Shown here in pieces: positions 1 to 64,000 of a stretch of DNA of 64,000 nt; the first letter of the stretch is position 1, and every line of letters begins with the position of its first letter. Origin of the DNA: Anthoceros angustus. Taxonomy: Eukaryota; Plantae; Anthocerotophyta. Below the pieces are notes generated by a model. The model was given only the letters and a program-made list of their open reading frames with translations, searched no databases and was not told where the DNA came from. The translations under genes were made by a program, and so were the position numbers. The DNA lies in the NCBI GenBank assembly GCA_010909165.1, contig MU008155.1, positions 1,240,001 to 1,304,000 of the forward strand, in the 5' to 3' direction.

Positions 1-204
1 GGCTCCTACTCAAGCATTCCCGAGGGCAAGCAAGGCGGTGATGTGGGCAAGTATCGCAGAGTGGATGTGCGCTTTTCCGTCACTGCCAACATCGAGCTGC
101 TGGGTATTAAGAAGCTGTCCAAGCTGTTGGTCACCATTGTGCCTCAAGGTGATGATACTGAGAGGGGTGTGAAGCTCAAGGGAGCTCTACTCGACTTGGA
201 TTAG
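1..204 (+). CDS. PPO: Polyphenol oxidase, C-terminal end only (gene starts upstream of window)
   Basis: Frame 1 reads GSYSSIPEGKQGGDVGKYRRVDVRFSVTANIELLGIKKLSKLLVTIVPQGDDTERGVKLKGALLDLD*, nearly identical to the C-terminus of the PPO ending at 7001; TAG at 202-204. Confidence 0.9.
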   Translation, partial: GSYSSIPEGKQGGDVGKYRRVDVRFSVTANIELLGIKKLSKLLVTIVPQGDDTERGVKLKGALLDLD

Positions 205-256
205 GCACTGGTGCCGAGATTACGGTGTCATTTGGTCCCTCACCTGGGTGTTCCCT

Positions 257-820
257 TGACACCTGCACACGGCTACCTGGCACAATCCAGTACGAGCAGA
301 AATTGATCAAGATGGTTGTACTCTTGTCAATTTTGCTTCCAATGCAAAGACGTGCCCATTTTGCTCTGTCACATTTACGCCTCATCAGATCTGTCGTGCA
401 TCTCACTTGTTACTACTTTGGCAGTCATTTTGCAACCCCCGTACGAGTATATGTTCATCACCTGACACTCCTGATGACAAGAGAGTCTGGGTGGGAAGAT
501 ATCCACTCCGATAGGATAAGGAGCTGCTCAACTCCTGACACCTGCACACTGCTACCTGGCACAATCTAGTACTAGCAGAAATTGATCAAGATGGGTCTCT
601 TTCTTGTCAACTTTGCTTCCCATGCACAGACGTGCCCATTTTGCTCTGTCACATTCACGCCTCATCAGAGCAGTCGTGCATCTCACTTGTTACTACTTTG
701 GCAGTCACTTTGCATCCCCCGTACGAGTCGCATGTTCATCACCTGACACTCCTGATGACAAGAGAGAGTCTGGGTGGGAAAATATCCACTCCGATGGGAG
801 AAGGAGCTGCTCACCTCCTG
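257..820. repeat. Two diverged tandem copies of a ~279-bp unit downstream of PPO copy 1
   Basis: TGACACCTGCACAC recurs at 257 and 536 and the sequence after each is collinear. Confidence 0.9.
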
Positions 821-885
821 AGTTGCTTTCTCACCAACGAGAAAACAATTCATTCTGCATTAAATCCTTGTACATATCAGGCCGG

Positions 886-1104
886 ACGCTGTGCTGTGAG
901 CAGCTAGTATGTCTGCTCACAGCTACACACAGCTGCGAGGAAGTGGAGCCAGGTTGACACACACCTTCTCTCAACATCGTTCCAATTAGTCTAACGGTGT
1001 GCTGTGAGCAGCTAGTATGACTGCGCATAGCAACATATAGCTGCCAGGACGTGGAGCGAGGTTGACACACACATGCTTTCAACATCGTTCAAATTAGTCT
1101 AACG
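886..1104. repeat. Two diverged tandem copies of a ~108-bp unit
   Basis: GTGCTGTGAGCAGCTAGTATG...AATTAGTCTAACG occurs twice, 108 bp apart. Confidence 0.85.
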
Positions 1105-2301
1105 TGAGAATTTCCATTCCGAGCCTTGAATGACCTATGACCACGAATTTCAGAGTGCTGCTTGTTGTTGGAGAAATGTCAATTTCAAAGCAAGAGCGAG
1201 TGGCCGAGGGTGGTGAGAGCAACCTCTTCAACTAGCAAAACTACTAACAAGGCTTTTCGTGATGTAAAGAATACAAACTTTCATGCCTCAACAGTTGTGG
1301 CAAAACTTGTCACAATATCCTTCCTAGTTGTGGACGCATGGACAAGAGGAAAATCCAAGCCATCAACACAGGCTTATGGTGATTGAAAATCAACACAAAC
1401 GCGAGGTAAAGATACAATCAAAATGCAAAATGCACATATCCGATCTAAAACCCGCCCAAACCCTTGTATAGGGTGGAGAGCCTATAGGTGTAGTAATATA
1501 GCACTTATATGATATTGTATTTTATTGAGGAAAAACAATGGGAAAAATCCATTTAGCACAAAGACGCGACAATGAAGGTGGACCTCGAGGGTCAGGTGAA
1601 AAGAGTGACTAAGCTTCTTACCTAAAGTTACCTACTCCTCCTAGAATATCATATGCAGGAAGAACAAATGGTCTATAAATGACGGAGGAAGAGGAAGAAG
1701 CATCACTTGCTGTCGCCCCCTTGTGAAGGATTGCCATCAACAGGGCCCTTCGAAAGGCAATGGAGACTCACTGGGTTAGAATGAAATAAGAAAGGGACAA
1801 CCTCGCCATGCCCGGGGCGTCGAGGATTTGGCGCAGACTTGAGAAATTGATCGTTCGTAGCCATTGCCCATGCACTTGCATGCATACCAACACATTATAT
1901 ATGGCAAGATAGTAATCACTATGCCCTCCCGTAAAAAAGGTAAAGAAAAACCAAAAATAAAACTAGAAATAAAAAAAAAACCCTCACAAAAATCCCAAAA
2001 GAGATTGGAACCTTCAGCTACAACCTGCAATTCGTACCTTCAGCCAAAAACCTCTCACAAAAAGCCAAAAAGAGACTCGAACCAAGAAGTACTTCAGCTC
2101 AAACTCCAAAGCTGCTGTCTTCAGCCAAAAACTCTCACAAAAAGCTTTTATGTTCAACAAACACCTCACACACAAAACATCTCCGAAAAGAAAGAAATCT
2201 ACATATAAACACTTTTGTTGCACATATATTCTCTTCTAAAAACCTAAAACCTAAAATACATGATTTTAAAATACGTTATTTGGACGTATCTTAGAAACCT
2301 T

Positions 2302-2640
2302 GCTATGATACCATGATAGAATATGTCAGAAAGATAAGAAGAGCTTTATAGAGAAGTAACAGCAGCCTATTGCAAGATGGACAGATCCTAGCAATGGATA
2401 TGCACGATAGGAGATACAGTGGATATGCGCGATAAGAGATGGCGATACAGTGGATATGCGCGATAAGAGATGGCGATACAGTGGATATGCGCGATAAGAG
2501 ATGGATACAGTGGATATGCGCGATAAGAGATGGCGATACAGTGGATATGCGCGATAAGAGATGGCGATACAGTGGATATGCGCGATAAGAGATGGCGATA
2601 CTCTCTTCTCTGTATACGAGTTTGTTATCTAACTTGTCAA
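2302..2640 (-). mobile_element. LTR retrotransposon remnant: tRNA-iMet-like PBS next to a probable LTR end
   Basis: Minus strand 2313-2302 reads TGGTATCATAGC (canonical PBS TGGTATCAGAGC) and abuts a CA end at 2314-2315. The far LTR boundary (~2640) is uncertain and no pol is visible. Confidence 0.4.
2413..2601. repeat. 31-bp minisatellite, 6 copies
   Basis: GATACAGTGGATATGCGCGATAAGAGATGGC x6, one copy 2 bp shorter. Confidence 0.95.
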
Positions 2641-2759
2641 GAGATGCTGATCATCATCATCATTATGTCTTCCATGCAGCGTTGTTGGGGTACGGCCAGG
2701 GCCCGGGAGGTCTCGCGCCACTAGGACCCGGAGGTCATGGCCAGGCCCAAGAGTGAGCC

Positions 2760-3305
2760 AACTTCCGTGTTTAGAGTTTCACAAGTTTAGGTTTTTGTAG
2801 CGGCTGGTCTTCCGTGTTTAGGGTTTCATAGGTTTAGGATTTTGTGGCCGGTTCATTTGGTTGGACGGATTGCAGGAGTCAAGGTCGAGGGGGCAGCACT
2901 ACGCTCCGTATGGCGAGCCCTAATAGGCTAGGCAAAGGCCCCCGCCTAGAGGGGCCGCAACCCACCAAAACACCTGACAACCCACCGCATGCACCGCTCA
3001 CGAAATCTTGAATAGAAACCTTAAAACCCTATGGCTGGCCAAAACATGACAGCCCCGCCAAAGCTTGCTTAAACCAAAAAGTTGGGCCCCGCCACTGCAA
3101 AACTCTACCCCCTACCTGAAAACCCTAAAGCCACCACCGCAGAACCCTAAACCTGGAAGACCAGCCGTCGTAAAACCCTAAACCTGTAAAACCCTAAACC
3201 TTGAAGCTGGCTCACCGCCGAGCCCCTCCACTACAAAACTCCACCCCTTGCCTGAAAACCCTAAAGCTGATGCCGCAGAGCTCTAGACATGTGAAACCCT
3301 ATACT
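2760..3305. mobile_element. Foldback/MITE-like element with telomere-like motifs in inverted arms
   Basis: Left arm has GTTTAGGGTTT-type motifs and CGGCTGGTCTTCC (2801-2813). Right arm has AAACCCTAAAC motifs and the reverse complement GGAAGACCAGCCG (~3155-3167). Ends and TSD not resolved. Confidence 0.5.
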
Positions 3306-4365
3306 TGGGTTGTTCTCTGAATCATGCCATTCTCGTTTGTTCCTGCTCTCTCCCCTACGGTGCAGTCCACTCTTTCAGTGGTAGTCAAGGACACCCCCTA
3401 TCCAATCTGCCAGCGTGTTGTGGGTCAAGGGGTGAAATGTCATATCGGGCACAAACACAAGGACTTGACCAAACCACTTAGCAGCCCAAGAGAAATTTAG
3501 ATATTTTCAAACTCATCGCGGCTGAATCGCGTGTCATACTCCTTGGAGTTGGCATCCAGATGCAACCATCGTGGCAAGTCCAATAGGAACAGGGCAAACG
3601 GACGGGGTTCCACAAACTGAGCCATTCTCACGATGTCACCAAAAATTATTCCTATCCTGCATGATCTCCCGGAAGCATCTCTGATCGTCTTCAACTTATC
3701 GGGACTGGGGGTCTCCAGCAATTGTCGCTGCTCATCTGCCATAATCTTCCACGCTTTGGCCTTCAACACATGTTCGTTGAAAACATGCCGGTCTCGAGGG
3801 CTGAGGGCTTCCTAGAACGTGAGGTTGACCGAGTAGGTCTGGGCCCTTTGGCCTTAGTGTCCAGAGTAGGTCCGCTAACAATGGAGTTTGACTTGTCAGA
3901 GTTCTACCCAAAGTAGTTGCAAGTAGTAGAATGAAGGTGTAGTTACGAAACATTCCCTTGAGATCGAACCACTTACTACACGATACGGGACATAGTGTGC
4001 GCGCCCGGTTGGTCCGCTAGCGGAAGTCGCCCACAAGGGAGCATCCAAACTCGGAGCCAGATGTATAGCCCAATTGGATAGGTGAAGGACGCTAGCACGA
4101 TCCTGTAGGGCGGACCTAGCCTCCTTTTTGCCGTCCGGTGCTTCTCCTTCTCGATCCTGGCCAGGCTCTCCACCTTCCGCCTTGTAGCCTAGGCAGCCTC
4201 CGTCTGACCCTAGAGTTCGACCATGCGTCGCTTAGTGGCCTCCACCTCCTGCGTTCTTTCATAGGCCCGACAGAGCCCCCAGATCATACCATGTGTGACT
4301 GATGTCATGACTCGCCTGACTTCTTCCTTCTTCTACCACGGTGGCGGGCGAACTCCCTTCAAATC

Positions 4366-4550
4366 CCGCAATGCCTACCAACAAGTACCCGCAATGCCTA
4401 CCAACAAGTACCCGCAATGCCTACCAAGAAGTACTTTGCAGACACTATACGAAAAGAAGTGCCCACCAAGTACATATACGAAAAGAAGTGCCTACCAAGA
4501 AGTACTTTGCAGACACTTCGGAAAAGAAGTACTTTGCAGACACTATACGA
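4366..4550. repeat. Composite short tandem repeats in the PPO upstream region
   Basis: CCGCAATGCCTACCAACAAGTAC about 3 times, then AAGAAGTACTTTGCAGACAC x3 and ATACGAAAAGAAGTGCC x2. Confidence 0.85.
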
Positions 4551-4781
4551 AACCAAAGCTCTGTCCTGAGCGGGGTAGTGGATCCACATATACATTGACT
4601 TTGCGAAGCGTGCGCATTTATTTTGTCCGACGATGTGCCACTGGCCGTGTGCAGTCCCAATCCCGACCTCCTTCCAAGTTCCTGCCTCCCTCCCGCGACG
4701 TGCCATGGCGCCAGCAGATATCGAGGGCATCCATGATGGGATGGGTGCCCACAATAATTCATCTGGCCGGAGGCCGGAAGC

Positions 4782-4787
4782 TATAAA
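4782..4787 (+). promoter_or_regulatory. Putative TATA box of PPO
   Basis: TATAAA about 80 bp upstream of an ATG in strong context (GAGCCATGG). Confidence 0.55.
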
Positions 4788-4866
4788 GAAGCAAATAGGC
4801 GTGTAGCAGAATCAGCCCATCTCGCTCGCTCCAGGCCCCAGGACGAGCGGTCGTGAGCGTGGAGCC

Positions 4867-7001
4867 ATGGATACCAGCAGCGCCTTGGCGGGCTGCCTGT
4901 CGGCCAGCGCAGCCGCGGCGTGTGCTGCGAGTGTGAGAGGCGGCTCGTTCCGGGTGCGCCCAGCGGCGTCCGGTGGCCCGGGAAGCGGCAGGTGCAACCA
5001 CGCGGTGGCGGTGCGGGCGGAGAAGAATGCCGACACCGGCAGCAGCAAGAGCCGGAGGGAGCTCCTTGCGGGGACTCTGGCCGGGACCATCCTGCTCCCG
5101 AGCGGCTACGCCCTGGGAGGCGTGGAGTCGGGCCCGCTCCCGGCCCCCGATCTCTCCAAGTGCACCACGGCGTACATGACCGCGGACAAGACCTACCCGA
5201 CGGAGTGCTGCCCGCCTGGATACACGGCCCCCCCAGACATCATCGACTTCAGGCCCGACCCCAAGATCCCCTTCCGCATCCGGCCCCCGCTCCACACCAT
5301 CGACGAGGCGTATGCGAAGAAGTTCAACCTGGCGTACGAGAGGATGCGCGCGCTGCCGGAGGACGATCCCCGGAGCTGGTACCAGCAGGCCAAGGTGCAC
5401 TGCTCCTACTGCAACGGCGCCTTCCCTCTGGCCAAGGGCCAGCCGGGCGCCGTGGAGCAGATCCACTTCACCTGGTTCTTCTACCCTTCCACCGCGCCGA
5501 GCTCTACTTCCACGAGCGGATTCTGGCGAGCCTTATCGACGACCCCACCTTCGCGCTACCCTTCTGGAACTGGGACAACCAGAGCCTCACCGCGGGTGCT
5601 AACCGTGTGCCGGCCTACTTCAACGACCCGCCTTCGCCGGCCTCTACGACAAGAACCGCAATGCCCTCCACATGCCGGAGGAAAGTACCCGATCGTCGAT
5701 CTCGGTATTTCGGCAAGGGTGAGTACACATCCGAGGATCAGGTGCGGGCCAACAATCTCGCCGTCATGTACAATGCCGTGGCCACCACGCTCACGGCCCG
5801 GGATTTTCTGGGGGGCAAGTCCTTCGCGGACGGCACCAACGGCGACGGCACCACAGTCGGGCAGGCCGGGAGCGTGGAGGGCGCGCCTCACACCAGCGTG
5901 CACATCTGGGGCGGGGACAAGGCCAATTTTCCCGTCATCAATGCGGTAAGCCAGGAGCGAATTTTTTGATCCGTGCTGCTGGCATTGGCATTGTTGGCGC
6001 ACTGGCTCGAGGATCTCATGATGGAACTTGTTGGGTTTTGTTGGGTTCCTTTGGGTTGGGCCTGCCAGGATTTGGGCAACTTTGCAACTGCGGCATTCGA
6101 CCCGCTCTTCTTCCAGCTGCACGGGAACGTGGACCGGCTGTGGAAGGTTTGGGAGGGGCTGCCGTCCGACCAGACGTCCACCGGAAAGCCCGTGCGGAAG
6201 GTGAAGCTGGCGGACGGCAGGATCCGGGGTGATAACTACAGGCAGAACTACCCGGACGCGGAGTTTTTGGACGCCGCATTCCTCTTCTACAACGAGAAGA
6301 AGCAGTTGGTGCGGATCAAGGTGAGTGACACTCTGGACCAGAGGGGCAGCTTGCGCTACGACTACCCCGAACTCAAGTCCGATCTTGCATGGCTCAACTA
6401 CGGCACGGTGCTGAGCGCGGCCAGTGGGCTGGGTGATGCCACGGCCAGCGCCGCCCTGCTGCAGGAGTACGCCAAGGACCCGAAGAGCGTCATTGACCAG
6501 CTGCAGAAGACGGTCAAGCCTGCTGCTGCTGGGTTTAAGGCGGATGATTTCCCGGAGTTCGGGTCCCGGAAGGCCCGGGGCAACAAGGAGCAGGATCTTG
6601 GGGACAAGCCGGTGACTCTGAAAGTGGTTCCGGAGCCCCTCACGCCTGAGTTGAAGGGTCTGGATTTCGCGGATCTGGAGAAGACTCTGGTGCTGCAAGG
6701 TGTGTTGGTGCCCAAAGAGGGCAACCTCTCCTTCTCTGTCTTCATCAACTTCCCAAGCGCAACGGACAAGACCCCCAAGTCCATCGCCCAGTACGTCGGC
6801 TCATACCAGAGCATTCCCGAGGGCAAGCAAGCCGGAGATGTGGGCCAGTACCGCAGAGTGGATGTGCGCTTTTCCATCACTGCCAACGTCGAGCTGCTGG
6901 GTATTAAGAAGCTGGACAACCTCTTGGTCACTATCGTGCCTCAAGGTGACGATACCGAGAGGGGTGTGAAGCTCAAGGGTGCTATCCTCGACTTGGATTA
7001 G
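4867..7001 (+). CDS. PPO: Plastid-targeted polyphenol oxidase (type-3 copper enzyme), 2 exons, ~671 aa after correcting 4 single-base losses
   Basis: Ser/Ala-rich transit peptide, twin-Arg SRRELL, PDLSKC, CuA (QQAKVHCSYC, IHFTWFFYPFHR), CuB (GAPHTSVHIW, DLGNF...DPLFFQLHGNVDRLW) and plant PPO C-terminal domains. Frame changes at C/G runs 5484-86, 5627-29, 5680-81 and 5704-05. 2135 nt minus the 123-nt intron plus 4 gives 672 codons exactly. Confidence 0.93.
5946..6068 (+). other. Phase-0 GT-AG intron within the PPO CuB region (123 nt)
   Basis: GCG|GTAAGC donor and CCAG|GAT acceptor. Splicing joins FPVINA to DLGNFATAAFDPLFF and removes the in-frame TGA at 5967-5969. Confidence 0.88.
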
Positions 7002-8378
7002 GCACTGGTGCTGACCATGAGACACGACCATGGTGCCATTTTGTCCCTAACCTGGATGTTCCCAGGACATATGTAGCAGACGGCTACCTGGCTCAAGATG
7101 TACTTTTTCCTTGTCACTTGTTTGCAAATGGACACGGCTTTGCATTTCAAATGAGTCGGCTTCTGTCAGCCTTACGCCTCATCAGCACTCTCGTGCATGG
7201 CATGCCCCTTGTTGTTTTACTTTGGCAGCCACACTTCGAAGATACACTGTAAGAAACCAGTAGGGTAAATCACATGTTCATCACCTGACACTCCTGATGA
7301 GATGAGGGACCCTGGCTGGGAGGCTTCCCACTCCGATGGGATAAGCTACTCCTGCGTTCCCTTCTCACCAACGAGACAATATTTTTATACTGCTTCTTCC
7401 TTGGATCAGGATGTGGCCGTTTGCTGTCAGCAGCAAGTATGACTGCGCTTGTAGATACCAGAACGAGGAGGCCAAGTTGACATACACCTGCTCTCAACAT
7501 AGCTGCAAGCTCCAGCGTGGGAATTTCCATCGCGAGACTTTTGAAATGACCTATGAACACGAATTTCAGAGAGCTCTTGTTGTTGGAGGAATGTCAATTT
7601 CAAAGCAAGAGCGAATAGCTGAGGGTGAGAGCAACCTCCTCAGCTGGCGAAGAGACCAGTGAGGCTTTTCGTGATCTGGAAAATACAAACTGTCATCCCT
7701 TACCAGTTGCCTTAAAACTTGTCACAAGATCCTTCCCAGTTGTGGACGCGTTGGCAGGAGGAAAAACGAAGACACCAAGACCTGTGGTGATTGAAGAAAC
7801 AATTAGCGGTAAATGTACAAGCTTTATAATGAGATATTACAATGTCGTGCGAGACGGGGGCATCGACAGAACCAGAACAAGTCTGGAGGGAACTAGAAAC
7901 AGCAACAGGCAGGCAGAGCCTGCAGGGAGACACCCAAAAGACCCAGCACCTACATAAGGAAAATCGCAAGGACTTGGTGATGGAAACGGCAGTCAAGAAC
8001 AACAGGGTGCAGGGAACATAAAGGAAACTAGGCCAGCTCCTCCAGCTAGGACGTGAGAGAATACAGGTAAGAGCGGATAGGGGCCCTAGCCCACTCCTCC
8101 TGCATGGAAAGGAGAACAAATTGCTGAAGGAGAGTCTAGAAGAGGTCGATTTGTGGAGGCAACAAAGACCCATGTTGACCTCCCTCATGGATATGAGCCC
8201 CCAGCCCATGTAGTTCCTGCAGCTACTGCCAGGAACGGGTCAGGGCGTTCGTGGTCTCCTCAAAATCCAGCAGGGTCTGCTTCAGGGAATTCTGCCATTC
8301 TGCAACTACAGCAGATACAGTGCAAAAGAAACAGCCTCCAGCTGGTCCCTGAACCAGAGCTGAAGCACAGAGCCTGAA

Positions 8379-8806
8379 AGCCATCGAATGTACTCCATGT
8401 GACACTTACGCTCCACTGTCTCGAACTCCCCAGGGTGGGAATTGAGCGGCGGTAGTCGGTCGCGCCCCGAAAACGTCATATCGTAAGCCACCTCCTTGAG
8501 CAGCAGCATATCTGATAGGTAGCCATGTTTGAAGTGGTCTAGAAAGGCCAAATCGAATCTTGTGGCATTGAGCTCCTTCAAGATGTTTCCCACATTTTCT
8601 AGCCTCTCGCTGAGAAAACCCTGCCACAACTGTCACCTTGTTGGATAGTCCTCAGAGCGCATCCCCATCTCATCAAGTCAGTAAGGTCACAGAAAACAGA
8701 AAGCCAGTAGTTGAGGTACGGCCATCTTGGGCTACCTGCGTGCCGGACAACCTTGCGGGTGATTTCTGCATTTGCAGGGCTGTCCTCCGGAGACACCAGA
8801 CTGAGT
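8379..8806 (-). pseudogene. COMT: Truncated, degraded catechol O-methyltransferase copy
   Basis: Collinear with about 23875-24330 including the intron (donor GCAG|GTAG). Lacks the N-terminal half with the LEIGAYCGYS motif, and the VVADN metal-binding segment is deleted or garbled. Confidence 0.85.
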
Positions 8807-9270
8807 GATTTTGTAGACAGCCTTAATCATTTTAATGAAGCATCTCCTTGATGGATATGCTTTTGCAATAATATTTCTAACTTGGTATGAGAACTCATGA
8901 TGATGCATAGCTCTCAAGATTGGATTTCTCATTAGAAGAATGGAAAGACTTTATGTAGAAAGAAAAGAGATGGAAAAAATACATTTCTCATAAGAACGAA
9001 GTTAGGAGAATTTATTCGAATTAAGGACCAAATTGTCTTTTCTTCCTAAGGTTTATATTGCTAGAGATTTGAGAGTATGCCATCATCACCTGAATCAAGC
9101 TATGATGCAAGAGAAGAGTTTCGTGCATGCAATAGAGAAGATCAGAAGCTGTATCGGCGAGGCCTAGTCCTCTAGATCACCTACAATGACTGGAGTGATC
9201 CATGATTCCCCATTGGGTAATGATAATGCTGACACTTCATTGCATTATCATTATAGTGACAGCTTCAAAG

Positions 9271-10220
9271 AGAGACAGATTCAAAGGAAAAGATTATGAC
9301 ATCTGGGCATTGAGAATGCGAGGAGCTTTGCGGCAAAGAGACCTTTAGGGCATCGTCCATGAACCAAACGCCTAATTTTAACGTGAACTTCAACCTTCCT
9401 AGGATGCCAGGGACGAGAAGGCACAAGATTTATTGGTCAGTGGACTTTCTCAACATATGCTGAGACATGTCATGCATGCAAAGACCTCCAAGGATATGTG
9501 GACTTACCTTGCTCAATTATATTCATCTCGAGATATAATAAGTATTGTAGCAACTTCACTTAACTTCCGCACCCTCCTAATGAAGGAGTCTGACACTATC
9601 GAACACCATGTTAATGCTTTTCGAGTGGCACGATCTCAATTGGAATCTGCAACTGGTGTACCTATCACAGAGATGGAGGCTTACGTCATTCTCTTATCTT
9701 CATTCCCACCTTCCTAAAGGCCCTTTATAACAACTCAAAATGCAATGATTCGCAATGCAGGAAAAGCTGCTGATAAAGATCCAAATGAAGAGCCAGACAT
9801 AGTGTTTCCGAACTTATTGGAGCATTGTTACAGGAGGAGGCAAGTAGACGTCACCATCACTCCAGAGCCAACAAGCAACATGTGATGTATTCACAAAGGG
9901 GTAGAGAAAGAGGACGAGGCAGAGGCCAAGGTTCTGCTTCCCAACGACCCCAATATCCTACACATACTTTTCAAGATGGAGAGGCATCTTCTTCAATACC
10001 TGCATGAGGTAACAAGAAGAGTGGGATTATATGCAATTGGTGCAGAATCCCAAATCACATGGATAAGGATTGTCGTAAGAAGAAGAACGAAGAACCTCGG
10101 AAAGCGTCCCCACCTAGAGCTAACGTTGCTGCAAAGAAACAATCTTCCTCAACTTCAGCAATGCTCACTGTATGCTTGGCTTCTTCCAAGCCCAACATCT
10201 CATGGTACCTAGACCTTGGC
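9271..10220 (+). mobile_element. Degenerate Ty1/Copia gag and start of protease
   Basis: RFKGKDYDIWALRM, UBN2-like TSKDMWTYLAQLY...YVILLSSFPPS, zinc knuckle CNWCRIPNHMDKDC (10032-10073) and WYLDLG (10203-10220). Internal stops; ends abruptly. Confidence 0.85.
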
Positions 10221-12865
10221 CTTCGAAAAATCGAGTTGAATGTGTCGGCTGAGGGTTAGGGTTTGATTAAAATAACCTTGGCCTTTGGGTCCAGGGTTCG
10301 GGTAAAATCTTATTATCACCGATATCCAATGACGAAGAAGGCTATAAATGCAATGGTAATGTGCTAATTCACCAAGCCATATCCGAGTTTGAGCTCCCTT
10401 CCACGGAGTAAAACATCATTCAAAAACCCTCGATTCGAGGGCCGGCATGAATTCCGCTCAACCTAATGGCGGGAACTTGACTATGAGTCATTTCAGCGAC
10501 GGTCAAGTGAGACACACCGTGAAAGCGTATGGAAAACACTTCGTCTCGTAGTAAACGCGCTTGTCATCTCCCTTGTCAAAGCCCATTAGCAATCCACCGG
10601 AAGTGCAATCTGCAGGAAGAACACCTCGCAGCGTGGAGAGATAATCGTATCGTAAGGGTAAGTTCGTGTTTTTCGGGCATTGGGGCGGATTAGCTGACTT
10701 TTGCGTGTTGTCCTTTGCATGCTCTTGTTTTTCACTGACCATGGGAGGTTGTGTAGATGCCAAAATCTCAGAAGGTGGAGCTCCATGCCGAGAAGGATAT
10801 GGAGACCAGCGTTTAACAGCGGCTTTATGCTGGAGATGCGATCGATCTTTGCGTGCAAGGAAGACTTGCATCACACCGGCGCGTGAAGAACAAGAATATG
10901 GAGGTGGCCACGTCGATTTTGGGGCCAGCGCTCAAGCCCTTAGAGGTAAGTGGGCGGGTGAGGAAGTCTCGCACCACGAGGCCTGACGCTTACAAGGCAC
11001 GAGGAGGAGAAGGGTGCACAATCGAACGCTCTTGGCCGCCAGGACTACTCACCGAGGGCCAGGTGGGCGATGCAAACGGGGTAGGCGGGGCGGAGGTAGA
11101 GCTTGCCGGATGGTGCAGTCGGGATGGCGGGGCGGCAATCGCAGGCAAATCTTTGCCACAGGCCTGCCCAGCGTGCCCGGTCAGGGCATTAGAGGCCACC
11201 GAGTGTGAGGACTACGGCGAGGATCCGGAGGCCCACTTCCACAAGGAGCAATGCAGTACTTGGATGGATCCTCGGAGGACGAGGATGTAAGAGGATGAGC
11301 CTCACGGCTCCATAGCGGTAGCCGTGGCGTCCTCGGGGTCGAGAATGTATGGAAAGGCGACCAACATTTGAGGAGAAGGTCCTGTGCGGATCGAATACGC
11401 CGTGGGTCGGCCGATGACATCCGATAGCGAAATCGGCGAGGAAGGGCGTCGGCGTGTGAAGGTAAAGGTCAACACCATGGCCCGAAGCATCGGTCGTTAC
11501 GGCCGTTGTTTGGGAGGTTCTGGCCTAGGGTTTTGCGCGGCGGATGTGAGCAACAAGGTGGAAAATGGACTGTACGCAACAGATGCTGCAAAAATGTCGG
11601 GATATGGCGAGGTCAGTTTGGCGGCTAACCATGATGCTCTGGCGGCTGAAGGGGGAGATCAGGCGGCTACAGCGCAATTCACGAGTGTGCCTGATAGTCA
11701 GAAGAGGACATCTGCGTGAACTACTTTTGTCCAGCACGTGAAGAATGTGCCCAACCTGCAGGTCGATGATGATCATGTGAGCTCAATCCCGACTCTGGCC
11801 AATCGGGCACCCTTGCCTCAAGTCCTTGCAGACCATGAGCCGGCAACTGCCCGTTTGGAGCGTTGTGAGCAGGAATATGAGCGAATTGCGGCAAATGGAG
11901 GAGACGCAGTGGATGCGCCTAGTGCTAACCCCTTTGTTTTGTGGCACCTAATGCGGCTGGCTGCAGATGGTGCCATTCAAGATGGTGTCCATGATTGTGA
12001 GCATCTTCCCTCTGCTGCGTTGAATGAGAAGCGTGAACCGTGTATACGAGGAAGAATGCCGTGTCATCGACAAGAAGGGCCCAAGGGGTCCGAGGCGGAA
12101 AAGGAAGACCGATGTGGAACACACGGTGCTCGAACACCTCCATCCAAGAGGTGAGTTTGTAGTGAGCTTTACGCTTGCAAGGGTTCTTACCTCGATTGTG
12201 TCGTTCGGGCATGAAATTATCAGCCTTTCAAGCTGAATTTTCGATACCATTGTTTTCGTGCCATTCAATCGTATTTTCCAGCCCTTTAAGCTATGTATTT
12301 TCCAGCCATTCAGCCTGATAGTGCATATTTGGGTTTCAGCATTTGAGCTTAACCATTCCTTACAGTCTTGGTGCTAATGTGTAGGATTCATCTCGACTCC
12401 CCGACTTTTTGCCTATGAAGGATAGGGTGCATTACACCATCCGGTGGCTTTGCAATCCGCTCATTAGTGTGTTTTGGAATCAAAGCAAGCCCATGGTCCA
12501 TGTTGAACAATGCATCGGGCAAACTATTTCGTGTCCTTGGTCATTTGAAGCCATTGTGATGCGTTTTTGGGACTAATCTGAAGCATTGGCGGAACAATGT
12601 GAGGAAGAAGGCCCGAAAGTTTCTAGAGGGCAAGAAGAAAACCACTATGTTCAAGAGTGTAAAACCGAGTATCGGGAGGTGTTTTGAGAGAGGAGAAGGA
12701 GAAGATGGATGGTGTTGTAGCCTCTAGCCGCAAAAAGTAGGCCATGAAGAGGGTGAAGGATACGGCACTACTAGAACTTGCATGTTCCTGTTACAATGTG
12801 TGTTACATATTTCTGTTACGGTGCTCTGGGTTGTAACAGAAATGGCCTTGGTTGCAGGATCGGGT

Positions 12866-15163
12866 TTAGGGTGTTGCAGTTATGTTGCAGTTGTATAACA
12901 TGGATGTAACATACGATCGGGTCGCCCTTGGTTCCATTGAGCGGAACGGGCTTCCCGTCCAGCGGCACCCTTCAAATCGTATGTGTGCGCCGTATTGCCT
13001 GCAAGCCATTCGGCACACATATCCGCGGATGTCAGGCACGGCTGTACTCATTGGGGGGGGGCGTACTAGTTCAGCGGGGTTTCCGCTCATGGGCGTCGAG
13101 GTTCCGCGGCCGGCACACCTTCTACCTGGCCACCGCTGTATGGCAAAGCTAGAAAATAGCTTGTCAAATTCCCGTGGAAGGTGACATGGTTTCTCCGATT
13201 GTGTACAAATCGCTGCCATTCGGTCTGACATAGCTAAGGATTGGCCACATGTGTGTTCCGATTTGCAATCGCTCGACGTGGCCTCCATGTCACTTGTTCC
13301 ATGACCATATACGAATGTGTGAGGTCGTCCTTTTCTTAGTGGGAAATGTGTGCTCTCTTCACGGCATTGTTTTCCATCAACCATGGAACGGTGGCGCGCG
13401 GATGGCGGAAGGTGCATTGTGATGTGCCACTCTGCGGGCTGCCCCGGCGAGCAAGGCCATTTCGCAATGCACATGATTGGGCTGGCATGGCTGCTCCTTA
13501 TCTGCGTGCAACGCGCCAGCAGCGCAATTCTGCAAATTGATGGCAATGGCTTGGCCCCGATGGCACAACATTCCTCCAAGTTTCGTATTTCGGCAATGTA
13601 GTCTCCCATAGTGAGGCCTGGCCGAAATGTAGACAGCAGAACAATGTGCACAAGTGCATCCATTTTTTGCAAGCTGTGATCACCTCGTCGGCCTGTCTTC
13701 ACTGTGGCACACCTTGAGCACATGCACAGCAGTACCACCCGGATTCCTTCCACTTGTCACTTGACTCCTATGTGTGGAACTCCCGCCATTCTCACAGCGT
13801 TCATGGGTTCCACAAAATCCCCATCGGACACTGCACACGGCTGCAGTGAAACCGGAATAAGTGATGGGTCCTCCCGCTAGCAGGCCGTGGTTCGTGTTCC
13901 CCCATTGTGTGGCATGCTTCCACTATGTGCTCATGACCTCCAACAATTGGAAGCGGGCCTCGTCGTTTGCTTGAAATCGGCATATAACACAAATTGCTCC
14001 CATTTGTTGTAGTTGAATGGCAGCCTGAGCTGGTGAGGGAATGCATTGGCCACATCCATGTCTCTCTTGACTATCCAGCACTCACCTATCGCGTTCGTCC
14101 GCCCTACGCAAATGGCCACCATGCCAGCTTGAGGCCCTGTCCACAACATTAGTTTCCGTGGGTCGTTTTCGGGCCCAAAATGCCGAACCCATATCCCGTT
14201 CCTCCAGTCCCCCCATCGCTCAATCTCGGCCGCCTCCTGCAACAGCACTCGCGCGTTTCCAGCAATCCTCCCGTCGTTGGGGTTCCCAGTTCCCTTTAGT
14301 GCAATGGCAGGCTCGAATTCCGCAACGCCCACATCAAACTTGCTGGCTGTCACATTTGGGACAAACCACATCCTCTCCCTCGAGGTTTGCATGTGCACAC
14401 TGTACCACCCTACAGGCAGTTTGCGGACCTCTCGCACAACTCGGATGATGTGGACACCCAACTCCTTGCACCGCTCGAGGACGGGAAGTCCATGCCGAGG
14501 TGAACAGGCAACCCACAACTCCATCTCGCCCGGCGGCTCGTATGGCAATACAAGCGCCCTAGGACCGTAGTTCGCAAAATTCACCTTCGCTAGCCAGAAG
14601 GCAGGCGGGAGGTGCATCAGCCCGCCCTCCTCCATCACCTGCAGTACCCAACGCCCATCGCCTTCTTGCCACACTCGTGGCCGTTTGACATCCTTCGCCT
14701 CGTACACCCAGGCAAGCACAGGATCCCCATTTGACATGACGCCCAAGTTTGCGGACCACACCGGATGTGGCAGCTCGACGCCATCCATTGGGACTTCCGG
14801 CGGGGGGACCATGCCATCATCGCGCCCACCGGTAGCCCACGACCTTCGCATGTTCGTCAGTGCTTGGTGAAAGATGTCCTCAGGGGGATCCAAGTTCGGA
14901 TTGCCCGTGACCGCCTTCTTTGTTTGTCTCTCAACCGCTATGCCGCAAACGGATCCATTGTTCCCGTCGCGGCGCGCTGTTCTAGCTCCGCCACCGCCGT
15001 GACGTCCAGCACGTCCGTGTCGATCACGGCATAAGGATGGTGGCCCGGCAATTGGACGACGCGAGTGGCCTTGCTCCTCGACGCTAGCGCCCTGTTCCCC
15101 TCTGGATGTTGCATCCAGGTGCCTTCCGAGTCTGCTCCCTGCGCCCCTCTGCATCCATGCCAC
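12866..15163 (-). CDS. Unknown protein, probably one frameshifted or spliced gene inside the CACTA element
   Basis: Near-contiguous ORFs 13931-15163 (410 aa), 13801-14055 and 12866-13753 (295 aa) with protein-like composition; no family recognised. Confidence 0.4.
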
Positions 15164-15972
15164 AAGGCCAATTTAGACGGCACATGGCCAGCATTGTTCG
15201 TGGTGCGTTGTTCTTACCGTATGTCAATGCGCACGCGTTTTGGGTCCTGCTCCTTCACGCCCCCAACATGCTCCGCATTGGCTTCCTGGCTTTTGCCTGC
15301 CATTGTGGAAGGAGGTGAAGGTGGAGGTGAAGGTGTATCGTACTTGCCGAACGATGTGACAAAACGGTGTTGGTGAAGCCTTCACGCGAAGAAAATACAG
15401 ACTCCCTTTAGTCCAGACTTGTCTTGTCATTCCCTCCAGCTCTGAATGGATGAACCATTGCTCTCTTCGAATTTCATTAGATAAGGGGTTAACAAATGAG
15501 CTAGTTCGGAGGGAATGATGTACGAATGCCGGCCACATGCTTGCACTCCTCGAAGCAGTTGTCGTCATTGCTATAACTGGCATTAGTATTTCGCCATTTC
15601 CACGCACAGCGACCATCCCTTCTACTTTCTGCACTCCTCCTCCTTCGTGCCCGGGGTCTCTATCTCGCAAGCTGCGCCTTCTCAGCGGTGAAGGCGTTGT
15701 TCAATTTTCCCCGCTCATCACTTGCTCTTTGAGCAGGAGCGAATCTTGGATGCCACCAGGCGTGTGCACATGCGATGTCCCTGTCGGATTTGCAGATCCC
15801 GGCGGCCCATCCGCCCCATTCCTGCCCACATTTCCAGAATGCATTGTTTGCGCGAAAGGATGGAGGACGCACGGCGTCGACGGACTGAGGCGTGACCCTT
15901 TCCTCGCAATTTCCCTCCCTGCCATCATCTTGTCTCTGCTTGTAACTAATTGCCGTCTGAATTGATGGTCAG

Positions 15973-18893
15973 GTGGTCAGAGCTGAACGCCAAGATGCGG
16001 CTGCGGAGGATGACGCCGCCATAGGAGGCATTTCACATGGCATGGAGGGCAGTACAGATGGCTATGATAGCATGGATGATATGGATAGCTCGGCGTCCGA
16101 TGACGTGTCCTCTGCAAGCGCGGCCTCCATTGACCGTAGCCAGTCGGGCGACAACAACGACGCCGACACTGTGCAAGCCGAACTGTTACATGGAATCGAT
16201 CACATGGGGATGGAGGCCACGCAAGCAGGCGAATTAACCACCGTGGAAGTGCACCAGCCTTGCAAATCCAAGGAAACGGAGTTGACTGCCACGTTGATCC
16301 TCATCAGCTTGCAAACCAGGCATGGCATGTCAGATGTGGCTGTCTCTGACATGCTGCAGGCCGTCTCCCAACATTTATTGCCGGTAGGGAACGCATTGCC
16401 AACCTCACTCGAGCAGGGGAAAAAGCTTTTGGCCGCATTCGGCAGCGGGTATGATAAAATCCACGTCTGTAAAGGTGATTGCGTGTTGTTTAGAGGTGAG
16501 TACGCCGATCACACCGCATGCCCATTGTGCGGTCTCTCGAGGTATATCCGTGGAAAAGTCCCACACAAGTGGCATTTTCCTATCAAAGACCGCATCCGTC
16601 GCATGTTCTGCTCTCCTGTTACCGCCCGCAACATGACCGCCTACACAGGGCTACGTAGCGTTGATGGGCATATGGGTATCATGGCGGATACGCCGACATG
16701 GCGGCTGGTTGATAGCTTGGATGGGTTTGGGTCGGAGGCCAGGAATGTTCGGTTTGGCATAGCAACGGATGGTTTCAACCCATTTGGTCACCGGTCTGCG
16801 ACATCCACCATATGGCCAGTAATGCTATTTGTGCACAACTTCCCCCCATGGATGACAACAAAGCCGGAGCATGTGCTCATGCCCCTCATTGTGCCAGGCC
16901 CTCATATTGTAAAAAACTTTGATGTCTTTATGCAGCCACTCCTAGAAGAGCTGCGGGATTTGTGGGTGGAAGGCATGCCTGTCGAAGATTTCTCGATGCC
17001 TGCGACTGATCCTGGCAGACGCTTCAATGTTAGAGCAGCGGTTCTGCACATTATTGGAGATTATCCTGCTTTAGGGATCATGGCAGGCCTGGTCGTACAT
17101 GGGACGCGTGCCTGCTTAGACTGCTGGCTAGGTTTGGAATCAAGATGGGCAGCTGCGCTTCATAAACATGTGTACCCGGGAGCCCGCCGTTTCCTCCCAG
17201 CTGATCATGAAATGCGCAGAACGAAAAAGGAGTGGTTCAACAATGAAGAGGAGCACCGCCCACCACCGGCCCCGCCGTCGTTCGACGAACTAATGGCTGA
17301 TATGGGTCAGCGGGAAGTGGCGACTTCCAGGGATTTAAGAGTAACCGGCCGGTTTGGGACACGAAGGAAGTCAACGTGGTTCGACTTCCTACCGTACTGG
17401 AGGCACATGCTGAAGTGGGCCCCGAAAGATGTCATGCACCTAGAAAAAAACAATGCTGAGTCCATATGGCATACATTGACAGGAGAACGAGACGACTTTG
17501 CTTCACGCGTTGACATGGAATCCACAGGAGGGAAGTCATGGCTGTGGCCCAATCACGAAACCGAGACATTTCCCGATGCACGGTACGTGTTAACTAAGCC
17601 CGATTTAGACCTTGTGCTTAAAGAAATGCGGCAGATCCGGCTACCCACCGGTTATGCCTCAAACATAGCATCAAAGTTGGCAAAGGGTAAGGTTGGCACA
17701 CTGAAGACCCATGATTGGCACGTGGTAATGCAAGTGTATTTCCCCATTGTCCTTCGACAACGAATTCATCCAGATGTGTATAAGGCAATCGCGGGGTTGA
17801 GCCGGTTGTACAGGTGGATATGCCAACGGATACCAGTGCATGCAATCGCCGATATGCGGGAGGAGTGCATAAGGGTCATGTGTGTATTGGAGGAACAGTT
17901 TCCGCCGAAGCTTCTGGATATTTCGACACACCTCGTACTTCACTTGGTTGATGAGGTGGAAGCTTTGGGCCCAGTGCACTGCAGATGGATGTACCCAGTA
18001 GAACGTTATCTCGGCTTCCGCAAACAGACAATCAGACAACGAGCCAGGCCCGAAGGCAGCATGGCAGAAGGGTACATCCGGCATGAGTGCATCAACTTTG
18101 CTAAAGCATTCCTCCGCCAGCATTATGGGAACACCCGTCACGTTTGGATGGATGAGGATGACAAGGACAATGAGCCTATGGGGCGAGGGTCCGAACATAC
18201 CTTAACAGGGACGGAGCGTGTGCAGGTACACAATTATGTTTTGTTCAACACGAACGTGTTGCGGCCTTTTTTGGACTTGTATGATGCGTTTGTCCGGCAG
18301 CTTAGGCCTGGCGTGCAGAAGCCATGCTTCAGAGAATGGGTGCATGCTATGAGGGTGGGTGGAGAGTGGGACTCCCATCCTGGAATGTGTGATGATGCCC
18401 GCGCCATCATGGCTGGGCCACACGCCAATGCCATATCATATAACCACATGATGAGCAAGGGAGCCCACATCCGCACAATAGCCGCAGATGACAGTCGTCG
18501 TAGAACGCAAGACAGTGCCGTATTCACCCGGTTTTTTGTAGGGTTAGCTGGCGAGGACTTGCGGAACGGATTTTTTATGGCCATGTAGAGGAGATTTTGC
18601 GTGTATCATTCTCGGATACATACAAGCCTATGGTATTGAAGGTTCGCTGGTATGAATGCGACACGGAGGCACATCCGCCATCCTTGCGATCGACATTTTG
18701 TGGGTACGACATGGTGTACATGGGACGGAGGTGCACATATCGGCCGGGAAGTGAAGACGGGCCATTCGTGTGGCTTGCGCAGGTCACGCAATGTATGCTG
18801 CATCCCGACCCCATATCGGTGAACCAGAATTGGGCTTTAGCTATTCCCCTGCCGGCTCGCGGTTGGAAGGACGTAGAAACGGAGGCGGCGTAG
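15973..18893 (+). CDS. CACTA transposase (Transposase_21/Tnp2 + DUF4218 + DUF4216-like)
   Basis: NVRFGIATDGFNPFG, IIGDYPAL, DVMHLEKN, LKTHDWHV, GPVHCRWMYPVERY, RPEGSMAEGY. One extra T in the T6 run at 18571-76 continues into FYGHVEEIL...VLKVRWY (974 codons in total). A CPCRIC motif at 15776-15793 may be an upstream exon. Confidence 0.93.
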
Positions 18894-19524
18894 TTTTGAA
18901 GGGCATATTGGAGGAAGCCACGGCGGCGGATGCGTGGCGAACGCGGACGCCGCAACTCCGGCTCAAATTACGCACGCGGATGCCGCAGACCGCATGCTTG
19001 TTTCATTGGCGCATGCACCCGCGCGTGTTGGCACCCATCCTGTAATTGTTATCGTCCTTGAAGTATTTAGTATGTCGGCCATGTGCGCCTCCTGCATGGT
19101 TGACATCCAGACCATGATGTGTCTTTCCCCAGATGCCTGGCGTTTGTCCCTGATTCCCCATCCATGACCACGGTTGGCAGCATGTCCGCCATGTGCATCA
19201 TCCCCATTCTAACATACATCCATAACCGGCAGGAGGCATAAGGTCGGAGTTCACATCTGCCCGAAATAAGTAAAATATGGGGTTTACATCTGTGATTTCA
19301 CGTGAGCAAGGGACATTCTATTTATAATTCTACTTTCCTTGGCCTTCGAATGAATAATGATATTTATGTGCTCAACCACCTATTCGCCCTTTCCTTGAGT
19401 TATGACTTTTATGTATTTTCTAATATAGATCCGCTGCCTATATATGCATCATAGCACCATGCCTTACATACATAACCAAGGACATTATTGCTATTTAACT
19501 AAGTACCATGGCGGTGTCATTGCC

Positions 19525-21905
19525 GGAGAGCGGAAGGCGGCAGGTAGGCGAATGGCGGCGGCGGATGTCATGTCGCGAATATTTGAGGCACGCATCACGG
19601 TCGGATGGCGGTATCGCGCGCTCGGCGCATCGCGGTGTAACGAACACGCATCAACGATCGGAAATGCGTCCATAGTAAAGTCGGAGGCGGGGAGTGAGGA
19701 AACGCTTTCAGCGATTCCGGGCTTTCATGCGGTCCGGCTTCGCTCTCCATAAACGCAGGAGCCCCATTCGTGTTCTACCCCAAGGCCACAGTGAAGCTGA
19801 TTTTGGGGATGCTTTGATGTGTTGCGTGCTTGAGGTCGGTGGTGCTTGAGGCTATGTCGGCTGTTGCGGTGGTTGCGGTAGTAGGAGATGGCGGGGAGCA
19901 GGCGGTGACTACCGCTTTCTTGCGGCATAGAGTCCACTATCAAGCAAACTGGCGGATGCGTGGGCGCAGCTTCCGAGCAGCATCCGGACTTTTCACACCA
20001 TGACGCCCGGATGTGGGTGGCCGCTGGGCCGCTGCGACCGGGGACGCGCCGCGTGCTTGTTGTTGGGAGGTGCTTGCTCGAAATTACGCAGTGGATGACC
20101 ACACCGCCGACCTCGGGATCGGTGAATGGTTTGACGAGCGGTTGGTGGGCGCTTGTTTGACTTTGCGGTCGAGTCGGGCGTAATCCACCTTAGGCGGTGA
20201 GCGGAAGAGGCCGCCATTCCTCCCGATGGCATAGATTACATGGCGGTAGGTGGATGATTCGGGTCCCGATGCTGTTTTGCACCTCGATATTGGCGCGTGA
20301 AGCTGGCTACGTTTCTTTGTAATGCAACGTTAATTGCGCGTATGCCCAAAATACATATGTCGTTGTTGTAGTAAAGTGTTCCGTCTCGAATAGCATGAGA
20401 ATGTGTTTGAATTAGTACAACGGGTGGCATGTGCGTGTTGGAGTGAACATCATCCGCGAAATAATGGGGGCTCCATGATGAATCTCGCGCCCCTCGTGCC
20501 TCCCCTTTTTCCACACCTTAACAAACATGTCCTCTTCAAATTGAAGTTGCATGCACGACTACCGGAGTACGGAGGATCCCTTCAACATCAACGCAGGTCT
20601 GGTGGAAATCTGCTGCATTCAGTGGGGTGGGGATTCGAACGTGATGAGCCCAGGCATGGCACATGTATCCATGCTTCTGGTGATCGGTGTCAAGTGGCGC
20701 AGTGGAGAGCGGAAGGCGGCAGGTAGGCGAATGGCGGCGGCGGATGTCATGTCGCGAATATTTGAGGCACGCATCACGGTCGGATGGCGGTATCGCGCGC
20801 TCGGCGCATCGCGGTGTAACGAACACACGCATCAACGACTGGAAATGCGTCCATAGTAAAGTCGGGAGGCAGGGGGAGTGAGGAAACTGGCTTTCACTGG
20901 CGATTCCGGGCTTTCATGCAGGTCCGGGCTTCGCTCTCCATAAACGCAGGAGCCCCATTCAGGTTCTACCCCAAGGCCACAGGTGAAGCTGATTTTTGGG
21001 GATGCTTTGATGTGTTGCAGTGCTTGAGGCTGTGTCGGTGGTGCTTGAGGCTATGTCGGCTGTTGCGGTGGTTGCGGTAGTAGGAGATGGCGGGGAGCAG
21101 GCGGTGACTACCGCTTTCTTGCGGCATAGAGTCCACTATCAAGCAAACGGCGGATGCGTGGGCGCAGCTTCCGAGCAGCATCCGGACTTTTCACACCATG
21201 ACGCCCGGATGTGGGTGGCCGCTGGGCCGCTGCGACCGGGGACGCGCCGCGTGCTTGTTGTTGGGAGGTGCTTGCTCGAAATTACGCGTGGATGACCACC
21301 GCCGACCTCGGGATCGGTGAATGGTTTGACGAGCGGTTGGTGGGCGCTTGTTTGACTTTGCGGTCGAGTCGGGCGTAATCCACCTTAGGCGGTGAGCGGA
21401 AGAGGCCGCCATTCCTCCCGATGGCATAGATTACATGGCGGTAGGTGGATGATTCGGGTCCCGATGCTGTTTTGCACCTCGATATTGGCGTGAAGCTGGC
21501 TACGTTTCTTTGTAATGCAACGTTAATTGCGCGTATGCCCAAAATACATATGTCGTTGTTGTAGTAAAGTGTTCCGTCTCGAATAGCATGAGAATGTGTT
21601 TGAATTAGTACAACGGGTGGCATGTGCGTGTTGGAGTGAACATCATCCGCCGCAGAAATAATGGGGGCTCCATGATGAATCTCGCGCCCCTCCTGCCTCC
21701 CCTTTTTCCACACCTTAACAAACATGGCATCTTCAAGTTGAAGTTGCATGCAGGACTACCGGAGTACGGAGGATCCCTTCAACATCAACGCAGGTGTGGT
21801 GGAAATCTGCTGCATTCACTGCGGTGGGGATTCGAACGTGATGAGCCCAGGCATGGCACATGTATCCATGCTTCTGGTGAGGGGTGTCAAGTGGCGCAGT
21901 GGAGA
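19525..21905. repeat. Two tandem copies of a ~1.18-kb unit
   Basis: GGAGAGCGGAAGGCGGCAGG at 19525 and 20704. Copy 2 has a cluster of small insertions at about 20820-20990. Confidence 0.92.
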
Positions 21906-22363
21906 GCAGGACTCGGGCGAGGGCTGGCTGGCCGTACGCGAAGAAGGTAAGAATTGGCCTATTCGGTCGCCCCTTGCATCCCCAGTGTGTTGTCCTTGGC
22001 CACGCCGCCTCTGGATCTGACAGGGACTCCATGCAGGAGCGTAGATTTGAACATGGACCAAGACCGGTGGCGGCCGTGGGAACTACATCATCAAGCGAAG
22101 AGGCGCTTGACACCATCATATTGCATGTCACTGGCGAGTGTTCGTGAAGGCTCCGCGATGACACGGCTTTTGTTGGCCCTCTTCGCGCGTGGCTTCCGGC
22201 GTACGTCACGGTGTTGCGGCTATGGGCGCGTTCGGCTACCAACGCCCACCGGAAGATTTGACGATTCGACGGAACCCTGGATGATGTTCACGCCGGCGAC
22301 GAACTGGAGCATCATGTGAGGTCAACGTTGGGAGAGTTGGTATGAGGAACATAGCACCCCGCT

Positions 22364-22986
22364 CCCTTTAGTCACCCCATCTAAGTACCTAGGTACTTAA
22401 CAACTTGATACATGGTGTGCCTATGCTACTTGCACCAACATCCACTCCCTTTAGACACCCCATCTAAGTACCTAGATACTTAACAACTTGTACCATGGTG
22501 TGCCTAAGTTACTTGCACCAAGGGCATCCACTCACTTTAGGCACCCCATCTAAGTACCTAGGCCCTTAACAACTTGTACCATGGTATGCCTAATCTACCT
22601 GCACCAAGGGCATTCACTCCTTTAGGCATCCCATCTAAGTACCTAGGTACTTAACAAGGTATACCATGGTATGCCTAAGCTACTTGCACCAAGGACATCT
22701 ACTCCCTTTAGGCACCCCATCTAAGTACCTAGATACTTAACAACTTGTACCATGGTGTGCCTAAGTTACTTGCACCAAGGGCATCCACTCACTTTAGATA
22801 CCCCATCTAAGTACCTAGGCCATTAACAACTTGTAACATGGTGTGCCTAATCTACTTGCACCAAGGGCACTCACTCCTTTAGGCATCTCATCTAAGTATC
22901 TAGGTACTTAACAAGTTATACCATGGTATGCCTAAGCTACTTGCACCAAGGGCATTTACTCCCTTTAAGCACCCCATCTAAGTACT
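22364..22986. repeat. ~86-bp satellite, 7+ units, with internal palindromes and a 3-unit higher-order repeat
   Basis: Unit starts about 22364, 22447, 22533, 22618, 22704, 22790, 22875, 22961. TAAGTACCTAGGTACTTA is a perfect palindrome at 22382-22399 and 22636-22653. Confidence 0.93.
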
Positions 22987-23002
22987 GATATGAGCTCAGG
23001 AT

Positions 23003-23285
23003 TAAGGTAAGAAGCAGTTGAAAAACTCCTCCTATTGGAGTAAGAAACACGTGTTGAAAAAACTCCCCCCATTGAAGTAAGAGGCATTGAAAACACTCCT
23101 CTTATCAGAATAAAACCTCCTTCACTTAGGGTAAGAAATACTGAAAAGAACTCCTATTAGAGTAAGAAGCACTTGAAAGAAGCACTTGGCTTAAGACTCC
23201 TCCGATTAGAGGAAGAAGCACTCAAAAAACTCCTCCCATTATACTAAGAAGCACTTGAAAAAACTCCTCCCATTAGAGTAAGAAA
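23003..23285. repeat. Degenerate ~33-bp tandem repeat
   Basis: Recurrent GAAAAAACTCCTCCCATTAGAGTAAGAAGCACTT-like units. Confidence 0.75.
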
Positions 23286-23836
23286 GAAATGTGTGATGTT
23301 TGAATGTAAAACGTTAAGCACCCCATCTAAATCTTAGTGGGAGAACTCCTCCCGTTAGAGTAAGAAAGAAATGTGTGATGTTTGAACCCCATCTAAATCT
23401 TCGTGGGAGTCTTTTAACTGTTCGAGGAAAATGTGCGATTTTGATGCAAGACGTTACCCCATCTGAACTCTAGTGGGGTCGCTTTGATTTCTATCATGAC
23501 CAAGGCTCATCAGACAGCAGGCCAGCTTCTCTTTGCGGTCGCAACATCGCTAGCGCCAAGGCGTGATTTTGCATTGATCGTTTCCGCTTATGAATTCAGA
23601 GTCTCACGATCCGAATGTCACGAATTTCAGGGTGCTGAAATTCTCTTAACATATGTACCTGGTTCGTGACTGATGTGGCAGCTCGTGTTCTCGCCATTCC
23701 TGGCAAACGAACTGTCCTCCCGTACCAGTTGCATCGACGTCCCCTGGTCAGAATTTAGAATCCAAAACCAACTGTGGTGATCAAATTAACACAAATTTAA
23801 AGGCGAGGAAGTTGAGTTTGCAGCTGTGAGGGAGTT

Positions 23837-24644
23837 TCACTGTTTGTATGTGGAGATGAGCACAGAGTCTGGCAGCCAGCGAATGTACTCCATGTGAGAC
23901 TTGTGCTCCACTGTATCGAACTCCTCCGGGTGGGAGTTGAGGTAACTGCGATAGTCAGGCGCGCCTGGAATTGTCATGTTGTCGGCCACCACGACGGTGC
24001 CTGTCTTGAGGAATCCACCCTCCTTGAGCAGCAGCATGTCTGACAGGTAGTAATGTTTGTGGTGGTCTAGAAACACAAAGTCGAACCCGGTTGCCTTGAG
24101 CTCCTTCAAGATGTTGCCCACCTTTTCTAGCCCCTCACTGAACACCCCTGCCACAACGGTCACCTTGTCCGACAGTCCTGAGAGCGCATCGACAGTCAGG
24201 TCACAGAAACCAGAAAGCCAGTAGCTGAGATGTGAGCTACTCCTAGCATGGGCTGGTACCTGCGTGATGGACAACCTTGCGTGTGATCTCTGCATTGTCA
24301 GGGTTCCTCTCCACAGACACCAGCTTGGAGTCGGGTCGATTGAGCTGGCTGGCGATGCGCACGGCAGAGTAGCCACAGTAGGCGCCAATCTCTAGCGCAA
24401 TGCGGGGATTGCACGACTGCAGGGCGCCGTCCAAGATGAGGCCCTTCTCGTCTCCCACATTCATGAGCCAGGTGCGCTGCGCGAACTCGTCCACCGCCTG
24501 CAGCACTGACTGCGGGTTGCCTTGCTCCGCCTGGCTCAGCACATGCTGCAGCAGCGCCTTCTCCCTGCCATCGCCCACATCGCCTCGAGAGAACGTGAAC
24601 GGGCCCATGGCCCTGATGAAACTCAGCACCTGCCACACTCCCAT
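23837..24644 (-). CDS. COMT: Catechol O-methyltransferase (Mg2+/SAM-dependent, animal/actinobacterial COMT type), 2 exons, 241 aa
   Basis: Exon 1 24644-24260, intron 24259-24178 (GT...CTGAC...CAG), exon 2 24177-23837; 726 nt with no frameshift. Motifs MNVGDEKG, LEIGAYCGYS, VFLDHHK, VVADN, PGAPDY, HMEY. Confidence 0.92.
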
Positions 24645-24822
24645 CACCGCGGGCTGGCTCCCCCTTTGGGTTGGCTCAACAATCTCCCTGCAGCCTCTGT
24701 AGTGAGCGCTGCAGATTGGCTTCTTGTGAAGGTTGCGCAAGTAGAGGCTGCAGTAATGGGCTGGCTCACTCTTTAGCGGGACAGACGAGGACGAAGGATA
24801 ATCGTTCACAGCACGTGATTCG

Positions 24823-26844
24823 TATGGCATACCAAAGAGGACACAGGGGATGGGGCATTTTTTTTCACGCAAAAGCCATACAAGGCATAGGCCCGAAGAG
24901 GACAGAGGGGATGGGGCATATTTTTTCACGCAAAAGCCATACAAGGCGTAGGCCCAAAGAGGACAGAGGGGATGGGGCATTTTTTTTCACGCAAAAGCCA
25001 TACAACGCGTAGGCCCAAAGAGGACAGAGGGGATGGGGCATTTTTTTTCACGCAAAAGCCATACAAGGCGTAGGCAGAGGACAGAGGGGATGGGGCATTT
25101 TTTTTCACGCAAAAGCCATACAACGCGTAGGCCCAAAGAGGACAGAGGGGATGGGGCATTTTTTTTCACGCAAAAGCCATAGAGGGGATGGGGCATTTTT
25201 TTTCACGCAAAAGCCATACAAGGCGTAGGCATCTTGAGAACTGTACCACACATTTCATACGGATTGCTTTCTCACAGCACATGCTCAAATGTCCGCTTTG
25301 GCGCCCTAACCAGGAGCGGCCAAGCACCAAAGGGACACACACTCTTTCTCTTCGAAATGGGTGTGAGCTTGAAAATTTTTCAGAAAACAAAGAGTCTTCC
25401 GCCCTACCTTCTACTATTAAGTTTTCTTCGATGCTATCCCATGGCCACCAAACACTAACCCGACCATGGTCTTCGAAGGCAATGATGGCCGCGGCTGCCG
25501 GCACGGCCATGGTTTTGCGAACCTGCATATGCCCGCGGCTATGCCCGCGTCTTCTTAGCTAGAGACAATGGAATCGTAATTTTGTTAGGGAACCTGCGAT
25601 GCTGGAAATATTAAGAAGCACTATCCTCTTCGAAACAGGAAGAAGCACGAGCCCGCTCGAAACAGGAAGAGGGGATGGTGCTGGAACATGGAAGCCGCCA
25701 CTGCCATCATGCAGCCAGGAGCACGCGTAACATGTACCTCAGCGTCTTGCCTCTCCATCCATCACACCATCACACTTGCGGCAGTGTTCGTCGTCCACCG
25801 CGGTTCCGCATGTGCGATACCCCGTGTACAGGAAAAACTGCAAACTGCGAGGTGTCCACTACGCGTATAATCACCTCCACACCAATCGCCCGAACCACAC
25901 CGAGGTGCCGCGTAGAGTGGCCACCACCCGTTCTATGCACCAATCGTCGCCTGCATTGGATGTCTCCGCCCCTTCCGTCATCCCTGGTCGGGCGCTTCCT
26001 GCTCCTCTTGCCCTTGGTATTTCCAAGTTCCTCCTTCCCAATCTCTACATGTTTGGGATTGGCATCTGAACGTTCACCTACCGCTGTGTAGTCGAACCCA
26101 CGGATAGGACGGGTATGCTGTTGCCGTTCCATGGCACTTGACACTCGTACTCCACACTCTTGTTTTTTCATCCCTACCCACATGTTTTATTTCACGCGTG
26201 TCATCGCCGGCCAACATACATGTCGTAGTCACCTTCTATGCTAGCGTGTACGCCAAAATGCTATGAATGCTTTGGTCATATTGGTCTGGCTTCATTATGA
26301 ACACAATCATCTATAAGAGATGGAACAAGTCTTGAGATCCATAGTACACTATCATCCAAGCCTTGCATATATAGCTTTTGTCTGTTTATTCTCTCGCTTC
26401 AGCAATCCCTTTACCTCCACAGCAGCCTGCTGGCTGTTACTTCCACTTTGTTCTGTGCTAATTTTATGCATGTTCATCGCGCCATACATACATCCACATG
26501 CCACGTGACATCCATTCCTTATATGCACATACACACGCTTCAAAAAAAATCCACATGTTTCTACACAACCACTTGGGCTGTAGTGACTATGGCTCCCCAT
26601 ATCTTCGGTTTATTGCAAGTGAATTATATGCCACCCGAACTCCATATGTGGTTTACACATGCCACAAACGAAGTTCCCTTTCTGTGTACCGGTGAGCGCG
26701 AAGTGGCTGCTTTGGTGCGTCCGCTTTGGGCTACCCCATTTCGATCGGGTTACTAAACCGGACACCAAAAAGACATGTGGTGTGAACAAAAGTTTCGCAT
26801 GCGAAAAATGTGCCCCATCCCCTCTTCCTCGTTGGTATGCCATA
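24823..26844. mobile_element. 2022-bp non-autonomous TIR element with a candidate 6-bp TSD (GATTCG)
   Basis: Left end TATGGCATACCAAAGAGGACACAGGGGATGGGGCATTTTT is the inverted counterpart of right end AAAAATGTGCCCCATCCCCTCTTCCTCGTTGGTATGCCATA. GATTCG flanks both ends (24817-22, 26845-50). Confidence 0.6.
24832..25230. repeat. ~61-bp tandem repeat, about 7 copies, built from the left-TIR sequence
   Basis: CCAAAGAGGACAGAGGGGATGGGGCATTTTTTTTCACGCAAAAGCCATACAAGGCGTAGGC repeated, three copies truncated. Confidence 0.93.
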
Positions 26845-27767
26845 GATTCGTGTGAAGTTACATAAAAAGGGTTCTGAAGGGTTCATAAAAAGGGTTATGA
26901 GGTGAGGCGGTTGAGATATGATAGAAAGTTATTAAGCACCAAGTCCCATGAAAGGAAAATTCCGTCCAAGTGGACTATAATATATTCTTCTCCTTCTTCT
27001 AATAGCACGGGATTCGTGTGAAGTTACATAGAAAGGGTTCTTGAATGAGGCGGTTGAGATCTGACTTGTAATCGTGTGAAGTTACATACAAAGGGTTATG
27101 GAGTGAAGTCTGACTTGTAACCGTTCACTCAATAGTGACTCATTGTAAATTAATTAATTAGTTTACTCATCTACTCATGCCCTGTAGGACCTAGGACTTG
27201 GCTATGGCATAACTCAAATACACTCCGCGAGGCATCCTTCTGCCCCAGCCGAGCCAGGATTCCCAATTTCCCATAGCGCGGCATACTTTCTCTTTTCTCG
27301 ATGCAGAGCTACACCACTTGATAGAACAAACAAAGCCTTTTAGTAAAGACGAAGCATATGGCTGCGGCCGGAGCGGGCGAGAGGGTAAGGAAGAAGGTGG
27401 CTCCTTCCCGAACCAGCCGGGTGAGGACGGAGCCTGTGCTGCAGGAGCTATCGCATCGCTGCGATGAAGGAACCGAGCTGCGATGAATGCTCGCATACCT
27501 GCAGGCTGCTGTGGCATACCATGAGAAAGATATCATTTTGGAAGTAGAGGGAGCCTCCGAGAAGCCATGAGCAGTGGGCGGAGGGAAGTCCGAGACACAG
27601 ACATGTGGTGATCAAGTCAGCAACAAGGCGAGGAAGCCCTGTTGTTGGTGCGGGGACTTCCATAGTTTGTAAAGTACAAATGCATTAATTAGATTAATAA
27701 TAATCGATTCAATAAGTAAGTTGATAAATAATCTCAATCGAATTAAAATTTTAAATTCGAATTCTTT

Positions 27768-28184
27768 GTGAGCCTTGTTCACAAAAGGCAGGGGAGGGGA
27801 GCGAAAGACGATGGTGCGTGTGTAGGCCCTTCCAACCAAAAGGAGCGTGGGCAGTTGAAACCCTTCTCGCCGGACTGCCTGCCACATTGTGTCACGAAGG
27901 CTGCGGGAGAGATGGCGTTCATAATGGAGTTCGCGGAGCACTGGATTCGGAGCAGGATGGAGCATCCAGAGCACCGAGACGCTGTGTTTCGTGAAGACCT
28001 GCGGAAGATTAAGGCCAAGTGTGAGGAACTCAAGGAGTCCTGGGCGCTGCCGGTGAAGCCTTATGGATCCTGGGGCGCGGACAAGAACAACCACAAGTTG
28101 ATCATGGATTTGAAGCTCAGCCGCATGCCGGGCCGGATGGATCCGTATGATCAGATTCGCGACCCGGTTGTACCCAAGCGGTAG
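27768..28184 (+). CDS. Possible coding exon of unknown function
   Basis: 138-codon frame with GC-rich third positions following an AT-rich intron-like stretch; no family recognised. Confidence 0.3.
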   Translation: MSLVHKRQGRGAKDDGACVGPSNQKERGQLKPFSPDCLPHCVTKAAGEMAFIMEFAEHWIRSRMEHPEHRDAVFREDLRKIKAKCEELKESWALPVKPYGSWGADKNNHKLIMDLKLSRMPGRMDPYDQIRDPVVPKR

Positions 28185-29966
28185 TGAGTTCACAGCAGGG
28201 CGGGGCTCAGTCCTAGCATGGTGCCTGTTGGTGCGTGGACGCTGTCTGGCTTTCGATGGTTAGAGCACTGCTGGGACAGCTCAGGCGGCCGCGTATGGTT
28301 CAGTCATATGTTGGATACCAACCTAGGTCTTGGTAGGGTTTTTTGCAGCTGCAAGGGACCTTCTGTGTTCCTCAAAATAATCGGGGCTCAGTTGTGATTG
28401 ATGTCAGGGTTCTGGTAAGTCTTTTCTGCACTGGCGGAGAGCTGAATTTTCATAACTGGGGTTTCTGAACGTTTGCTTAGTAACTTTACTGGCACCGGCA
28501 GCATCTGCAATGGGTTCTCCAGAGATTGCAGGTTTTCCTCTCGGGATGATTCTGACAACACAGGATCAGCTGAGGGCCGAGCAGGTTGGACTGTCTGACT
28601 GTGCCGATAATTGTTCCCCAAAGATCATATGCATTTTCGAAGGTATACTGTCTTTTCTTTTCCTCTGGAAAGAGCAACCCAAACTCTATTGTGGACGTTG
28701 AGGAGCCCTATTTCGCCAGGGCCATCGTTGCTCCCTAATTTGTTGTTCCGCACCACCGAATGAAGAATGGTTTTGCTCTCCTCTTCGAAAAAGTCACTCA
28801 TACTGGTGACTCTGGAGAACACCCTTCCTGAATGATTCTGAAGAATGATTTTGCTCTACTCTTCATGAAAGTCATCCGTGCTGGTAACTCTGGGGAATTA
28901 ATCCTCTTCCTGGTTGATTTTTTATCCCTGCTGTAACTACTCTTGGTGGGCATCTAGCCTCTACGCGCACATTCAAGATGTATGATCCCCTATGAGGACG
29001 AGGTGCTTGGTGTAAGGCATATCACGCAAATCACAGATTTAATTGAACTGACCAAAATCCCACCTCGATCTTATTGCTCTATCTAAAAGTAATAGGAGAC
29101 GTGGTAATCCTCTACTTCAGAAAGCTTTGGAACTTGTGACTATTCCTGCTACGCTCCAGGTGCAAGATTGAAGCGAGCTCTTTGCCGAATGAGGCCACTA
29201 CCCGGTTTGGCGATGCCGGAAGCCAAGCTGAGTTGCCCCGTCTGCAATGAGAACAACGTCAGGGCATACCATCGTGGACGGCATGAGCGTGACAGACAGT
29301 GCAATAAACCGGAGAGTTCGCAAGCAGGAACTTCACATCCTCGCGAGATAGGTTGTGCCTTGTTCTCCAAATGATGCGGGGAGTCAATAACGTGATCTCT
29401 GGAATATTAGAATTCACAAAGCTTCAACGCAGGGTCGGCCTGATGGTGAATGTGCAACCGCGGACTCACAACAGAATGGAATGCTGCCGGCGCCAGGCCT
29501 AGGGAGTCAAAGGTGGGAAACTGGGTGAAGGGGAAGAGCGAGTCTGCTACAGAGGCGTGAGGACTCGAGGAGCATCATTGCACCGATAACGGTGTTCCGC
29601 TGCGACTCCCCCCATGTGCAGCTCCTAGAGATGAGGAACTCTCTTGTCGTCCTCACAAAAAGCTTCGATGTGCAAAGCGGGAACAAATGTGTTTAAAGAT
29701 GGAGCAAGGAGCTTGCACAATCTCAAGCTATGGTCTCTCTAAGCCTAGCATGCCGAGAAGTTGAGTGTGGTAGCATATAACCCATACTCCTTGGGAACTG
29801 TGTTTATAAATTTTATAGATCATTAATGCCTCTACTTGAATTGTGAGCTATGGGGGTCGCTTGTCAATTCTCCGCCTTTTCCCATGATGGTTCTCCCATC
29901 CTTAGTGGACATAAATAAAGTTGTTGTTTCCCTGGTTTCTGTTCCTCAGTTCCGCTTGTTCTCTAT

Positions 29967-30186
29967 GTTACGGGTGTGTAATTTGTGGCCCACAATGATA
30001 AGATTCGAGAGGCCTACAATGATTTGTGGCCTACAATGATAAGATTCAAGAGGCCTACAATGATAAGATTCGAGAGGTTACGGGTGTGTAATTTGTGGCC
30101 TACAATGATAAGATTCGAGAGGCCTACAATGATTTGTGGCCTACAATGATAAGATTCAAGAGGCCTACAATGATAAGATTCGAGAG
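29967..30186. repeat. 2 x 110-bp repeat built from ~24-bp subunits
   Basis: GTTACGGGTGTGTAATTTGTGG at 29967 and 30077; subunit CTACAATGATAAGATTCGAGAGGC. Confidence 0.93.
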
Positions 30187-30204
30187 GTGAGTCAGACACG
30201 CCGG

Positions 30205-32572
30205 AAGGATGCAATCCTGCTGCCAAGCCGCGGCCGAGACAAGAGAGCAACTTCTGCGCTGTAAAAGTGGTAGAGGGAACGTGCAGCCCTCCGAACTGAA
30301 CCTTCACCGAATCCGAAATCTGTTTTGTGCAACTGTGCAACTTGGGAATCGAAGAAAAATTTGCGAACCGCCCAGGGAGTCAGGGTTATTCCATCCAGGG
30401 GGAGCTACGGCTACTCCCACTGCTCGAATCCTATCTGGCCACGAAACTTCCACTCCATCTCCGGCGGCGACAATTAAGAAACGCGTATTGGGACCCACGG
30501 CGGCGGGCTAGGCAGCACATATGCCACTTCCTCATAGAACGCCGTCTGGCTTTTGAAGGTTAGAGCACTGCTGGGACAGCTCAGGGGGCCGCGTGTGGTT
30601 CAGTCACATGTTGGATACCAACTTAGGTGTTGGTAGGGGATTTTCGCAGCTGGAAGGGAATTTCATATGCAGCTCCTGGCTGTGACAGACAAGATGAGGA
30701 ACTACACATGCAGGTCCTGGCGGACAGACAAGATGAGGAACTCTTGTTGTTTTCTCGAAAGCTTCGATGTGTTCCCGCTCGAGCAAGGGGCTTGAGATTC
30801 CTATCTAATCCTAGCAAATTGAGTGAGAAGTTGAGTGTGGTAGCATATAACCCATATCGCTTGCAAAAAGTACGGATACTCCTTTGACATATGGTATGTT
30901 TCCTCCATTGTTTATTTGGAGACTCGTTGGTTCTCCCATCCTTAGTGGACATAAATAAAGTTGTTGTTATTGCTGCCGCCTTCATGTCGTCCCACTCGGC
31001 CCATTACTAACCCACAAGTTTCTTTTTGCTAGCTTTCTCAAGCTGCTAACTGGCTTAGAAGATTCGAGTTTGAACCTTTTAACTCCCTGCTTTGGCCCTC
31101 TCCCTCCTCCCAACTCCCCCTTTCTCACATCCCCCAACCACTCCATTCGCAGGGCCCTTAAATTAAGAGATCTTTACCTCACCTGGTCCCTCTTTCCTTT
31201 TCCCCCCCTCTCACTTCTAGACTCCGCTTTTACAAAGACGAGCTCCGAGTTAATCCTCCCTCTGGTAAATTTCCTACCCTGCCCCGCTACCTCAGTTCCC
31301 CCCTATCCTTCAAACTCCGCACATTCATAGGTCAATTTCGTGTTAGCTTCCACCACCTCCGGATTGAGACCGACTGCTGGCTCAAGCCCGCCTCCCCAAG
31401 ACCAAAGGATGCAATCCTGCTGCCGCGGCCGAGACAAGAGAGCAACTTCTGCGCTGTAAAAGTGGTAGAGGGAACGTGCAGCCCTCCGAACTGAACCTTC
31501 ACCGAATCCGAAATCTGTTTTGTGCAACTGTGCAACTTGGGAATCGAAGAAAAATTTGCGAACCGCCCAGGGAGTCAGGGTTATTCCATCCAGGGGGAGC
31601 TACGGCTACTCCCACTGCTCGAATCCTATCTGGCCACGAAACTTCCACTCCATCTCCGGCGGCGACAATTAAGAAACGCGTATTGGGACCCACGGCGGCG
31701 GGCTAGGCAGCACATATGCCACTTCCTCATAGAACGCCGTCTGGCTTTTGAAGGTTAGAGCACTGCTGGGACAGCTCAGGGGGCCGCGTGTGGTTCAGTC
31801 ACATGTTGGATACCAACTTAGGTGTTGGTAGGGGATTTTCGCAGCTGGAAGGGAATTTCATATGCAGCTCCTGGCTGTGACAGACAAGATGAGGAACTAC
31901 ACATGCAGGTCCTGGCGGACAGACAAGATGAGGAACTCTTGTTGTTTTCTGAAAGCTTCGATGTGTTCCTGCTCGAGCAAGGGGCTTGAGATTCCTATCT
32001 AATCCTAGCAAATTGAGTGAGAAGTTGAGTGTGGTAGCATATAACCCATATCGCTTGCAAAAAGTACGGATACTCCTTTGACATATGGTATGTTTCCTCC
32101 ATTGTTTATTTGGAGACTCGTTGGTTCTCCCATCCTTAGTGGACATAAATAAAGTTGTTGTTATTGCTGCCTTCATGTCGTCCCACTCGGCCCATTACTA
32201 ACCCACAAGTTTCTTTTGCTAGCTTTCTCAAGCTGCTAACTGGCTTAGAAGATTCGAGTTTGAACCTTTTAACTCCCTCGCTTTGGCCCTCCCTCCTCCC
32301 AACTCCCCTTTCTCACATCCCCAACCACTCCATTCAGGGGCCCTTAAATTAAGAGATCTTTACCTCACCGGTCCCTCTTCCTTTTCCCCTCTCACTTCTA
32401 GACTTTACAAAGACGAGCTCCGAGTTAATCCTCCCTCCGTAAATTTCCTACCCCGCCTGCCACCTCCCCCTATCCTTCAAACTCCGCACATTCATAGGTC
32501 AATTTCGTTAGCTTCCACCACCTCCTGATTGAGACCGACTGGCTCAAGCCCGCCTCCCCAAGACCAAAGGAT
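30205..32572. repeat. Two tandem copies of a ~1.2-kb unit
   Basis: AAGGATGCAATCCTGCTGCC at 30205 and 31405, junction AAGGAT again at 32567. Copies differ mostly by small indels. Confidence 0.93.
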
Positions 32573-33114
32573 CCGCAAGCTTTGCTCCTTGGACCCTGAA
32601 TCTGAATCACACTTCCTCTTTTATTGTCCTGCCTTTGCCGATATTCGGTCTCGTTACTCTCTTCTTTTTTAGTGTGCCGGCTACTCGCTGCGCAGATTTT
32701 TCTCTTTCCACATTCCTAGGCTCTCTGGACTATATCTCTCTGAGCTTCTTGATCTTCGGCATGCCCTGTTGGACTCCTTGTAGTCTTCGCCTTCTTTTCC
32801 GATTTCCTCATACAGTAACTGCTTCTCTAGTTCAGACATATGTAAGTGTACTCGGTTTTTAAACCTCTTTTACGCTGTACTATCTCTGTCCCATGATGGT
32901 CCTTCTATCCTTAGCGGACATAAATAAAGCTGTTGTTGTTGTTGTTGCGCACTCTTAGGTTGCTCGCTCTGATGCTTGTGGTCGAATATTCTCCATCAGG
33001 TAAGATAAAGCTATTAACCTGCTATTAATAGAAGGAGGTTACCCGCTTTCAAAGCAGCTCAGGTCAAGTGGCAGAAGGAGGTTACCAGCTTTCAAAGCAG
33101 CTCGTGCTGTGCAG

Positions 33115-34150
33115 GTTAAGTGGCTTTCTTTCGTGGGGATACCAAGTTGAAGCTAAGTGGCTTTCTTTCGTGGGGATACCAAGTTGAAGCTAAGTGGCTT
33201 TCTTTAGTGGGGATACCAAGTTGAAGCTAAGTGGCTTTCGTGGGGATACCAAGTTGAAGCTAAGTGGCTTTCTTTCTGGGGATACCAATTTGAAGCTAAG
33301 TGGCTCTTTCTGGGGATACCAAGTTGAAGCTAAGTGGCTTTCTGTGGGGATACCAAGTTGGAGCCTAAGTGGCTTTCTTGGTGGGGATACCAAGTTGAAG
33401 CTAAGTGGCTTTCTTTAGTGGGGATACCAAGTTGAAGCTAAGTGGCTTTCTGGGGATACCAAGTTGAAGCTAAGTGGCTTTCTCGTGGGGATACCAATTT
33501 GAAGCCAAGTGGCTTTCTTCGTGGGGATACCAAGTTGAAGCCATGGCTTTCTGGGGATACCAAGTTGGAGCTAAGTGGCTTTCTTCGTGGGGATACCAAG
33601 TTGAAGCTAAGTGGCTTTCTTTCGTGGGGATACCAATTTGAAGCTAAGTGGCTTTCTTTCGTGGGGATACCAAGTTGAAGCTAGTAACCTCCTTCTATCA
33701 AGAAGAAGTTACCCGCTTTTAAAGCAGCTCGTGCTGCAAGTCAAGTCGTGGGGATGCCAAGTTGAAGCTAGTAACCTCCTTCTATTAAGAAGAAGTTACC
33801 CGCTTTCAAAGCAGCTCGTGCTGCAGGTCAAGTCGTGGGGATACCAAGTTGAAGCTAGTAACCTCCTTGCTGCAAGTCAAGTCATGGGGATGCCAAGTTG
33901 AAGCTAGTAACCTCCTTCTATTAAGAAGAAGTTACCCGCTTTCAAAGCACTCGTCGCAGTCAAGTCGTGGGGATACCAAGTTGAAGCTAGTAACCTCCTT
34001 CTATTAAGAAGAAGTTACGCTTTCAAAGCAAACGTCGCAGTCAAGTCGTGGGGATACTGTTGAAGCTAGTAACCTCCTTCTATTAAGAAGAAGTTACCCG
34101 CTTTCAAAGCAGCTCGTGCTGCAGGTCAAGTGGCTTTCTTTCGTGGGGAT
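33115..34150. repeat. Two-phase satellite: 15 units of 32-37 bp, then ~6 mostly 80-90-bp units with the same head
   Basis: All units begin GGGGATRCCAAGTTGAAGCTA or a close variant. Short units continue AGTGGCTTTC; long units continue GTAACCTCCTTCTATTAAGAAG. Confidence 0.93.
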
Positions 34151-36524
34151 GAATTAGTGGTGTTTGGCCCTCGTTCATGCAATTTCATTAACACTGTTGA
34201 TTGATTGAAGATTATTTATCTTATTTAAATTTTACCTTTATATTAGTCCAGACTATTTTACCACAATCTATGTAGTTATCATATTTCAGTTCCATGACGG
34301 AAATCCGTCCTTAGTGGACTTAAATAAAATTCTTCTTCTCCTCCTCTACTCCATGGGGCAAATAGCCCGGAGTACGAGTCTCATGGCGGTACGGTTGTAC
34401 CGATTCTTTAGAGGACTTCAAATATAAATAAATTGTTGTAGTCGTTGCTATATTCGGTTGTACCGATTCTTTAGAGGACTTCAAATATAAATAAATTGTT
34501 GTAGTCGTTGCTATGTTACTGGTTGTACCGATCCAAGCTCAGGATGCTTAATCACGGCGTTCTTATAAATGTGTGTCTAAAGGGAGTAGATGCCCTTGGT
34601 GAAGTAGGCACACCATGGTCAAGTTGTTAAGTACCAAGTCCCTTGACGGAAATCCGTCCTTAGTGGACTTCAATAAAATTCTTTTTCTTCTTCTGCTGCT
34701 GCTACTGCTGAGTTGGATGTTCGTATGGATTTCTTGCGTCATCCTAGTTAAAGGGACAGCAGTGCCTGCTACTTATCACCTTTTGCAGTCAGGTCGCTGG
34801 GATGGGACAGCTTCTGCACCACCGATCAGTGCCCTCTTCCACTAAAGACCAAGTTCCTTCAAACCCTGATTCCATCTACCGCAAAGCTGTTGGAATTTCC
34901 ATCTACCGTAAAGCTCCCAACAGCATTCCTGTTCAAGAAATGGATGTCGACTGACCCTGAGTCCCATCGTGTGATAGCATTTGCAGGGCGCCCGTTGAGA
35001 CGCTCGGGGGCAGGACTTCTGAGCTGCAGCGCCTGAGCAGATCCAGGAAGTGCGGGAGATACGCCAGAGGAATGGCAATTGTGCTGCCAAGCCGCAACCG
35101 CGGCAGCCGAGAAGCTTTTGCCCTGTGCAAGCTGTTTAGAGGCAACGTGCAGCCCTTCAGACGGAGCCTATAGCGAATCTGAAGTTCCAATAAAAACCTG
35201 TTTTGTGCATCTCGCGAATCGAAGAAAAGAAGAAGAATTCTCAGGACTATTCCACCCACGGGGGAGGTACAGCTACTCCCACTGCTCCGATCCTGTTCAC
35301 ATTGTGCCCGCCTTGGGTCCCAATCCTGATATCGTTCTTGAACGCAACTGTTTTTTGCTGGTTGCCGTCGGAGCTGGAGTGGAATTTTCACGGCCATATA
35401 GGGCGAGCACATATGCCCCTTCCTCATTTGCTGCAAAAAGCGTGACGTTTTCACTCTCCACGGCCGACCACGAAAGCCTTGCCGACAGCGGCGGACACAC
35501 GATTGTCCTCGCGAGAGGAGGGGAGAAGCACATCTGGAAGCTGAGTCGAAAGTGGCCTAGAAAGTTCCGGGGAGCACGTGGGAATGCAATAGTGAGCTAT
35601 ATGTACCTGACTACAGTACTACTCGGACACGCGGCCTGGTTTGCCGAGCCCTTGCTTAACAAACCTCTCATCGGAGCTTCTGGCATCAATTAAGCAAAGC
35701 GCCTGGAGGCCAGGTGCAGCGGAGCTCTGTGGCTTGGAATGTCGCTGGCCGTACGAGCTGTGCCCATTTTCCGCATCACATACAGTTGCCGATGATCGCA
35801 GGCCCTTGCAAACCCTGGCACGGTCCTGGACACTACGAAACAAAAAGCAAGCTGAGAAAACACATGAGCCAGTGCGAGAATCCCACTTGCCTGATATCAG
35901 TCTACAGTATGCCATTGCCGCACTGGCTGCACTGCATGCAAATTTGCCAAACGCAGAGCAGCAGATTGGAGAAGGATGCCCGATGAGAAGTCTGGAGCCT
36001 GAGCCTCAGAGGCTGATTGGAGAATAATCTGAAGCAGGCTCCGTGTACGCCTTTTTGCGAAAGAGGCCAGGAAGGAGCATCTGCCGAATAAGGTGGAGAG
36101 TCACATGTGGGGAACTGTGCAGTGCACGGTGCACACCTGGTGACAAAGTGACAAGGCGGATAGGAGCAGTGTGCACGTTTTGCGGGAGCGTGGCATGCGC
36201 CACCACCAAGTACAGTGCTGTTGCGAGCGAATGCTCATCCGGATGGGTGGTGATGCCGTCGCCCACCATGGCCCGGGATGCAGAATTTGCAGGTGCGCTT
36301 GTAACAAGTCTACAGTGGCTGCCGTGTCAACCAGACAGCAACACAGCAAAATTGGTTGTCAACGTTTGCTACCCTGTCCAAGCCCGCAATCCCCCAAACA
36401 CGATGCCCTTACCCGAGTCGTGGATCCCGGAGAATCGGCCTGGTGACGTCTCGCTGCTCTATATTAAGGCGCTGGAGGGAGGGGAGAGCAGCGTGTCGCC
36501 CAAGCTTCGCTTTTGGAAGCGGCG

Positions 36525-36531
36525 TATAAAA
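36525..36531 (+). promoter_or_regulatory. Candidate TATA box for the ABCB gene
   Basis: TATAAAA about 260 bp upstream of GCCATGG at 36789; an alternative TATATTA lies at about 36460. Confidence 0.3.
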
Positions 36532-36788
36532 CTGGGCGGGCAGAGAAGGGGACGAATCCATGCCCCCGAGTTCCCGAACTCCCTGTCGCCGAGCGCCCAC
36601 AGACCCACGGTAGAGGGAAGCCCTAGGCCGTGCCCGTGGCCCGTCCTGCCGATCCTGGAGCTTGGAGATGCGATTTCCGGATCGATGAGAGGCGCGACTG
36701 CGCGCCGCATTCGACCGGCCGGGCTCCACCGAGACTGCAGCAGCTGGCTGACAGCAGCAGCAGCATCTGCAGGACGGGGCTAGCTGCC

Positions 36789-39700
36789 ATGGAGGCGGGC
36801 GACGTCGGTGACGGGCGGTACCAGAGCCGGGCCTGGGGGGCGAGGTCTGAAGCGGGAAAGGAGAAGGAATTCGCGGCGGGAGCTCCAGCCATGGCGCCCG
36901 CAGCGGCCGGGACGAAGGCGGGGTGAGCGGGGGCCTGGAGCCGGAAGGCGGTGCCCTTCCACCGCCTCTTCGCTTCGCGGACGCGCAGGACTGGGGTCTG
37001 ATGCTCTGGGCACGGCGGGGCCATCCTGGACGGCCTCCCTCCCGTGATGCTGCTGGTGATGGGCGGCTCATCAATTCCTTCGGGGAGAACTCAAGTCGTG
37101 AAGCCGAACTTCATGGGCGAGATCCGGAAGTACACCGAGGCCTTCACCTACATCGCGATCGGCACCATGGTGGCCAGCTACCTGGAGGCGTCCTGCTGGA
37201 TGCGGACCGGGGAGCGGCAGACGAGCCGGATCCGGCACAAGTACCTCCGCGCAATTCTCCGGCAGGACGTCTCCTTCTTCGACCTGGCGGGCACGTCCAC
37301 GGCGGAGGTGGTGAACTCTGTGGCCGTGGACTCCATGGTTTTCCAGGAGACGCTGGCCGAGAAGATGGCGCACTTCGTGATGAACGTGGCGGGCTTCATC
37401 GGGGGCTACGCGGTGGCCTTCTTCCTGGCCCCGAAGATGGCGGCCTTCATCCTCGCCTTCTCCCCGCTGCTCATCGTGCCCGGGGTGCTGTACGGGCGGA
37501 CCCTGACGCAGCTCTCCCGGAAGCTGCAGCAGCAGTCCGTGAAGGCGGGCGCCGTGGCCGAGCAGGCGCTGTCCGCCATCCGCACCGTCTACTCTTTCGT
37601 CGGGGAGAAGCGCAGCAGCAGCGACTACAGCGCGGCGTTGGCGGAGACGGTGCGGCTCGGCAGCAGCAGGGCTTGCCAAGGGGCTCGCCATCGGCTTCAA
37701 CGGCGTCTCCTACCTCATCTGGGCCTTCGCCGCCTACTACGGCGCGCGCCTCCATCAACGAGGGTGTGAGCGGGGAAGATCGTGGCCACCGGGCTGGCCT
37801 CCATGGTCGGGGGGCTCGCCCTCGGGCTGGCCCTCCCGGATCTGCGCTACTTCGCGGAAGCCACCGCGGCGGCGGCCACCATCTTCTCCATGATCGACCG
37901 CGTCCCCGCCATCGACAGCGACGACCCGGCGGGGACCCAGCTGGAGACAGTGCAGGGCGAGCTGGAGCTGCGGGGGGTGGAATTCCGCTACCCTTCCCGC
38001 CCCGACACGATCGTGTTCCAGGACATGAGCCTCGTCATCGCCGCGGGGCAGACGGTGGCTTTGGTGGGCGGTAGCGGGAGCGGGAAATCCACCGTGGTGG
38101 CGCTCCTGGAACGGCTCTACGACCCCGCCGCCGGGGAGGTGCTCCTGGACGGGGTGAACATCAAGAACGTCCAGCTCAAATGGCTGCGGCTGCAGATCGG
38201 GCTGGTGAGCCAGGAGCCGGCGCTGTTCGCCACTTCCATCATGGAGAACATCCTGCTGGGGAAGGAGGGCGCCACGAAAGAGGAGGCCATGGCCGCCGCC
38301 CGCGCCTCCAACGCCCACGACTTCATCTCCATGCTCCCCGCCGGCTACGACACCCAGGTCGGGGAGCGCGGAGTCCAGATGTCAGGCGGGCAGAAGCAGC
38401 GCATCGCCATCGCCCGCGCCCTGCTCCGCAAGCCCCCCATCCTCCTCCTGGACGAGGCCACGAGCGCGCTGGACGCGGAATCGGAGCGGGTGGTCCAGGC
38501 CGCGCTGGACAGCGCCGCCCTCGGCCGCACCACCGTCGTGGTCGCCCATCGCCTCTCCACCATCCGCCACGCCCACAAGATCGCCGTGGTGCAATCCGGG
38601 CGGATCGTGGAAACCGGGCGCCACGACGAGCTGGTGACCCGGGAAGGCGGCGCGTACGCCGCCCTGGTCCGCCTCCAGCACACCCGCGCCTCGCAGAAGG
38701 AGCTCCACGATGAGATCGCCAGGTGTCCTCCGCCAGAGTCTCCTCCTCCCTCGGCCTGCGGCTCAGCTCGCACCGCATCTCCAGCGCCGCCTCTCCAACG
38801 CCAGAGGCGGCCCCTCACCTTGGAGGAGGTGGACGTGCCACCGCCGGAAACAGGAGAAGCCGCGCCGCCAAAAGCGCCGTCGTTCAAGCGTCTCCTGGCC
38901 TTGAACAAGCCGGAGTGGAAGCACGCGGTGCTGGGGTGTGCGGGGGCGGCAGCGGCGGGGTTCGTGCAGCCCCTCTACGCCCTCCTGCTCGGGACGCTGG
39001 TGTCCGTCTTCTACTACACCGACAAGGAGCGGGAGAAGCAGACGGTGTCCAAGTTCGCGGGTGGTTTCGCCGCGCTCTTCGTGGGCGCGGTGCTGGTGAA
39101 CCTGGTGCAGCACTACAACCTGCAGGTGATGGGGGAGAAGCTGACGCGGCGGGTGCGGGAGATGGTGCTGGAGAAGGTGCTGACGTTCGAGGTCGGGTGG
39201 TTCGACGAGGAGGAGAACAGCTCGGGCGCGGTGTGCGCGCGGCTGAGCAGCGAGGCCAACGTGGTGCGGGCGTTGGTGGGGACCGGTGGCGCTGGTGGTG
39301 CAGGTGATGGCGGCGGTGCTCTTCTCGGCGGCCGTTGGGCTGGTGGTGGCCTGGAAGCTGTCCTTGGTGATGATCGCGATACAGCCCTTGGTGGTGCTGG
39401 CGTACTACGGGAAGAAGATGCTAATGAAGTCGGAGTCCGGGATGGCGATGCGGGCGCAGCAGGAGTCGAGCGCGCTGGCGAGCGAGGCCGTGTGCAACCA
39501 CAGGACCATCACAGCGTTCTGCGCTCAGGATCGGATCGTCGGGCTCTTCGACGCCATGCAGGACGGGCTGAGGAAGGAGAGCGTGCTTAGGGCTAACGTG
39601 GCGGGCGTGGGGTTAGGGCTGGCGCAGTTCACGCTCTACGCCACCTGGGCGGTGGATTTCTACTACGGCGGGAAGCTGGTGAGGGACGGGGACATCTCCT

Positions 39701-40632
39701 TCCACGCCATGTTCATCTGCTTCTTCGTGCTGGTCTCCACCGGGAGGATCATCGCGGATGCCGGGAGCATGACCTCCGACATCGCCAAGGGCGCGGGGGC
39801 GGTGGCCGTGCTCTTCGCGATCCTGGACCGGAAGACGCTCATCGACCCCGACGGCCAGGGGGAGAAGGTGGAGAGGGTTTCCGGGCACATCGAGTTGAAG
39901 GATGTGGATTTCGCGTACCCGGCCCGGCCTGACATCATGATCTTCCGGAACTTCAGCCTCAAGGTGCGGGCGGGGACGAACGTGGCCCTGGTCGGTCAGA
40001 GCGGGTCTGGGAAATCCACCATCATCGGGCTCATCGAGAGGTTTTACGATCCGCTGCGGGGGAAGGTGAAGATTGACGGGAAGGACGTCGCGACGCTGCA
40101 TCTGCGGACGCTGAGGCGGCACATCGCGCTGGTGGGGCAGGAGCCGACGCTCTTCGCCGGGACCATCCGGGAGAACATTTTGTACGGAAGGGAGAACGCG
40201 AGGGAGGCGGAGGTGGTGGAGGCGGCCAAGGCGGCCAACGCGCACGACTTCATCTCTGCGCTCGCGCACGGGTATGATACCAATACCGGGGAGCGGGGGC
40301 TGCAGCTGTCCGGCGGGCAGAAGCAAAGGATCGCTATCGCGCGGGCCATAATCAAGAATCCCGCGATTTTGCTGCTGGACGAGGCCACCAGCGCGCTGGA
40401 CGCGCAGTCGGAAAAGGTAGTGCAGGACGCGCTGGACAGGGTCATGGTGGGGAGGACCACCATCGTCGTCGCGCATCGGCTCACTACCATCCAGAACGCG
40501 GACTCTATCGCCGTGCTGCAGGACGGGGCCATTTTGGAGCAGGGCCGGCACACGGAGCTCTTGGATAAGGGCGAGTCCGGGGCTTACTACCAGCTGGTGC
40601 AGCTGCAGAGCAAGATGGTGGTGGAGACGTGA
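36789..40632 (+). CDS. ABCB: Full-size ABCB/MDR (P-glycoprotein) transporter, TMD-NBD-TMD-NBD, apparently intronless
   Basis: [12 protein letters not shown]1 GGSGSGKS (38067-90)/[22 protein letters not shown]2 [15 protein letters not shown]. Protein is split over frames by small indels at about 36920-37090, 37670-37780 and 39280. MSGGQ in NBD1 recalls the Arabidopsis ABCB15-18 group, which is not proof of orthology. Confidence 0.93.
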
Positions 40633-42149
40633 GCTTCCTTCCTTCCTTCCCTCCTTCCTTCCCACGCTGCCACGATATATTCTACACATGTGCACCACGT
40701 CAGGGGACGGATGAAGACTACTGGTAACATTCGCGGCTTGTGGTAGATCTAACGGAGCCTGATGTTCAGCGGGTGGCACATGTAATTCCCAAGCGCTCCC
40801 CTCATGCCCGCGCAACACCACAATTGCTTTGTTGGGCATACGACAAAACACCTCTCTCCTGGCTACCAGAGTTTCCCTCCCTATCTTCTCGAACAAATAT
40901 TTGGCTGTCAGGCAATGTATCCTACAGCTAGCCATGGAGTTACAGTTCCAGAGCAAGACTGCCTACAATGTAAGCCAGGCCAATCCCATCCCGCAATCCT
41001 TACTTGCGAAGGAGCAGCTGGGGACCTTATGATGTATCCAAAATTGTCAAGGAAGCGCGGAATATGTGGTGACTCGAATCGAAGGGATTCCATGGTGGTA
41101 GCACACTTCTGATACGTACTAGCTTTTGAGGCGATAGGATAATGACATTAATGTCAGGGAGTCCCTCCCTTCGAGTGTTTTAAAGTTCAATCGAGCCCAC
41201 TTCCTGCATATTAATCTAAGGGGGGTGAAAAGCATGCTTACTAGGTAGTGGAGAATGAAGAGCATCCTGGCCCGACCCGGCACGATCTAGGGAGTCAGGG
41301 CGAAGCTACTGTCATGCTCGTCGGAGGCCGTCGGGGTTATTAGTTTAAGGTATGACCTATAACAACAGTTAAAAGGTTATGGGAAAATACCAATTATGGT
41401 AACTCGCAGACGCCCTCCTCTGCAATCTGCTCAAAATCGTTACCAAATCTCGCTTTACTTTTTCGGTTAGTGGTTGAAAGTGAGTTCTTTTCCTTAATAA
41501 AACTATTCAAACTTGGCATATTCCTTTTTCAGACTTCCAACATACCCACGTATTGAACGGAATAAACTTGAAATATCCATTTCTTTCTCAAATTAAAGCT
41601 TTCTACTTTCTTAATTGAGTAATTTTTTCCCTTCTCGAATTAAATCTTTTCACTTTCAATTTAGTAACTTTTTTATAATAAAATGATTTATAAGATAGGA
41701 GGCTATGATGTCATAGATGAAACAAATGCATATGTGCACCAATAAGCATGAAACTTGGGAACACTCATATTAGAGATAACCTCCAAGCACCAAGTACATA
41801 TAAAAGAGGAACCAAATCATATGAAAACACTCATAATACAGATGAGACAAAGACATCGAAGCACTAAGTAAACCAAGAAGACAAACCAAATGAGATGGAA
41901 AGCACTCATAATAAAGATGCCACAAAGACCTCTCAACAACAAGTAAACAACGGTCACAAGATGATGAGCAACAAGGTCCATAAGAGATTTCAGCAACTTC
42001 TTCGACGACAAGAAGCTAACCCCAGCATAACTATCACAACGCCCCATCTACAAACTCCTGGATCTGTATGTAGTCTTCTCTCTATTTGAAAGGGTATCAA
42101 TAGTTGTAGATTTTGAAAGCCCCAATTATCCAAACATGTTGACATTATA

Positions 42150-42953
42150 ATGGATTTTCAGGTTGTTATAAAACAAAATATATATAACGCAAGCGGAGAA
42201 GATTTTGATGACATTTACAAGCTAAATAAAAGAATTGGGAGAGGAGATCATGGTGTTGTCTATGAGTGTATAAATCTAAATACCAAACAACTATGGGCCT
42301 GTAAATGTATCTCACTACTTGGAAAGAGTGCAGGCTTCATCCACATCGTGAATCGGGAGGTGGAGATTATGAAACATCTATCAAATCATCCTTGTATTGT
42401 AAGATTCCAAGATGTTTTCCAGAATGACAGTGAAATACGAATAACTATGGAACTATGCAAAGGAGGTGATTTGTTTGATTATGTCACGACTAGAGAAGAA
42501 TGTGATGAGAAATATATTGTTAAATTATTCGAACAAGTTATTCAAGCTATTAAATGTTGCCATGACCACGGGGTTATGCATGGAGATTTGAAACTACAAC
42601 ATTTTCTTTTCAATGATGGTGACAAGCAAACCCTAAAACTTATTGATTTTGGGCTGGCTACCCAGGTTGCTCCCTCACATATAACTCATCAGGTACTTAT
42701 TCCACATTTTATAATAAAAGACGATATTTGGAGTGCAGGCATAATTTTACAACTTTTAATGTGTGGATATCCTTCCTTTAAAAATATACCTCTTGAGGTA
42801 GCTAGGAGTGAAAATTCTTCTCCAATATATGAAAATTTTAAGTCTAAAATTTCATCACATGGGAAGGATTTAGTACACAGTATGTTAGATCCTAAGCTAA
42901 GGACTTGCTTAACATTAGAGCAAGTTCTTAATCATGCTTGGATGAAAATGTAG
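42150..42953 (+). pseudogene. AT-rich, degenerate CDPK/CaMK-like kinase domain (open 267-codon frame)
   Basis: GRGDHG, ACK, EVEIM, ELCKGGDLF, HGDLKLQHF, DFG, DIWSAG, LNHAW. No APE motif and no EF hands. Confidence 0.75.
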
Positions 42954-44184
42954 GTCAATTTTGTTGTTGTTGCTCGATTCGTATCTTTCACCATATATTT
43001 TACATCACACATGACACGGAATGCAAGACACATAAACTCATGTGGTCGCATAGAACATAATAATTAAAATGAGCAAAATTGTACATCTTATATACTTGTG
43101 AATATGTAACCCTAATGTTAACCATGTGAGGTTAACTAACCATATGTAGTACTAACTCTAACACCCCCTCTTAACCGAGCAGGGTTAACGAAAACGGGGT
43201 CTAGAAATAAATTAGGGTTTCCCGTTCGAAGTCTCGAAAGGAAGATCGAATCAAAGTGGTGGTGAAAGTGAGTCAGAAATCAAGGACGGACCGGACGTAA
43301 ACACAAGGGACTGGCGGTGCTCTAGCTGTGCATAAAATGGAGATATGTGTTCGAACCACCATTCAGAGTGTAGCTGGCGGCAAGAAGCGCAGAAGAGCGT
43401 GCAAGGAAGTAAGCGGAACCGAGATATCAAGGCTGGAGAGCCACCAGAGATGTGTGACCCCTCTCCAAATTGTGCTGTGGAGCGGGCAAAGTACCCAGAA
43501 GGATGGCCGACCCAGGCAGACCGAAATTTGGTCTGTCACCTGATGCAAACACTGGAAAAGTGCGGAGAACTCGAGAAGTTGCTCAAGTCGGCCAAGTACA
43601 GGGCACTCGAGCTGGCTGACCTGCTGGCAAGTGCTCCACCAAGGGTGCCTCGCATGCACTCCCTCACAGTTGAAGAGATACGTCACATGGTGAGAGAGTT
43701 GGCCTTGATGGGTTTCATGGGTACTGTTGGAGATGATGGGCCAGGAATAGGGCCCACTTACGATCCATATCCTCCTCCTAAGAGAGGTAAGCAGCTCAAC
43801 TCCTGTGTGTGAAGGTTGCAGCTCACGTTTAGATTACTCATAATGGCTTCATCCACTGAGCTGTCCTGTGTGCGAGTGTGTGCAGAATGAAGGGCTGCAC
43901 CACCCTAGAGAACACCACCCAAGAGGCACGCAACAGGCTGTTGAAGACGTTGTGTGTTGCTTCTTAGCTGAGTTTAGGATGTTCTCATTAAGAGCTAGAA
44001 GGAGTAGGCAGCACGAACTCCCGAAGCCCTAATGCTTCCATGTGTTTATAATGCTTAGAGTTGGACAATCCCTTGGTAAGTATATCAGCCGTGTTTTCCT
44101 CTGTGCTGACATACTGAACTTTCGCTACTCCTCTCTCGGCCACATCACGAATGTAATGGTGATAAAGCTCTATGTCATGCCGTG
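42949..44184 (-). mobile_element. Ty1/Copia 3' end: RNase H tail, 3' UTR, PPT and 3' LTR
   Basis: Minus frame RHDIELYHHYIRD...STEENTADILTKGL...LGL (about 44184-43989); PPT TAAGAGGGGG (43173-43164); LTR TGTTAG...CTACA (43163-42949) containing TATATAAG. Confidence 0.8.
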
Positions 44185-45129
44185 TGATACTAATCTCTGC
44201 ACTTGGGTTTAGTGTTTGATTAGCATTAATTAATCTAATTACTTATCTTTAAGTAAGTAATTAGTGTTAATTAATCTAAAGTGCTTATGTTAATTAAGCA
44301 TTGATTAGTGTTAATTAAACATGGTTAGCAATAGCTAAGTGGATAAGCTCAAGTAATATGCCATATTCCTTGCATATTATAGTGTATTCTTAGGATACAA
44401 TAGCTGGTGATAAGCTCAAGTAATATGCTTTGGCATATTCCTTGCATATTATAGTGTATTCTTAGGATATTTCTCGCATAGCCGATGCCAATAGGATATC
44501 TTAGAATATGTCATGCCAGGGTCTAGTATATATAGACCCTTCCATTGAGGACAAGCTCGGATCATAGCTTGTCCTCTAGATATGCAATGCAAGAGCGGAG
44601 GCCAAAGCCATGACCAGAGCGATGTGTGAGGAATTTGCGTGTTGTTCGTGAGAGTGTGTTTGTGCCACGACGCGAGCTACTCCCTCCTGTTGTTACAAGC
44701 TATGATCTCGCACAGATAGGCCAGCAGCGGCAGCGATGCTAGGCGATGCTAGGCGATGCTAGGCGATGCTAGGCGATGCTAGGCGAGGCGAAGCCCAAGT
44801 CAAGGCCAAGGAGGCGAAGCCCAAGTCAAGGCCAAGGCCAAGGCCAAGGAGAGGAGGCGAAGAAGCCCAAGTCCAAGGCCAAGGCCAAGGAGGAGGCAAG
44901 AAGCCCAAGTCCAAGGCCAAGGAGAGGAGGCAAGAAGCCCAAGTCCAAGGCCAAGGAGGCGAAGAAGCCCAAGTCCAAGGCCAAGGAGAGGAGGCGAAGA
45001 AGCCCATACCAAGGAGAGGAATGAGGCTCCTATGAGGCCTTTAAGGCCAACCAACTGGGAGAAACAAGAGTATTTTACTCTTGGGCCCTGGATTCCAAGG
45101 GATAAGGGAATAGACATGGTATGTCATCA
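44185..45129 (+). repeat. Probable 5' LTR of the DNMT-Gypsy element
   Basis: TGAT...ATCA ends, AT-rich U3 with TATATA at ~44528, and an abrupt break in the Copia RNase H frame. No clear tRNA PBS; end uncertain by about 12 bp. Confidence 0.6.
44733..45020. repeat. GCGATGCTAG x5, then degenerate GAAGCCCAAGTCCAAGGCCAAGGAG repeats inside the LTR
   Basis: Directly visible tandem units. Confidence 0.9.
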
Positions 45130-47756
45130 CCCATGATTTCACTTTCTGTCCAAAAGTCCTAGTCGGCACCCCATCCATCGATCCACCCACGGTGCTTAAC
45201 TGGAGTTCCTATGCTATCCAACTCACCCAGCTCACTTTTTGATGATGTAGCCTGCAGAGTATTTCTATGCATTTTAACATGCATAGATACTTAGAGGTTT
45301 CACTAATCACGATCTAAGATAGCGGGTGTGTTAACCTTGATTAAGGGTTTGATCTAGCCACTAACCGCCTGGAGTGCATGCCTCGACACACTGATCCGGA
45401 CGGAGCTACCAACCAAGAAGTCCATCGAGCGAATTCAAGTCCCGACCAAGAGGGAGAGAACACCCGATTTTGGTACCATAAGGACGGAGGAACCCAAATA
45501 CAATCAACAATCTTTGAAGGATCTGGTGGCAACACACAAGACACGTTAGTCTTCGGGACAACTCGGTGAGCGGCGAGGAGGACTTGTCTCTTGGAGTCGT
45601 CAAGATGGGAGGAGACAAGGATCGAATGGAGTTGTTCACAGACGGCACCTTGCCACCGGAGGACTTCATCGAGAAGTACGCGTGCGTGTGAGATGGAATT
45701 GAAGACCGGATACACGAAGCGATACGGCTTCATCCAAATGCCAAGTACTTGGGGATGAAGCATTGGCGTGCTATCGCGAGCACAAGGCGAGTTGAGCACA
45801 TTGGAGGACCAAGGAGTAGCGCTCAAGAAGGCAGACGAGTAAAGCACCAAGTGGGCACGATCCCATCAAGAGATGTTTGACATCTTCCGGAGTTTCGCAA
45901 GCACGGATGAGAAGATCTCCGAGCCACACTTCAAGATGAAGTCAGCGAGACCGCCAAGATGGCTTATCAAGAATCACCAGCTTGGTACGTGACACCAAGA
46001 TCATGAGTGACCGACGTAGAAGCAGGAAGTACTTGCGCATCATGCATGAAGGTGCAACAAGCGTGCATGCACGGCGGGGCAACACTACACCCTCAAGGAA
46101 GTGTACGAGATGACAAGATAGGGCCCACGACACTTTCTCTCTCAAGTGATTACTCCAAAGACAAGTGGTGGACGGACATGACCGACGCGGAGGTCGAGTG
46201 GAGGAGCTCACGAGACAAGCCACCCACATGCCCCAAGTGACGAGCCCCTGTGAGGTGCCGAGGGACGACCATTCCCTCATGAGTGCGAGCATGCATTCGG
46301 AGGAGTCAAGGGTGAGGAGCCATGCCCTAGGTGTGGGAGGTACGGCACAATGAAGCGGCATGTTGGGAGAAGCATCCGGAATTGCGCCTACGGGTTATCG
46401 AGCAGCAACCCCGCCAATGCATCTACGGCCAACCTCATCCACAAAATCAAGAGCAAAGGCGCCTGGAGGAGGCATAAGTCCCGTGGACAAAAGAAACGGA
46501 AGCATCAAAGAAGACGATGGATGTATTGGCACGCCTGCAAAGTTGGTGAAGGCGAAGATCAAGGAGAGCAGCAGTCATCATCGAGGACGAAGAAGATGAG
46601 CACAAGCTTGATACATGGCGATCGTGACCGCATCCAAGGGCAGGAAGAAACCTCCGCACGAGAGAAGATAGCTCGAGGAAGAAGAGGATGTCTTGACACC
46701 GCAGGCGGAAGACACTAAGGAAGCTTCGGATCCTCTTCCGAACCTATGCCAAGATGCCAAAGTCGCTTGAGCCATTGCCGTGGAGCAACTGTGGGAGCAA
46801 CATCAAAGTCCAGAGGGGGCGATGTGGAGAAACCCATGCATGTTTGAGACGATGGCACAAAAGCTCGAGATGCCCCTTACAAGACATGGGGTTGAGGAAG
46901 TCGTGGTTTGACTCGGCGGATGTTGACAACCCTTGAAGGCGAAGCAAGTGTCCAAGATGCCACAACAGGTGCAATGATGTCATTGACCTCGAGCCAAGCA
47001 TCTCGGAAGAATGTCGCACGAGTGGAGTGGCTTTGGTCAACAATCGAGAGAGGCACATTGAAATCAATGGATTCGCACCAAGGAGGGTGTTGATTGACAC
47101 CGAGCAGCCCGGTGATCTGGAAGAAGAGTGAAGGAAGCGCGTCTCCACCAAGAAAGGTTGAAGGAAACCAAGTGGAAGATCCGCATCACCGGGACCACGG
47201 AGCATGTGTTGGGGTGACAAGGTACAAGCTGAAGGTTTCATTCAAACCAAGAAGCAGACTTCACCTTTGTCGAGGTACACCGCTTGGTCACATGCGCATA
47301 CTTTGATGTCTTGGAGCGGACGCTTTGTACAAACCGAGTCATGGTGGATTTGTGGACGGAGACCTACTATCGACCAGCCGAGAAGCGGAGCAAAACCGAT
47401 GAACGGATTGCCCGCATCCCTCTGCGGCATGGCAAGGATCATGAGAACCTCATTGCCACAGCACCAGTTTGGCGTCAGAGGAAGGACACGCCATACGTGC
47501 TTGAACCTCTGGCGTGTGTCTAACAACCGCAGAATCGACTGATGGAGGATTTCACGAGGAGGAGGAAAACAAGCTAGGGTTGCAACCACCCTGAGGAGGT
47601 TCTTCAAGTCACCGACGGACCGCAAAGAATGAGCCGCAAAAGCCGTGGAGGATGGTGCAAGAGGACCAAGGTCCTATGAGCCGAGAACCGTAAGTTCTGC
47701 CTAGGGTTGAGCCTGCTTAGACCTAAACACCTGTGTCATCACATGGCGACTGGAAG

Positions 47757-48640
47757 GCGATAGTGCTCGTGGAACTCTTTGGAGGCATCAAGACGCTTGA
47801 AGCTAAAGTGTGGCATCAAAGTGCGAAGATACGTGCATTGTGACCCGGATCCAAAAGCAAGGATTGTGCCGCGTGCGTAAGAGACTTGATGGGGAGTACC
47901 TAACCTCGACGGGAGCCGTGAAGGGTTACCGCCGATGGATGTTCGCATGATAGGGTTGTCCCATTTGAGTTGTCTTGGGCAACCGGTGGACCTTGTCATC
48001 GCAGTTGGGAGTGTCAAGGACTATCCTCCGCAGTAAGGGTCAAGGTCTCAAGGATCCACAACAAAGATTGTTCTATGACCGATGAGGATCTTGCGCTTGA
48101 TCCGTAAAGGGCAAGAAAGGCCTTGTGGATACATGTTGGAGAATGTGCCAAGATGCATGAGCGTGAAGAAGCAAGTTCGGAGGATTTTGCCACGATCCGA
48201 GGAGTGTTGGGTCGAGCTTCTATTGGATGCAACCAATTTGGTTCGAGGGCTCATAGGTTGAGGTCCATGTGGACTAACCTTGCTCCCTTGGAACATTTGA
48301 AGTGTGCGAGGTCGCTCACCAAGCGACCTAATCATGTTGTCAAGGATGTGCTAGCATCGGAAGGCATGCCCAACAAGTCATCAAGACAAGCCGCCGCACT
48401 TCGAACACGCCTGACACCCCATGGCGGCTTGGCCAACCTTTGTGTCTAAGTCCAAGTCTTACGCCTTCAGAACCATGGCCTGCTGGTGGGATGTACATGG
48501 CGAGGTTTTGGGAGAGCCAACACAAGAGAGGGAGTTGGCCATGGGATTTGATGCGAGCCACAAGACACCGGAGTGACCGAGAAGGAACGTGTCGATTGCT
48601 TGGGCAAGCATTTGACGTGAACATGATGACTGGTTGTTTA
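47757..48640 (+). CDS. C5 DNA cytosine methyltransferase domain within Gypsy pol (frameshifted as assembled)
   Basis: Motif I VELFGGI (47769-89), YVHCDPD, motif IV PVDLVIA[G]WECQGLSSA[G] (Cys codon 48012-14), motif VI YMLENV (ENV 48139-47), motif VIII FGSRAHRLRSMWTN, motif IX ERELAMGF (48526-49), motif X RLLGQAFD (~48593), all in canonical order. Confidence 0.88.
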
Positions 48641-50458
48641 GCTACTGAGTCGCCACCAACTTCAAACCAAGAAGGCGGGGTTGAAGCAGCGTCGGTGGGT
48701 GAAGGATATTCAGACCTCGACAGGAGAAGGCGAGTTTGAGGGCAAGGAGAGCGAGCACGAGGAAGGAAGCCATCCGAGCCAACCACATGAGTGGTTAACA
48801 GGCCGAGTTGAAGAGCAATCAACGGCGCCGTTAAAGGAGTTGTTGGAGGCATCGCGACATGTGTTTGCTTTCACGCCATGGAGATGGGGAAGTACACCAA
48901 AGGGAAGTTCCACATAGAATCGACCACGATGAACCAAAGGTTCGCAGAGGCATGTGCAAAGGCCGAGTGGGATTTGGTTGAGAATCGATGCCAAGAGCTT
49001 CTCAAGCTGATTCGATTCGACGATCTAACTCGCAGACGCATGCGATGTAGCTCAAAAAGAAGGATGAGAATGGATTGTGGACGGAGAGGAGAATGTGTGG
49101 TGACTATCGGCCATTGAACGAGCGAATCCCACATGACCACTATCCCATGCCGACGGTCAAGAGATCTTCGACACCATTGGGTCTGCCAAGTTCTTCTCAA
49201 CATTGGACTTGAGGCTAGGGTTTCACCAAGTAGAGATCAAGAAGACAAGAAGAAAACGCGCTCGGGGCGTAGATTGCTTGTACGAGTGGAATTACATGCC
49301 ATTTGGGTTGAAGACATCGCCAACGCAGCAAAGGTACATGGACAATGAGCTCAAGGACTTGCATTTCGCCAAGTGCTACATTGATGACGTCATCATCTTC
49401 AGAATACCTTTGAGGAGCATCTACAACATCTTCGAGCGCCTTTGCTAGATCGGCCGGGGTTGAAGGCCCATCCAGAAGTGTCGATTTGGAGAGGATAAGG
49501 TGTTGTACTTGGGTCATTGGATCACGCCGACGGATCTCCGCATGCCACCAAGGTGGAGGCAATCGCGCATTCCTGCCAAACGACATCTCAAGTTGAGGGC
49601 ATTCTTGGGTGTTGGTGAAGTTCATTCCATGGATGAGCAGGATTGCGCCATTGAATGACTTGTTGAAGAAGTTGGTGACTTGGCGTTGGACTCAAGAGGA
49701 GGAGTCGCTTTCATGGAGTTGAAGGGTAGACTCATGAGCTCGCCAATTCTTGGTCATCCAAACTTCAAGCGCTCGCATTTTACAATCGATTGGAGCACGA
49801 TAGGCGCTTGGCGCAGATCAATGACAAGGAAGAGGAACATGTCATTGCCTATGCCACGGAGCAACAACGGAGTCCAACTACTCGCCTATGAAGGAGAATG
49901 TCTTGCGCAGGTGGGCAATGGACACTTTCGTACTTGTTTGGACATCAATTTCGACCATCACCATCAACCCTTGCATTGGTTGATGACGAACGCCAAGCTT
50001 ACAGGAAAGCGAGGTGGGCTCTCATTCTCCGTGAGTATGACTTTGTCATCGAACACCGTGTAGAGTTCACTCTAATGGATGGGTTGTCAAGGAATCCTCT
50101 ACCTCGTGAACGAAGACACTACAGGGGCCGTGCAAGATTGATGACGAGCAACACCGGGGGAGAGTAGTCCAGATACCATGTTGGCCATGCCGCATGAGGA
50201 TGTCAAGATGCCTCCACTCATCGCTTTGTATGCAGAGTCCGCTGTGACATCCGGCGGATGCAATGAGCGGACCTTCCTAAGGTCGGGAATTGCCACAAGG
50301 GCTTTCATCTCGATGCCAAGCTACGCGAGAAGGTGGCTCGATTATTGGAAGGAGGACATAATGTAGTGATTCTCATGGAGATAGAATTGTACCCAAGCCG
50401 GAGGACCGGGTGAGACTCATCACCTGTGCATGAAGGCTTAGGGCATTTTGGTGCTAAT

Positions 50459-53400
50459 TCAGGTGACCACATGGGTACTCACCCCTTGAAAAGGAGTGTT
50501 TTTTTGTGTTTTAAGCTATGAGAATCGTGGAGTTGGAATGTGAAGTAGGTTAGGAATAAGAAAAGTCTACTAGAGCCTAGTAGGAGGAAGAGAGTCTAGT
50601 CCCGATCCCGGATGTAACCTGGAGGGTTGTCTCGGCTGTTAAACGCGTTGCTAGGGCTGCTATATGACTGCTATGACACAACCGACTCGGGAGCTGTTGC
50701 TATGGTAGCAACCAAGTCGGAGTTATTTTCCGATAAATTTGGAAAACCAATTGATGAAATCATTGGAAATACCAAACGGGAAGTAACGGGGTCCTAGCAA
50801 TTAAGTCCAAGGGACAAGAGTATTTGCAAAATCCGGATCAAGACGGCGCCGCCTCAATTCGAGCGCGTGGAGGCCGAGCGAACGCCGGACGGACACAAAG
50901 CAGGTGTCGCAGCCGGTCGGAAGCAGCCGCTGACGAGCGCCAAGAAGGCCGGTTGAATGGCGGGTGGTGTCGGGATGCGGCGGTGAGGAGAGCGCAGAAA
51001 GCGAGGCGAGGGCGGCAAGACCCTGTGAGGCGGCGAACGGTCGTGGAGAGCTCAAGGTGCGCGTCGGGCAATGGCGGTTGGTCAGAAATTCCAATGGCGT
51101 GGTGGGGAGTAATCGGGCCGCAGCCTCGAGAAGGCTAGGCGGGCGGCTCGTGTGTGGCGACTGCCGCAAGAAGTAGAAGAGTCAAGTGAGGCGTGAAGGG
51201 CCGAGGAAGCCGAAAAGGGAAGTGTGCACGGGGTGCTGGTGGCACGCACCGGGAGGTCGGACAAGGGCGACAAAGCGCACTGTGGGTCACCGCTCAACCA
51301 CGCGGATACTTTTTCCCCGCACTCATATTTGAGGCGGAAGGCGAATGGCTTGAGCGAGCAGTGCATGTTGATGCATAGGGGATGGAGTTCCATGTGGTGG
51401 TGTGACGCGTGTGTCAGGTGGTGGTCGACGTGTGTGGAGACACGGAGATACCGGCCAGGGGCAAGGCCGAGACAGTGATGTAGGAGGGAGGTTGGTGGAT
51501 TCCACCGGAGAAAAATCCGTGGCACTCCCGCCATCGTGAGATGGGTACGAGCCGAGCGGTACAGGGGATCCTTCACCAAGCGGGCTAAGAAGAAATTTCG
51601 AGTGAGGAGTCGACCGAGGGCGACACGACAAGGCTTGTGGAAGTGCAGCGGGCGTGTAGCCGGACACTTGTCAGAACTCTAGGCTCGGCCACGGACAAGG
51701 AGCATGGGACCTAAGAAGAACACTCCGTGGCCATTGAGGCCATTACCATCGCCCAATGGCCCAACATGGGGCAATCGGAGAGTGAAGGGTCTTTTGGTGG
51801 CTAAGCATCACTTGTCCTTCATGGACAAAAAAAGCTACAAGAGCTTAATTGGTTGGAATGCGTGCACATGAGGGAGAAGGCCAGGGGAAGGCAACACGAG
51901 AACCAACCCCGCACTGGAATATTCGTTGTTCCAGCCGTCTATGAGAGGCCTCAAGAGGAATGTGGTGGAATAATCATTGATCCTTTCAGAAGCCATCTCC
52001 CAAAAGTCGCAGGAGGCACAAGCCGCCATTGCTCCCACATTGTCTAGGGTGGAGAATGGCTGGGTCACCAACAAATTAGACCCCGAGTGGCCGGATTAGC
52101 CAGTGATCCTGTGCTCTCACTCACTAAGAAGCTAGAGCACATTGTCGACCATTTTGTCTTTCTATGAGGTGGTGAGAGGGTCCAAGATAGATTGGGCTAG
52201 GATGTTCTATGACACAAGATGCGTGGAGAGGGACCACTTGACCTCACCCACCCAGCCCCTCACCTATCTCCTTCTTAATCCACATTTTTGACCATGCCAA
52301 GTTCTGGAGGATAGAGATGGTCTCACCTTTCCATGCTGGAGGCCGTGTTTGAAAGAAGGAAGCCCAAAGAGGAGTCGAGGAAGAGGCCATCTCCGTGGCA
52401 CCGGGAGTGAAGATGAGAAGTCCAAGTGTCCATGAAGAGGAATGTGGCGCTTGCTAAGGCATCACCATGTTGCAACAAAGCAACCGGAGTTGCTAAGACC
52501 CCAACAGTACCAAGAGAGGTCGAGCAGGGACTCCAACCACTCCTAGAGCCACAAGAGCACGACCGGGAACTCACCCGAGTGGGATAAAGGAAAGGCAGCA
52601 GCACTGGGCCCGCAGAGCGGGGCTGGGAAGCCACAGTCAACAGGAGGAATCGCCCAACCTTGGGCACACCGAGCCGATCCGAGAAAGTCACTACTGCTCA
52701 CCTCAAGTATACCCCTAAGTGGTCGCAGGGAGAGCGCCAGATAGGAAGGAGGGAACCCATCCCTGAAGGTTTGGGGCCTAACATCACCGCAAGAGGGTCT
52801 CATGGCACGCACTAGGTGAGATGGAGGACCATAGCTCGGGTCCTCTTTGTTAGGTTTACAGCAGTAGGGAACAACAGGAGAGGGGAGCTCCAGGAATGAA
52901 GGGAGAAGGAGGTCTTGAGGGACGCCTAGGTAGCATGGAAGGAATTAAGGAAGGTCCGAGAAGAGTTGCAGAAGACCAAGGATGAAAACCCTCATGGTTC
53001 ACCTGACACAAAGCACCATAGGGAGCTGCAATGTCATCTCGATGCGCAAGTTCAGCCGAACCTATGGCGAGCCACAAGAAGGAGAGGGACGAGGCAAGGA
53101 AAGGTTGGAAAGAGGCCAAGAGGGCTGTGGATTGCAAGGAGAGCCACCGTGGAAGATGGAGCTCCCATGGAAGAATCTGCCGAGTTGGCAACACCGAGGA
53201 GGTTACAAGCAAGCAACCGCTGGCCGCTAAGGAAACACACCTGCACTCTGCTGTGGGGAGCAACAGCCAAGACCGAGCTCAACAAGAAGGGGGGGCACAT
53301 CTGTGGAGGAGGATAAACAGCTGGGGAGCGGGGACATGGAGGTACTTGATCCATGCCTTGACGGCACTGGATCCTACCTATGGGTTGGATTCTTATGGAG

Positions 53401-54825
53401 GAAACTCCCGACCCATCCAGATTCAAGAGCTCACCGAGGAGGAGTACTGCATCATGCAAGCACAAGAGAGAGAGGAGTCCAGCCCGAGGAGGTAGAGTGG
53501 GAGAGATTGCCCAACCAGCCAAGAGGGAGGAGAGCAAGAGGAGAACATAGGCGCCTAGGAGGCCTGTGAGAGGTAATAGGGTAAGTGGCCCCGAAATAGC
53601 TAAAGGCCCATGTGTTATAGATCGAAATCTTATCCTCATAGTGGATAGAATTAGAGATAGGCCTCTAGGATTGGTAGGCTAAGACCGATTGGCAGCAAGC
53701 CTGTGGGGTCGATCTTAAGAGGCAGCCCTCTTGATGAAACAAGCAATGTTGGCCTAAAGTCTTGGTGTTTGCACGGGGGTACCAGATCCAAAGGTCGTAA
53801 GTCTAGACGCTTTGTCACAGGGAGGAGAAGACCACTGTTGCCAGATCCGTGGCCGGATCCGCAAGAGTGGTGGAAAGCAAGGGAGGGAGCCTAGGTCTCC
53901 TTGGAGGGAGTTAAGGTCAAGAGGAGGAAGGGGTTGTGAAGCCGGGAGGCCCCTCTTACTCATTCCCTTCGCCTTGTCTAGTACTCACCTTGTGTTTGAG
54001 TTTCGTGTGAGATTTGTGTTTGGAAAGAGGACAAGGGGAGAAGTGAGAATGTGGACATGAGTTGTGGCGTTTGAGAGGGGTAAGAAGGACTGGAGAAGTG
54101 TAAAGTGATGTTTGAAGAGAGTGGGAGTGGAGGTTGAAGATCCGGAGTGGATGAGATGGAATGATGGGGAGGAACAAGTATTTTGAGAGTTGGTGAGGGC
54201 TGTAAGGTCTGGATGAGAACCTTGTGGCTGGAGAGGAGCCGAGGAGAAAGTGAGATTGAATGCCGTGAGGTGTGAGAACAAGGAGTTGAAGAGAGCTGGG
54301 GAAACTTGGAGAGTGTGGAGAGGCTGCGAGAGGCACCTCAAGGACTGTGAGAGCTGGAGGGTCTGGGGAGGAAGGTGAGCTGAAAGGGGAGAAAGGGAAG
54401 TCCGGGAAGATGCAAGAGTGAGGGGGTTATGGGAGCGAACCCGATTGGTGGATCTAACTTTGTGGATGAGAGAGAGAGAGAGAGAGGGGTCGCCTTATCC
54501 ACTTGGATCCCGACCGACCCACCTTCTATTAATAGCCACCGATCCCAAGGTGGACCCCTGCTAAAATAGAGGGTGGTTGCTAAGATAGCAACCGGCCCCT
54601 GCTAAGGTAGCATCAGGTCGCGTGGCTAAGATAGCCACACGAGTGTTGTTAGGATAGTAGCTGTCTCAGAATCGCTAGATGTTTGTATGTCTGTTTGGTT
54701 GGATTGGCTATGTTTTGGTTGTCTTGACACGAAATCACTCCTTGGGTACGAATCTCAAGTCTACAACGATAAAGAGGGTAAATGTGGCCTCTTTGTGACC
54801 ACTTGGTTTAGAAAATCACTCCACA
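50459..54825 (+). repeat. 5' LTR (~4.37 kb) of the Athila/Tat-like element
   Basis: Collinear with 60584-64000. Ends CCACA, the inverse of TGTGG at the start of the 3' LTR. Confidence 0.88.
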
Positions 54826-54828
54826 TTT

Positions 54829-54842
54829 TGGCGCTGCCGGGA
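54829..54842 (+). other. tRNA-Asp-like primer binding site
   Basis: TGGCGCTGCCGGGA just after the LTR end; resembles the Athila PBS TGGCGCCGTTGCCGGG with a 3-nt loss. Confidence 0.7.
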
Positions 54843-57800
54843 GTGTCATTGTTGTCAAGACCTTAGAGTAGACTAACCTTGTCTAGTAGTGTATTGGGAG
54901 TCTTGAGTGATACATGGATGCTACCCATTGAGTCCGAAAGTTCCGACCCACGTGAAGAGAAGACTCAAAGAAGAAGACAACGCCAAGCCGTGGAGCGAGG
55001 CTGCATCGAGAGCCGAGGAGAGCACAAAGCAGTAACGACTACCGGAGGAGCCAAGAAGCAACAGTCGCTAGGACGACCATCCTTGTCTTCCTCGACCTCG
55101 TTGAACTTGTGCACAGTGAACTCAAGAACTTTTGGGCGTATGCTACAGAGATCCTTGCTAGACCAACATCGCGTCGGATAGTGACGACATCATGGCGACT
55201 TCGCCTTTTGCAATAACTACAGCCATACCCACCGTATGGAGAGAAGAAGGGGTATGAAGATCCGACGTTTGTTGAACGCTTTGAGCAACTAACCATTGCA
55301 AATCGTGAACTGGGATCGCACGATTCAGCTCTTCTACGGAGTTCTTCATGGAGGGCCGCCAAGTGGTACAAGAGAGTACCTCAAGGCATCAAGACTCAAA
55401 GAACCTTCAACGAATCAAGAAAGCCTTTTGTGAGAGGTCTGGGGGAATAGATGTAGAAGGCTACGTGTTGTCAAAGTTGGAGTTTTTGAGGAGAAGAAGG
55501 AAGGAGACCTTGCAAGCTTATGTTGAGAGGTTTCTTAACTTGCGTGATCGTAGTGGTCCTCACTCGATTTCATGTGCCATTCGGTGGTTTGCTAAGGGGT
55601 TAGATCCCGAGATGGGCCGACATGTGAGGTGCAAGCGGAGAAAGACGAGACAAGGCCATCAAGGCGGCACTCAACTACGAAGAATCCAACTCCTTGGACA
55701 AGAAGAAGCACAAGAAGGAAAAGAGCAAGAAGAAGAAGTCCAAGCGAGGAAGAAGGACAAGGGATCTTCGTCGGGAGGAAGAATCAGAGGAGAGTGACTC
55801 TCAAGACTCAGATTCGGAGGACTCTTCCTGAGGATGGCAGACGGAGGAAGAATCCTAAGACGAGACGCAGGAAGAAGAAGAAGGTTGGCCGCTAAGAAGA
55901 AACCAGAGGCTCGAGGATCAAGGGAGCTGTATAAACAAGAGGTCGCTAGTGCTAAGAAGGAAGTGGAACAAGTCAAGAGGAGGCTGAAGTCAGCAAGAAG
56001 GTGCAACAGAAGAAATGAAGATGGAGGAAATGATGAGCAAATTAGAAGTTTCACCTCAACGTGAAGGAGCATGAGAAGAGGAGAGCTGCATCCAAAGCTG
56101 CTAACTGCTTTGTTCCACTTGTGGCCAGCCAGCCACACCAAGTCCAACTGCATGTGGCCAAGGTGCACATGCTCGCCACGAGGAGGAGGAAGAGGATCGC
56201 TGGAGGATACCTACCGATCTGGAGGTTTGTGTGGACAACAAGACTCAAGACCGCCCATCGATGCGAAATTCCATGGGGCCGCATTCGTAACAACCAAGTG
56301 CCTGTGGTTGCTAACCAACGGTGCTTCTGGTTACAATCGTAGGGGCTTTGGTCATTATGCAAATAGCTCATCGAACAAGACCAATGGTGACTACGAACGG
56401 CGTGCCAAGACCGCAAACAATGTGGTCATGTAGCGGGAGTGTCACTTGCCCAAACCGAGGAAGACTGCTCAATTGCTCAACCACTGAGGGTTCAAGCAAG
56501 CAAGGAGCGGCACCATGCACGTGGAGGATGCCCTTATGGTCGCTTTGGGAGGATGCGAAGCCATGCGGGAGCTAGATGGACCGGGGGCAGTGGAGGAGAC
56601 TACTACGGAGAGGTCAGCCATGGTCATGCGCACTAGGAATGAAAAGCTAGGAGGAAGTGCGGAAGAAGAAAGAGACGGAGGTGCAATCACCGCAAAGTCA
56701 AGAGAGCACTCCAAGCCCGGAGGGAACGGATCTAGAGGAGACACTTGAGAAGGAGAACCCCGAGAAGGAAGAATCAAGGAGTGAATCGCTGGGGCCATGC
56801 CGAGAAAAGAAGTTCCAAAAGGGAGAGGAACCCGAGTTTCCACCGGACGCACGGGAAGTCATGGAGATGATAGAGGAGGAATTGACCAAGACAAATTAAA
56901 CCGAGCTCGTGATCCCGAGACCGCAGAAGTCCTCGAGTTAGCAACCGCCGCTGTTAAGGCGGCCGCTAAGCAAGCAACCGACGTTGTTGCTAAGGGAGCA
57001 ACCGATCGCGGGAAGAAGGAGGGACCGATCGAGGACCATTTAACCTTGCCAAGCCATCATGGATCGCCACACGCTTGGTCAACTATTGAAGGACAACCCG
57101 GCACAGCAACAAGTTCGGAGGGCCTTGCAAGAGGCGCAACCCAAGAGGAAGAGGCGATTGCCCAAGCCAGACCAAGGGTGCGACCCTACAACAACCTAGT
57201 GTCCATGATAGACCAAGGGCCGAGCAAGTAGAGATCGCCGTCGCATTCATCAAGCGGTTCCGGATACCGGATCCGGGTGAACATCATGACGGAAGCAATA
57301 GCAAGGAAGCTTGGGTTGGACATTGAGCATACCACAAGGTGTTGAGATTACCGACATGTCAAAAATGCACTGGGAGAATCAAGGAGTAACCACCATCATA
57401 GGGACCATTCCCTATCTCATGGACTATGTGGTTATCCAAGACAAGGCGCTGTGGACGACATCCTATTGGGAAGGACTGGTATGGCTCAAGATGCAAGATG
57501 ACTTGGAGGAAGGAAGTGGCTTTTAAGCCAATGGATTGGGACCCCAAGACGAAGGAGGAATTTGTTTGAGTTGGAGCAGGATACCACTGGGGAGACTCCT
57601 AGAACGGAAGGATACACATCAGGAGAAACATCCGACTGGAGGAAGAAGGAGGAACGGACAAATTTCCTTTTGCACATATCGCATGGTCGATGAGGAGGAA
57701 GAGTATAGGAGGGATATCCCTTACTCCCTCAATTTGGTGGACCGCTTTGGTTCATGGAGGACCGCATCAGGAGAGACAAAGAACCGCTGCTAACGTTGCT

Positions 57801-60565
57801 AAGGAAGCATCATTCGGCTAAGGAAGCAACAAATGATTCTCGAGGTTGCTAAGGAAGGGCCGACAACGCAGAGAGGGTGAGCCAGGATCATTCGATTCAC
57901 CTCGAGGACCTATTTAGGGAGTGAAGAGGACCTCGTGAACCGGAGGAAGGGTTTGGTGAGAGTTCAGACTGGAGCGAGATGGGGCGACAGAGGGATGGAG
58001 GTATTGTTCGAAGGAAGTCAAAGTTTGCAAATGGAACCAGTTGGAAGAAGGAATGAAACAGCCCTCCGAGTTCATCGACGTGTTTGCCTTCGAGGTGATG
58101 ATGATATGAAGGATTCCCAAGAAGTGGGGAGCATAGGATCGATTTGGAGCCGTGAGCGACTCGGCGAATTCCCCAATACAAGCTGAACCCAAAGTACTCA
58201 GGTGAAGGAGCTTGAATTGTACCGTCATCTATCCAATCGTCAACACGGAGTGGGTGGCTCCGATGGTTCAAGAAGCACTGGAAAGATTCGAGTATGCCAA
58301 GACCGGAGGAAGCTCAACAAAGCAACCAAAAGGACCATTTCCTCCGCCATTCATCGACAACATCCGGATTTGGTGGTCGGAAGATGTGTACTCGTTCTTG
58401 ACGGTACTGGGTACAATCACCGCACTTGAGGGAGAGTGACGGCCTCTAACAGCCTTCACGACGGATTGGGGACCTTCGACAAGAGGAGTGCTCGGATTGA
58501 CGGAGCGCCTGTTCCTTCATGCGAGCATGGTTGAGATCTTCAAGGAGTATCTCCACAAGTTCATGGAGGTATTCCTAGATGATTTTTGTGTGTTTGGGAG
58601 TGTGGAGGAGCACCGGATCACTTGCGGCTTGAGGTGTCGTGAAACTCAACTTTGCCTACATCCCGAGAAATGCATGCGGGAGGGATTTTGCATGTAATTT
58701 CAAAGACGGGCATCAAGTTGATCCGCATAAGGTGAAGATGATTGTTGCCCGAAGCCTAACAACTCTCAAGGAACTCGGGGTTCCTTGGCATGGGCTACTA
58801 CGCTTTGTGCCTAACTTTGCTAGGAGGGCTGCTTTGACCATTGTTGAGGAAGGACCAAGAGTGGACCGACAACGAGAGGAGGCAAGATTTCAAGATTTGA
58901 GGACCACGTTGGTACAACCCTCAAGGGACCGGATTGGAGCAAGAAGTTCATGTGGGATGTTTCCGCCGCCATTGGTGCCTTGAGCCGGATGACAAGAAGA
59001 GGGACTACCCAATCTACTACGCGGAGAACTCACCGATGCGGAGCGCAAGTACACAACAATCGAAAGGGAAGCCCTTGGGATGGTGTATTCAAGGAAAGTT
59101 TCCATTATCTCCTCTCCTATGAGTTTGTGTTCCATGTTGACCATTTTGCTCTCAAGCATCTTGTCAACAAGGCGGATCTCGTCGCATAGCTCGTTGGATC
59201 TCTGTTGTAAGAGTTCACATTCACGGTGGAGACACGTGAGGGAAGAAGCATGTGAATGCCGACTACTTGTCTCGCTTGAAGACGGAGAAGGTGGAGCATG
59301 ATCAAGAAGATCATTTTCGGATGAAGCTTTCTGGAGGAGGATGAGGAGAGTGCTAGGCCCAATGCCAAGTTGATCGGAAACGGAGGTGACCAAATGAGAA
59401 GGGAGGGAGAAGTTTTGCAGCCATGAGGAGGTCTTTCGCTTTTAGCAACAGTCGATACAACAGACTCACAACAGCAGAGGTTGTTCTATACTTCCGCACT
59501 GTTAAGCGCGAGACAAGCCGCATGGTGGGGGATGGAGTTGAGAGGTTGTGGGTCAAGGATGGTCAAAAGGACCGCCCGCCCTTGCATGAGGAGGAGGCCG
59601 GAGGTCACCACGCTACCAACGTGACTGTAAGAAGATCTTGGAGGGTATTGGTGGCCAACCTTGCATAGATGCTAGGGAGTTCATCAAGCTGCCAGGATGC
59701 ATGTCAAAGGGGAAGCCAACCAGACCACACAAAGGGCCATTGGTCCCTATCCTAGCCTTGGCGCCTTTGAGAAGTGGGGATTGATCAACCGATTCAACCC
59801 AAGACCAAGGGAGCCAACCAATATATTCTCGTAGCAACGGACTCACCGCATGGTGGAAGCTCAAGCCTTGCCCGTGGACACGAAATGTGGTGGCTGTTCT
59901 TGTTTGAGCATATCATCACAAGGTACGGTGCGTTGGAGTTGGTTAGCGTGGGGGTACCCATTTCATCAACGAGGTGATCTCACACATGGTGAAGTACTTC
60001 AACATCAGCCCACAGGAAGACCACCCCTACAACCCCAAGGCGAATGGACTCACGGAGAAAGCTAATGGAGCTTTGCAGATCCTCAACAAGTTAACCATCA
60101 CCTACACCTACGATTGGGACCGAAGCTTCACTCGGCAGGGCGATGACAGGAGAAGGTGACACAATGACTCCCTACTACCTCACCTATGGGCACTCACCAC
60201 CATGCCCATTGAGTTGAAGTGCCAACGTTGAGAGTCCAAGAGCATAAGAGGATGACGGTGGAGGAGAGCCGGTTGAGAGGCTCATAGGCTTTGTTCACAC
60301 ATGGAGAGTAGGAACAAGCCTTGGCGCCGTAACGCCCAAGAGAAGAGGAAGGAATGGCATGACCTAAGTCGCAAAAACAAGAGTACGTTGTTCCGGGACT
60401 TGCGCATGATAACATGCACTTCCCCGAAGTCTGCATCTTAGATGGATGGGTCCCTGCTGTGGTGCCGCAAGTGTTCGACAATGGATCCATCACAGAACTT
60501 GATGGACTGCCAACCAGGGTCAATGGTTGGCGTGAAGAAGTACCAATAAGTTGGCGGGACGCCAA

Positions 60566-60581
60566 CAAATGAGAAGGGGAG
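60566..60581 (+). other. Polypurine tract
   Basis: AAATGAGAAGGGGAG immediately before the 3' LTR. Confidence 0.75.
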
Positions 60582-60583
60582 TA

Positions 60584-63500
60584 TGTGGTGACCACATGGG
60601 TACCACCCCTGAAAGGAGTGTTTTTTGTTTTGTGTTTAAGTTGTGAGAATCGTGTGGAGTTGGAATGTGAAGTAGGTTAGGAAATAAGAAAAGTCTACTA
60701 GAGCCTAGTAGGAGGAAGAGAGTCTAGTCCCGATCCCGGATGTAACCTGGAGGGTTGGTCACCGCGTTGCTAACGCGTTAGGCTTGTGACTGCTATGACA
60801 CAACCGACTGGAGCCTGCTATGGTAGCAACCAAGTTGGAGTTATTTTCCGATAAATTTGGAAATCCAATTGATGAAATCATTGGAAATACCCAAACGGGA
60901 AGTAACGGGGTCCTATTCAATTAAGTCCATGGAAGAGTATTTGCATAATAGCGGATGAGACGGCGCCGCCTCAAGCGGACTGCGGGTGGAGGCCGGAGCG
61001 AACGGACGGATGCAGGTGTCGCATGGTCGAAGCGCCGACGAGCGCGCCGAAGAAGACCGAGGTGGCAGTTGAGATGCGGCGGATCGAGGCGGGCAGAAGC
61101 TGCGGAGTGGGACCTGTGGCGAGGCGGCGGAACGGGTTGGTGGAGAGCCCAAGTGCGGCGTGGCGGCAATGGAGAGCGGGCGCGAGAATGGCGGGGAATC
61201 GGGCCGAGCTCGGAGAAGGTGGGCGGGCGGCTCGGGCTGCCGTAAGAAGCTAAGAAGAGCAGGGCAAGTGGCGGGCGTGAAGGGGCCGAGGAATTGCAGA
61301 AAAGGGAAGTGTGCACGGGCGCGTGCGGCACGACCTGGGAGGCGGACAAGGCGACGCGCACTGTGGGTCACCGCAACCGGTTGCAGATACACCCGCACTA
61401 CATATTTGAGGCAAGGCGATCTTGAGCGGGAGCGCGGTTGTTGAGCAGAGGAGTAGGGTTCCAATTCCGTGGTGGTGTGACGCGCCGTGTCGTGGTGGTC
61501 GAGGTGTCGGGAGACACGGAGATAGGCCGAGGGCAAGGCCAGACAAAGTGATGTAGGAGGAGGTTGGTGATTCGGAGAAAAGTGGCAGCAAGTGGAGAGT
61601 GGGCCGAGGCCGAGTGCATAGGGGATCCTTCAACAAGGTGAAGAAGAAATTTCGAGTGAGGAGTCGACCAAAGGCGACAATGTAAGGCTTGTGGAAGCGG
61701 GTGTAGCGGACACTTACTCAGAACTCTGGCTGTCACAGGAGCATGGCCTAAGAAGAACACTCCGTGGCCATTGAGGCCATTACCACTGCCCAATGGCCCA
61801 ACATGGGGCAATCGGAGAGTGAAGGGTCTTGGTGGCTAAGCATCACTTGTCCTTCATGGACAAAAAGTGGTGCTACAAGAGCCTGTTTGGTTGGAATGCG
61901 GCACATGAGGGAGAAGGCTGGGGAAGGCAACACGAGAACCAACCCCGCACTGGAATATTCAGTTCCAGTCGTATGAGAGGCTCAAGAGGAAAGTGGTGGA
62001 ATAATCATTGATCCTTTCGTAGCCATCTCCCCAAAAGCCGCAGGAGGCACAAGCCGCCATTGCTCCCACATTGTCTAGGGTGGAGAATGGCTGGGTCACC
62101 AACAAGTTAGACCTCGAGTGGCCGGATTAGCCAGTGATCCCGTGCTCTCAGCTCACTAAGAAGCTAGAGCACATTCGACCATTTCTTGTCTTTCTATGAG
62201 GTGGTGAGAGGGTCCAAGATAGATTGGGCTAGGATGTTCTATGACACAAGATGTGAGAGGGACCACTTGACCACCTCACCCCCCTCAGCCTCTATCTCCC
62301 TTCTTAATCCACATTTTTGACCATGCCAAGTTGCCGGAGGGATAGAGATGGTCTCACCTTTCCATGCCCGGAGGCCGTGTTTGAAGAAGGAAGCCCAAAG
62401 AGGAGTCGAGGAAGAGGCCATCTCCAGTGGCACGGGAGTGAAGATGAGAAGTCCAAGTGTCCATGAAGAGGAATGTGGCGGTTAAGGCATCACCGGCAAC
62501 AAAGCAACTGGAGTTGCTAAGACCCCAACAGCACCAAGAGAGGTCGGCCGAGCAACAGGGGACTCCAACCACTCCTAGAGCCACAAGAGCACGACCGGGA
62601 ACTCACCCGATGTAAGGATAAAGGAAAGGCCAGCAGCACTATCCAGGAGCCCGTGCGGGAAGCCACAGTCATCAGAGGAATCACCAACCTTGGGCACGCC
62701 GAGCCGACCGAGAAAGTCACACTGCTCAAGGGTGACCTCAAGTATACCCCAAGTGGTCGCAGGGAGAGCCGGGCCAGCCAGATAGGAAGGAGGGAACCCA
62801 TCCCTGAAGGTTTGGGGCCTAACATCACCCTGCAAGAGCCGGTCTCAATGGCACGCACTAGGTGAGATGGAGGACCGATAGCTCGTCCTCTTTGTTAGGT
62901 TTACAGCAGTAGGGGAACAACAGGAGAGCAAGGAGCTGGAATGAAGGAGAAGGAGGTCTTGAGGGACGCCTAGGTAGCATGGGGGAATTAAGGAAGGTCC
63001 GGAAGAGTTGCAGCAAGACCAAGGATCGAAACCCTCATGGTTCACCTGACGACAAAGCACCATAGGGGAGCTGAATGTCATCTCGGATGCGCAAGTTCAG
63101 CCGAAACTGGGATGCCTCGCCGGGCGCCACAAGAAGGAGAGGGACGAGGCAAGGAAAGGTTGGAAAGAGGCCAAGAGGGCTGTGGATTGCAAGGAGAGCC
63201 ACCGTGGAAGATGCGGAGCCTCCCATGGAAGAATCATCGAGTTAGCACCGAGGAGGTTGCTAAGCAAGCAACCGCCGGGCCGCTAAGGAAACACCTGCAC
63301 TGCTGTTAAGGGAGCAACAGCTCCAAGACCAAGAGCTACAACAAGGAAGAAGGGGGGAGCTGTACACCGTGGAGGAGGATAAATGTTGTGGGGAGGGGGA
63401 CATGGAGGTACTTGATCCATGCCTTGACGGCACGGATCCTACCTATGGGTTGGATTCTAAGGAGGAAACTCTCACCGACTCCAGGATTCAAGAGCTCACC

Positions 63501-64000
63501 GAGGAGGAGTACTGCATCATGCGGCGAGCACAAGAGAGAGAGGAGTCCAGCCGAGGAGGTAGAGATTTTATGGGAGAGATTGCCCAACCAGCCAAGAGGG
63601 AGGAGAGCAAGAGGAGAACATGGGCCTAGGAGGCCTGTGGAGAGGTAATAGGGGTAAGTGGCCTAAATAGCTAAAGGCCCATGTGTTATAGATAAATCTT
63701 ATCCTCTCATAGTGGATGAATTGATAGATAGGCCTCTAGGATTGGTAGGCTAAGACCGATTGGTATTTTTGGCAAGCGCCCAAGCCGCTTTGTAATGATC
63801 TTGGGTATAAGAGGCGCCCTCTTGATGAAATGTAAGCAATGTTGGCCTAAGTCTTGGTGTTTCGAGCACGGGGGTTTGGGAGGGTGATCCAGGTCGTAAG
63901 TCTAGACTGCCTCTCGCTGTGGGAGCAAGAAGACTACTGTTGCCCAGATCCGTGGCCGATCCGCAAGAGTGGTGGAAAGCAAGGGAGGGAGCCTTGAGGT
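60584..64000 (+). repeat. 3' LTR (partial) of the Athila/Tat-like element
   Basis: Starts TGTGGTGACCACATGGG and matches about 50459-53930. Confidence 0.9.

Follow-up and report, generated by a model that had tools for sequence, protein, structure and literature searches.

The locus and its transcript

The window, i.e., the whole stretch of 64,000 nucleotides from the hornwort Anthoceros angustus that was analysed, carries a catechol O-methyltransferase (COMT)-type gene of two exons and 241 codons at 23837-24644 on the reverse strand. The coding part of exon 1 (24644..24260, (-) strand) starts with the ATG at 24642-24644 and comprises 128 codons plus one nucleotide of a split Gly codon. It encodes an N-terminal helix, the GDGRE motif, the equivalents of W38 and M40 (rat COMT numbering), the SAM-binding GAYCGYS loop and the equivalent of E90. 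The intron (24259..24178, (-) strand) is 82 nt long with GT..AG borders and interrupts the Gly codon of HAG-LSDKV in phase 1, the hyphen marking the junction. The coding part of exon 2 (24177..23837, (-) strand, stop codon at 23837-23839 included) contains FLDHHK with the equivalents of D141, H142 and the base K144, as well as ADN (D169/N170), PGAP (P174) and the equivalent of E199, and its 3' end encodes a plant-type tail ending in STYKQ.

A 922-nt contig from the same organism covered 23758-24176 and 24259-24761 at 100% identity, with no mismatches, and exactly the 82-nt intron was skipped. This spliced transcript contig (23758..24761, (-) strand) extends past the coding part by about 117 nt of 5' UTR, in which no ATG occurs, and by about 79 nt of 3' UTR. 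The contig set was taken to be a transcriptome, since the intron and the intergenic flanks were uncovered. Contigs from two related species, at about 93% identity, had a splice joint identical to that of the window gene. The COMT-type gene is spliced and expressed, and the intact 241-aa two-exon gene proposed in the first-pass annotation, with its splice at 24178-24259, was borne out in coordinates and structure. Among the 38 nucleotide differences listed against the two related species, 23 were synonymous and 15 non-synonymous (dN/dS roughly 0.2), and none touched a catalytic residue. Judged by these substitutions, the gene is under purifying selection between related species.

A second copy lies about 15 kb away on the same contig (8363..8823, (-) strand), with approximately 80% nucleotide identity to the intact gene. 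It is truncated at the 5' end, and what remains are the final 29 codons of exon 1, followed by the intron and by an exon 2 that has lost 30 nt. Its reading frame is broken by indels, ADN has become AYD, and the 3' end is divergent. The duplicated stretch of the COMT gene is only about 470 nt long. By these features the copy is a truncated pseudogene, arisen by duplication of DNA. The local duplicate announced by the first-pass annotation does exist, but only as this degenerate fragment.

Around the two copies lie plant genes for polyphenol oxidase, an ABC transporter and a protein kinase, along with a CACTA transposase. The polyphenol oxidase gene at 4920-7001 (+) holds Tyrosinase, PPO1_DWL and PPO1_KFDV domains in one frame, which is broken by an in-frame TGA (5967-5969) right after a T run. 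The C-terminal scrap of a second polyphenol oxidase, 88% identical, lies at the very start of the window (1-201, (+) strand). From the 3' end of the polyphenol oxidase gene to the COMT pseudogene there is 1.4 kb, and this adjacency is probably incidental, since polyphenol oxidase arrays are common in the genome. A functional link between COMT and polyphenol oxidase was considered and rejected, both because such arrays and scraps are common in the genome and because only about 470 nt of COMT were duplicated. Between the pseudogene and the intact gene, an 871-aa ORF (15973-18588, (+) strand) combines Transposase_21 (tnp2) with DUF4218, a pairing that points to a DNA transposon of the CACTA/En-Spm type. 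Two tandem repeats flank the intact gene. One, with a unit of 61 nt (24832-25181, 5.8 copies, 94% matches), lies upstream of the COMT transcript contig, some 70 nt from its 5' end, and gives rise to numerous short ATG ORFs that overlap on both strands. The other is an 86-nt satellite downstream of the gene (22400-22985, 6.9 copies); all three related organisms have it in their transcript sets, at very high depth and in many partly fitting contigs, which marks it as a dispersed and apparently transcribed repeat. Further along, a region of 65-67% GC at about 36000-41000 (+) contains exons of the ABC transporter (ABC_membrane and ABC_tran, twice), and the protein kinase ORF is found at 42150-42953.

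Assignment of the product to the COMT-type enzymes

The exons were queried separately throughout, as 24261-24644 (-) and 23840-24175 (-), each with its own search or tree row. Against PDB sequences, exon 1 matched human, rat and mouse COMT with an E value of 1.6e-30 and about 50% identity, and exon 2 matched the same proteins with 2e-17. The next best was the COMT of S. pombe (1e-10 for exon 1 and 4e-12 for exon 2), while CCoAOMT and norbelladine O-methyltransferases (OMTs) reached only about 3e-4. In Pfam, exon 1 scored 36.3 bits with PF01596 (cut-off 22) and the exon 2 fragment alone 16 bits; the class II OMT domain PF00891 gave no match in the exons at E values up to 0.1. The product is colinear with COMT-type proteins of 240-250 aa.

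Individual residues were checked in an alignment of six vertebrate, 36 plant and nine bacterial members. The Mg ligands D141, D169 and N170 and the catalytic base K144 are all four kept, as are the SAM-binding residues M40, G66, Y68, S72, E90 and H142, and also W38, P174 and E199 of mammalian COMT. At the substrate gate, W143 is replaced by His in the window gene, with W38 and P174 kept. Column 143 varies across the plant and bacterial clades, and it probably tunes specificity rather than defines membership. Where rat COMT has Glu199, the Xenopus tropicalis enzyme has Gln, a difference from the other sampled vertebrates. By its sequence, then, the gene is a COMT-type class I O-methyltransferase, with a small soluble product predicted to depend on Mg2+ and SAM.

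The likeness to vertebrate soluble COMT (PDB 3a7e, 1vid, 1h1d, 4p58) amounts to about 45-51% identity over the whole catalytic domain and comprises the Pfam family, the Mg ligands, the catalytic Lys, the SAM-binding residues, W38, P174 and E199. The two differ in that the window gene is without the membrane-anchor isoform, carries the plant/bacterial GDGRE N-terminus and has W143 replaced, as well as in intron positions and in their placement in separate clades (95/94). With CCoAOMT (PDB 1sui) the product has in common the class I fold, Mg dependence and PF01596, but the match is far weaker (3e-4 versus 1e-30 for COMT), and the YrrM-type proteins of PF01596, used here as outgroup, have DADK or DAAK where the window gene has DHHK. 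Caffeic acid OMT belongs to class II (PF00891), a different and metal-independent fold family, in contrast to the window product of 241 aa with no PF00891 match. Enzymes of that class combine Methyltransf_2 and dimerisation domains in about 360 aa.

The sequence motifs on which the first-pass annotation had relied (NVGDEKG, LEIGAYCGYS, FLDHHK, ADN, PGAP, GDGRE and the tail EHKSHMEY...PDSVLISTYKQ) were all found. Its comparison with mammalian COMT, including the Mg ligands and K144, agrees with the E values of 1.6e-30 and 2e-17 and with the residues kept, and its statement that the protein is unlike caffeic acid OMT and distant from CCoAOMT holds equally. The resemblance to mycobacterial proteins that it named turned out to be real: GDGRE and several residues of the tail are invariant across the plant and bacterial members.

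Distribution, shared intron and phylogeny

When the exon 1 region was used for a word search, the proteins of lycophytes, liverworts and mosses ranked first at 50-61% identity, followed by those of Nocardia (52-57%) and of vertebrates (44-51%). A search with a plant profile recovered members from the liverworts Haplomitrium, Marchantia polymorpha, M. paleacea, M. emarginata, Plagiochasma, Riccia and Calypogeia, the moss Sphagnum, the lycophytes Diphasiastrum and Selaginella, and, with many proteins, the gymnosperms Cryptomeria, Ginkgo, Araucaria, Taxus, Pinus and Welwitschia, as well as a homologue from the zygnematophyte Mesotaenium endlicherianum. All plant members scored above all bacterial members. 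Among the named proteins in the best 120 of 2,523 profile matches there were neither angiosperms nor ferns, and other named algae were not found in a search from the Mesotaenium query. Several plant members already bear the name catechol O-methyltransferase in NCBI, UniProt or JGI, e.g., those of M. polymorpha and S. moellendorffii. Four liverwort sequences (QCG81599-81601, APX42106.1) were deposited as cloned O-methyltransferases, and this accession series presumably corresponds to published liverwort class I OMT enzymes. A search for published work tying catechol O-methyltransferase to horizontal transfer, land plants, bryophytes, lycophytes or Haplomitrium gave nothing relevant, and the family is not mentioned in the bryophyte pangenome paper.

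Close comparison was possible with M. polymorpha BBN08573.1/OAE29541.1, S. moellendorffii XP_002979270.2 and Sphagnum magellanicum CY35_09G089500, further with the four liverwort sequences above and with the families of Cryptomeria, Ginkgo and Pinus. Identity to these plant COMT-type OMTs is 50-65%, and the length of about 240-250 aa, the N-terminal helix, GDGRE, the catalytic residues, the STxK tail, the single phase-1 intron in HAG-LS(S/D)KV and the membership in one supported clade are common to all. They differ at position 143, which is His in the window gene and Asp, Phe or Trp in the other plants, and in copy number, the window having one gene and one pseudogene and the gymnosperms large families. 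On these matches the plant family to which the gene belongs is known and already annotated; the gene is an ordinary member of it and appears to be its hornwort representative.

Some particulars of other members were recorded along the way. Two COMT-type genes stand in tandem in Selaginella (436-1211 and 1501-2297 of its locus), with 290 nt between them. In Cryptomeria the conserved intron has expanded to 10,235 nt, and one contig carries several members of the family. The UniParc entry UPI00024AF0BB (301 aa) is a member of the plant clade and groups with Sphagnum; it looks like a model with the intron retained, as about 40 extra residues follow directly on HAG, at the very site of the conserved intron.

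Genomic copies from Diphasiastrum, Sphagnum, Riccia, Cryptomeria and Selaginella each contain only one intron, which splits the Gly codon of HAG-LS(S/D)KV in phase 1, just as in the window gene. The identity of site and phase in five distant plants places the origin of both the gene and its intron before the land plants diversified, and an intron at least as old as the land plants rules out intron gain after a transfer into the hornwort lineage. The COMT gene of Xenopus has three introns, none of them at the plant site. An intron common to plants and animals was accordingly rejected as a candidate, the nearest Xenopus intron lying five codons downstream in a different phase (phase 0).

The main tree contained 54 rows and was computed under LG+C20+F+G4, with each window exon as its own half-length row, placed independently. 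Both window pieces fell inside the land-plant clade (96/93), in a polytomy with lycophytes and bryophytes, and the Mesotaenium homologue was placed close to this clade. The bacteria formed one clade (100/100) on a stem of 0.61, with Nocardia nested deep inside. Vertebrate COMT and four further sequences were separated by a 95/94 branch from the plants, the Mesotaenium-like sequences and the bacteria. In AU tests, a constraint that held the streptophytes together, Mesotaenium included, was not rejected (p 0.22), and a constraint that joined the plants with Nocardia, Mycobacterium and Rhodococcus was rejected, at a log-likelihood difference of 59 (p 0.00045). Trees with added taxa, i.e., fungal COMT, fish TOMT, algal-like transcripts and two YrrM-type outgroups, supported the land plants with the window pieces at 93-97 and the bacteria at 100. 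In a quick tree rooted with the YrrM-type outgroup, the land-plant clade with the window pieces had a support of 97. The plants, algal-like sequences and bacteria were set against the opisthokont enzymes at 96, and at 98 when rooted with YrrM-type proteins.

By the trees and the intron, the gene has come down vertically since at least the first land plants, and probably from as far back as the ancestor shared with Zygnematophyceae. The first-pass annotation had offered two origins, horizontal acquisition followed by intron gain, or an old gene lost from seed plants. The former fails on the land-plant clade (96/93; 97), on the intron common to five plants and on the rejection of a Mycobacteriales donor (AU p 0.00045); the gene groups with a broadly conserved, vertically inherited green-plant clade, the very placement which that annotation had itself set against its proposal. 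The latter was right as to age; the loss from seed plants as a whole is, on the profile matches, wrong, the gene having been kept in Cryptomeria, Ginkgo, Araucaria, Taxus, Pinus and Welwitschia.

Close bacterial relatives are encoded in at least 595 species genomes, mostly of Actinomycetota (Nocardia, Mycobacterium, Mycolicibacterium, Rhodococcus, Pseudonocardiaceae, Solirubrobacterales, Acidimicrobiia), and also in some Chloroflexota, with one protein from an acidobacterial MAG. The actinobacterial COMT-like OMTs have 45-57% identity to the window product and have in common with it GDGRE, DHxK, ADN and the VEH..EY tail. They group with the plants and not with the animals, but they form a clade of their own on a long stem, have no introns and carry an aliphatic residue in place of W38, and the plants are not nested among them. 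By the tree groupings, the plants have their closest relatives in the bacterial clade, and the bacteria theirs in the plant clade.

Origin and proposed function

We consider the locus to be a functional, nuclear and vertically inherited plant gene for a COMT-type class I O-methyltransferase, and put the probability of this reading at roughly 0.85. Contamination of the assembly by animal or bacterial DNA, favoured by the first impression of an animal-like protein and nothing further, is excluded. The intron site is plant-specific, the contig also carries a degenerate paralogue at a distance of 15 kb, two related species have this gene, with the same splice, in their transcript sets, and the neighbours (polyphenol oxidase genes, CACTA transposase, ABC transporter, kinase) are ordinary plant ones; the first-pass annotation had reasoned likewise from the intron and the duplicate. 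A recent, lineage-specific transfer from Actinobacteria of the Nocardia or Mycobacterium type, followed by intron gain, could draw on the exon 1 identity to Nocardia (52-57%), which is as close as that to some plant homologues, and on the GDGRE motif and tail residues common to the bacteria. We regard it as very improbable, given that the window gene sits inside the land-plant clade, that site and phase of its intron are common to five distant plants, and that the sampled bacteria form one clade without plants (100/100, stem 0.61) in which Nocardia lies deep; a tree that joins plants with Mycobacteriales is worse by 59 log-likelihood units (AU p 0.00045). The horizontal transfer tables of the A. 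angustus genome paper, as far as they were available to us, list no PF01596 protein or catechol OMT. Little more credit is due to the idea that the gene is expressed as an enzymatically dead or repurposed relic, e.g., a binding protein. The decay of the nearby copy to a pseudogene and the loss of the W143 gate residue would fit it, but the Mg, base and SAM residues are all intact, synonymous changes are in excess between species, the frame is open and correctly spliced, and position 143 is variable across the whole plant clade.

The deeper past of the family is a separate matter. A single, very ancient exchange that linked bacteria with the streptophyte stem and preceded the split of Zygnematophyceae and land plants, with vertical descent in plants since, is plausible from the closest relationship of the plant and bacterial clades, and in our estimate falls just short of an even chance. 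It could have run in two directions, from a bacterium to an algal ancestor, or from the plant line to a large actinobacterial clade; the latter is possible since, in the outgroup-rooted tree, the bacteria form a single clade inside eukaryote-dominated diversity. The exchange is favoured by the grouping of plants, Mesotaenium-like sequences and bacteria apart from vertebrate COMT, TOMT and fungal COMT (95/94; 96; 98), by the plant intron coinciding with none of the three in Xenopus, and by the size of the bacterial clade (at least 595 species genomes, mainly Actinomycetota). On the other side, the order among land plants, algal-like sequences and bacteria was not settled by the trees, the outgroup branches are very long, many of the key rows are metagenome or transcriptome proteins, chlorophytes and early-branching streptophyte algae were not found among the matches, and a common slow rate could mimic the grouping of plants with bacteria. 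The fuller scenario is held more tentatively still, namely that one inter-domain transfer predating the land plants founded both the streptophyte and the bacterial COMT-like clades, the latter of Actinomycetota and allied soil bacteria, and that the flowering plants later lost the gene and the other sampled land-plant groups kept it.

For the plant gene itself, the conserved active site suggests a mechanism. Mg2+, held by two Asp and one Asn, would bind both hydroxyls of a vicinal diol, the catalytic Lys would deprotonate one of them, and the methyl group of SAM would pass to the deprotonated hydroxyl. Candidate substrates are the plant's own catecholic phenolics, such as compounds of the caffeic-acid and rosmarinic-acid type, coumarins such as esculetin, and flavonoids with vicinal hydroxyls. 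The hornwort Anthoceros accumulates the catechol ester rosmarinic acid (PMC13646711). A diversified choice of substrates is suggested by position 143, which is His here and variable across plants.

The 'animal-type COMT' of this plant genome is thus an old plant gene and not foreign DNA, and it looks exotic because the model flowering plants apparently lack the family. Where angiosperms have lost a family, the taxonomy of best hits (here Nocardia and vertebrates) misleads. The sister relationship of plants and bacteria poses a modest question about the deep history of COMT. For the plants, the gene marks out a conserved, little-studied enzyme family of non-flowering lineages, which probably decorates catecholic phenolics, and hornworts, liverworts and conifers are rich in such compounds.
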